This document shows positions 1 through 64,000 of a DNA stretch of 64,000 bases, one piece after another (within the stretch, counting starts at the first letter, position 1; each line of letters opens with the position of its first letter). Origin of the DNA: Octopus vulgaris (Eukaryota); contig OX597821.1 of assembly GCA_951406725.2 (NCBI GenBank), forward strand, positions 96,224,001 through 96,288,000. The letters run 5' to 3'. The position numbers and the translations under genes were made by a program. The notes under the pieces are model-generated. The model made no database searches, was not told the origin of the DNA, and was given only the letters and a program-made list of their open reading frames with translations.

Positions 1-769
1 TGAAGCAGATATATGGTACATGATATAACTATTTAACTGTTACTTGAAAGGATTTGAGTGAGGAAGGGCGCGGTGAATCATATAAGTAATGTAAGTGGTC
101 GAGCACTTGAAAATATTCTAAACACAGTATTGAACAAAATATTTAGTTGCAAATCTTTATTTCTTTTTATAATATAAAATAGCTTTCTTCTTATACCGAT
201 CGATTTGCTGTTCTCCGTACACATTACGTTATAGTTAATTCCAGATATATTCATCACTGCAAAGCAGGCGTATAGTGTCAATTGAGACCAGTATATATGT
301 TTACATTGCAATATGGTCCACATTTTTGACAATATTTTATTACTAAATTTGAAATGTGAAGTTTACAATCCTGTAGTGTACAGTAAGTTGTTAATACTTC
401 AGTCTACGTATTTATTCCTAAATAAAGGTAAATGTACTCTACTCAAAGCCTTTCAACGTGTCTGCTGGACTTCGATAGTGGTACACAGTGTCAACGTTCC
501 TTTTCTGGATTGACATGCGCAGTCGTCGTTGTGGAAGTAGTATTACAAACAGTTACTGTAAAGTCGGTCGGCTGATACTCGCTTGACTAATTAGAAAGCA
601 ATCACTATTTATAGTATTCACTGTATGAATTCGCTGCCGAGTGGTGCCAGCTTGGAATGAGAATTAGTGTTGCGAAGACTGAGACATTGACCGCTCAAAA
701 ATAGTGCTTCTCATGCATTCTGCATATTAGTGGAAGATGACTGAATAAGTAGAAAAGTTTAAGTAACTC

Positions 770-1575
770 AGGACCGTATTCACGAGTGAGGGAGAGTACG
801 AAGCTGTAGAGGATGCTAGAATGTTGGCGCTGGCACAGTATTGTACCAGTATTCAATCCTCAGAAGAGGTAAAACGCCAAACTTATTATCTTTACCTCGG
901 TTTTCGTGTTTATCCTCACCTATGGTCATAAATGTTGGATAATGACTGACAGAGTATGATTGCGAATACAAGAGGGCGAATGGGGCTTCTTCGAAAAGTC
1001 TCTGGAGTAACGTTATTCGATAGTATGTGTAACTTGGAAATCAGGGAATCTCTCCAGGCTGAGCTGCTTCTTCTTCATATTGAGAAGTCACGGCTCCACT
1101 ACTGCGGATGGATTCTTCAAGTCGAACCAATCGGCAGGAAACCGACGGGTAGGCTAAGAGCTAGAAAGTTGGATAATATTCATATAATCAGTCGGTCACG
1201 TTTGAGAATCCAGTCGGGAAGTGTAATGACGGTTATTTCTGTTACGACATTATGGAAACGGTACCAGAAAACGCTTAAAGCGGCGAGCTGGCAGAAACGT
1301 TAGCACGCCGGGCGAAATGCCTAGCAGTATTTCGTCTGCCGTTACGTTCTGAGTTCAAATTCCGCCGAGTCAACTTTGCCTTTCATCCTTTCGGGGTCGA
1401 TTAAATAAATACCAGTTACGCACTGGGATCGATATAATCGACTTAATCCGTTTGTCTGTCCTTGTTTGTTCTCTCTGTGTTTAGCCCCTCGTGGATAGTA
1501 AAGAAATAGGTACCAGAGGACGCTACCCCCACGACCATTCCAGGGATAGGAGACAGAGAAGCTGGATGGATGGAA
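770..1575 (+). pseudogene. RTE-clade LINE 3' fragment (RT C-terminal region), interrupted by a SINE
   Basis: Frameshifted translation ILTYGHKCWIMTDRV...MGLLRKVSGVTLFDSMCNLEIRESL...LLLHIEKSRL...KPTGRLRARKLDNI resembles the RTE C-terminus (LTYGxExW..EMxFLRR..GVTxxDR.RNxEIR..GRPRxRW); ends near a short (TGGA)n tail at about 1563-1573. Confidence 0.75.
1280..1508 (+). mobile_element. tRNA-derived SINE family A (Nin/Deu-like central domain)
   Basis: GGCGAGCTGGCAG A-box-like head, GAGTTCAAATTCC B-box, core CCTTTCATCCTTTCGGGGTCGAT..TACCAG, AAAGAAAT tail; more than 10 copies in the window. Confidence 0.9.
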
Positions 1576-2236
1576 ATGTTTTCAAGAAAGAAAAATGAAC
1601 AATAATGAAAATATTTCACAATAAATTTGGTATTTTAATACCCAATGTCTAATATGAACATAAACATACACACTCATATGTATTGTATATATTTGCTTAT
1701 TTCAGTCATCGAGGTAGCCTAAATTCGATCCTTTGATCGGATAGCATGTAAGTTTCTCTTAGATGATATCTTGGATGCATTGTTTTAAATAAAAAACGGG
1801 ATGGCCAATGACTGATATTTTGTTTTCTCAACCAATAGTTATTTCTAATTAGCCTTATTAATTAGTCCTACATTAAATATGTGAACACTAACTTAACTAT
1901 TCGTCATAGAAGAAGTCTCTACGTAATTTATACACTAAGCAAGGCTAACTGACATTATTTTATTATCGATTTCGTAATGTGGGAAGGTTGAATCCTGAGG
2001 TGAAGAGTAATTTTTTAGCATGGTGATTATTGAGCTAGACTCACTTCTGCTTGGTTGACTCTGTACACATCAAATGTGCTCAATATTCGTGTACACTGGC
2101 ATATACACATACACGCACTCACATGTACATATGTACGAGTGTGTGTGTGTGTGTGTGTGTGTCTGTGTGTCTGTGTGTGAGTGTGAGTGTGTGTGTGTGA
2201 GTGTGTGTGTGAGTGTGTGTGTGTGTGAGTGTGTGT

Positions 2237-2297
<61 letters not shown>

Positions 2298-3826
2298 CGG
2301 GCGCATGTATATGGGTATACTTAATGTGTCTGTATGCATGAACTAAAAATTGCAGACGAGATATGTTTAGATATAAATCACTAAAACTATAAACCTAAAG
2401 GGACATAATTATATACTGGAAGGCATCTTCTCTGACCTCAACAGCGATCCACCACTTCTTATATTTGTCTTTATTTATTAACGTTTTAATTGATATGGAA
2501 ACGTAGGCGCACAAAAGCAGAAAAGTATGAACAAAAAACGACTAGATCAACGCGAAGAGCTAATGAGGAAATATTTTAGCATTGCATTATAAGAATATTG
2601 CAATGTTAGATTATTAAAATCATTTGCAACCTTAACTTTTAATTATATATTCAAACGAAGCGTGAAACACTCGGAAGCATTTCATGCCCGGGCTTACATT
2701 GCACATCAGTGAGTTAAAATGGTTGAAGCGTTGCAGAAGCGGTAAGAGTATGTCACAAATTATCTTGCAGCAGTTATGTTATTTTACGATCTGTTTTCAA
2801 ATTACAGGAACAGAGTTTTTATCCCCTTTTTATTATTTGGGAAAAGAGGTGCAGGAATAATTTCCAATCAAGAACTGGTATAAAATCTAATTAATTATTC
2901 CAACGCATCGTTGTTCCGTACATGGGATGTAAAACGCACCATCTATTCATGTTAGAAAGGTATGTGACATTATATTGCACTAGTAACACAGCTAGACATT
3001 CTGAACTGAAATTATGATGGGGGCTAATTTTGTCGTTGTTGTACTTCCAGCCGTCGGAATATTAAACTAACATCAACTTAACTGTGTGGCCTCACTCTAA
3101 TACATTGATGGCAGATTCAGGTGTCATATAAAACTCCATGTCACATCACAAGCCAATGATATTATTAATTTCTTCTATTATTAAGTTATTCTAAATGGAC
3201 AAATATATTTGTGTGCACTAGTAGAAAACCTAGAAGTCATGATTTCAAATGATACCCAGTTATTATTTTTAATCAAAAAACAACAAACTATTTATAAATA
3301 TAAATATGGCGGATAGTTCAAATAATACTAACTCTATTGAATAACGCTAATTGCAAAAAGGGATTGGACATACGACAATGAGTACAAAGGCCAGGTATAT
3401 AACAAGACCCAATAATATACAGATCCCTTGAGTGTAGCACTCAAAAATTTAAAGAAGAAGAGTTTTTCAAAATGTAGGAAATTGGATCAATGCACTTCTC
3501 TTAGTAACGAAAATTAGAGCTGGAGACATAAAAACCCACCGAAGTAAAACAAAAATTCAAAATAATTTTGTGTAGGCCTCTACGTTCAAAATTGGCACCA
3601 GAATTAAGGAATACACAATTCATGAATAAGTGAAGAATGTAAATCCATCTGTTGGATGAGAAACCAATTCTTAACTTTCCACCAAATTTGCGAATATCTT
3701 TATCTGAATATTCGTGTGATTGGCTGGATTGCTGAGTGGGCGGGAATACTTAATGTATTTAGTCACACAAATCAAACTTCGCAAAATATGACAAACACAA
3801 ATTACATAGTGTATATGTGTATGTGT

Positions 3827-4094
3827 GGAGGCGCAATGACCCAGTGGTTAGGGCAGCGGACTCGCGGTCGTAGGATCGTGGTTTCGATTCCCAGACCGGG
3901 TGTTGTGTGTGCTTATTGAGCGAAAACACCTGAAAAGCTCCACGATGCTCCGGCAAGGGGTGGTGATCCCTGCTGTACTCTTTCACCACTCTTTCTCTCT
4001 TTCTTCTGTTGGCCTGCTCGCCTAGCCAGCGGGGTGGCATCATTCGAAGGCTAAAAAAAACAATGCGAACGCATTGTGACCAGCGATGTGTCGC
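3827..4094 (+). mobile_element. tRNA-derived SINE family B, tail type 1
   Basis: GGAGGCGCAATGACCCAGTGGTTAGG A-box and GGTTTCGATTCCC B-box; same tail recurs at 63815-64000 (-). Confidence 0.88.
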
Positions 4095-4699
4095 AACATC
4101 TGATGGTCTGGTCGAAGAAAAAAAAATATGTGTATGTATGTGTGTGTATGTGCGCGCGCGGATGCATGTGTACGCATGCGTGTGTATGAGGGTGGTTCTG
4201 GATGGATGTTTGTAAGCGAGTTTGAGTTATTATTTGTGTCTGTGCAAGGGCTAGAAGTTATAATGTAAATGCTAGTGCTTTTCACGTGACTATTGTTAAC
4301 TTGAATTAGAACATTTGCGACAGCCGCACTGGCAACATTTGTTACTGAAGTTACTAGACACATAAATACATACATACATACATACATACACACATAAATA
4401 CATACATACATACATACATACATACATACATACATACATACATACATACATACATACACACACATATTGATTAGTAACTTCAGAAAAGAGCTACACGAAC
4501 TGAGAAATAAAAGACTCTTGAGAAGGAAGATAAGGAAGCTGAAACACCCTTTTACTATATTGAGTGCTATTCTATATGACACAAATCACAAAAAGGAGAC
4601 AGACACCCATAACACCGAGGACAACTGGGGGTGGTGTTCTATGATGCCACCTGTTGCAAGCTAATGAGTATATTCTGTTGTTAGAACGAAATAACGTGA

Positions 4700-4952
4700 A
4701 TTCGTAAGGCAACGTGGTGGTAGTACAGTACTGTAGACAAAACTATAAAAGTTAAAAGAGAATTCTGGAAAGACTACAAGAAAGGAAGCACCAAAATACT
4801 GTATCATGTACCTCAGAGAAGCTAGGGGAGAAGTGCACACAGGTCAAGCAAAAAGAGGAATTAGGAATCTGAGAGGTCTAGGGATGTGAGATGCTTCGTC
4901 AAGCAAAAAGAGGAATTAGGAATCTGAGAGGTCTAGGGATGTGAGATGCTTC

Positions 4953-4995
<43 letters not shown>

Positions 4996-5186
4996 CATCT
5001 CACATCCCTAGACCTCTCAGATTCCTAATTCCTCTTTTTGCTTGACCTGTGTGCACTTCTCCCCTAGCTTCTCTGAGGTACATGATACAGTATTTTGGTG
5101 CTTCCTTTCTTGTAGTCTTTCCAGAATTCTCTCTTTAACTTTTATAGTTTTGTCTACAGTACTGTACTACCACCACGTTGCCTTAC

Positions 5187-5190
<4 letters not shown>
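4700..5190. repeat. About 197-bp inverted repeat around a (TA)n tract, with an internal 55-bp tandem duplication
   Basis: 4700-4896 is the near-perfect reverse complement of 4993-5190; 4843-4897 is duplicated at 4898-4952; (TA)n at 4954-4993 and after 5190. Confidence 0.92.
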
Positions 5191-5230
<40 letters not shown>

Positions 5231-5232
<2 letters not shown>

Positions 5233-5458
5233 CGGCGAGCTGGCAGAATTGTTAGCACGCCGGGCGAAATGCGTAGCCGTATTTCGTCTGCCGTTACGTT
5301 CTGAGTTCGAATTCCGCCGAGGTCGACTTTGCCTTTCATCCTTTCGCGGTCGATAAATAAAGTACAAGTTACGCACTGGGGACGATATAATCGACTTAAT
5401 CCCTTTGTCTGTCCTTGTTTGTCCACTCTATGTTTAGCTCCTTGTGGGCAATAAAGAA

Positions 5459-5460
<2 letters not shown>
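5231..5460 (+). mobile_element. SINE family A copy inserted in a (TA)n tract
   Basis: Full-length match to 1280-1508; TA repeats on both sides. Confidence 0.9.
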
Positions 5461-5491
<31 letters not shown>

Positions 5492-5730
5492 ACTCCCCTG
5501 TCGTTAGGCGACGTTCGATGGGTACAACAATTTCTTACGAACAACCACACAGATGGTTTGTTTATAGTGATCAAATGTTCGTGCAGACATACGCTCATTC
5601 TCTCCATCAGATCGACATTACTTGTAAAGATGCAACTGGGTGCTACATGTCAGATGTCGAAATGATCGCAGAGCAACGTGAAATGAAGTGCTTTGCTCAA
5701 GAACACAACGCAACGACCAATCTGACTGGG

Positions 5731-6603
5731 AAATAATTTGATGAAATTATATTTAACAATAAGAAAATTATAATATCACGACAAATTATTTCGTAACTTA
5801 GAGACATGTAAATAATTTATATTATTATACTTAATAATAAATTACTTATATGCCTGATTTAATGCAGAATTCAAAAAATCCCTCAAAATAACGCAGAATT
5901 TAAGCTACGTCCTCAGGCGAAAGAAAGTCTTTGTTAAATTGTAGATTCTCGATGTATCGTTCTTATAGGTACGCAAAGTCAACGTTTTAAAATATCGTGG
6001 AAGATAATAATAATGAAATTGATATAAATTAAAAAGATATAGCTTAAATTCTGCATTATTTTGAAGGAGTTTTTGCATTTTGCATTAATGCAGGCATGTA
6101 AGTAACGTACTTATTATTAGATATCTTTATATATAAAAGTCAAGTTGTGTGTCTGTCTCCTACGATTTAGATTCCTAACTACTCCCACATTTTGCGGTGC
6201 AGTTTAACCAAAACCGGGTATCTTATAGTCCTGATTCATATCGAGCCCTTCTGTGTATTAGCGCGCGTCTACGACGAGTCTACGATTAAAAAGAAAATTT
6301 ACCATCAATTTTTCTCATTTTTAATGCATTTTTGGCATATATAAGGGAAGTAACTCTCTAAAAATTTATTTATTAAATCTCAGAACGTAAAAAGCTACAG
6401 TAACACCCCCCTTTGTGGTTAGCCATATTGAGATGGCTATTATACTTTACATCTCTAAAAATGCTTATATAGTTATTTCCCTTACTAACCCGAGCAACGC
6501 CGGGCGATACTGCTAGTTAGATATAATAATATAAATTATTTACATGTTTCAAAATTACAGAACAATTTGTTGTGAAATTTAAATAAAATTTCATCAAACT
6601 ATT
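5731..6603. mobile_element. Old long-TIR MITE-like element with a Helitron inserted in its right arm
   Basis: 5731-5910 is a diverged reverse complement of 6038-6120 plus 6517-6603 (e.g. ACATGTAAATAATTTATATTATTATA / TATAATAATATAAATTATTTACATGT). Confidence 0.7.
6124..6516 (+). mobile_element. Non-autonomous Helitron, copy 1
   Basis: 5' TC, 3' CTAG, subterminal hairpin CCCGAGCAACGCCGGG, inserted between A and T with no TSD; three copies in the window. Confidence 0.85.
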
Positions 6604-6807
6604 TTTCTGTCATTTGTGACTTTATACACTCCTTACCGTGCTCCTTTATATCGTACTGTATATTGTATGTTTTGTAGAATGATACATGTATGTATGTATG
6701 TATGTATGTATGTATGTATGTATGTATGTATGTATGTATGTATGTATGTATGTATGTATGTATGCATGTATATATGTATATATGTATGTATGTACGCATA
6801 TATTCTT

Positions 6808-7225
6808 TTATTTCATTTGTTTTAGTAATTTGACTTCGGCCATGTTGGAGCACCGCCTTTAATCGAACAAATCGCAACCCAGAACTTATTCTTTGTAAGC
6901 CTAGTACTTATTCTATCGGTCTCTTTTGCCGAACCACTAATTTACGAGGATGTAAACACACTAAAATAGGTTGTCAAGTGATGATGAGGGAACAAACATA
7001 GATACACAAACAAACACACACACACACACACACACGTAGATACATACATACACACACACATATATACAACGGGCTTCTTTCAGTGTCCGTTTACCAAATC
7101 CACTGACAAAGGGTCGACTCGAGGCGAGGCTATAGTGGAAGACATTTGCCCAAGGTGCGCCGTAGTGGAACTGAATTCAGAGCCATGTGTATGGGCAGCA
7201 ATATTCATACTACACAGGCACGTCT
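6808..7225 (-). mobile_element. SINE family C (CORE-like, with an internal microsatellite spacer)
   Basis: Reverse complement of ...CACCTTGGGCAAATGTCTTCCACTATAGCC...GGATTTGGTAAACGG...GGTGCTCCAACATGGCCG; homologous to 52948-53590. Confidence 0.8.
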
Positions 7226-7331
7226 GCATATATATATATATATGCATATATATGTATATATATATATATATAATATACATATGTATATATATATAATATA
7301 CATACGTATATATATATATATGTTATATATG

Positions 7332-7374
<43 letters not shown>

Positions 7375-7424
7375 CACGCACTCACTCACACACTCTCACA
7401 CTCACACACACACTCTCTCACTCA

Positions 7425-7493
<69 letters not shown>

Positions 7494-9391
7494 ACACACA
7501 CACATTTTCCCCACTTCTGCCATGTATTCCGATCTTGCTTTACATCTCATGTACAGACGTCCATTGTGATTTCCACACTTTCATAATGAAGAAACTATTG
7601 CTTAATAAATTCATTTCCGGTTTTACATATCAAATTATTTTATTTTATTTGTTTTATTTTGTTTCGTCAGGAAATTTGCTTTCTTCATCAACCTTTTTCT
7701 TTCATTATTCTTTTTTTTTTTTTTGTGTCATTTTCTCCGCTTTCATGTTTACTGAGCCTCTTTTCACTCAATTATAATTATCCAGCTCATATTTCAAGCC
7801 CATCTGGCAATATCCCCTTCCACTGCAATATTTTCATTGGTTTAAATAAATGATCTTATAAGTCTATATTCATCTGCTGAACGGATAAATATACATTATG
7901 CATTTCATTGTCTTCCAGTATATTGTTATATTCTTGCAAAGATCACTAAATACGTGAGAAATAGTAGCTACATCTCAATGAAATGAAATCCTCGCCACGT
8001 CTTCTGCTATCACATAATCGTCCTTACTGCTGTTCATCATTTCGCAGTAGCATTGCAAAGGTCTCTTAACTTGTTATAAGCATCTATTATAACCCTTTTA
8101 AATCACAAACTAACTCATATTTCTATCACATAACCGTTCGCATGCATTAATATTTCACTGCACGCTTCACATATTTTGCCGTTTTCTACTTCGCCTCTCT
8201 TCAGCAATTTCCCTACAAATCATTCTCATCTGCTTCGCAATAATTGGTTTTACAATGGTTGTGCCAGATGCTAGAAGTACCAACTACAGTTGGTTATCTG
8301 ATTTCGTATTCTATAGCTTTCTATTGGTATGAGAATAGTTAGCAACATTGGTCAGAAAATTTCATAACTAACGTCTAACCCTTTCATTCTTTACATGTTA
8401 AACGGTTTGTTATTTTACCTCTATTCAATATTTTAGAATGCAACACTCAACTCCATTTTTCTTGCATTCCCTTCTCCGAGATTCTTCCCACTTTCAATTC
8501 ATTTCCATTGTTCAACCTTTTGCTCCTATATACTGTACTTGATCGTCACCTTAAGTCTTTCTTAACATCAATTGCCTGAAACAATTCACCTTCCTGAATT
8601 ACAATTTTTAGTTATTAGTAAAATACTTTTTTTTTTTTAGATTGTGGCTTTCTTTCTTATTTTTCTACTTCGCAGGATTTTGTGAACCCAATATTTTAAA
8701 CATGATTTATAGAAGACGTACAAAATGTTCCATGATAAAATCAGTAAACTAAATTACAAAATAAAATGGTTAAAAACATAACTGACGTCGAAATAATGGC
8801 TTTAAATTAAAAAAAAATACGATGTAGAATTGGATATCTGATCGGTTATACCATATTTCATCTTCCTACTGTCAAATATGGAGGTCTTTGCAATGAAGAT
8901 AAATGTACATTAGGGAAATATGCAAAATATATACGTCAATATACTCCAACAGGTCATGACCGAGTCATTGTCAATATCGCAAAACAACTTAATAAGCACA
9001 AATAAAGATAAAATCGGAAATTTTATTAATAGCCGCTACGAATCAGTATCAGATGATGCCTTCAAGATGTTTGTGCTTCAATTACGCGATTCATATCCTG
9101 CTCAACAACGCAGAGTCTTTTTACCAAAGCAAGAATACATTTGTTCGAACAATCATGATGAAATTCAACACATTATTCTCAGGAATGACAAGTCTACTCC
9201 AACTGAATGGATGCGAGTTAACCGGGAAACACCCGCTACCTCACTTGCACATACTATGCATTTCCCATAATACATACACATAAACAATGCGTATAATTTA
9301 TGTAAGTCTAACGATATACGCTCAAATCAATATCGATGCCAGATATGCAGCCTTCAAGATAGCGTGTTCATCATATTATCAATCTACCTAT

Positions 9392-9779
9392 CTATCTCAA
9401 GCATTTGTCTTATGAAGAAAGACTGAAGACGCTTGACCTTTATTCTCTCGAAGAACGACGACGCCGTGGTGATCTCATTCTCGCTCACAACATCATAAGC
9501 GGAAAGTGTAACCTCTCGAAAGAGCTGTTCTTCACTCCTGCTCCAGAGTGTCGGCTGCGGGGTCACTCCGAAAAGCTCTATCTACGACGATTTCATCTCA
9601 ATCGAAGGAGAGGGGCTTTCTCCGTCCGGGTTGCGGATCTGTGGAATAAGCTGCCGGACGAAATAGTGAAGATGCCGACGATCGCTCGGTTCAAAGTCTC
9701 TCTAGACCAGAAATGGCCTGAACTCTTTGTATGACCACCCTCCCTGTACATAACTCCCTGTCCCCCTACATGGCCTTGC
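9392..9779 (+). mobile_element. CR1-clade LINE 3' fragment (subfamily b)
   Basis: ORF SYEERLKTLDLYSLEERRRRGDLI...RGHSEKL...FSVRVADLWNKLP matches the C-terminus of the 12625-14001 ORF. Confidence 0.9.
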
Positions 9780-9877
9780 GCCTGGGAGGGTAACTTTCTA
9801 GGTGCAATCCCATGGTCAGCCACGACCGAAGGGGGTCTCAGCATATATACATATACATATATATATATATGTATATA

Positions 9878-10070
9878 TAAAAAATAAAGGTGAAAAAAAT
9901 TGGATATTAATTTAATAATAACATCAATTTAACACCAAGTGGTTTAGCGCATAAAAACCAGGGATACAGTAAAAATTAATACATAAATATAAGAGAGTGT
10001 CCACTATGTGGTTGACTCTTTTTAGCGCAAGAGTCGACCACTTAGTGGACACTCTCTTATATTTATGTAT
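9878..10070 (-). mobile_element. About 190-bp TA-flanked hairpin element
   Basis: 42-bp inverted repeat 9979-10020 / 10029-10070 (2 mismatches, 8-nt loop); same architecture as 46871-47066. Confidence 0.7.
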
Positions 10071-10097
10071 ATATGTATATATATGTATATATATATG

Positions 10098-10201
<104 letters not shown>

Positions 10202-10888
10202 TATATATGTGTGTATGTGTGTGTTTATCGACGGAAATGTATAGTTTATTACTGAAAAAAACATAACCATATGAAAATTGAAGCTGGAAAATTATATCCA
10301 AGATGTGAATTTTCTAAACAGAAATGATATTGATTTATAACATTAGCATAAGTCCATAAACAGATTTGAGTAGTGGGTGAGACAGAAGCGATGGTGATGT
10401 TAGTGGGGGGGGGGATATTACAGTTGATTCCCGATATTGACTGGTTGTTTTATTGATCCTGAAAGAATGAAAGGTAAGTAAGCGATAATATTGGCTTATG
10501 TGCAAGACACCTAATTAGATCTTGTTATTCTACTTTCGACCCGTGTCAAACTTAATCAAGCAGGCCTGTTATCAAAAATGTTCCAGTGGTAACTACTACT
10601 GTTTATATTTTAAACATTGTATCTAGTTCTCCATCATTCAGTGTCGCCTCTTTTCCAAAGATGGTACGAAGTGAATTGAAGATTTGAAGTAGCTATTTGT
10701 AGGTAATAATGCGTATGCGCACACATATACCTTATTTGACTATTTTAGTCACTGGACTGCGATCATGCTGCCATATTATTTTTAGTGTTGTTTCGCCAAC
10801 TAAGGACAACCCAATATTTATTAGTTATATTTGTGTTTCAGGACCTACTCAAATACATACATACATACATACATACATACATACACAC

Positions 10889-10986
<98 letters not shown>

Positions 10987-10995
10987 CATATATAT

Positions 10996-11387
10996 GTTAG
11001 TTAGTTAGTTAATTTGGCTCAAAAGCAAATAGCAAGGCCATGTAAGGGGACATGGAGTTAAGTACAGGGTGGTGTTCATGTAAAGAGTTCAGGCCACTTG
11101 AGGTCCAGGGACGCTTTGAACAAAGCGGTCGTCGGCATCTTCACCATCTCGTCTGGCAGCTTGTTCCACGGATCCGCAACCCGGACGGAGAAAGCTCCTC
11201 TCCTTCGATTGAGATGAAATCGTCGCAGGTAGAGCTTTTCGGAAAGTGTAACCTCTCGAAAGAGCTGTTCTTCACACTTGCTCCAGAGCGTCGGCTGTGG
11301 GGTCACTCCGAAAAGCTCTATCTACGACGATTTCATCTCAATTGAAGGAGAGGGGCTTTTCTCCGTCCGGGTTGCGGATCCGTGGAA
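10996..11387. mobile_element. Two CR1 3' fragments joined in opposite orientation inside a TA tract
   Basis: 10996-11243 (-) has the 3' UTR and (TAAC)n tail; about 11240-11387 (+) is an overlapping part of the RT C-terminus. Confidence 0.88.
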
Positions 11388-11407
11388 TATATATATATAT
11401 ATATATG

Positions 11408-11473
<66 letters not shown>

Positions 11474-11824
11474 AGCAAAACGCCCCCCGTGCAATGGACG
11501 GTGCTGAGGTGTCAAACATTTAAACCAAATTTCCTCAAAACAACTTGTCCGAGCGTCCCATAGGCCTCCCCTTTGAGAAACACTGATTTAACCTAAATTT
11601 GAGACGCCAGCAAAAGACGGATTTCGACTGATGTACTTGCGCGTACAAATGCACGTTCCCACGGCTTTATCGATCGCATTCTCATTGGAATCTATTTTTG
11701 TAATTTTTTTTCAAGACTTATACAAGCCCTGATACTGTCGGTATCTACATATTCAATTTGAGCGTAATCGGATGGAGGATGCCCGAATTCCTAGTAGATA
11801 CACACACACACACAGACAGAACGG

Positions 11825-11870
<46 letters not shown>

Positions 11871-12536
11871 AAGAAAAGAGAATATTGAATCATACACAAC
11901 GGGGTTCCAAAGTTTTTGTAGATACGAACGTGGCACTGGTAACTTGAGGTCACGCAATGGAGTAAAAGTTAAGAATACACAATCATGGCCCTGTTCGTAC
12001 TTACACGCGTACATACATGCATGCATACATACATACATACATACATACATACATGCATGCATGCATACATACATACATACATACATACATACATACATAC
12101 ATACATACATACATACATACATACATACATACACACATACGTACGTACAAAGACATGAATTTGTAAGTAAAACTTTGTAGTTATTTTTGCTAAAATCTTA
12201 TGATATCTATGATCTTTAAAGCACTGTTTAATTATAAGGTTTAGGAGACTTCTGGCAATATTAGAACTACCTGTAAAATATAATGTGTATCATCGCTTAT
12301 AATCTTTTTCTTCCTAGTTTTTGTATTTATGAATAGGTATGAATATTATTCTTTATGTACTATATACTAGAGTTAAATTCATTGTTCTTCTCTTAGATAT
12401 TGTAATAACGTGCTGCAGAGTTAAATGGCGTGTCCCCAAGGGGCAGAATAAGCTGGAGATGCACCTATCCTTATAACGTTAAGTAATTAAGTTCTATCAG
12501 GATTATTAGGTGACGGATGTAGATTTATATTAATAT

Positions 12537-13959
12537 GTTAGTTAGTTAGTTAGTTAGTTAATTTGGCTCAAAAGCAAATAGCAAGGCCATGTAGGGGGAC
12601 ATGGAGTTAAGTACAGGGTGGTGTTCATGTAAAGAGTTCAGGCCACTTGAGGTCCAGGGAGGCTTTGAACAAAGCGGTCGTCGGCATCTTCACCATCTCG
12701 TCTGGCAGCTTATTCCACGGATCCGCAACCCGGACGGAGAAAACTCCTCTCCTTCGATTGAGATGAAATCGTCGCAGGTAGAGCTTTTCGGAATGACCCC
12801 CCAGCCGACTCTCCGGAGCAGGAGTGAAGAACAGCTCTTTCGAGAGGTTACACTTCCCGCTTATGATGTTGTGGGCGAGAATGAGATCACCACGGCGGCG
12901 GCGTTTTTCAAGAGAACAAAGGTCGAGCGTCCTCAGCCTTTCTTCGTAGGACAAATTTTTGAGACCATGAACCATGCGGGTAGCCAGCCTCTGGACTCTT
13001 TTGAGGTGCTGTATGTCTTTGAGGAGATAAGGAGAAGAGGCTTGAATCCCATACTCCAATATGGGTCTCACCAGCGTGACATAGAGTGGCAGGAATATGG
13101 CTGCTGTGAGCATTCCGAATGACCGTCGAATCAAAAACAGAATTCCGCGCGCTTTGTTGGCAGCATGGACGCACTGGGCCGAAGGCGAAAAGGAGGAATC
13201 CACCAAGATACCCAGGTCCTTTACCTGATCGGTCCTCTCCAGCAGCAGACGACCCGGCTCGAAATCAAGTTGAGTTGCAGGAGTAGAGCCGACAGGCAGA
13301 TGACAGCACTTTGACACGTTCAGACACAGGTCCCAATCGTTAGACCACTTCCAAATTTGGTGGAGGCATCGACGAAGATCCTCTATACTACCGCGAGGAG
13401 CGACCAGTTTGATATCGTCGGCAAATAGAAGGGTGTGTTGCGTGAGGTCGTCGGGCAAGTCATTTATGAAGACTAAGAACAACAAGGGCCCAAGCACTGA
13501 ACCTTGAGGCACGCCACTGCTCGCACTGGAGACGTCGGACCGCGAACCATTAACTTGAACTTGGAAGGAGCGATCTGAGAGGAAGGCACCAACCCATCGT
13601 ACAATATCCGGATGGAAACTATATGCTTGAAGCTTGACAAGTAGTAGGCGGTGGTTTACCGAGTCAAAAGCTTTGGCAAAGTCCAATAAAACGATGTCAA
13701 CAGCATCACTATCATCGAGGATGCGCGTCACCAATTCTTCCATTACTAGTAAGTTGGTCAAGCATGATCTCTTCGGCACGAAGCCGTGTTGGGAATCAGT
13801 GATCGAGGCTGTGTTTAGGAGGTGGAGCATCATACTTTTCTTAAGGATGGTTTCGAACATCTTGCTGATTATTGATGTAAGGGAAACCGGTCGGTAGTTA
13901 AGCGGGTCTTCGCGGCTCCCTTTCTTGAAAATTGGGCAGATTATCGCTGTTCTCCAGTC
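12537..13959 (-). mobile_element. 5'-truncated CR1-clade non-LTR retrotransposon (subfamily a) with a (TAAC)n tail
   Basis: Uninterrupted RT ORF followed by a short 3' UTR and TTAG repeats on + at 12537-12560. Confidence 0.93.
12625..13959 (-). CDS. LINE ORF2 reverse transcriptase, C-terminal about 445 aa (5'-truncated, no endonuclease; the first ~14 aa of the track ORF come from flanking DNA)
   Basis: Motifs NYRPVSLTS, QHGF, DFAKAFDSV, GVPQGSVLGPLLF, FADD, KDLG, YVTLVRPILEY, RVQRLATR. Confidence 0.9.
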   Translation of the reverse strand, partial: DWRTAIICPIFKKGSREDPLNYRPVSLTSIISKMFETILKKSMMLHLLNTASITDSQHGFVPKRSCLTNLLVMEELVTRILDDSDAVDIVLLDFAKAFDSVNHRLLLVKLQAYSFHPDIVRWVGAFLSDRSFQVQVNGSRSDVSSASSGVPQGSVLGPLLFLVFINDLPDDLTQHTLLFADDIKLVAPRGSIEDLRRCLHQIWKWSNDWDLCLNVSKCCHLPVGSTPATQLDFEPGRLLLERTDQVKDLGILVDSSFSPSAQCVHAANKARGILFLIRRSFGMLTAAIFLPLYVTLVRPILEYGIQASSPYLLKDIQHLKRVQRLATRMVHGLKNLSYEERLRTLDLCSLEKRRRRGDLILAHNIISGKCNLSKELFFTPAPESRLGGHSEKLYLRRFHLNRRRGVFSVRVADPWNKLPDEMVKMPTTALFKASLDLKWPELFT

Positions 13960-14864
13960 TATAATTGTTGTTGGAGTTACTATAAGAGCAGTTTTTACCA
14001 ATGCTTAAATCTATGTTTAAGAAATGAATTGAAATTGTATTTAAATTTGTATCTGCCGGGATGTGTTGCTTTTTAAATGCGTTAACTACTTCCTATGGTG
14101 ATCGATTTTATATTCATTCATATTTTCCAAAATGAGTAGTCCATCATCACGGTAAAGACCGAATTTTGTGGAGCGGAAGTTCCTGTGCTGTAAATCTAAG
14201 ATGCACATCCTATTAATTCACAAACTTATGTTTCATCGTATAAACCCATAGATACGTAAAGCAATTCCTGGAAATTAATTTAAACCCAAAATGAATAGTA
14301 AGATTTCCTAACGCACGGAATTGTAATGTCTAAAATACCATTTGCAATAAAATCGCTTCTGCATTCTACACCTTTACTATACTGAACTACCTAAATTTGA
14401 AAATAATGTTTCTTTAGTACAGTTTTATCTACATTACTTAACCATTTAATGACAGATTAAAAGAAATGAGTTGACATATTTAATGTTATAGATGTTGGAA
14501 TTTAAAAGATACTTTTACTAACTTAATCTTTCTCAATTTCGATCAAGTTTTTAAAGATACATTTGGGATTGGAAAAACATCTTTTTGTACATTAAAAGTA
14601 AAAGTTCAGATAAAGCTAAAGCTACAACTTAATCGTCTAATTTCGTTGTTGGTAGTCATTTCTTTAGCTTCCCAATCAAATAGCTTGGTATGTACTAATC
14701 TTTATTTCTCTTATAGGTGCTAGTGATATAGTTACAAAAGTGCTCATGATACGTGTGTACGTGTGGCTATCGATATTGAAGTTTGATTGAAAATGCTAAG
14801 CAACAAATTAATGATGTGATTGTTTCTTCACACCATTAATCAAACACTGTCCCGACGACGCTGC

Positions 14865-15200
14865 TCACCATAATAAATGGCACGCCATCAATATCACCAT
14901 CATCGCTTCTGTTAACACCAAAACATTCTTCTCCATCACCATCACCACCAATGCCTCAAACCCAACTACACTTATAACCATTACAAACACTATCACTTCA
15001 TCAACCACTAGTACTGCAACTACTAATACTACCATCGTCACCACAAACATAGACCTTACCCCACCAAAAAAGAACAATTGGTATCACCACCATCAATACC
15101 ATCACCAACAATGCCACTAATGCCTTCAATATCACCACCACTACTGTCTACATCACTACCGTGTCTACTACCACCAGTATCACCAACGGAAGCCTCCACC
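14865..15200. repeat. Degenerate (ACC/ATC)n low-complexity region
   Basis: Runs of cacc/catc triplets. Confidence 0.8.
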
Positions 15201-16199
15201 ATAAAAAGCTCATACATTTTAGATTAGATTATCAATATCCTCAGACTGAAGCACATGTTACCCTATTGATGCTAATGTAATCCATATGACACATATCCCG
15301 CTTCATCACCCACCACAAACACTTAGACGCTTTCACTCGCGTCTTGATAACAAAAGTACACGTGCCAGTAGCTTATCTGCTAGCTTCACATAATAAACTA
15401 AGTTGATTAAGGTAATTTATTAAAAACAGAAAACATCGACGCCTCTAAACGTTTGCTGCACGTAATGAAATAATACTGCAAATAAATTACGTTAGTTTGT
15501 CAAATATTTTTGAGATGATTCGATGAAAATTAAGAACTTCGTATTTACAGCGAAATTTTTGTTGTTGTTTAGTCTCGGGTAAAAACTGAGCAAGCGGCTC
15601 TGTGATCAAAGATATTCCAACTGTGACGACCTTTTAGGAGCGTGTCTAGAACGAGGTTATCCAATGAATTCTTTTCTTATCGAAGGTAACATGCAATTTG
15701 AGGAAGATTTGGTTGATATTTCTAGCATGTCGATTAACCGCATAGAACTACACTCGTTGGCACGTGGAAGTGTGTAGATGATAGTCAATAATATACTGTT
15801 GAGGGAACATATGCAGCATTTATCTGGTTACTCCAGCAGTTTGAAATAGAAATAGAAATAGCAGCCAACCTAAAAATCACATATACTGTCATAAAAGAAG
15901 GGCAATATCGGATAATATAGTGGCAAAAGTTGGGATGCCCATACCGGGAATATCTTTGATTATTGGTCTGCTCAATCATAGGTGATTTGGGGATGATAAA
16001 CGGGAGCAACAAGAATGAAGGATGTGCAAATGCTCTGCATATAAGCACCAATGTTGTGATGTATCAATCAAGATATTTAACTGTCCACTGATAAAAATAG
16101 GCGATATAAAATATTAACATATCACCTAGATACAATGTGGTACTTTTACTTATTAAGATCTGAAGAAAATGTAAATAAGTACTTTAGGTTACTTAAATC

Positions 16200-16640
16200 G
16201 TTAGCCCATATTGTAAAAGATCACCTCAGGATAGCAATAGCTCATCCAGGTATAAGTAGACTCCCAACTGTGGTAGCATCTCATCTCTTAACGGTAAGTA
16301 TCTCATTAAGGTCCACCAAAACTGAAATCACCTGAAAGTTGTCATTGCTCACCTATATTTAAGTAGAAAGTGATTTTTCTAGTTTTAACAGCTCATCTCC
16401 ATATAAATAGGTACCTCATTATGGTAACAGATCACCTGAATTTAAATGAAGCACATCGTTTTAGTAGTACCTCACCTAGATGTAGGCAAGTACCTCACAA
16501 AGTTTAAACAGTTCATTGGCAAGTAAGTAGAAACAGCATGGTGGTAACAGCTCACCCACATAAAATTACTAGATACAAACGACATGGTGGCAACTGCTTA
16601 CCTACTTATAATAAAGATACTTCAGTGTTGTGCAGAAATA
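16200..16640. repeat. Ancient degenerate ~40-bp tandem array
   Basis: GCTCA(C/T)CT-like cores at 16240, 16279, 16347, 16391, 16430, 16470, 16511, 16550, 16596. Confidence 0.55.
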
Positions 16641-17460
16641 CCTGCTCCATGCTGTGACATCCGTTGTTTCGATTTTTTCCCAGCGGTAGAAGTTTGCTTC
16701 TTTGTTATAGACTGAAGTTTAATCCACGGGAGGAGTGAAGATTCGTCTTGAATCTTATAATGTGGTTCGAGGGAACGCGCTGTATTTGTAGATTGTTTTG
16801 CTTTTTTTACTATGTATTGTGAATATTAGGGATTTTTTGTGTTTAACTCTTATTGTTTTTAGTCACTGGCCTTGTGTAATGCCAGTTGCATTCGATGTTC
16901 TCTTGTGCTGCTAGTAAGAAGTGAGATTGGATTTAGTAAGTGCTGCTTCAATTCAGGTTTCTATGTGATTTCAACAATACTGCATAAGTTATGCATATGT
17001 GTCTGGAGAGTAGAGAGAGGATGTTGATGTAACATCATCTGCGTATGAGACTGCGTATGTTTTGATGGGGTGTGGGCAAATACTGAAGGTACTGAGTAAG
17101 AGTATTGATCCTTGTGCCATTTCATTTAGGAAATTATAAATTCTAGGAGTAGCCTAAATCACACAGGTCTTGTAACTTGACGGGTGGTAATTTCTAAGCC
17201 AGCCCTTTATGTTATTTCCGAATAAGGCGTCGTGCAGTTTGAGAATAGAGTGAACAAAAAATTGCTGATATCGGTGGAAATTTGAATGGTTTGTGGAGAC
17301 TTGCTGTCGTCTTACTGTCGTTGAATCGTGTGTCCTGAAACTTGTGTTCATGAGTATCGCAGTGGCTGGATGTAATGGTTAAAACCCGTGATGTGATTTC
17401 GAGAGGGGAATATGGTAAGGATACTTATTCTGTTGGACGAACGAAATTTTTCTTCCTCGT
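16640..17460 (-). pseudogene. Decayed non-LTR (Jockey/I-like) RT fragment
   Basis: Minus-strand AQGSIL (cf. PQGSIL, about 17100-17120) followed by VSYADDV (YADD at 17034-17045). Confidence 0.65.
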
Positions 17461-18619
17461 GATACTTCTTTATAATAATAAACTGCATCTCCATAAGGTA
17501 CTCATTAATACTTAATTACAGGTAGGTGTACATTACAGTTTAATGGTACATATATTTGCTGGTAGGTAGACTATGCATATACATGATACCTATTTACAGC
17601 TCCTATAGACTTTAACTTCACTTCATACCTATGAACAGTTAACATATATACGCTGCTATTTGGACTGTATATCAACATTGTACACAAAGATAGATGACCT
17701 GAACCTCTACATCGTACCTATATGTCACTAGATAGAGCGTTAGGTGAAATGAAACTCTAGACTGGTAACTTATTTAAATGGTTAATAAAATATTTCATTG
17801 GACTTCATGTTCATAGGCAAACTGCTCTTGTCATTTTAGTATTTTAAGTACCCTCATTAGGATCATTGTTTAGTGCTGTTCATAGGATATGAACCTTTAA
17901 GCTTCCTGGATGCAGTGATAAACCACCTCGAAGTTATTCTTGAGTTGAACCACGTCATTAAACTGCTATGGCTTCAGAGGTTTCCACTCGACTCGAGAGG
18001 CTCAAGAAATTAACCAGTGTTGTGCAGTGTATTACATATATATTCTATAATCACATACACACAATCTGTCCGCTGGCTTCGCTACAAACAGTTTTGGCAT
18101 GATGCTGTTTATTATAGATTCTTATCTCATCATCGCTGGACTTTAACCATATTTGGCCTGACTCTCAACACGCCATGCAAATCACACCTCACCATACCAC
18201 ATCTCACCTAAGCACACCGACCCTACCACAACTCGCCAAGCCACACTACATATCACACCACAACACATCACACCATATTACATCATTGAGCTAAATTAGG
18301 GATCTTCTGTGTGGTCGCTCAGCCTGCTAGAAATAATAGCAAAATCTCCTCTTTCAAAAATTACATCTTACCGTCTTAAAACATGGAAGGACACTTTACC
18401 ATTATTATTATTAGTTAATAAATCGTATGGTATACACCTGGTAATTTACCGGTCCCCTTTCGCAGTGTTCGTTGGGTATTTGTTTCTTGTTGCATCAGAT
18501 ATTTGTTATTGAATCTTCTATAATAATGAAGCTGTATCCCTTAATTTGATGCTTTTGTATTCAAATACCTAGAAGAAACTCTGCGGAATATACATTATGT
18601 TAATGATATACACTTTGTA

Positions 18620-18725
18620 ATCACCTGAGGAGACACATCCACACCGACAGATACACCTAAGCCAGATATTCAGTATCCCACCCGTGAGGGATCGATGCTA
18701 GATGAGTGGACACAACTGTAGTGAT
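18620..18725 (+). ncRNA. Degenerate type-I hammerhead motif in a TA-terminated element
   Basis: Stem I AUCAC/GUGAU; CUGAGGA; long stem II ACACAUC...GAUGAGU; GACAC in place of GAAAC; AC-AACU-GUA; followed by AATAAA and (TA)n. Confidence 0.5.
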
Positions 18726-18763
18726 CAATAAACATTCTAGTATCTTCCATCTGCCGTCTCTAT

Positions 18764-18805
<42 letters not shown>

Positions 18806-19877
18806 AAGATGGAAAGGTTAGGGCTGAAACACATTTGATCATAGGTGTCTTGAACCAGAGTCAGTCTTGGACAAAGCAAAAACAACAAAAACACCACCAC
18901 CACGATATGGCGTCAAGTCGTTGGCCTGCAGTATCGTCTTCCAAGAGGAAGAGCTTACTGTGCTTTGAGACCGCAACTTCCGATGGAGTTGAAAGTTCAC
19001 GGTTGTAACATACAGTGTGATTTGGGGATCAAACCCTCCCAGAGTCTATCTCTTACCAGTTCATGAGGGAAAGTGGTGGTTGATAGTTATGACCATCATC
19101 TGATTAATATTGCAGAAACTGGAGAAAATGGTTTGTATACAGGTCTTTGCGATTTAGGTAAAGGATCAGCTATAGGGAGAAAAATAATTAATGAGAAAAA
19201 TATCAAGGGGTGCCTATTACATGAACAATTTATAGTAAAACAGTGCTAGCATCAGGCTCAATTTCCACTGTATCCTATATCTAACTAATTTTAATAGATT
19301 TAAATTTCAAGTTGTTCCGTTGTCTTTATTGACCTGAATTAGTCATTAATATAATAATTGTTCTCATCACTGAAGATTTGCTATAATTCAATTAAAAGCT
19401 ATGGGCTTGCTGCATAAATTATATTAACATCTACTTTGCTATAAGGTCTCATTGGCTGAGGACATTTGGTGTAAGTTCTATTGAAAGAAGAATACTGAGC
19501 TAGTTGTTGTTATTTGTCAGCCCCAGGTCAGTTCTGATTTAGTCGTTCTCATCTTAACACTAATTCAGATATATTGTATTTAGAATAAAACTATCCAATT
19601 CTTCTTAATGTTTTACACTGGCTGGATAGTTGCTTGCTACTTCTAGCAGGCTGTGTGACTACGTAGATGCTCCATCATTGACTTACTGCTTTGTTGATGT
19701 GTTATTACTATGTAAAAAAACTTGTGATATTTTTTTTTTGCTTAAGGCGAGATTCTGTCAATATAGTTTCTTTAAGACTGTATTCGAGAATGTGTAGGGT
19801 ATGATTAGAGAAACAACTGGATGCTATTTCCTCTATTTTCAACCTGTAGACGCAGAAAGTGAACGCTGCCATGAACA

Positions 19878-20271
19878 TCTTTATATATAAAAGTCAAGTT
19901 GTGTGTCTGTCTCCTACGATTTAGATTCCTAACTACTCCCACATTTTGCGGTGCAGTTTAACCAAAACCGGGTATCTTATAGTCGTGATTCATATCGAGC
20001 CCTTCTGGGTATTAGCGCGCGTCTACGATGAGTCTACGATTAAAAAAAAATTACCATAATATTTTTCCATTTTAATGCATTTTTTTCGCTATTATATAAG
20101 GGAAGTAACTCTCTAAAAATGTCTACGATGAGTCAACGATTTAAAAAAAATTTACCGTATTTTTTTTCCATTTTTAATGCATTTTTTGCTATTTTTTGGC
20201 TATAACTCTCTAAAAATGCTTATATAGTTATTTCCCTTACAAATCCGAGCAACGCCGGGCGATACTGCTAG
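19878..20271 (+). mobile_element. Non-autonomous Helitron, copy 2
   Basis: A|TC...hairpin...CTAG|T; near-identical to 6124-6516 apart from an internal segment. Confidence 0.85.
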
Positions 20272-20406
20272 TCATTTATAAATCAACGAAGAGAAAGTTA
20301 TGAGTGTTTGCTTGTTTTCGCAAACACACTCTTAACTACCTGATGATCGGTTAAGAGAACCACTGAGTTATAGTTTGTGAAATGTTTGCAACTGCAACAA
20401 AATATT

Positions 20407-20421
20407 ATCTATCTATCTATG

Positions 20422-20506
<85 letters not shown>

Positions 20507-20515
20507 GTCTATCTA

Positions 20516-20554
<39 letters not shown>

Positions 20555-20615
20555 TTCTATCTGTCTGTCTTTCTGTCTGCTTGTCTGTCTGACAGTCTGC
20601 TCGTCTGTCTGTCTT
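20407..20615. repeat. (TATC)n/(TGTC)n microsatellite
   Basis: Direct reading. Confidence 0.95.
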
Positions 20616-21443
20616 TTTACCTATCTGTATAATATATATATTTATATGCAGGAACATAAATACAGCTATAATATACAGGTGTATGCGGGCATATACGTAT
20701 GTCTAAACGTTTGTGAAAATTTCTCTTTTCATTTTTCAATTAAATTTCCAACACTACCTAATGCCAAGCAAGCTTCAGGTCTTTCTCTGATGTGTATGTA
20801 CATGTGTGGAAATTTGTGTATATGAGTATATGTGTTTTTGTATCCGTGTGTTGATTTTGCAATATGTGTATGTATGCTTGTGTGTGTGCCTTCGTGTGTG
20901 TGTGTTTGTGTGTATATGTGTGTGTGCTTGTGTTTTCCTTTTGTTCTCTCAGACATATCTTTATATTCTTTCCTGTCAGCCCTTTGTTCTTCCATACACA
21001 CACATACGCATGCGCACAGATACCACACACACACATATATATATATATATACACATTCACATATATTTAAATATAAAAGAATGAATATATAAAAAATTAA
21101 TGCATATATGTGCATATATATATATTTTATATATGTGTGTGTGTGTGCATATGTATATGTATATATATATATATATATATAATGCATGTATATGCATACC
21201 TTTGAATATGTGTGTACACATATAATGTGTAAGCAAAGTAAACAGATATCATTTTCACAAAGTTAGATAAAACCTCCATTAATATGTTAACTTTGAAATA
21301 TATAAACACATTTAGTAATACAGTATTACATTGTCACAAAGACGCATACACACATATAAGTATATACGTAAACAATATATATAATCAGATTTTCGCACAG
21401 ACATATGTAGATATAGATATATGCATTGTGAGCTTTCTCCCAA

Positions 21444-21476
<33 letters not shown>

Positions 21477-21655
21477 CAATCTCTCGTTGTCTTTCTCTTT
21501 ATATATATGTGTGTTTATGTATGTGTGTTTGTGTGTACAGAGAGAGAGAGAAGAGAAAAAAAGAAAGAGAGAAGACACAGAAAGAAGAGAAAGTGAGAGG
21601 AGAGACAGAAGGAAGAGAGAGAGAGAATGAGCGAGCGAGTGAGAGAGAAATGCAG

Positions 21656-21702
<47 letters not shown>

Positions 21703-22479
21703 CACACACACACACACAGAGTAAATAGATTGAAACGGGAGTGAGAAAGTAGGATGAAAATCAATTATGTTGATGTAATATATGCTTAAACACCGTTATG
21801 TTTTCCAAAAGTAATATTTTGCTTCAGAGCCAGGTCAGATCTGAAGACAGCCGCAAGCTGGCACAAACATCCTGGTGATGTTATTCAGGATATTTGGTGC
21901 ACAATTGATATTTTGATGTACGACAATGTTTTACACAATTCTCTTGTTAATATGGCTCAGAATAAAAAAAACCAAAAAAAAAAAACCCAAAAAAACCCAG
22001 AAAAGAAATGGTCTATTCGATCAAAAGTGACCAGTGGCTAAATAAACAACAACAGTCAGAAGAGCAACCGAAAAGGTCTTTGAAAGTTATAGAAAATGGA
22101 GTTTCTCTAGACATCAGTAAAATAACAAACATAATTTGGTTTACAAAGAAATGGAAAAAAATAACGATAATGTCAATGTCCTAACACAGGAGTTACGGAT
22201 GCATAAAGAGAGACGCTGTTTAACTGTAATGCAGGCATATTTGTTTGGCAATTATTACATTTAAGGGGTTAGGAGTAAGGCTTTGAGTCTTATGTACAGC
22301 TGCTCAGTCTAAAAATGTACTTACAAAGGACATTGGTCTGTTAGTTACAAGCGTTGGCACTGCGGGGATTACAAATATACAAATATACAATATATGAAAA
22401 ATAGCATCAAAACAAAGTATCTACGAAACAGAGACGAGGCTACAAGCCCGCCAGATTATTTTATTATTATCATTACAAA

Positions 22480-22692
22480 GGCGGCGCGCTGACAGAATCG
22501 TTACTACACTGAGAAAAATGCTTAGCTGTATTTCGTCCATCTTCACGTTCTGGGTTCAAATTTCGCCGAGGTCCACTTTACCTTTCATCGTTTTGGGGTC
22601 GATACAATAAGTACCAGTCAAATACTAGGGTTGATGTAATCAAGAAGCCCCTCTCACCTGAAATTGTGGACCGAGTGTCAAAATTTGAAACC
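22480..22692 (+). mobile_element. Diverged SINE family A copy followed by (ATT)n
   Basis: GGGTTCAAATTTCGCCGAGG..CCTTTCATCGTTTTGGGGTCGATAC. Confidence 0.75.
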
Positions 22693-22697
22693 ATTGC

Positions 22698-22751
<54 letters not shown>

Positions 22752-24103
22752 CATAAATGTTTTTCGGTATTTAGTTACATCCCTTTACATTCTAAGCTTA
22801 AAATCTGCTGAGGTACACGTAGCCTGTTATCCTCCCTGAGTTGTTAAATAACTACCCGGGGACTACGGAAATCAAAACACCAATTAAAAGGTAACGCTCA
22901 ACGCCAAGGTGGGCTGATGGCCCGTCAGTCGAAAGTTCCCTTTTATTCGTTATCTAGGCAGATACGCAGTCCATCATCTTGTCAGCTAGGTCTATCGATT
23001 CTTCACCATATTACTCGTTGTTTTACCAGCTGAGTGAAATAGAGCAACGTGAAATGAAGTAAGTTGATAAAAAAACACAACGCTTCACCCGATCCAGTTG
23101 TCAAAACCAGCGTTAAGATCATGAAGCTAACATCTTAAACAGCAAGTCACGTTCTCCCTCACAAAATACCTTTACCTAGTGAAATGTTCCAATGAACTAC
23201 TGTAGGTTTATTAACCCCAGATTTAACACCACATTTCTGTGCTATAAACCAATATTAGTAGCAAAGCTCAAGGTATCCTGCTTATAAGAAAGAAACAATA
23301 AAGGAACCAATCCGTTACCTTGAAGTACTCCTCTGGTGATTTTAATATTCTCTGCCTCTACCCTTGAATGACATTGCTCTCCTATTGATTACTACTCTGA
23401 AAAAAGCAACATGTTTTCTGTTCTATCCCTGTCATCTTTGAGAATTCTATTATCCATGAATGAAGAATCAGGCTACAGGCCTTTTTATAATCGATCATTA
23501 CAAGATTTGTATGTCTTCTCAATCTTGGAGTGTTAATTTTCTATCAGTGATTGTTCCTACACATCTTTCAACATCCTTTCCCCTGGCAATACACATATCT
23601 ATTTATATATATACTATTAGCAATTCTAGCTGTTAGGTTCACGTTATTAATGGATTCATGCTACTAGTTTAAAAGTATCAGTTGCGTTGCTTTCATTTCG
23701 GTATTTACATCAAAGAGATAACTTTAACTTGTGTCATCCATTCTGGCAAAACTTTTCTGCTATATTTGAATATCTGCTTTGTTGTTTAAGCTGTATTCTC
23801 TCTCCTGCTCCTCCTTCTCCTCCTCCTGCTCGTCATCATCATTATCAATCCCCCTCTCTCTCTCTCTGACAAAATTCCGTGCTGCATGGAATTTTGTCAG
23901 TGATCAGGTCGCGGTCTCAATGCGACGAAAATATTTTGGCAAATTAAATTTAAAAGTTGAAGTGAATCTAACGGTTTTTGTGTGTTTTTAAATGGCTAAT
24001 AAACATCTTCCACGCTACAATTGTTTTTGTTTCAGCACACGATCTCAGATCAGGTCATTTGCTATGCAAGTACATCTCCGTAATATATATATATGTATAT
24101 ATG

Positions 24104-24171
<68 letters not shown>

Positions 24172-24261
24172 ATATCTATATACACATATATATACACACT
24201 CATATGTATATATGAATGTCTATTTATGAAGACTTACGAATGGACGGACAGACAGACAGGC

Positions 24262-24369
24262 AAACGTAAAACCATCTTTCTTTCCTTCCTTGAGTGTCTC
24301 CTAATACTTTGCATGTACCACATCTTTGTGTTGTTTTTTTGTGTCTGTTCTTTGTTTTTGGGATTTACT
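24262..24369 (+). mobile_element. 3' fragment of a hammerhead element related to 44361-44585
   Basis: Starts AAACGTAAAACC, continues TTTCTTTCCTTCCTTGAGTGTC..TAATAC, ends GGATTTAC at (TA)n. Confidence 0.6.
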
Positions 24370-24434
24370 ATATATATATATATATACGCACACATAAATA
24401 CATATATATATGTGTGTGTCTGTGTGTGTGTTTG

Positions 24435-24468
<34 letters not shown>

Positions 24469-24673
24469 TGTATGTGTATGTGTGTGTGTGTTAGTGTGTA
24501 TATTGAGTATGCCTATTTTGTCTGTGTGCGTGCAACATTATAAGATATTCAAGTGTCACATTTCCTGTCCCGCAATTTGATGGGCAGTTGGTAAACGTTG
24601 TTTGGGTTTCACTTTTCTGCAGCGAGTCGTAATATAATCTACATTCATGTTGTTTTATACAATATATATTTAT

Positions 24674-24884
24674 AGAAGAAGAAGAAGAAGAAGAAGAAGA
24701 AGAAGAAGAAGAAGAAGAAGAAGAAGAAAGAAGAAGAAGAAGAAAAAGAAGAAGAAGAAGAAGAAGAAAAGAAGAAAGAAGAAAGAAGAAAGAAGAGAAG
24801 AAAAAGAAAGAAGAAGAAAGAAGAAGAAATAGAAGAAGAAGAAATAGAAGAAGAAGAAGAAGAAGAAGAAGAAGAAGAAGAAGA
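24674..24884. repeat. (GAA)n purine tract
   Basis: Direct reading. Confidence 0.95.
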
Positions 24885-26088
24885 GCAATAAAAACAACAG
24901 CGACAATTGTTGTTAATTAGTCCCCCCAACACCTTGAACTCGTGGGAAGAAGTAAATGATTAAATCAGCTCCTATTCTTGACTGGTATTTCTTTTTATCG
25001 ACTCGCTAATGGATGAATGGCAAGTTTCAATTCCGTTAGATGTGAACTCAGAATATCAAGTGCCAGAACGCATTGTCGAATTCAGTGAAAAAACCCTAAG
25101 CATCTTTTTTTTTTTTGCGAGGGAAACGTGCAGTCGACGGCATCGATGCTACATACTACGTATTACTTGTTACTTCAATTAATCTTGGAAGCTTGAAATC
25201 CAAAGATTGGTTGAACATAATCTGATTTCCGAGTGTAAAATATTTATTGGATTGAGTATGTGGAAACTATAGATTTATAAATTGATGGGTATAGTATAGT
25301 TAAATTTAGGGGATTTGGTTTATCAAAAATCGGTGCTTACTAATGGGATAAGGGTAACATACTTTGAATGCAATAAAAATCTAGCAATGCCAGGAGATAA
25401 GCTTTAATTTTAGAAACTTGCCACACAAAGTAGCTTTTATGGATTGTTGGTACAAATTCTCCCAAGAAAAACAGCTAGAGACACTGAAAAAATAACGATA
25501 GTTACCCCGTGAAATATATAGAAGAAGGGAGGGTACAACACGAAGGTTGTGCCAATTCTTATTTGGCTGTTCAGGTGAAAGTATAATTGAAGTTGAAAGA
25601 CAAGTGAAGAAGTTAATTACAGGGAAGAAAGCGGTTGAGAAGATTAACAATGGAAGCTTTATTTATAGCAAAATACAAACGAAAAATCAACACAAGCATA
25701 CAGCAATTAGGAAAGAAGCAATGAAAGTAACCTTGAAATTAATTGTTAAATAATTTTAAATAACACTTAGTTACATAATAACTCCTACGAAACTATGCAA
25801 CCTATTACACACCTAAAAGGATGACAAAAAATGAACATTCACATACAAAACATAGTAATAACGAGACGCTATCATCAATTCGTTCCAAAAATGTGATCGA
25901 GGTCTTCAAGCGTTTATAAATTATGAACTGTTATAATTCTATACTAAACATAAAAGAATTACAAGAAAATATGAAAACCATTAATAACAAATAAACTCGA
26001 AGAAAGTTGCGTCAATATAATAAATTTCATATAAATACTGTCCCTCCACTCTGTGAGCACCACATGCATATACATACACATACACATA

Positions 26089-26152
<64 letters not shown>

Positions 26153-26180
26153 CGTAAATGTAAATATATTTATATATATT

Positions 26181-26235
<55 letters not shown>

Positions 26236-26268
26236 CGCCTCCACTATATATATAAACATATATATAGT

Positions 26269-26720
26269 GGAGACGCAATGGCCCAGTGGTTAGGGCAGCG
26301 GACTCACGGTCGTAGGATAGCGGTTTCGATTCCCATTGTGAGTGTTTATTGAGCGAAAACGAGGCTCCGGCAGGGTTGGTGGCAAACCCCGCTGTACTCT
26401 TTCACCACAACTTTCTCTCACTCTTTCTTCCTGTTTCTGTTGTACCTGTGTTTCAAAGGGCCAGCCTTGTCACACTCTGTGTCATGCTGAATCTCCCGGA
26501 GAACTACGTTAAGGGTGAACGCGTCTGTAGAGTGCTCAGCCACTTGCACATTAATAAATGAGCTGCGACGTCACTGCTGCCCAGCGGTATCGGCTTTTGC
26601 CTTTCCCTTGGATAACATCGGTGACGTGGAGAGGGGAGGCTGGTATGCGTGGGCGACTTGTGCCTCGAAGGGTAACCTTTTTGGTATAATCCCATGGTCA
26701 TTCATGACCGAGCGGGGTCA
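26269..26720 (+). mobile_element. SINE family B, with tail type 2 switching to a different 3' end
   Basis: Head as 37498; after ~26555 it diverges to ...GAAGGGTAACC..AATCCCATGGTCATTCATGACCGA. Confidence 0.8.
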
Positions 26721-26844
26721 CAGTATATATATATGTACTCTTTCACAGTATGTGGCAAAGTAATTTATTTTACTAAGCCCTAATTATATAATGTTATATA
26801 TATATATACATAAACAATATTATAATAGTAATAAAATAAAATAA

Positions 26845-27088
26845 ACGGGCCCCTTTAAAGCCTAGCCAGGCCTATGGGCCCAGTTTCCCGGTTTCAATGG
26901 CGAATGTGTTCCCCATCTGGACGGGAAGCCAGTCCATCGCAGCGTTACTCATTTTAGTCAGCTGAGTGAACTGGAGCAACGTAAAATGAAGTGTTTTTCT
27001 CAAGAACACAACTCGTCGCCCGGTCCAGGAATCGAAACCACACTCTTACGATCATGATGCTGATACCCTAACAACTAAGCCACATGCC

Positions 27089-27092
<4 letters not shown>
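26845..27092 (-). mobile_element. tRNA-SINE with the CTGCGATGGACTGG..CCAG body
   Basis: Reverse-strand B-box GGTTTCGATTCC; body shared with 39400-39510 and 28048-28130. Confidence 0.7.
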
Positions 27093-27166
<74 letters not shown>

Positions 27167-27228
27167 CGTGTGTGTGTATCTATATCTATCTATCTATCTA
27201 TCTATCTATATATATATATATATATATA

Positions 27229-27330
27229 GTTAATCCAAACACGAAAACACAGAGGGAAAACACAACAACGCGAGGACGTGGAACAAGTATAGTATTATTG
27301 GACGCTCAGGAAAGAAGGAAAGAAGGAGGG
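27229..27330 (-). mobile_element. 3' half of the 44361 hammerhead element family
   Basis: Near-identical to the reverse complement of 44482-44583; 3' end abuts (TA)n. Confidence 0.85.
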
Positions 27331-28047
27331 TAAATTTTCTGTAAATAGCCTACGAAAGTTTACGTTGCACGAGACGAGGTTGGGTCAATCTTTTAAATAA
27401 TGAATCTGGATATGTATGCATGTATGTCATTGTTCAGTTTCATTTCAAGATTCTTGTCAATAAAGAAAGGGCCGGTTTCTAATGTAGATCCAATGTTCCT
27501 TCATTGCAATTTGAACATCAACAACAGGGTATTTTTGTATGTATGTATGTATGTATGTATGTATGTATGTATGTATGTATGTATGTATGTATGTGCGTGT
27601 GCATGTGTCTATGTATGTGTGTGGGTGTGAGCCTTTGTGTGTGTGCTGTTCTTTTTTGTATTTGATTCATAAGAGCCTTAATGCGAAACCGTTGTTGTTC
27701 CTTTAATTTTTCATAAATCAATCGCTTAATAAAAGCAAACAGCACTCAATGAGTGCATTTTTATTGAAAATATGACAGTATGACACTCACAAAGGACAAC
27801 ATTATACAAGTAGCAAAATATATCTATTTTATCCGAAACCTAAGATTCTCTTTGTTATCCAAAGCTTTTATCCTTCGAGCAGTTAGAAAAAAAAACACAG
27901 CTGTTTGACACCTGTCTGACGATGAGCACCGTGTGCTGGGGAACTCTGAGCTCCAATCGAACAAGTCGACAGCCTCGAAGTACACAGGCAGACAGACACA
28001 CACACGCATGTAAGTATGTATGTATTTTTTCTTTTTGTTCCTTCTCG

Positions 28048-28320
28048 AGCCATGCCTGGCTCATAAGGGCCGGTTTCCCGGTTTCTTTGGCGTATAGGTT
28101 CCGCACCTGGACGGGACGCCGGTCCGTCGCAGGTGAGCTGCAAGATGCAGGAGGAAAGAGTGAGAGAAAGTTGTGGCGAAAGAGTCAGCAGAAGTTCGCC
28201 ATTACCTTCTGCTGGAGCCTCGTGGAGCTTAAGTGTTTCGCTCATAAACACACACATCGCCTGGTCTGAGATTCGAACCCCCGATCCCTCGACCGCGAGT
28301 TCGCTACTCTAACCACTAGG
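28048..28320 (-). mobile_element. SINE family B-related copy, tail type 3
   Basis: Reverse-strand tRNA head (GGGTTCGAATCTC), GAGCGAAACACTTAAGCTCCACGAGGCTCC, tail GAAACCGGGAAACCGGCCC. Confidence 0.8.
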
Positions 28321-28360
28321 CTCCACAAGTATGTATGTATGTATGTAAGTATGCGAGTAC

Positions 28361-28500
<140 letters not shown>

Positions 28501-28684
28501 AACAAATGATGAAAACGGAGAATGGACTGTTTACCGCATTTGTTATATACTCAACCAATAATCATTGTAGAAATCCTGAGGTAGATCCAGTTACACCTAT
28601 GGCAAAACTGTGAATAACATCAGGTAGCCATAGACAGTGAAACTGCTTTAATCAGCATATTACTAGGTATATGCACAAACTTTG

Positions 28685-28740
<56 letters not shown>

Positions 28741-28796
28741 TTTATATGGTCGCCTATCGTGAAATATAAAATGAAGTTTTTTCAGTTTACCGTACT

Positions 28797-28845
<49 letters not shown>

Positions 28846-28847
<2 letters not shown>

Positions 28848-29269
28848 CAATAGGTGAATGAATTATCCTATGTTTATCGTCAGCATGGAAAATTCGTTGA
28901 ACCGATACCAGGGTAGCAAATTCGCGTCAGAAACACGGTTGAAGCGACCTGTCCAAGGGTAGAAACTCCGGGTTCATTTGCAGAAATTTGTGTGTTATAT
29001 GTGAATAACTGAAAGAATGGAGTCGAACGAAGATGTTAACAAAATTCCTTTACTCTCGACATATGTTTCGAAGACCACATGGTTTCATTCCAAAGGAATA
29101 AAGGGTGTATGATGTAATCTTCTCATCAGGAAAGAAAGGGAGCCTCTCTCGGCAACAAGACAAACAAAAATTTCGATGACTGCCTACGTAGTAAGCTTAT
29201 TGTCGTTTTGATTACCATGTAGGCAGTCATCGAAATTTTGTTAACATCTTCGTTCGACTCCATTCTTTC

Positions 29270-29272
<3 letters not shown>
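28846..29272 (-). mobile_element. TA-flanked non-coding element with a canonical hammerhead and fold-back end
   Basis: (TA)n on both sides; IR 29010-29046/29234-29270 and nested IR 29167-29194/29212-29239. Confidence 0.75.
29047..29139 (-). ncRNA. Type-I hammerhead ribozyme (canonical core)
   Basis: CCUUUCUUUC CUGAUGA GAAGAUUACAU...AUGUGGUCUUC GAAAC AUAU GUC GAGAG U AAAGG: 10-bp stem I with a bulge, 11-bp stem II, palindromic stem III ACAUAUGU, GUC triplet. Confidence 0.82.
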
Positions 29273-29324
<52 letters not shown>

Positions 29325-29326
29325 GG

Positions 29327-29372
<46 letters not shown>

Positions 29373-29380
29373 GTATGTAA

Positions 29381-29677
29381 ATATAAGATCCAGGAATCAA
29401 GGTGTAGGAAGAAAGTTAGCTTCAAGCAACTCCTAGTAAATATAAAAAAACAACTTTCAGAGACAATAGTGGTTTATTTTTATATTTCCCGGTAGGCGAC
29501 CAAGGTGTGCGAAAAAAAGAATACAGGAGTTATGAGTGGTAAATATCCAAGCGAGGTGTATACCGCAGGCTACTCTTCAGGCCAAGGATATCGCGATTAA
29601 ATGAAAGCTTCATTTTATATCCTTGGCCTGAAGAGTAGACTGCGGTATACACCTGGCTTCGATATTTACGACGTCTT
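29381..29677 (-). mobile_element. TA-flanked element with a 53-bp fold-back
   Basis: IR 29539-29591/29617-29669 (3 mismatches) containing CTGAAGA; related fragment at 28747-28772. Confidence 0.65.
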
Positions 29678-29684
29678 ATATATA

Positions 29685-29720
<36 letters not shown>

Positions 29721-30146
29721 TGTATGTATGTATGTATGCATGTATGTATGTATGTATGTATGTATGTATGTATGTATACACATAAACACGCACACGTACA
29801 TATATATATACATACATACATATCTATATGTGTGAATGTATGTGTGTGTTTGTGTACGTATGTATGTCGATGTGAAAATGTGAGTATTTTTATAGTTGTA
29901 GACAGTTGTAAAAATATGCGGAAGCATTGTAGCTTTATAGATCAGGTCTGGTCATTCACTTAAGCTTATTCACATATTTATTTTTAATTACAGTTTTATA
30001 ATTATTCATCTGACTGATTTTTATATCTACAACCTTGAAAAAATTCTGTTCCTCTTTCTACATAAATACTTATCCTTAAAACTACCTCCCCTTCTGCTTC
30101 ACCCCAGTGAACAATAATTATGATTATGAACATCTGGATAACACAA

Positions 30147-30180
30147 TTTCTTTCTCTCTTTCTTTCTTTCTTTCATTCAT

Positions 30181-30240
<60 letters not shown>

Positions 30241-30430
30241 TCCTTCCTTTCCTTCTTTCTTTCTTTCTTTCTTTCTTTATATATTTATTGATTTATTCTT
30301 CTTCATTGCACGGCGATGATGATAAAGACGATGGCGACGATGAAGAAGGAGACAATGATATGATCATGGTGATGGTGATGATGATCATGACGATGGCGAT
30401 GATGATGATTATGATGGTGATGATTATGAA
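30147..30430. repeat. (TTTC)n and (GAT)n microsatellites
   Basis: Direct reading. Confidence 0.9.
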
Positions 30431-30498
30431 AACAATAATCAATTTAAGAACTATTCTTCAACTCTAGTTCTCTACAGGATGCGAGTGGTATTTTAGGA

Positions 30499-31900
30499 CA
30501 CTGGGCTACCCATACAAATCAGAATTGCTGTAGAACATCAGGATTTTGAGTTATGCGCACAATTATATATCAATACTATATTAGAATGAGGAAAAGTAAA
30601 TAATTATCAAAATAATTATCATAATAGTAAGTAATTATTATAATAGTATATTAACACTGCATATAGTAAATTTATATTCAAGGCAAATAGTATTATAATT
30701 TAATGGTACATCGTATATTTATCTTAATGGAATACTCACTTTATTTTTGATATGCTCAGCTCAGAAATGTTTGAGACAATTACTCTTGCGCTTCTGCATC
30801 ATACTGGTCTCCCGTTGTAGGAACCAGCAGTTGTGACCCATCATGTGTGGATTGAACCGGTCTTGATACCTCGTTTCCATCTCAGATATGTCCTGGTGGA
30901 ACCTCTCATCATGCTCATCACAAAGGGTGCCAAGATTCGTTGGAAAAAAAATCGAGATAAGAACGCAAGAAGTGGGATGCATTCGGCATCCCATTCTTTC
31001 ATACGCTGTTATCATGTTGTTTATTAAATCAGCATAGCATTCAGCTTTATGACTTCCAAGAAAGTTCTTTACAACTAAGACGAATTTTACTTTTAGGTAC
31101 TAGAAGCCACAACCATCGTGTGTCATTGCTTTTACGAAGTTTTTCATGAGGCCGAGTTTGATATGAATGGGTGGAAGGAAGATCTTTTAGAAGTCTACCA
31201 GTGGCACATGCTGCACATTGTACTGACCAACTATGTGCTCATCTCTTTTAGGCCAGTCTTTTACAGTATAATGTCGTCGCGGTTGTTCCAAAGACACAAG
31301 AAACTCATACTTTTGGTATATCCCAGCTGCATTCCTAGGAGGAGGGAAATCACCTGCCAATCACCACAAATATTCCACTTGTGAACTGAGTAATTAACTC
31401 CTTTCAGAAAGAGATCCATCGATTCATAAGTTTCTACCATACCGACAACATGACCCACAGGAAAGGAAGTTTTTCATTACCATTATGTGTCAACACAGCT
31501 TTGAGCCTAACCTTACTCGAGTCTATAAACAATCGCCATTCGTTAGCCACATGCACGTGCCCTAGTTTTTGCAGAGTGCATTAACGTCAGTACAGAAACA
31601 ACCATTATTAAGCCTTTATGGTGAGAACGGAAAATGGAAATTTCGTACCTTGCTGTTGGAGATTCCGTTGTTGTAGTTTGGATCCCAAAACTCCTGCCCT
31701 CTCCTTTGATAATGCTAGGTCTCTTACTAAATTATTAAAATCTTCTTGATCAAATTAGGTTGGCTCACTTTTCTTAGAATCACCTGCGTACTCTTCGTCG
31801 ACGTGTCAAGATCTTCTAGTGAAACATGTGAGTGGGGAACTAGGACAGGGTGCCCGAAGTCATGTGGGAGCGGTTTTAGAGCCGACTTTAGTCCTTATTA
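30499..31900 (-). pseudogene. Decayed DNA-transposon transposase, probably Chapaev3/CMC-like
   Basis: Fragments KWNICGDWQVISLLLGMQLGYTKSMSFLCLWNNRD and NLGTLCDEHDERFHQDISEMETRYQ..HNCW match the ICGDLK..GYTK.CFLCLWDSR and SDEHGERFHQDI motifs; possible terminus CACTGGG at 30499; superfamily call is from memory of the motifs. Confidence 0.7.
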
Positions 31901-32029
31901 TAAGGACTAGACAACGTAATTCATCCAACGAATTCAAAACATTATCGTTGATGATCCTTTAAAATTAATGAGGACTGTCACCAAAGAACTCTATGTATCG
32001 GAATGGGTTTTTAGAACTGTGGTGCTCGA

Positions 32030-32700
32030 GAACATTCGATACAAGTTGTATGTACTAAAGAGAAGCCAACTCATGCCCGCAAAGACGTAGGAAAAACGTT
32101 TGATCCTTGCAAAGTGGTTACTCAACAAAGTTTAAAACCCTCTTGAACATGGTATGCTCTGGTTATTCTTTGATAAGACAAACTCCGACCAAAACCAAAA
32201 GTCTAACAGAAGAAATGATAGTGGCTTGTGTGTATGTTCTTCTGCTCTCCCTAGAGTATTTGATATTAAGTCTCCAGCAGTTGTGAGACGTTTTAGGAGT
32301 GGTGAGTTACGAAGGTCATGTCATGCCACCTTATACTTTTTTACAGGGTCTTATAATAAATGCTGCTGGATATGTTGAGAAGCTGGAGAAGGTTGTAAGC
32401 CCTGGATCAATGAAATGCACAGTGGAAAACCATACGTGCTTCGACAAGACTCCCCATCTTCTCACAAAGCCCATTTAACTCATCAGTGGATGTCAGATAA
32501 TCTTTACAATAATGTACCACTAGCCTTGTAGCTTCCAAACTCGCAAAATTTAAATCCCATCGACTACAATGTTTGGAGCGTTATTGAAAAACACTAATTG
32601 ACAACCTCATAATACCATTAAGTCATCGAAAGCCGCCACTGTCTACCTGATGTCTGAAAGGAATAAGGACTAGTTATAATTGTCCTTATAATATGAACCA
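32030..32700 (+). pseudogene. Decayed Tc1/mariner (DD37D/maT-like) transposase
   Basis: Fragments FFDKTNSDQNQKSNRRND, GVVSYEGHVMPPYTF, KPYVLRQDSPSSHKA, PNSQNLNPIDYNVW (cf. SDEK, QQDSAPSH, WPPNSPDLNPLDY). Confidence 0.78.
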
Positions 32701-32709
32701 TTCAAAAAG

Positions 32710-32944
32710 GGCGGCGAACTGGCAGAAACGTTAGCACGCCGGGCGCGAAATGCGTAGCCGTATTTTGTCTGCCGTTAAGTGTTCTGGGTTCAAATTCCGC
32801 CGAGGTCGACTTTGCCTTTCATCCTTTCGGGGTCGATAAATTAAGTACCAGTTACGCACTGGGGTCGATGTAATCGACTTAATCTCTTTGTCTGTCCTTT
32901 TTTGTCCCCTCTATGTTTAGCCCCTTGTGGGTAGTAAAGAAATA
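32710..32944 (+). mobile_element. SINE family A (older copy adjacent at 32976-33182)
   Basis: Match to 1280-1508. Confidence 0.9.
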
Positions 32945-33910
32945 TATAATAGGAACCATTCATAGTTGTCAAGCAGTGAGCTGACGGAATCGTTACAGCT
33001 CCGTGACAAATGCTTAGCGGCATTTCTTCCGATTTTACGTTCCGAGCTCATGTGCCGTCGGGGTCGACTTTATCTTTCACCTCTTCGGGGTCGAAAAATC
33101 AATACCAGCTGAACCCTGGGGTCGGTGTAATCGATTTACTCCCTCCCCAGCAATTACTGGCCTTGTGCCAAAATTTGAAAGTAATATTAAACATATTAGT
33201 ATATATGTGAGGGTGTACTCCTCTACCAAGAAATACACACACTCATACACACACACGCCCGCATATTAAATATATTTATATTTTCTATGTAGAATAATTT
33301 AAATATAGGAGTAATGAACTGACAGATCGAGAAAGCATTAACTAACGTTTAGTGCTTCTTAATGTTTTTTCCTGTTTTGCTGTCTTTCACCATTTCGTTT
33401 ACGCCTTCTTCTCTCAAAACGAATGGAACAATGGTAATCTTGTACACAGTACAGTTTATGGATAACCTCCACAACTTTGTATATTAATTTGACATTAGTA
33501 TTCTCAAAATCATTAATAAAATGAAATCAAGCCAAAAAACAAAACAACAACAACAACAACAACAACAGCCAAAATTCCGTCATTAGTTTTGAAATTTACT
33601 CCCAGAGACACCAAGAATATTTCTTAGGTTAAGATTTGTGGCATTAGAGATAGCTGATCATACAGCAAAACGCGCGCGCACACACACACACACAGAAGCA
33701 TACAAGCTCATGCGTAAACATAAAGGTTCGCGTACACGCACACAACAGAAATATCAGACACATACACAATCACATACGTGTACACAGATACAAACAGCCA
33801 CATACGGAATAATACACGTTAGCAAAGAATGGAACCCTTACAAGGACAAGGCCGATGGACCTGCTTGGAAAGCAGCTTGTGTAGTCCTAAATACTTCTAA
33901 AAGGGTGGAT

Positions 33911-34322
33911 ACTTTCTTTTACTCTTTTACTTGTTTCAGTCATTTGACTGTAGCCATGCTGGAGCACCGCCTTTAATCGAGCAACTCGACCCCGGGACTT
34001 ATTCTTTTGTAAGCCCAGTACTTATTCTATCGGTCTCTTTTGCCGAGCCGCTAAGTTACGGGGACGTAAACACACCAGTATCGGTTGTCAAGTAATGCTA
34101 GGGGGACAAACACAGACACCCTCCCCCCCACACACACGTATATATATACATATATACGACGGGCTTCTTTCAGATTCCGTCTACCAAATCCACTCACAAG
34201 GCTTTGGTCGGCTCGAGGCTATAGTAGAAGACACTTACCCAAGGTGCCACGCAGTGGGATTGAACCCGGAACCATGTGGTTGGTAAACAAGCTACTTATC
34301 ACACAGCCTCTCCTGCGCCTAT
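33911..34322 (-). mobile_element. SINE family C, full length
   Basis: Reverse complement of the 52948-53590 consensus; B-box GGGTTCAATCCC. Confidence 0.88.
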
Positions 34323-34865
34323 GGTCACGATTGGTATTCTTTTGTTCATTGATCTGACCGTGTTGTATTGACATGGGGCTGAATAACGACAAGAATAGTA
34401 ACAGCAAACTTGTAGGACCCCCACACACACGCTCTCCTTCTCTCCCTCACTCTCTACGAGAAGTACACATACACACTCCAAAAAGTACACACACACACAC
34501 ACAGATAGGCACCCACTCACGCACCTATACACACGTACATACGCATGCACTAGAGCTTAATGAAAGAGGAACACAAAATCATAGACTGTGGGGTATGCAC
34601 GTGTATACGCACACACACACACACACTTACTCTCCCTCTCTCTCCCTCTCTCTCCCCCTCTCTCTCTCTCAGTCGCTCTCCAAGAAGTACACATTCAGAC
34701 TCCAAAAAGCACACACACATACACACACACACTGATAGACACTCACTCAAACACCTATACACACACGTACACTTACTCTAGAGCATAATCATACAGGAAC
34801 ACAAAATCAGAGACTGTGAGTCGCGTACATGTGCACACACACACACATACACACACACACACACA

Positions 34866-34899
<34 letters not shown>

Positions 34900-36886
34900 G
34901 TTTTCCCCTGACGCTCTCTCTCCCTTTTCTCTCTCTTGTTATCAGACACACACACATACATACAACGCTGCCATGCAGACAATTACGGACACGCACTCAC
35001 ACGCACGCATATGCCCACACAACCACACACACACACACATACACAAACACACACACTCTCTCTCTCTCACACACACATAAAAAACACGAATCTCTGTGCT
35101 CACATCCAGAGAGGGAGGGGGTAGATGTGTATCTGAAAGAGAGAGACGATAATATGTGTTTATGTGTGTGTGTGTGAGAGAGAGAGATTTGGAAAGACAG
35201 ACAAAAAAGTGAGACTATGTTAAATATCTATTATGTTACTGCCAAGATGGTTTATATTTCGCAGTGCGAAAATTATGCAATCTGTGAGTGGACACAGTTT
35301 TCTCGCCCAGCAGAGTCTCGTTTGAAGCACAGACAAACATGAAGTCTTAATAAATATCGAACGGCAGAACTTGATAGTGAAAATCTTATTTGGAAATACT
35401 CCATATGTATGCGTAGTCGTGTATATTTGTGAGTGTGCGTGTGCGTGTGTGTGTGTGTGTGTGCGTGTGTATGTTCGCATGCTTGTGACGGTGTGTTTGT
35501 GTTTTATTGGTCCAAGAGTGTATGTGTATTCTTTGATTTGTATTTGTGGGTGTGAAGTGGGAGTGAGATAAAGAAAGGCATAGGTTTTTTATCATTAACA
35601 TATTGGTGCAGGATTTCTTTATATATACATATATAAATATTGTGTGTGTATGTGTATGTGTGTATGGGTGCAGCCGTGGCTACGTGTTTTAGAAGCTCGG
35701 TCTTCCACTACGAGGTTTAGGGTTCAGTCCCAGTATACAGCACCCTGGGTAGGCGTATTCTACAACAAATCCACGCTAATACTATGAAAGTGAATTTGGA
35801 AGTAGGAAACTGTTTGGAAGCCTGTCGTATATATATATATATGTATGTGTGTGTGCGTGTGTGTGTGTGTGTGTATGTATATATATATATATATGTGTGT
35901 GTGTGTATGTGTATATATATATATATATATATGTATCGTTCTGCACGTGATGTTCCAGTAAGCTCTAAAGCGGTTCTAGCTCTAACTGCGGTATTAGGAG
36001 AGCAGCAACTGCCGCTGCAAGGCTCGGCTGCATGGAGAACGAATGAGTACCGTCGGCTCAAAGGTACGTCTTCATATTGCAACAACGCCATCTCAGTTGG
36101 CCAGAAAAGTTCTGGGCGGAAGAAGTCGAGCGCCCGGTGGCAGCAGCAAGTATGTAACAACGTCAACCAATTATTCAACATGCTCCGCGGAGCCCGTGCT
36201 GGTCACCAGTTCAAGACAACCCTGGTGAAGGACACATTTTTTCTGAAGCAGAAGATTATTCCGTCGCAAGTTTACCCATTTACAGCTGAGTGGACTGGAA
36301 TCAGGTAAAATGAAGTGTTTGGTTCAAGAACCCAACGCACCACCCAGTCTGGGAACCGAATCTACGATCTATCAATCGTATATGCGGCTGTGTCTGCAGT
36401 GATGGATAGGCTGAGATCGATTGGGACACTTGCCCAAGGTGCCACGCAGTAGGACTGAACCCAGAACCATGTGGTTGGTAAGCAAGCTACTTACCACACA
36501 GCCACTCCTAGTAGAAGATACTTGCTCAAGACACCGTGCCGTGGGATTGAACCCGAAACCAAATGGTTGCAAAGCATCAGAGACATGCCTGCACCTATTT
36601 CGACGTTTTATACTATGAATAATGTAAGCGTTATAGATACTCCTTTCAAATATAAGTCTCGTAGTAAAGACCTGTTGTTGCATGGTAAATATTTTTGTTG
36701 CCCCAATCTGTATAAAATTGTACATTGATTTAGTTCTTACAAGATGAAAACACCTGCGAAATATTGGCCATGTAAGACCATCTCTTTATAGTTGATCATT
36801 GTAGTGTAATCAATATGTTCTTTCCACTGCCTCCAGTTTCGATTATAGTTGTCCGAAGACTAATCAAAAAGAGGAAAAAATATGCA

Positions 36887-36967
36887 GACAAGTAAAATTC
36901 TTTTATTGACAAGTAAAACTCTTTTATTGACAAGCAAAGCTATTTTATTGACAAGTAAAACTCTTTT
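36887..36967. repeat. 4 x ~21-bp tandem repeat GACAAGTAAAACTCTTTTATT
   Basis: Direct reading; three units give AATAAA on the minus strand. Confidence 0.85.
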
Positions 36968-37497
36968 CTAAATAAACATTTGGTTACAAAATGTTTCAAA
37001 GTTGGGTCACTAGAAGTCATGTATACAATAAAAACTACTGAACCACGAGCTTTCTAAATCATTTTTGCATTCATGGCTATTTAGAATCAGAATATCCATC
37101 CTCTCTTGTTAATCGTCCAAGATGGTTGAGATCTCTCAATTACAAGGCCTTCAGATTTTCTTCTTCTTTCTTTGAAAACTAGAAACAAAACTAATGTTAA
37201 TATTTCAGACCTAACTACAAGTATATTCAGCTAATGAACGACCAATATGACTTACTGGTCCAGGCAAGCCACCTGACTTGATGATAATGACCCTTGTTAT
37301 TGGCGATGGAACGATTAACAAGCCTAACCGGCAGGATTTTCACTCAGAAGATAAAGCGACGTAAATCAATGACGCCATACATTTTGTCGTGGTCGCATCC
37401 GAATGTGACGATCTAGACTGAATGAATTATTCCTGCGGCAGCAACATTTTATTCTCAAATTTGATTAGTATTCAAACAGCTGTAATCGAAACTTTGT

Positions 37498-37874
37498 GGA
37501 GGCGCAATGGCCCAGTGGTTAGGGCAGCGGACTCGCGGTCATAGGATCGCGGTTTCGATTCCCAGACCGGGCGTTGTGAGTGTTTATTGAGCGAAAACAC
37601 CTAAAGCTCCACAAGGCTCCAGCAGGAGATGGTGGTGATCCCTGTTGTACTCTTTCACCACAACTTTCTCTTACTTCCTGTTTCTGTTGTACCTGTATTT
37701 CAAAGGGCCGGCCTTGTCACTCTCTGTATCACGCTGAATATCTCCGAGAACTACGTTAAGGGTACACGTGTCTGTGGAGTGCTCAGCCACTTACACGTTA
37801 ATTTCACGAGTAGGCTGTTCCGTTGATTCGGATCAACCGGAACCTTCGTCGTCGTAACCGACGGAGTGCTTCCA
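37498..37874 (+). mobile_element. SINE family B, tail type 2, with TSD
   Basis: Full head and tail; AATCGAAACTTT duplicated on both sides. Confidence 0.92.
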
Positions 37875-38544
37875 TCCAATCGAAACTTTAAGGTAAAAAC
37901 ATATTGACGACATCACAATGAACAACCATAAAGGCCTGGCCTTATATGGCCAATACTTTGCAGAAGTTTTGACGTTGTAAGAACTGGGTGTATGTACAAT
38001 TTTATACTGAATGGGACTGGAAAAATACTTGTTAATATATTTCCGTATACGCATATATGTTTGTTTATGTGTGTGTTTCAGAAAGTATGTAATATCTTCT
38101 ATCTTATATTTGTTTCAGTCGTTGCATCGATCCAAGTACTTATTTTCCTTAAAGTATTCGTTTTATCAGTTCCTCTTACCCGACCACTATGTTACACTGA
38201 CGTTAAAAAAAACATATAGCAGTTGTCAAGCGGTGGACGGAACAAACACAAAGATACGCACACACATATGTCTATGGCTTCCTTATACTCTCCGTTCCCA
38301 AATTCATTCACAAGAGATTGCACTCTTGTTTATATTACAAGCGGGGAGACAAATCCCCACCATTTCCAAGAGTCAATTTAAGAGCTTCTCTCATGGTAAC
38401 TACCGCAGTATAGTTTGTTCCAACAGAACATTCACTTTCAAGTCGGCATAAATATTACATCTCAGTATTAATAACGCTTCTGTCGCTAATACATAGATAC
38501 AAATATATACATATATGTGCGTGTGTGTATGCGTATATATATAG

Positions 38545-38698
38545 TAAGAGAAAGTTGGGGTGAAAGAGTACAACAGGGGTCACCACACACACTCCTGCCG
38601 GAGGCTCGTGGAGCTTTTAGGTGTTTTCGCTCAATAAACACACAGAGCGCCCGGTCTGGGAATCGAAACCGCGATCCGCCGACCGCGAGTCCGCTGCC

Positions 38699-38702
<4 letters not shown>
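38545..38702 (-). mobile_element. SINE family B partial copy
   Basis: Reverse complement of the family B head region. Confidence 0.8.
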
Positions 38703-38766
<64 letters not shown>

Positions 38767-38773
<7 letters not shown>

Positions 38774-39123
38774 AGGAGATGTGGAACACGAGTTGTGATA
38801 TATAAAAAAAGGAAATGAAGAAAATGCTGACAAAATAATTTAAGTAAGGGAGAGTGTATTTAATTAGGTGAAATTTTTTTTACCGGTTGCGCATTTGTTA
38901 TGCTTATCAAAAGATATTTTTTAAGAGAGATAGAGTTCCTTTCTGATAGATTTTTTCTCCCCTTCAGATAAGAGAAAAAAATCTATCAGAAAGGAACTCT
39001 ATCTCTCTTTAAAAATATCTTTTGATAAGCATAACAAATGCGCAACCGGTAAAAAGAACTTTCGCCTAATTAAATACACTCTCCCTTACTTAAATTATTT
39101 TGTCAGCATTTTCTTCATTTCCT

Positions 39124-39125
<2 letters not shown>
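38767..39125. mobile_element. TA-flanked palindromic element (~151-bp arms)
   Basis: 38809-38959 vs 38972-39124 near-perfect IR with a 12-nt loop; (TA)n on both sides. Confidence 0.85.
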
Positions 39126-39185
<60 letters not shown>

Positions 39186-39237
39186 TGTTTGTACTCCACC
39201 TGCCTTCGTCTTTTGTTTATTTTCGCAAACCTTCCCG

Positions 39238-39272
<35 letters not shown>

Positions 39273-39275
<3 letters not shown>

Positions 39276-39510
39276 AGGTACAATGGCCCAGTGGTTAGGG
39301 CAGCTGACTCGCGATCGGAGGCTCCGGCAGGAGGTGGTGGCGACCCCTGTTGTACTCTTTCACCCCAATCTTTTCTCTCAATCTTTCTTCTTGTTTCTTG
39401 AGTAACGCTGCGATGGACTGGCGTCCTGTCCAGCTGGGGGGGACACATACGTCACAGAAACCGGGAAACCGGGCCCATGAGCCTGGCTAGGCTTGAAAAG
39501 GGCGCATGAA
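39273..39510 (+). mobile_element. SINE family B with internal deletion, tail type 3
   Basis: Head GGAGGTACAATGGCCCAGTGG, then CTGCGATGGACTGGCGTCCTGTCCAG..GAAACCGGGAAACCGGGCCC. Confidence 0.82.
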
Positions 39511-39525
39511 TAAAAATGATATATG

Positions 39526-39610
<85 letters not shown>

Positions 39611-40528
39611 ATGTATGTATGTGTGGCTTAGAAAATTTCCATGCGGCCTCATGTCATGTATAGCTGTTAACTCTTCACTCCATTTTATTGTTATAGTTTT
39701 GTGATATCTTCTAATTATGCAATTATTTCTCCGACTTTCATGGCAAGTTAGGATAGCATCTCATTATTGACATTCACATCATCAACACCAAGTCCACGAA
39801 AACCGCCATCATAATACCACCGCCACCACACTCACACTAAACCCCGTCTCTCCATCCATCCATTCATAATCATCATCATCATCATTCTTCACCACTCTGT
39901 TGTGAATCTTCTCCAAATATGATGCTGGAATGGTTACAAATATTTTATTTATTTATCATTATTAAATATTTTTTGTGTGTGTATTTTATTTTACGTTGGG
40001 TTTTTTTTTCTGTATTTTTTTTTCTTCTTTTTACATTGTTTTCTCACCATGTGTTTACATTTGCTATTTCAGTCACACAGTTTTTGAAACTGAACTCCTG
40101 AAATGGGAAGACAGTAAGAAAGAAGGAAGGAAAGAAAGAAGAACAGAAACAAAGATGGGAAACAAAATAGAGAAAGAAAGAGAAGAATGAAAATGAAAAA
40201 AGAAGGAAAGAAAGAACATAATACGAGAGAGAGGAGTGGGGGCTGGCGAGTTGTAGAAGTTGGCATTCAAATATGTCTAGTTTGAACTAAAATAGCATCT
40301 TTTCAATAAACGGTCTCTTTAGATAAGTGATTATAACAGTTGCATATGTATGTGTGTATGTGTGTGTGTGTGTTTGTAAATGTGTGTGTCTGTGTTTGTG
40401 TGAATATGTGTGAAGAAGTTTGAGTATGATTGTCTGTATCTATGTATGTGTTCAGGACATTGGAAGTGTTAATACTCTGAGTGTTGTCTTTACTGTTATC
40501 TAGTTTAGCTGTCGGTTTCATTGTAATG

Positions 40529-40912
40529 TGGAAGCACTCCGTCGGTTACGACGATGAGGGTTCCGGTTGATCCGAATCATCGGAACAGCCTGCTCGTGAA
40601 ATTAACGTGTAAGTGGCTGAGCACTCCACAGACACGTGCACCCTTAACGTAGTTCTCGGGGATATTCAGCGTGACACAGAGAGTGACAAGGCCGGCCCCT
40701 TGAAATACAGGTACAACAGAAACAGGAAGTAAGAGTGAGAGAAAGTTGTGGTGAAAGAGTACAGCAGGGATCACCACCATCCCCTGCCGGAGCCTCGTGG
40801 AGCTTTTAGGTGTTTTCGCTCAATAAACACTCACAACGCCCGGTCTGGGAATCGAAACCGCGAGCCTATGACCGCGAGTCCGCTGCCCTAATCACTGGGC
40901 CATTGCGCCTCC
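40529..40912 (-). mobile_element. SINE family B, tail type 2, with TSD
   Basis: Reverse complement of 37498-37874; TTCATTGTAAT on both sides. Confidence 0.92.
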
Positions 40913-41139
40913 ACTTCATTGTAATATTTCCTCTATGAAGTGGTAGTCGATGGCGAGCTCGGTGGGCATGGGATAAAACGTTTTGAGATATTCTATTTAC
41001 CCATCCTCTTTCATATTGTTTATAGAGTTCAAATCCTGCTCCCGTCGTTTGTACGCTTTATACAAATAATACAGATAATAAAACAAAGTATTCTTCAAAT
41101 ACTGATTTCAAATTTTAGCACAAGGCCAGCAATCTCGAG

Positions 41140-41808
41140 GAAGGGAATAAGTCTATAGCATTGACCCAAGTGCTCAACTGCTAGTTATTTTATCGATCCC
41201 GAAAAGATGACAGGTAGAATGGACCTCGGTGGAATTTGATCTCAGAACGCAAAGACGGACGAAATGCCATTTAACATTTTGCCCGGCCTGCCAGCAATTC
41301 TGTAAGCTCACCGTCAAATGTCGGCTCAATGTCAGCAACTTGAAGGGACCCCAGTACTCAACTGGTGCTTATTTTATCAATCCCGAAAAGATGAAAGTCA
41401 AAGTCGACCTCAGCAGAATTTGTTCTCAGAACGTAAGGACGGACGAAATGTCGATTGGTATTTTTCCCATCGTACCAACAGTTCTACCTGCTCATCGCCT
41501 TAGTAGTGTTCAAATATTGAAATTGGATCAACCAAGAGGTCTCTTACCACAAAGATGCGTGGTACAAAGCCACACATTTAGCTGTAGGAAAGCACTTCGT
41601 CAATTCAATCTTACTGTCAGAAACAAGCATTTCATATATGAAATTGATGAGAACGATGGACACATTGCTTAGCGGAGTTGCCTCGTCTTTACGTTCTGAG
41701 TTCGACCTTGCCTTTCATTCTTTTAGGGTACCAGGTGAGTATTTGGGGTCGATGTAATCGGCCATCCCCCTCCCTCAAATTTCAGGCTTTGTGCCTATAG
41801 TAGAAAGG

Positions 41809-41880
<72 letters not shown>

Positions 41881-42070
41881 GAGGTCAGTGGACCAATGGG
41901 TAAGCAGAATCATTCTAACTATTCTAATGGAGAAAATACCACGAATGTCCCGCAGAATTTGTTCTGGGTATTTACCTGATTTCAAATCCTGCCGAGGTGA
42001 ACTTGTGCTTTTATTATCCTGCGGTCGATAAGATATAACACCCAATCAAAAACTGGTGTCAATTTCAATC
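41140..42070. mobile_element. Cluster of diverged family A SINE copies around (ATT)n
   Basis: Degenerate GATCCCGAAAAGATGA..GACCTCGG (-) at ~41190 and ~41380; + copies at ~41670 and ~41970. Confidence 0.65.
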
Positions 42071-42746
42071 GATTAAACGTTGCCCGCCTCATAATTTATG
42101 AACTTAGGAAGTTTATTCCCGTATGAGGAAATGAACGAGGCTTTGGAATGTATTTAGATGTTATAAAGAAATATAAGCAATTAGAAGAAAAACAAGAAAC
42201 GAAGTGGAAGAAGAAGAAGGAGGAGGAGGAGGAGGTGGTGGAGTAGAAAAGAAGAAGAAGAAGAAGAATGAGAAGAAAATGATGATAATATATCACGTTC
42301 TTAGGAGAAAGTTCTTCCAGGATCGATATTGGTTATTTATTTTATATATATATAATCTTGCTTTTACTTTTTATATTTTGTTCAATTATTTTTGTATGTA
42401 TTTTTTCTTTGGAAACCATAGAAATGAAGGTGTTGCCAGGCAACACTGATTAGAAATGTCTAATTAACTTATAGCAGCTATAATTAGAAATGAGGTGAAA
42501 TCATTTACGAGAGTTCAATGTCTTGAAATTCTTGTTACAAATTTGATTGTTTGGAGTCAACATGCCATGATTTCGTCTCTCACGGTATTTTTCAGAACAT
42601 CTGTCCGTTTGTCCAGGCAGCCAGCCAGCCAGCCAGGACTGCCACCCGTCTGACAAACAACTGTATATTATATCATTCATCCCTGCATCAATCCATGCAG
42701 TCCTATCAACCAGCCAGCCAGCCGACCAGGTAATTATCCTAATAGT

Positions 42747-43495
42747 CATCCATCCATCCATCCATCCATCCATCCATCCATCCATCCATCCATCCATCCA
42801 TCCATCCATCCATCCATCCATCCATCTATCCATCCGTCCTTCCGTCTGTCCGTCCGTCTGTCTGTCAGTCCAGCTATGCATCCTATTATTCAGCTTTGTT
42901 GCCACTTTCACGTCATACATCTCTCCTACACTCTTTGTCCTGTCTATTTGTCCGTCTGTCTGTGGCTCGCTGACTTACAAACACTCACTCACTCACTCAC
43001 TCACTCACTCACTCACTCACTCGCTCACTCACTCACTCACACACCCACTCACTCACTCACTCACTCACTCGCTCACTCATTCACTCACTCACTCACTCAC
43101 TCACTCGCTCCTTCACTCACTCACTCACTCACCGACTCACTCACTCACTCACTCACTCACTCACTCACTCACTCACTCACTCACTCACTCACTCACTCGC
43201 TCGCTCACTCACTCACTCACTCACTCACTCACTCACTCACTCACTCTCTCACTCGCTCACTCACTCACTTACTCACTCACTTACTCACTCATTCACTAAC
43301 TAACTCACTCGCTCACCCACTCACTCACTCACTTACTCACTCACTAACTCGCTCACTCACTCACTCACTCACTTACTAGCTCACTCACTCACTCTCTCAC
43401 TCACTCACTCACTCACTCATTCACCCACACACTCGTTCGCTCACTCACTCACTCACTCACTCGCTCACTCACTCACTCACTCATTCATTCACTAA
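42747..43495. repeat. (CATC)n followed by a ~510-bp (ACTC)n tract
   Basis: Direct reading; (ACTC)n at 42983-43495. Confidence 0.95.
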
Positions 43496-43960
43496 CTTGG
43501 TCTACTACATGCAGTATGCACTTATATTATTTCCTACTATGTGCAGTCTTAGAACCTTATGCGCTTGAACATCAATTTTACGTGCAAGAAGGCTTAATTC
43601 AGGGACATATAAACGTGTCAAAATTTCGGGACAGTCCTCCATTTGGCCAGTCATATATTCAACCCTTGTGACTGCTGGTTTCAGAGGGAATTTAACTTTT
43701 AGAGACAGAGCTCTCGAAACAGAATCCGCCAGCTTAAGATCACATATAAATCCTATACGTATGACGGGTATGACGGGTTCGTTAATTCCGTCAAGTCTTT
43801 CATTCCTTAGCCTTGTGCTACGCAAATTATATATACTTTTATGCATGTATGTTTTATCTTTTACTTCTATCAGTCATTTGACTGCGGTCATGCTAGAGTA
43901 CCGCATTTAAGGGTTTACTTTTAAGAATACTTTTTAAGCCTTGTATTATTTTGCAGAACC

Positions 43961-44190
43961 TATTTCTTTATTACCCACAAGGGGCTAAACACAGAGGGGA
44001 CAAACAAGGACAGATATAGGTATTAAGGCGATAACATAGACCCCAGTGCGTAACTGGTACTTAATTTATCGACCCCGAAAGGATGAAAGGCAAAGTCGAC
44101 CTCGGCGGAATTCGAACTTAGAACGTAACGCAGACGAAATACCGCTCAGCATTTCGCCCGGCGTGCTAACGTTTCTGCCAGCTCACCGCC
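43961..44190 (-). mobile_element. SINE family A nested in a family C SINE (43850-44300), 17-bp TSD
   Basis: TATTATTTTGCAGAACC at 43944-43960 and 44196-44212. Confidence 0.92.
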
Positions 44191-44360
44191 TTTTTTATTA
44201 TTTTGCAGAACCGCTAGTTTACGGGCACAAAAACACACCAACACCAGTTGTCAAACGGTGGTGGGGACAGACATAGACAAAAAGACACGCACACATACAT
44301 GCATGCATGCATACATACATATATATATATATATGTGTGATTGTGTGTGTGTATATATAT

Positions 44361-44585
44361 TCCGGTCATTTAAAATGTGACCGCGTGTGTACCGTTGGCG
44401 ATTTTTTTTCCTCCGTCTTCCCTTCTTTGGATCTTTCCTTCTCCTATGTTTCTGACGAAGAGCTCCGCTCGAAACGTTAAATCCTCCTTCTTTCCTTCTT
44501 TCCTGAGCGTCCAATAATACTATACTTGTTCCACGTCCTCGCGTTGTTGTGTTTTCTCTTTGTGTTTTCATGTTTGAATTAACTA
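44361..44585 (+). mobile_element. ~225-bp TA-flanked hammerhead element
   Basis: Second copy inverted at 45142-45350; fragments at 27229 and 24262. Confidence 0.85.
44448..44482 (+). ncRNA. Minimal type-I hammerhead motif
   Basis: GUUU CUGACGA A GAGC-UCC-GCUC GAAAC GUU AAAU; palindromic AACGUU stem III; extra A after A9. Confidence 0.68.
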
Positions 44586-44641
44586 TATATACATCGATAC
44601 ATACATACATACATACATACATACATAGATACATACATACA

Positions 44642-44739
<98 letters not shown>

Positions 44740-45039
44740 TGTATATGTATATATATATGTATATATATATATATATATATAACTTTATAACCTATGCACA
44801 CACACAGAGATATATACGATGGGTTTCTTTCAGTTTCCGTTCAACAAATCCACGCACAAAGTTTTGGTCGGCGGTCCGAGCCAATAGAAGACAATTACCA
44901 AATGTTTCACGCAGTGGGAGTGAACCCATGTGGCTGAGAAGCATGCTTCTTACGACAATGTCACGACTAGGTCTCTATTGAACAAATTTTGGCTAAAAGT
45001 ATTTTCCAAAGACTAATTATGGTGTGGATCCTATTTACA

Positions 45040-45350
<311 letters not shown>

Positions 45351-46003
45351 CTTTTACTTGTTTCAGTCATTTGACTGCCGCCAAGCTGGAGCACTGCCTT
45401 GAAGGGTTTTAGTCGAACAAATCGACCCCTCGACTTATTTTTTGAAAGCCTAGTACTTATTGCATCTGTCTCTTTTGCCGAATCGCTCAGTTACGAGAAT
45501 GTGTGTCGAACATGTATATCAATAGTGTTTCGTTAGTAATCATCAGACCTTTACGTTTTCAGACTTTTATTTCTCCTTTTTTTATGAGGGTAGAATTTTC
45601 TTTATGTGATGCCTTTTCTTGTGGGTCCAGCGACCATATGAGATTACCTCATTAAAACGTCGATCCGTCTTTTATTATATAAAATATAGTAGGGATCCCT
45701 TTACTATTCATAACACCAATACCTATTTATCTAGATTAGTAGATAGATATATGTATCATGGTTGACACTAACATATCCATAGTTTACTCCATTACAGCAA
45801 TTTTGTTATCTATAAAACAAATATCCACTTAGTAAATCACATTACAGAATATATAACAATATCAACTTTGGCAGTAATATCTATAAACGAAACCATATAA
45901 TAATAATGATGATGATAATGATGATGATAAAAACGATGATCATGATGACGTTGACCATAATGATGGTGGTCTATTTATCTATGTCTGTCTGTCTGTCTAT
46001 CTA

Positions 46004-46109
<106 letters not shown>

Positions 46110-46248
46110 CATCTATAAAGTTATCTGCACTACCAGCATCTAGATAGTAAACCAACCTATAGTAATAACAAATCGATTCTTTCTTATCTATAACGCTATA
46201 TAGTAAACCATGTTACGCAAAATAGATATCCATAATATGTATATATAT

Positions 46249-46311
<63 letters not shown>

Positions 46312-46338
46312 TCACGCGCATACACACACACATACACG

Positions 46339-46375
<37 letters not shown>

Positions 46376-46519
46376 CACTAATATCTTAATAGTAAGCTGC
46401 ATTCTACGTAATATGAGATACTTTTCTTATCTGTTCTTCCAATATATAGCAGTAAGATAGTAAACTACATTATAGTAAAATATGCTTGCTTTATTATCTA
46501 TCAAACGTTTCTGCCCTAT

Positions 46520-46840
46520 TGGGAATCTTCTTCAAGCTTCCCCGACTCCTTACTCGCAAGAAAACTCTGGACGAGCTCATGGTTTATCTGCCGTTTACAG
46601 ATGACTACGTCCTTTTTGTGCACACGGAGGTGACATTCCCGACTGTCATGTTGAGCTTTGCTAAAGAGGCCACGATTTTTGGCCACGCCATCAGTCTGGA
46701 GAAAACTGGAATGCTGTTCCAGAACCACTATATCGCACATATTGATCTCAGCGAATCAACATCGAAGGACATCAACTCAACACAGTCGCGAATGTCACGT
46801 CACACTCGCAGAGAGCACCATTTCTAATGATGCAACCTGT
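46520..46840 (+). pseudogene. RTE (BovB-like) RT fragment
   Basis: LPFTDDYVLFVHTE..FAKEATIFGHAISLEKTGMLFQ (cf. LLFADDCALVAHTE..FGLTISLKKTEVL). Confidence 0.72.
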
Positions 46841-46870
46841 GAAAAGTATATATATATATATATATATATC

Positions 46871-47066
46871 AATTATAATAAAGGGTTAATTGCAACAAGT
46901 TGCTCAAAACCACATACCGAAAATATTGTGGTTTTGAGCAACTTGTTGCAATTAACCCTTTATTATAATTAATATAATCCTTACCAAATATGGTATTTTC
47001 CATACCGATAAACTACTGGGTGAAATTTATTAATTTTATTGAATTAATTATATTTCACCCTTTTTA
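46871..47066 (+). mobile_element. ~195-bp TA-flanked hairpin element
   Basis: Perfect 43-bp IR 46871-46913/46928-46970; terminal GGGTGAAAT..ATTTCACCC hairpin. Confidence 0.75.
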
Positions 47067-47081
47067 TATATATATATATAT

Positions 47082-47487
47082 AATAAATATTAGGGAATGA
47101 ATCCAAAATTACAGGGAAAAATCAGATTTAGGGTTAAATCCAATTTTATAGTAAAATATTATATAATATAATTCGAGACAAAACCACTATTTTAAAACCA
47201 AACAAGGAAAGACTTAATCAATACATAAAATTTGAATATAAATTAAATAAACCGCCACTACAAATGTTTCATGTCTGCTCCGACAATCTTCAGGTGGATT
47301 TTCGATCTTCTAATCAGTATCAAATTTGAACTTCAAAATTTGATACTGATTAGAAGATCGAAAAATCCACCTGAAGATTGTCGGAGCAGACATGAAACAT
47401 TTGTAGTGGCGGTTTATTTAATTTATATTAAAATTTTATGTATTGATTAAGTCTTTCCTTGTTTGGTTTTAAAATAGTGGTTTTGTC

Positions 47488-47491
<4 letters not shown>
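47082..47491 (-). mobile_element. TA-flanked element with a 319-bp palindrome carrying a hammerhead on each strand
   Basis: 47173-47330 vs 47332-47491 near-perfect IR. Confidence 0.85.
47367..47409 (+). ncRNA. Minimal type-I hammerhead (mirror copy on - at 47255-47297)
   Basis: CCAC CUGAAGA U UGUC-GGAGCA-GACA U GAAAC AUUU GUA GUGG. Confidence 0.75.
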
Positions 47492-47563
<72 letters not shown>

Positions 47564-47896
47564 AGGATAGCAAAATGCTATGAAAGTACTGGTTAGTTAT
47601 CTAGACAAAGAATATTGAACATTACATTTAACACTCAACTTCAAGGTCACTATATAAACCGTGGTTTATATATATTTATTTATTATAATAAGAAGAGAAA
47701 ATAGAGAGGTAATTAATGAATAATTATATATTAATTAAAAAATTGACAAATATTATTTGCGGCTCTTTCAGTTATAGACCTTCAGAAAATGATTTAATTA
47801 AATTAAAAATTATTTGGAAGTCGAATCTCTTCAGAGGTATATTAATATAAAAATATATTGTTATATTCTTACTTCACAACTGCAATATAAGCCAAG

Positions 47897-48052
47897 GGCC
47901 GCGAGCTGGCAGAAACGTTAGCACGCCGGGTGAAATGAGTAGCCGTATTTCGTCTGCCGCTACGTTCTGAGTTCAAATTCCGCGGAGGTCGACTTTGCCT
48001 TTCATCCTTTCGGGGTCGATAAATTAAATACCAGTTGAACACTGGGTTGATC
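47897..48052 (+). mobile_element. SINE family A, 3'-truncated
   Basis: Match to consensus. Confidence 0.85.
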
Positions 48053-48656
48053 ATGATAACATCCTAACCACTAAGCCATATGTCTCCACCTACATTAGTA
48101 TAATGATGTTATACTAATTATAGACAGCTTCCTTTATTATGTTTAACAACAATATCTATACAGTAAATCTCATTAGCTGAATCAATGTTTTGTGTTGAAG
48201 GCTGGAAAAACATGCAGGCATCTTTTCAAAATGTGTTTATCCTGTATGTACCCTTATAATCAATATTTTTCCACACACACATACGCAGACAGACAGACTG
48301 AGATATACACACACGCACGTGCACATACACACACACACAATCATGCGCACACTGAGACAGACACTCTCACTTTTTTCTCGCACGCACGGTCAATCCCATT
48401 CAGACACTCATACACATATACATATGAATGCATGTACATATACACACACAAATAGATACGCATGTTCATACACGAATACACACACCTGCAATCATACGTG
48501 ATCATACGTACCAACATATACACACATACAGACACAGATAATCACTTACAAATATATACTTGCTTGAAGTTACGCATACACATATACCGTACAAACATTT
48601 GTATATAACTACATACATAAACACACACAGAAATATATATATATATATATATACAC

Positions 48657-48753
<97 letters not shown>

Positions 48754-48761
48754 ATATATAC

Positions 48762-48936
<175 letters not shown>

Positions 48937-49005
48937 TTAGAGAAAATAAGATATAAATGCTAAGGCAGTGTGATATTTCTAGGACATTTATAAAGAGAAA
49001 GGTAG

Positions 49006-49051
49006 TCTTACGGATGTTACAGGGATATAAAAGATATCCCATCATCAGAGA
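49006..49051 (-). ncRNA. Hammerhead-like motif with GUAA replacing GAAA, in an element abutting (TAGA)n
   Basis: UCU CUGAUGA U GGGAUAU-CUUUU-AUAUCCC U GUAAC AUCC GUA AGA. Confidence 0.6.
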
Positions 49052-49681
49052 GGGTATGAGAGAGTTTCAATAGAAGGAAAGAGTAGAGTTCGTTATATAA
49101 GAAGTTATTTTGGTAAGGGAGAGGTACAGGAAGTATAAAGGGAAATATTAGAATAAAAATATATGTATATGTTCATTCTTTTACACCTACAATCCAAAAA
49201 AACGAAGCTAGAATCCAGCAAAAGATTTGAAAGATACTTTATCTGTGAGGGTATTAAAAGAACAAGCTTAATATATATTTGTAAGAAACAAAGATGGCGG
49301 TGAACTAACGTAATCGGTGGAGCGTAGGACGAAGGGGCTTGAGATATTATTTACGTCACTTTACGTTCTGAGTTAAAATATTTGCAGACTTCACTTATCC
49401 CTCCCATGTATCCAGGGTCGATAAAAAAGTATTATGAAAAGGAAGAAAAAAAGAGGCGAATCTGAAGAACTACAGGTGGTAGTCTATGGAATTGGAAAAG
49501 TTTTTTTCTGCTGTGGGGAGAAGAGGAAATAGATGCTGCAGGACTGTAATTTCGTCGGAGAAAGGGAAAAATAGTTTTCCGGAAAATATTTTTTTAGAAG
49601 TGTATGGGCATGTATATGCTTGTCGATGAGTGTATATGTGCATGCATATACTTATATGCATACATACATACACACATATAT

Positions 49682-49760
<79 letters not shown>

Positions 49761-50244
49761 TATATACATATGGATATATGTGTGTATGTATGTATGCATA
49801 TAAATATATATATATATATATGTATATTTATATATATATGTATATATATATATATGTATATATGTGTGTATATAGGCATATATATATGTATATGTATATA
49901 TGTAAGTAGATAGATATTTATATATACATGTATGTATGTGCATGTGTGCATACACTTACACACATAAGTATCTCACTCTCTCTATATATGTGGGTGGGTG
50001 TCTATATGCGTTGGTATGTGTGTTTATGTACATGTTTTCGCGGACATACACATATTCCTCATACGTTGTTGTTCGATACTCCGTTCGATCAACGGAAAGA
50101 TAACCACAGTTTTATGGCTTCATCATTCACATATACAATCACACTAACACGCATACACTGAAACACACACACACACACACAAGTTTGCACACATAAAATA
50201 AGTTTATTAATATATACCAAACATGTTTATGTACATATACATAC

Positions 50245-50288
<44 letters not shown>

Positions 50289-50785
50289 GATTATGTATGT
50301 GAATATGTATGGTCACATCCAGACGCTCATATACATACGCATATATGTATGCATATTATCAAAGTAAACTTCTGTTGTATGTTTAGGAAGATCGTATGCA
50401 ACTGCAACAAACAAAGACAACCACAACGATAACTACATCTGCAACTGCAACGCCGCCAACAACAAGTACAATAAAGCAACCACTTCAATACTACTACTAC
50501 TACCACCACCACCAACACCACCAACATCACCACAGCCACCGCCGCCGCTACCAATAATAATCTAGATATTGATTTATTTCGCAGCTTTGATCGGGTAATG
50601 AATAAATGGCTACAATACTCGACTGTTCAAACGCACCATGTTTGAAGTCACAACAAACATAGTCGGTTTATCATGAAACTTAGGTGACAAAGATGGCCTC
50701 AAAGGCACAAATAATGTCACAAAGCAACCAATTATATTGAAACACACATACAGACTATGTAAAGCTCAACGGAAAACGAATGATA

Positions 50786-50849
<64 letters not shown>

Positions 50850-51531
50850 CACAAGTTTACACCTATTTGTATATATGTAAGTACATGTATACATACATAC
50901 ATACATACATACATAATACATACATACATACATACATACATACATACATACGTACATACATACATACATACATACATATAGATATATATGCGCGTACGAA
51001 AAGCTAAATATATATATATATATGCGCGTACTAAAAGCTAAATACCTGCTTTCATTTAACGGCGACCTTAATATTCGAAAAGAATATTCAATATACTTTC
51101 CATACATTTTGTATAGAATGGATACATAATGGGTAAATTAAATGTATTATACTTTATTCTGCATACTTACTATGAACGCGACAGTGGCTGAGATAATACA
51201 TATACGATAATACATTTTGTATAATATCCTTCATGCACCGAGCCAAGGGTCAAGACGATTAGCATTTAAAATGCGTCAGTATATGGAAAATCCATGAATA
51301 CTTGAATATTTATTTCCAAAAATTTAGACAGACCATTGCTGTAAGTATCGGTAACAACACATGCGCACTCGCACGCACAGACGCAGAGAAAAATAACTGT
51401 ATTGGCAGAACATTATGTCGGCGTCTAAACATAATGATTTAAATGTACTCTAGGTCTAATCACAGCTAATATCTTAGGAAGAGAAAGATAGATAAATACA
51501 GCAACTATTCACACATATAATATATATTTTA

Positions 51532-51827
51532 CTAGCAGTATCGCCCGGCGTTGCTCGGGTTTGTAAGGGAAATAACTATATAAGCATTTTTAGAGAGTTA
51601 TAGCCAAAAAATGCATTAAAATAGAAAAAAAATTATGGTAATTTTTTTTTTAAATCGTTGACTCATCGTAGACATTTTTAGAGAGTTACTTCCCTTATAT
51701 AATAGCGAAAAAAATGCATTAAAATGGAAAGAATGATGGTAATTTTTTTTTTAAATCATAGACTGGGAGTAGTTAGGAATCTAAATCGTAGGAGACAGAC
51801 ACACAACTTCACTTTTATATATAAAGA
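51532..51827 (-). mobile_element. Non-autonomous Helitron, copy 3 (internally deleted)
   Basis: Reverse A|TC...CCCGAGCAACGCCGGGCGATACTGCTAG|T. Confidence 0.85.
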
Positions 51828-52366
51828 TTTTACCACACTAACAAAGCTGCTGAAAGTTCAATATTTGGCTCCAGGCATAACACTTTTACTGTGGCGTTAT
51901 TGAATCCAAAGACCTAGTCAGCTGTTCGATACTCTTTCATTGGATCCCTCATTAATTAGCATGCCTATAAATCTGTATTATCTCAGTATTCTCGGGAGAA
52001 TTTCTGAGAATTCTAATTTCCTGCTCAATGTTGAATTGATCATGTTCCCTTATAAATATTACATTAGATTTAGGACTATGGATTACATGAGCCACCGTCG
52101 AAACTCTAATCAGTTAAATATTTACCTTTAAAATTTTCTTGCTTCACTCATTGTATTGCAGCCATGATAGGACACTTCTTTGAATGGTTTAGTCGAACAA
52201 ATCTAACACCAAATTTTAAAGTGCAGTACTCTATCGTTCTCTTTGGCCGAACCGTTAATGTTACTGAGACATGAAAAAAAACGTTCATTGTTTATCAAGC
52301 AGTGAGCTGATAAACACAAAGGCGCACACACACACACACATACACACACACACACACGCGCACACA

Positions 52367-52443
<77 letters not shown>

Positions 52444-52947
52444 ACACGGCAAGCTTCCCTCTAACAAATTCAGTCACACGACATTGGTCAACTCAAGGTG
52501 CCACGTAGTGGATCTGAACCCGAAATCACATGGCTGGAAAGTGAGTTTCTTAACCATGCCACCTTATTCAAAAAGAAACTGTAAGATCTTTTATTGGCAG
52601 ATTTCGTTCATGTTTAAGCAGAAGTCGTTTCATGCTTATGTCCTCAGATAGTTACGACAAAATTCTTTACATCAAAAATAAAACATAGCATAGCATTATC
52701 AAAACTGTAAAGATTAATCGAACTTCCTTCTAGATCAAATAGGCTTCTATGACGTCGTATATCTGCTGAAGCAGAGCAGGCTGACTATAAACAAACATAA
52801 CTATAATGAAGAAGAACAGTTTAACTAAGGACTGGACATCGTTCTACAAGTGTAGCACAATTGGTTTAATATTTTCTATTATTGTTTAATATTTTCGATT
52901 TCTATAATTTCCAAAACTGATACGAAATAGAGAATCAATGATCTGTG

Positions 52948-53590
52948 TAGGAGTAGCTGCGTGGTAAGTAGCTTGCTTATCAACCAAATGGTTCTGGGTT
53001 CAGTCCCACTGCGTGACACCTTGGGCAAGTGTCTTCTACTATAGCCTCGGGCCGACCAAAGCCTTGTGAGTGGATTTGGTAGACGGAAACTGAAAGAAGC
53101 TCGTCGTATATATGTATATACGGTGAGCTGGCAGAAACGTTAGCACGCCGGGCGAAATGCGTAGCCGTATTTCGTCTGTCGCTACGTTGTGAGTTCAAAT
53201 TCCGCCGAGGTCGACTTTGCCTTTCATCCTTTCGGGGTCGATAAATTAAGTACCAGTTACGCACTGGGGTCGGTGTAATCGACTTAATACCTATGTCTGT
53301 CCCCTCTGTGTTTAGCCCCTTGTGGGTAATAAAGAAATAGGTATATATGTATATATATATATATGTATATGTGTATATATGTTTGTGTGTCTGTGTTTGT
53401 CCCCCCAACATCGCTTGAAAACCGATGCTGCTGTGTTTACGTCCCAGTAACTTAGCGGTTCGGCAAACGAGACCGATAGAATAAGTACTAAGCTTAAAAA
53501 GAATAAGTCCTGGGGTTGATTTGCTCGAATAAGGACAGTGCTCCAGCATGGCCGCAGTCAAACGACTGAAACAAGTAAAAGCTTAAAAGA
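52948..53590 (+). mobile_element. SINE family C with a family A SINE (53121-53340) inserted in its TA spacer
   Basis: tRNA head GGGTTCAGTCCC, CORE-like CACCTTGGGCAAGT, tail CCAGCATGGCCGCAGTC..GAAACAAGTAAAAG. Confidence 0.9.
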
Positions 53591-53643
53591 GTGTGTTATT
53601 CTTTACACACACATACACACACAAACACAGGTCAATGTGTGTA

Positions 53644-53675
<32 letters not shown>

Positions 53676-54216
53676 CATCTGTCTATATGTTTACACATAT
53701 CGATAAATACAGAAAAAAAACCTACCTTATAGTAATCCTTAGACACTCCCCAACCGACCATAGTTACCATAATCTATTCAATAGAAAAAGCTAGTTACAG
53801 CTGCACATACCACATCCCTTAAAAACGCACCACACAAATTATAAACAAACTCTTGTTTGTAATGTCTGCCCATTTTAATCGTCTGGCCGTCTAGTTGACT
53901 ATATGTCCGCACATCTGCCTCACTAGTAATATCGTTGTCTATATATTTAGGTCATTGTACTTAAGTAAAACTGCAAAGAAAACAAGATAAATACAATTAT
54001 AAAAACACGGACAAAGAGGAATCATTTATGTGTTATAACATCACCATCAACACCATCATCATTACTAGATACCCACAATTTTTTTTTAAAATATTGTATT
54101 GAAAGGATATTCGATATATTTTCCTTAATTTTTTTCAATCATTTGAGTTCAGTAAATAAATAAACCAATTATCCATGTGTATTTCCATTCACGCGTGTAC
54201 GTGCTATATAGATCTT

Positions 54217-54275
<59 letters not shown>

Positions 54276-55522
54276 CACATGATATACATTATGTGTGTGT
54301 GTGCGCACGCACGTTTGTGTGTGTACGTGTGCATGATGTAAGTATAAACATAGACATACACAAATATATATGCATATGTAAACACTAATACATCTATCTA
54401 TATATCTATCTATCTATTTATTTGTGTGTCTGCCTTTCTGTCTATTCATATGTATATATATATATATGCCAATATATATATCACACATAATTGACCATTA
54501 TTCCAAGCCAGTTATTTCTATCACGAGACATTTTGTCTAACAATTTAAGTAGTGCACGAATTACTATAGTCGTAATAAAACGGAAAAAAAGTTTCAGATA
54601 TATATGTCAGAAAGTTGCTTACAGGTAATGAACGTCAGTTTCGATAGACCCCTACCCACATATACATAAATATGTATATATGTATGGGCATACATGAATA
54701 CATATTCAAATATATATATATACATATTTGTGTATGTGTTTTTTATATATGTATATGCATATGTATCTGTACGTGTGTTCGTGTGTATATGTGTTCGTGT
54801 GTGTGTGTGTGTATTTGTGTGTGTGTATGTGCGCGTATTTTTGTATAATAATAAATAGCCAACCAAACTGTCAGACGATTAAAGTAGGCGGACATTGCAA
54901 ACGAGAATTTATGATTTGGGAAGGTGTTTTTTATTGTTGTTTTTAACAGCTGTAACTAACTTTTGTATTCCTCCTGTTGAAAAGCTTGCTGTAACAATGA
55001 CCGGTTGGATATACTTGATTTAAATTAGGTCAGATTTGAAAATAACGCTTACCAGAAAAAAACATCTATGCCTTACCGTGAATGTTATTCTCTTTTAAAT
55101 ATTCAACAATAGCATTTAGTCGCTGTCATTATTGTTAGATATAGGCCAATTTAAATATATTATCATTTAAATATTCGCCTAAAATATACAACTTTGTGAA
55201 CATTTATCAAGATACAAATTTTTATATAAACATTTATTGTGAAGCTTGATTTTAAAAATATGAAAATACCTGTGCACTTACAAAACCAGAAACAGAAATA
55301 GAAATATAAATTGTGAAAATCCGAAATTTAATCAACTGTGTCAGCTCACCAACACACAATCACACACAAACACACTGGTACGGTGGCGTACGCTCGTGAA
55401 TTCGTTACTTGGCTTAAGATCACAACCAAGTGCTTGGTTGCCACCAACGGAATCCACAGCGTTGCAAGCATTGGTATTAAACGTTTTGACGTAGCAATAA
55501 CACATACAAACAGACACATGTA

Positions 55523-55571
<49 letters not shown>

Positions 55572-55705
55572 ACACTTGCAGCGACATATATATGTATATA
55601 TATATATTGATAGTAATGGTAAGACAACAAAAGAATGAAAGAGACCGCGATATTATATAAATAGAGGAATTTATCTGTAAATGTAATATGTGTAAATTAT
55701 TTGGT

Positions 55706-55777
55706 AGCCATTATAAAACTCCGAGTTTCGGATGTCGGGTTGGAAATCCACGCCGCTACCTCTTCAGTTATCTGGCC
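55706..55777 (-). ncRNA. Type-I hammerhead in a TA-flanked element (about 55607-55800)
   Basis: GGCCA G AUAA CUGAAGA GG..CGG..UGGA-UU-UCCA..CCG..CC GAAAC UCGGA GUU UUAU AA UGGCU. Confidence 0.72.
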
Positions 55778-55796
55778 ATTGGAAAAAATGTTATGC

Positions 55797-55870
<74 letters not shown>

Positions 55871-55871
55871 C

Positions 55872-55927
<56 letters not shown>

Positions 55928-56120
55928 TATTTGTCCTGTACTCTATTTTTTTCGCTGTGTAAGAAAAATATCCAGTTCCTTGGTTTTGTGTTTATGTTTT
56001 CGTTTCTCATTGTGTTCGACGTTTTTTTGGTGTCCTGTACCCATATATGCATGTATATATACATGTAGAGGTAGGTACGTACATATACGTATGTATATAT
56101 GCATATTTTTTATTTATCAA

Positions 56121-56151
<31 letters not shown>

Positions 56152-56834
56152 TATCTGTCTGACTATCTATTTGTCTGCCTGCCTGTTTGCCTGCCTGCCT
56201 CTCTGCCTATCTGTCTGTCTGCCCCCCTCTCTCTCTATATATATATGTGTATATATGTACATATACATTTGTGTAGGTATATGTGTGTATCGGTGTTTGA
56301 GTGTGAGTGTGTATGTGTTTGCGTAAGTGTTTCTGCGTGCGCCTGTGTTTGTTAGACCATCAAGTTTTAATACGTTTGAAAGAAACCTGTAAACATGCAC
56401 ATCATCTAAGTAAAACAATCAGTAATGCGTCAGTTATGTATCGATAGATCGATGCATTGATTTAATCTCTCTATCAAACCACTTGAAGTTATCTAAATGT
56501 TGTTGTTCTCTCACTTGCAGTTGTCTAGACAACAGACAATGACTTATGTTTTGATAGGAAAACCTGTGAAAACTGCAGGGAGAACAGGATGCTTTGACAC
56601 TCACCTGACCCTACGGGACTTAGCTAATATTGCAGCGGTTGACATCTGTACCATCCTCATCATCATCACCATCACCATAAATATCCACAAACATAGTCAA
56701 AGACAAATATGTAGTTTCCAGACACACACATACACACGCTCTTTCGCGCTCACAAACAGACACATGCACGTACACGTACACACACAAACAGACACAGGCA
56801 TATACACAAACAAACGCATATGCACACACACACA

Positions 56835-56887
<53 letters not shown>

Positions 56888-57785
56888 ACCTCGGAACTTT
56901 TATGTGTGCAGAAAGTTTGTGTTCTATTTCTGTGTGTTGAAATTAAAACGATATTGTGGGAGAGTGATTTTAACAATTAAAAATCTCAGAAAAAATGGTT
57001 ACGAACAACAATCATAGTGTCAGCTACGAAGTTCCGAAAACATGTCTTCTTGTATAGTCTTCACGCAGTAGTGAAATTATGCCAATAACCACAACGCAGA
57101 AATGCCACAATATTTTTGACACTTCATTATGGACAGTGCTTAGAATTTAACAAATGTGGATTGAACAGCTTTAGCTTCTTCATAAATGTTTACATGGCTA
57201 TTCTATAATATCTGTAAAATATTATGAATTAATTTTCACAGTGGAACTCGAAGAAAAGAAAATATAGTGAGTAGAATTTTGGCTTAATTAACCCCGGAGG
57301 AGTCTTCGACTTTTTTCCGTTAGAGGGTTCCTTAGGGTAATATTCTAAACGCTATTATTTATTATTTATCCCATTCGAGTTTCAACGTTAACGATTATCA
57401 GTTGGTAGCACCCCTTTAGTACTGCTTACCAACCGAGGTTGGTAAATAATAATGGATTAAATGACTATTTTCGTTTGAAGATCTATCGTTTTAAAGTGGC
57501 TTTGCAATCATGAATTTAATGATTATTGCAAAACACTGATATTCGCCGATGAAACACATGTAAAGATTATGTAATTTACGATATTACAACAGAAACATTA
57601 AATCTCTTCCTTTACTCCGCTTTCTCTCTCCCTCACTACATCTCTCTCTCTCTCTCTCACACACACATACAATGGAACCACATTGCTACACATATGCAGT
57701 CTCTTCTCTCCACATGTCTCAATTAACGCTTGCATTGAATCATCGATCCCTGTAAAGCAGCAAGTTCTCTCTCTGTTTTCGTCTG

Positions 57786-58226
57786 ACGAGATCACCACTG
57801 ATATCCAACCAATCTGTGACTAAAGCAAAGGCGTACGAGGTCACCACTGATATCCAACCAACCTGTGACTAAAGCAAAGGCGTACGAGGTCACCGCTGAT
57901 ATCCAACCAATCTGTGACTAAAGCAAAGGCGTACGAGGTCACCACTGATATCCAACCAATCTGTGACTAAAGCAAAGGCGTACGAGGTCACCACTGATAT
58001 CCAACCAATCTGTGACTAAAGCAAAGGCGTACGAGGTCACCACTGATATCCAACCAATCTGTGACTAAAGCAAAGGCGTACGAGGTCACCACTGATATCC
58101 AACCAATCTGTGACTAAAGCAAAGGCGTACGAGGTCACCACTGATATCCAACCAATCTGTGACTAAAGCAAAGGCGTACGAGGTCACCACTGATATCCAA
58201 CCAATCTGTGACTAAAGCAAAGGCGT
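57786..58226. repeat. 9 x 49-bp minisatellite
   Basis: Unit ACGAGGTCACCACTGATATCCAACCAATCTGTGACTAAAGCAAAGGCGT; about three substitutions in total; no spacers. Confidence 0.97.
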
Positions 58227-59222
58227 TCCTAGTATGGCTATTTTGTACATGGTAGGATTACATTACCTAATGTGTCCTTCATTTTTAACGTTGCACTCTT
58301 TCATTTCAGGGGGTTTGATTTGATGCCCGCGTATACCTTTCCCAGGCACTAAGCAGTGGTAAACATTGGGACTGCATTATCATTTAGCTTCGACTGTTAG
58401 CAGATCAAGCGACAACGAAGAAACTTACTTGTCTCATAGCATGTATATAATACAGATTTTATACAGTATAATTAGTTGTATCGTTGCTTTGTACTAGGGT
58501 AACTGTCTAATATGACCCCTTCTTTTAAGATATCTGAGAGCAGTTTGAAAGATAGACGTTGTTGTTTGTTGAAGATTACCAGACAACTTACTGGCTTCAT
58601 GTTTTTAAACTTATCTCAGCAAGTTATCGTTTAATTTGTTTTATTTTTATGCTGTCACGTTTTACTAAGAACTATTTTTCTAATCCACTAGCTGTGTTAT
58701 GAATCCTTTGATGACGCTGCGTACAGTTATAAGGCTCGTTGAAGACAATCGGATTTTCCTAACGATTTCCACCTCTCATTAGATCAGTTCCTTTAAGATT
58801 AGTAGCTCAATGTCATATCACAAAGAATATAAAAGTAATGTATGCATGGGAAGATACGCAAATACACTCACTCAAGCAAAGACTTTCAAACAATATTAAT
58901 ATTGGGATACATGCGCACACACACACACACGCACATGTCGCGGACACACACACACTCACTTTCTCTTTCCCCCTATCGCTCTCACACACACGCTCACATG
59001 CACACACATGTGGAGAGGCATACAAACCTACGCATATATTCGAACACGCATGTGTGTATATATATATAGATATAAGATACATTCATATATGTATAATACA
59101 TACACACGAAAACATATATATATTATTTATCATAAAAACTGGTGTGTGTAAGCATACATACGCACACATATATATGATGCATATACGCGCACACACATTT
59201 GTATGTATATATGACTGTATAT

Positions 59223-59364
59223 AGTTGAAATTTATAGAAAAACTAAAAACGAAGACAGGTGTATGAACAACAAGCAAGTGTGTTAGTTTGACGCTCGGGA
59301 AAAATGAAAAAGTCTTTTACGTTTCGAGCCTACGCTCTTCAGCAGAAAGGAATAAGAGAAAAGA
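59223..59364 (-). mobile_element. Hammerhead element (sister of 44361), motif at 59314-59349, probably interrupted by SINEs
   Basis: CUUU CUGCUGA A GAGC-GUAG-GCUC GAAAC GUA AAAG; related 3' fragment at 39181-39240. Confidence 0.65.
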
Positions 59365-59780
59365 AGGCGGCGAGCTGGCAGAAACATTAGCACGCAGGGC
59401 GAAATGCTTAGCGGCATTTTGTTTGCCGCTACGTTCTGAGTTCAAATTCCGTCGAGGTCGACTTTGCCTTTCATCCTTTCGGGGTCGATTAAATAAGTAC
59501 CAGTTACGCACTGGGGTCGATATAATCGACTTAATCCGTTTGTCTGTCCTTGTTTGTCTTCTCTGTGTTTAGCTTCTTGTGGGTAGTAAAGAAATAGGGA
59601 TTTTATCAGCTGCTACGTTCTGAGTTCAAATTCCGCCGAGGTCGACTTTGTCTTGCATCATTTCGGGGTCGATTAAATAAGTACCAGTTACGCACTGGGG
59701 TCGATATGATCGACTTAATCCGTTTGTTTAGCCTTGTTTGTCCCCTCTGTGTAGCCCCTTGTGGGCAGTAAAAACAAATA
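59365..59780 (+). mobile_element. SINE family A plus a tandem headless partial duplicate
   Basis: 59365-59597 full copy; ~59610-59780 restarts just before the B-box. Confidence 0.88.
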
Positions 59781-60391
59781 AGGAAGGAATAAAAGGAAAT
59801 AAACAGAGAGAGAATGAAAAACGTGTAGAGTTCAGCGGCCCAGTGGAAGAATTTGAAAGAATTATTAAAATCATAATTATTAAGGGGATGAGCTGGCAGA
59901 AATGGTCGATGATCAGAAGAATGCTTTACAGTGTTGGGTACGGATCTTCACTCTCTGAGTTCAAATCTCGTTGAGATCAAATTTGCCTATCGTCTTTTCG
60001 GGATCGATAAAATAAAGTACCTATAAATATCTAAGGTAGATGTAATCAACTAATCATCTTCTCTGAAAATAGTTGCTGATCTTGCGAATGAAGCAGAAAC
60101 AAATATTAGGATTGATGAAATCATCATATTTATGGCATTCGTTTCCATTTATTGCTTTCTTTTTATGTTCGTTGTGGGATCTCTAACTGACCCTTATGTT
60201 TCCTTGGAATTCCACCCCGCCACGAAAACTGTCGGCGCCCTTAATTCGAATAAAAGTAATATATATTATTAATGTTTTTGTTCTTATCGGTATTGATGCC
60301 TGTCTTGAATTTCATTATGGTAATTATCATTATCACCGTTATTATCACACTAATGATTGATGATACAGTTTCCTTACATTAAAAATGAAGT

Positions 60392-60676
60392 TGATGATGA
60401 TGATGATGATGATGATAATGATGATGGTGGTGGTGATGGTGGTGGTGGTGGTGGTAGTGGTGGTGGTCGTGGTGGTGGACGTGGTTGTTATGACGATGAT
60501 GAGATGATAATGATGATGGTGGTGGTGATGGTGGTGGTGGTGGTGGTAGTGGTGGTGGTCGTGGTGGTGGACGTGGTTGTTATGACGATGATGAGATGAT
60601 AATGATGATGGTGGTGGTGATGGTGGGGGTGGGGGTGGAGGTGGTAGTGGTGGTGGTGGTGGTGGACTTGGTTGTT

Positions 60677-60720
<44 letters not shown>

Positions 60721-61120
60721 AATGATGATGGTGGTGGTGGTGGTGGTGGACGTGGTTGTTATAATGATGATGAGATGATAATGATGATGGTGGTGGTGAT
60801 GGTGGGGAGGGGGGTAGTGGTGGTGGTGGTGGTGGTGGTGGTGGACGTGCTTGTTATGATGATGATGAAGATGATAATGATGATGGTGGTGGTAATGGTG
60901 GTGAGGGGGGTAGTGGTGGTGGTGGTGGTGGTGGTGGTGGTGGTGGACGTGCGTGTTATGACAATGATGAAGATGATAATGATGATGGTGGTGGTGATGG
61001 TGGTGATGGTGTTGGTAGTGATGGTGGTGGTGGTGGTGGTGGTGGTGGTGGTGGTGGACGTGCTTGTTATGACGATGATGAGATGATAATGATCATGATG
61101 ATTATAATGCTTATCATGAT
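60392..61120. repeat. Higher-order (GGT)n/(GAT)n compound minisatellite
   Basis: Anchor GTGGACGTG(G/C)TTGTTATGA recurs 7 times at about 85-110-bp spacing. Confidence 0.85.
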
Positions 61121-62199
61121 GATATGATGGTAGCGGAAATAATTTAGTGACGGAGAGTTTAATTGTAAAAAGAGATGAATTATTAAAGCAGGTATTTGTT
61201 TGCAGACAGCATCCTATGCCACGCCAAATATATGGGACAGTATATCATTTAGAATCGGTACCACTGTCAGAGTTAAAGCCAATTTTAAAACCTAAAGAAG
61301 TCCCCAGAGAATGAAAGATCTATTCTAGGCTGATGTTGAAAAACAAACTCTTTCACACACAAATTTAAAAAAAACAGACAAAGAGAAAACTTAGAGGAAA
61401 ATCAATACGGTATCGTGTATGGAGTGTGTTATGCAGTTTTCTAGCATTTCTCCCATGTACAATAGTTAAAGCTATTGTTGCTAACAATTTGCTCTATATT
61501 CACCAAACTTAAATGATCAGAGTTTTCAATGTTGATGTATAATAATAAGAATGGTTACCTTATTTTGCAGCAAAAGTGAAGGATAAGGCAATAATGTAAG
61601 GGTAATTTAAATTAAAACGGTTTGTAAAGAATATGGGAGAACATAGGCTTAAAACAAACAAATAAACGATAGATGTTGAATGAAATGAAAATGTCATTAT
61701 AGGGTAAGATCAGGGAACTTCTTCCTACAAACACGCAATTATTGGATTGATCTGTCTACTAAAGGCGATCGTCCGATTCCATCAATCTGACCTAAAGACG
61801 CATATTCGAAGTAGATTCATGCTCGCACTCTTTTTCGTCCTACGGAAAATATGTCAGATGGGTGGCGGCATTTGAATTTCCTCTCATCCTAATCTTCTTT
61901 GAGCAATACTTCAAAAAAAAAAAAAAAAAACCTTGATGAGGATTAGGCTGATATAAAAAGGCTATGTTTACTAAAATTTCACTATAGCTATTGGTAGGCA
62001 GAAAACTGGGTGAATTTGAAAAAAATTTCTGATCGAGGAGTTTGGAAACTTCAAAAGGGTTTTCCAGCATATGCACAAGAAAGAGAAGGACAAATATATG
62101 AAGAATTTATGAAGCTGGGTGAGGTACGATGATGGAAGTGTAGAATTCTTCTAATAGAGGTGTTTTGGATAAATCGACAGTGTCCTGTCTAGTTACTAT

Positions 62200-62560
62200 C
62201 TTTTCTCTTTTCTTTTAACTGCCGTTTGACTGCGGCTCGAAAGATTTTTCAGTCGAACCAATTGATCCCAGAGCTTATTATTTTAAAGCCTAGTAGTATT
62301 CTATCAGTCTCTTTCACCGGACTGTTAAGTTACGGGGACATAAACATACCAACACCGGTTGTCAAGCGGTGATGGAGGACAAATACTGACACAAAGACAC
62401 ATACATACTCACACACACATATATACGACGGACTTCTTTCAGTATCTGTCTACCAAATCCACTCACAAGACTTCAGTCGGCCCGAGGCCATTGTAGAAGG
62501 CACATGGTGTTACACAGTGTGAGTGAACCCGAAACCAAGTGGTCACACCTGCGCTTATGG
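62200..62560 (-). mobile_element. Diverged SINE family C
   Basis: Match to 33911-34322. Confidence 0.75.
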
Positions 62561-62840
62561 GAATTCTTTTTTACGTAGGGATTTTATTTAGATGCGGACA
62601 AAATATTTCATCATCGATATGAAAGGGGCCAGAGAGAAAAAAAAAAACAACAAAAAAGCCTAAAGGTAAAAACCAGATTCTCGTCACTTTATAAAATAAC
62701 ATAAACGTTGGATAGGGCAGCTGTTGTTCGTTTTGCTAAGATAGCAGCATGAATAATTGGAGGGAAATGTATGTTACTATGTAGGCCGAAAGACCTCGAA
62801 AATATCGAGGTACTATCAATGCTTGGCGGTAATAATGCCA

Positions 62841-63253
62841 GCGGCGAGCTGGCAGAAACGTTAGCACGCCGGGCGAAATGCTTAGCGGTATTTCGTCTGC
62901 GTTAAGTTGTGAGTTCAAATTCCGCTGAGGTCGACTTTGCCTTTCATCCTTTCGGGGTCGATAAATTAAGTACCAGTTATGCACTGGGGTCGATGTAATC
63001 GACTTAATACCTATGTCTGTCCTTGTTTGTCCTCTCTGTGTTTAGCCCCTTGTGGGTAATAAAGAAATAGGTATTTCGTCTGCGTTACGTTGTGAGTTCA
63101 AATTCCGCCGAGGTCGACTTTACCTTTCATCCTTTCGGGGTCGATAAATTAAGTACCAGTTATGCACTGGGGTCGATGTAATCGATTTAATACCTATGTC
63201 TGTCCTTGTTTGTCCGCTCTGTGTTTAGCCCCTTGTGGGTAATAAAGAAATAG
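62841..63253 (+). mobile_element. SINE family A plus a tandem headless duplicate
   Basis: 62841-63070 full copy; 63071-63253 repeats from GGTATTTCGTCTGCG. Confidence 0.9.
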
Positions 63254-63376
63254 GTAATAATGGAGAGAGTAATACGCTGTGAAGTTATTGCAATCATGGT
63301 GATCTCCAGCCAACATCTGATGAAAGATACGTTATGTAGTGAAAGTTATGTGTCAAATAATATCTAAATATTCCTG

Positions 63377-63416
<40 letters not shown>

Positions 63417-63814
63417 TGTGTGTGTGTGCGCGTGCATGCATACGTGAGTATGCATGTATATATTATTAAATATACATAAATTTGGTATCCCAGTTTCATA
63501 TTACGCAGCATATTCAGAAAAATCAGCAGCCAGGTAAATGATATCTACATCTAGTAATGTATTATGTTTCAACTGAATAGGATAAAAGAAAAAAAACAAA
63601 TTGTCATAATATGTTGCAATACGATACATTAGTTCACTTTGGGTATCATTTACACATCTGATGAGCGTTTAGAAAGTATTTCGTAATATGAGACTTCAAC
63701 ACACCCGCTACCCAGATACACACACACGCGTATATATATGCACATACAACGACACTGCGTATATGTATATATACACACACATATGTGGGTATGTGTATAT
63801 ATATATCACACATC

Positions 63815-64000
63815 ACATGACCGACCAGACCATCAGACGTTGTTACACATCGCTGGTCACAATGCGTTCGCATTGTTTTAGCCTTCGAATGACCCACCCC
63901 GCTGGCTAAGCGAGCACGCCAACAGAAGAAAGAGTGGTAGAAAGCGTGGTGAAAGAGTACACCAGAGATGAACACCCCCTGCCGGAGCATCGTGGAGCTT
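63815..64000 (-). mobile_element. SINE family B tail type 1 (runs off the window)
   Basis: Reverse complement of 3935-4094. Confidence 0.85.

Follow-up and report, generated by a model that had tools for sequence, protein, structure and literature searches.

On the minus strand of the window analysed here, a 64,000-nt stretch of Octopus vulgaris DNA, lies a hammerhead motif that belongs to a Penelope-like element (PLE), within its terminal repeat (pLTR), and is not a stand-alone RNA. In full, the reading that we regard as highly probable is that of a type I hammerhead (HHR) in the pLTR of a high-copy Penelope-like family likely belonging to the Hydra clade, present here as a truncated fold-back copy between TA repeats and predicted to cut rarely unless refolded. 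A preliminary description of this DNA had called the hammerhead itself correctly, but missed the pLTR and the fold-back insertion that surrounds it.

The hammerhead motif and its conservation

Core positions are numbered by the standard hammerhead scheme, which is also that of PMC4209133. The minus-strand motif follows the type I order, with CUGANGA, GAAA and NUH set between three helices. CUGAUGA occupies 29129-29123, GAAA 29069-29066, and the GUC triplet ends at C17 (29058), next to G1.1 (29057). The preliminary description had placed all three elements on this strand where we find them, and the cut that it predicted between 29058 and 29057 agrees with the C17 and G1.1 located here. Stem I pairs 29139-29130 with 29057-29047 (10 bp and one bulged U), and stem II pairs 29122-29112 with 29080-29070 (11 bp, including three G-U), which bears out the lengths and the bulge proposed earlier; the 10-bp stem I is predicted only if the flanks have been removed or are themselves sequestered. 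Loop II, of 31 nt, does contain a hairpin of its own as had been claimed, but this hairpin has 8 bp and not 5. The palindromic stem III was likewise found, as an 8-nt palindrome that in a monomer gives 2 bp and a tetraloop.

A hammerhead descriptor requiring at least 4 bp in stem II and at least 4 bp in stem I matched once in the real window and never in 200 dinucleotide shuffles. The Rfam hammerhead models gave no match in the whole window at the gathering score and none in 28500-30000 even at E up to 10, and folding of the motif by itself gives a z-score of only -1.6. Judged by its sequence, the hammerhead motif is real, and self-cleavage is a prediction.

The motif was compared among 81 of 96 extracted copies, a sample that is not random and from which the other 15 were omitted, in most cases because a junction or deletion falls within the motif. 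Of the 81, 68 have an intact core, so that the preliminary description, which had let its call depend on conservation in other genomic copies, holds on this point too. Core columns average 95-98% conservation, against 84-92% in the flanks and loop II. The proximal part of stem I and stem III are nearly invariant; the outer part of stem I varies, being unpaired at two positions in 32/81 and 15/81 copies, and across subfamilies only 4-5 bp of this stem are kept. Stem II is 90% paired, which exceeds slid controls, and its covariation is not above shuffles (351/500). Two candidate pseudoknots for a contact between loops I and II show no covariation. Loop III is self-complementary in 73 copies, in three forms (61 + 10 + 2), one common variant (10/81) being an imperfect palindrome that still pairs via G-U (-6.0). 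Among the individual copies, a 5-nt duplication directly past the cut was noticed in L004:988-1114, L057, L066, L086 and L088, which sit on separate branches, while L036, L037 and L053 (contig C29) are near-identical, share the same junction and are probably segmental duplications.

With regard to the minimal PLE hammerheads, in the features that PMC4209133 gives for them, the octopus motif shares the pLTR location, a long helix II, a short conserved helix I (4-5 bp), G10.1-C11.1 and a palindromic 15.2-16.2 region. It differs in its 2-bp helix III with a tetraloop, in having no extra nucleotide after A9, and in its structured loop II.

A Penelope-like family, probably Hydra-like

A genome search with a 268-nt region returned 2,110 candidates, 40 of which were scored. 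An exact 29-mer across the cut has 537 genomic matches and an exact 16-mer of the 5' core 2,079, with 0 for the controls. Of 20 loci picked by an RT-thumb search, 19 contain the hammerhead pLTR. In longer copies the ORF lies upstream of the pLTR and translates into up to 833 aa. These translations contain DKT and YRDD, an Asn-rich stretch, CxxC, CxH and, at the C-terminus, a GIY-YIG-like domain. The RT and GIY-YIG domain names rest on these motifs, because neither Pfam nor PDB matched the family proteins to an RT or a GIY-YIG domain; among 12 homologues, a single one gave the best profile match, to GIY-YIG at E 0.012. Of the named proteins, the nearest belongs to Argonauta hians (34%), and among the nearest proteins DKT/S is found in 119/120 and CxCX5C in 108/120.

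The tandem copy L052 has a truncated repeat immediately upstream of the ORF start and a complete one behind the ORF, which is the partial tandem typical of Penelope-like elements. Its ORF starts about 270 nt past the cut, its upstream repeat lacks CUGAUGA, and it is the sole contiguous tandem seen. Another candidate for a full tandem, L164, was rejected as two separate insertions. The hallmarks of Penelope-like elements, namely, 5' truncation, an inverted arm, a one-sided tail and a partial tandem, are thus all present, and an ORF with motif-defined RT and C-terminal GIY-YIG domains, followed by a pLTR with a HHR, points to an EN+ Penelope-like element. Contigs from four runs guessed to be RNA, and from four of unrecorded kind, all hold pieces of the family at uneven depth. 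Among paper titles and the starts of abstracts, with the repeat databases Repbase and Dfam outside this scope, no paper points to the family; the repeat library of PMC13282606 may already include it.

The Hydra clade, as defined in section 11 of PMC8557442 (Craig et al. 2021), combines (TA)n targets with canonical HHRs. With the Hydra-clade elements described there, the present family has in common a C-terminal EN, DKT, CxxC and CxH close to the C-terminus, (TA)n flanks, a type I HHR whose stem III is nearly palindromic, and an inverted 5'-truncated arm with a one-sided tail. DKT stands in place of DKG in 3 of 4 translated copies, the region being absent from the fourth, and both CxxC and CxH, around conserved E and N, are found in the protein P0002. 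Further, 84 of 92 arm ends border on TA-rich sequence (background 13.9%), although the TA flanks could in part postdate insertion. The differences lie in the N-terminal RWK of the clade, for which the aligned position here reads RWL, and in its CxCX5C linker before the EN, which was found in none of 22 readable copies (0/18, plus 0/4 readable among 12 more loci) and whose position is occupied by an Asn-rich stretch. The marks of Neptune and Nematis (a CX2-5CxxC linker, and DKG in the RT N-terminus) are not those of the family. Because CxCX5C is absent, the family is filed as Hydra-like and linker-less, a placement by motifs and by eye that we consider likely. The Hydra HHRs listed in PMC8557442 have a stem II of 3-7 bp and a loop 2 of 3-10 nt, against 11 bp and 31 nt here, and Hydra-1_oBim, a published octopus member given in the same source, differs by eye from the present family in both HHR and protein. 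Unusual traits of this family are the 8-bp hairpin in its 31-nt loop II, the length of its tail (about 150 nt), and the lack of a CxCX5C linker in spite of (TA)n-flanked ends.

The fold-back insertion and the ends of the family

The features of the copy in the window are collected in Table 1. Its direct arm shows 12 differences from L035. The deletion in the inverted arm is joined at an 11-nt microhomology (29232-29242) and removes the hammerhead of that arm, so that a single hammerhead is counted at the locus; what is left of this arm yields inverted repeats of 37 bp (29010-29046/29234-29270) and 28 bp. Short imperfect direct repeats were also noticed in the tail at 28881-28973 (27 nt at 70%, 16 nt at 75%), which may be protein-binding repeats or chance.

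Table 1. Coordinates of the features of the hammerhead locus in the window (strand "." where none applies)
Feature	Position	Strand	Remarks
(TA)n flank, long end	28800..28845	.	
Direct arm, 5'-truncated pLTR to long 3' end	28846..29194	-	96.6% identity to L035 over 349 nt
Tail of about 150 nt, one arm only	28846..28995	-	Just upstream of the ORF start in tandem copy L052
Predicted bulged hairpin before long 3' end	28860..28895	-	Weak alone (z -1.85)
Predicted hairpin before short 3' end	29012..29050	-	5' strand overlaps outer 3' strand of stem I; weak alone (z -1.1)
Type I hammerhead motif	29047..29139	-	C3 29129, G5 29127, G8 29124, G12 29069, C17 29058
8-bp hairpin within 31-nt loop II	29083..29102	-	Pairing in 96.5% of cells (81 copies); both sides changed in one pair
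8-bp predicted hairpin competing for the 5' strand of stem I	29132..29150	-	From folding
8-nt palindrome	29193..29200	.	Head-to-head junction of the two arms
Inverted arm, ends at short 3' end	29196..29275	+	Internal deletion of about 125 nt
(TA)n-rich flank, short end	29273..29385	.	

Across the family, 92 distinct arms were recorded in loci L094-L163, of which 30 were taken in list order and 40 hand-chosen. Relative to the cut, their 3' ends lie at about +60 in 51 arms (short) and at about +210 in 39 (long), with two elsewhere, and in 23 of 24 loci with two arms, one arm has the long end and the other the short. The two fixed ends therefore define a tail of about 150 nt, compared with the 30-40 bp that PMC8557442 gives for PLE tails. 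Only three of the 92 arms have a 5' end within 5 nt of the cut, though about 27 of the 70 loci had been picked to enrich such cases, and one of the three (L150) may start at the cut within a 4-nt microhomology. Exact counts fall from 1,011 to 550 when the pattern is lengthened to span the cut, the corresponding fall just beyond the cut being from 1,149 to 1,011; a reading of this drop as copies starting at the cut was rejected once the loci were read, as it mostly reflects a loop III subfamily variant and not truncation.

Two published systems resemble these insertions. Poseidon_Ac (PAc) of Anolis, as reported in PMC11167929, shares a tail that is set by two fixed 3' ends, AT-rich targets, a HHR in the pLTR, and no pile-up of ends at the cut, with which the scarcity of arm starts there in the octopus agrees. 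PAc belongs to another clade, and its ORF starts inside the HHR, unlike that of L052. The Penelope insertions of Adineta vaga described in PMC3846280 share the inverted pLTR, a junction palindrome, microhomology deletions and Asn-rich ORF inserts; they belong to other families and have a 31-bp tail and visible TSDs, which are masked by (TA)n here. For PAc, reverse transcription was reported to start at two internal sites (PMC11167929). In the octopus family, the element endonuclease would nick a TA repeat, reverse transcription would start at two internal sites and stop early, and two cDNA arms would be joined head to head. Most insertions were likely templated by uncut RNA, and the copy in the window is probably one among thousands of dead ends.

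Several other repeats were noticed during the survey. Among 11 window ORFs scanned for context, the sole match was one RT, a 459-aa open frame at 12625-14004 on the minus strand (RVT_1, E 1.8e-32) that represents a LINE-like RT fragment. A second CUGAUGA (49048) lies in 48960-49260 of the minus strand and adjoins a TA-rich repeat; after it come a 7-bp hairpin and a GAAA position that is altered. This region may be an end of another Penelope-like family, its hammerhead decayed or rewired. In the flanking DNA of other loci, hammerhead-like motifs of unrelated families occur at L004:3156 (-), L005:849-900, L040:3578-3874 and L045:5312 (-), those of L005 and L040 being arranged as inverted pairs. 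The window also holds a 49-bp unit repeated nine times with 98% match (57786-58226) and two related tandem duplications of 183-184 bp (59428-59772 and 62887-63256), whose unit presumably resembles a SINE.

Predicted folding, alternative readings and meaning

Folding was assessed by two-dimensional predictions, which ignore tertiary contacts, Mg2+ and co-transcriptional folding. Stem I is predicted to form with a probability of 0.97 when the motif is trimmed, of 0.03 within the native pLTR, and of 0.97 again when the insertion is folded whole; the probability of stem III is 0.01-0.03 in all contexts, and the full active fold reaches at most 0.9% in any of them. The stem I medians are 0.01 in 51 young copies and 0.05 in 30 older ones, and the hairpin before the short end is dominant in the young copies (median 0.89, n=51), not in the older (0.05, n=30). 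In its native context, stem I is thus predicted to be sequestered and the ribozyme mostly folded shut. The 29150-29030 transcript that the preliminary description proposed for a cleavage assay includes the competitor strand 29150-29143, and a negative result with it would mislead because stem I is predicted to form there in 27% only. In the normal element RNA, the upstream hairpin and the hairpin before the short end likely keep stem I apart, and therefore cutting would need the element protein or a second copy. The PAc HHR is reported to cut in vitro only with protein and to be dispensable for insertion (PMC11167929). One prediction goes against a rarely cutting ribozyme, namely, that the inverted arm of the window copy frees stem I.

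A second copy is what the preliminary description had in mind when it proposed that the palindrome favours dimer-assisted cleavage, and cleavage mainly by double hammerheads, two copies pairing through stem III, is a possible reading to which we give somewhat less than even weight. The monomer forms stem III with a probability of 0.01-0.02, the palindrome duplex is worth -7.0 kcal/mol, and loop III has kept its self-complementarity in most aligned copies; moreover, the Hydra-clade stems III published in PMC8557442 are closed by loops of 1-3 nt, and a dimer model is set out in PMC4209133. However, the window locus has a single hammerhead, the upstream repeat of the only contiguous tandem lacks the 5' core, the competition for stem I persists in dimers, and PLE dimers cleaved poorly in vitro according to the same PMC4209133; 2 bp and a tetraloop are reported for efficiently cleaving invertebrate hammerheads (PMC7229834). 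The proposal is thus compatible with the data but lacks specific support, and dimer assistance is plausible without being favoured over protein-assisted refolding. A conserved two-state switch, in which the 5' strands of the first two stems pair into an alternative hairpin that traps CUGAUGA and is selected alongside the active fold, seems unlikely to us. RNAalifold prefers that hairpin, three of its six pairs are changed on both sides with a score reached by 0/500 shuffles, and the changes proceed stepwise through G-U on a tree of 45 copies. Yet the hairpin was chosen after the fact, two of its pairs score 4.5% and 2.4% against a tree-sharing null under which unrelated column pairs score better, and its predicted probability is about 0 in the window copy and in the medians of both age groups.

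The predicted effect of the inverted arm could also be taken to mean that the ribozyme of this particular copy is functional and cleaves a read-through transcript of the host, the arm freeing stem I and carrying no antisense hammerhead. Stem I indeed rises from 0.03 without this arm to 0.97 with it, the core is intact, and the deletion removed the antisense motif; we nevertheless hold this to be very improbable, as the full active fold stays at 0.9% and 12 differences in 349 nt fit ordinary decay. Least probable, to the point of being nearly negligible, is a non-LTR retrozyme making small circular RNAs. The type I core and the short helix III are shared with the metazoan non-LTR retrozymes described in PMC7229834 and bioRxiv 10.64898/2026.07.22.740005, and the latter, a preprint, links retrozymes to pLTRs; but the octopus element is tied to an RT-EN ORF and is not a tandem non-coding repeat, its motif is covered by no tandem repeat, tandem non-coding units of 150-450 bp, each with an HHR, were not found, and the copies sampled show truncation, head-to-head arms and attachment to the ORF. 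The preferred reading remains that of a pLTR hammerhead mostly held shut in the element RNA.

Hammerheads are known from pLTRs of canonical Penelope-like elements, the Hydra clade included (PMC8557442), and the pLTR is the expected place for the present one in an element of known kind. Among the questions that PMC8557442 leaves open are the role of these hammerheads and whether the linker directs (TA)n targeting. The family is modestly useful for both, since it combines TA-rich flanks with the absence of the linker, and since its stem I overlaps the hairpin before one of the two fixed 3' ends. A bolder proposal, which we regard as doubtful, is that a linker-less Hydra-like family still targets TA repeats, making the zinc-finger linker proposed to direct targeting dispensable, and that its hammerhead is mutually exclusive with the hairpin marking one RT start, such that an RNA either cuts itself or serves as template. 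If true, this exclusion between cutting and templating would account for the retention, in Penelope-like elements, of a ribozyme that is not required for insertion.
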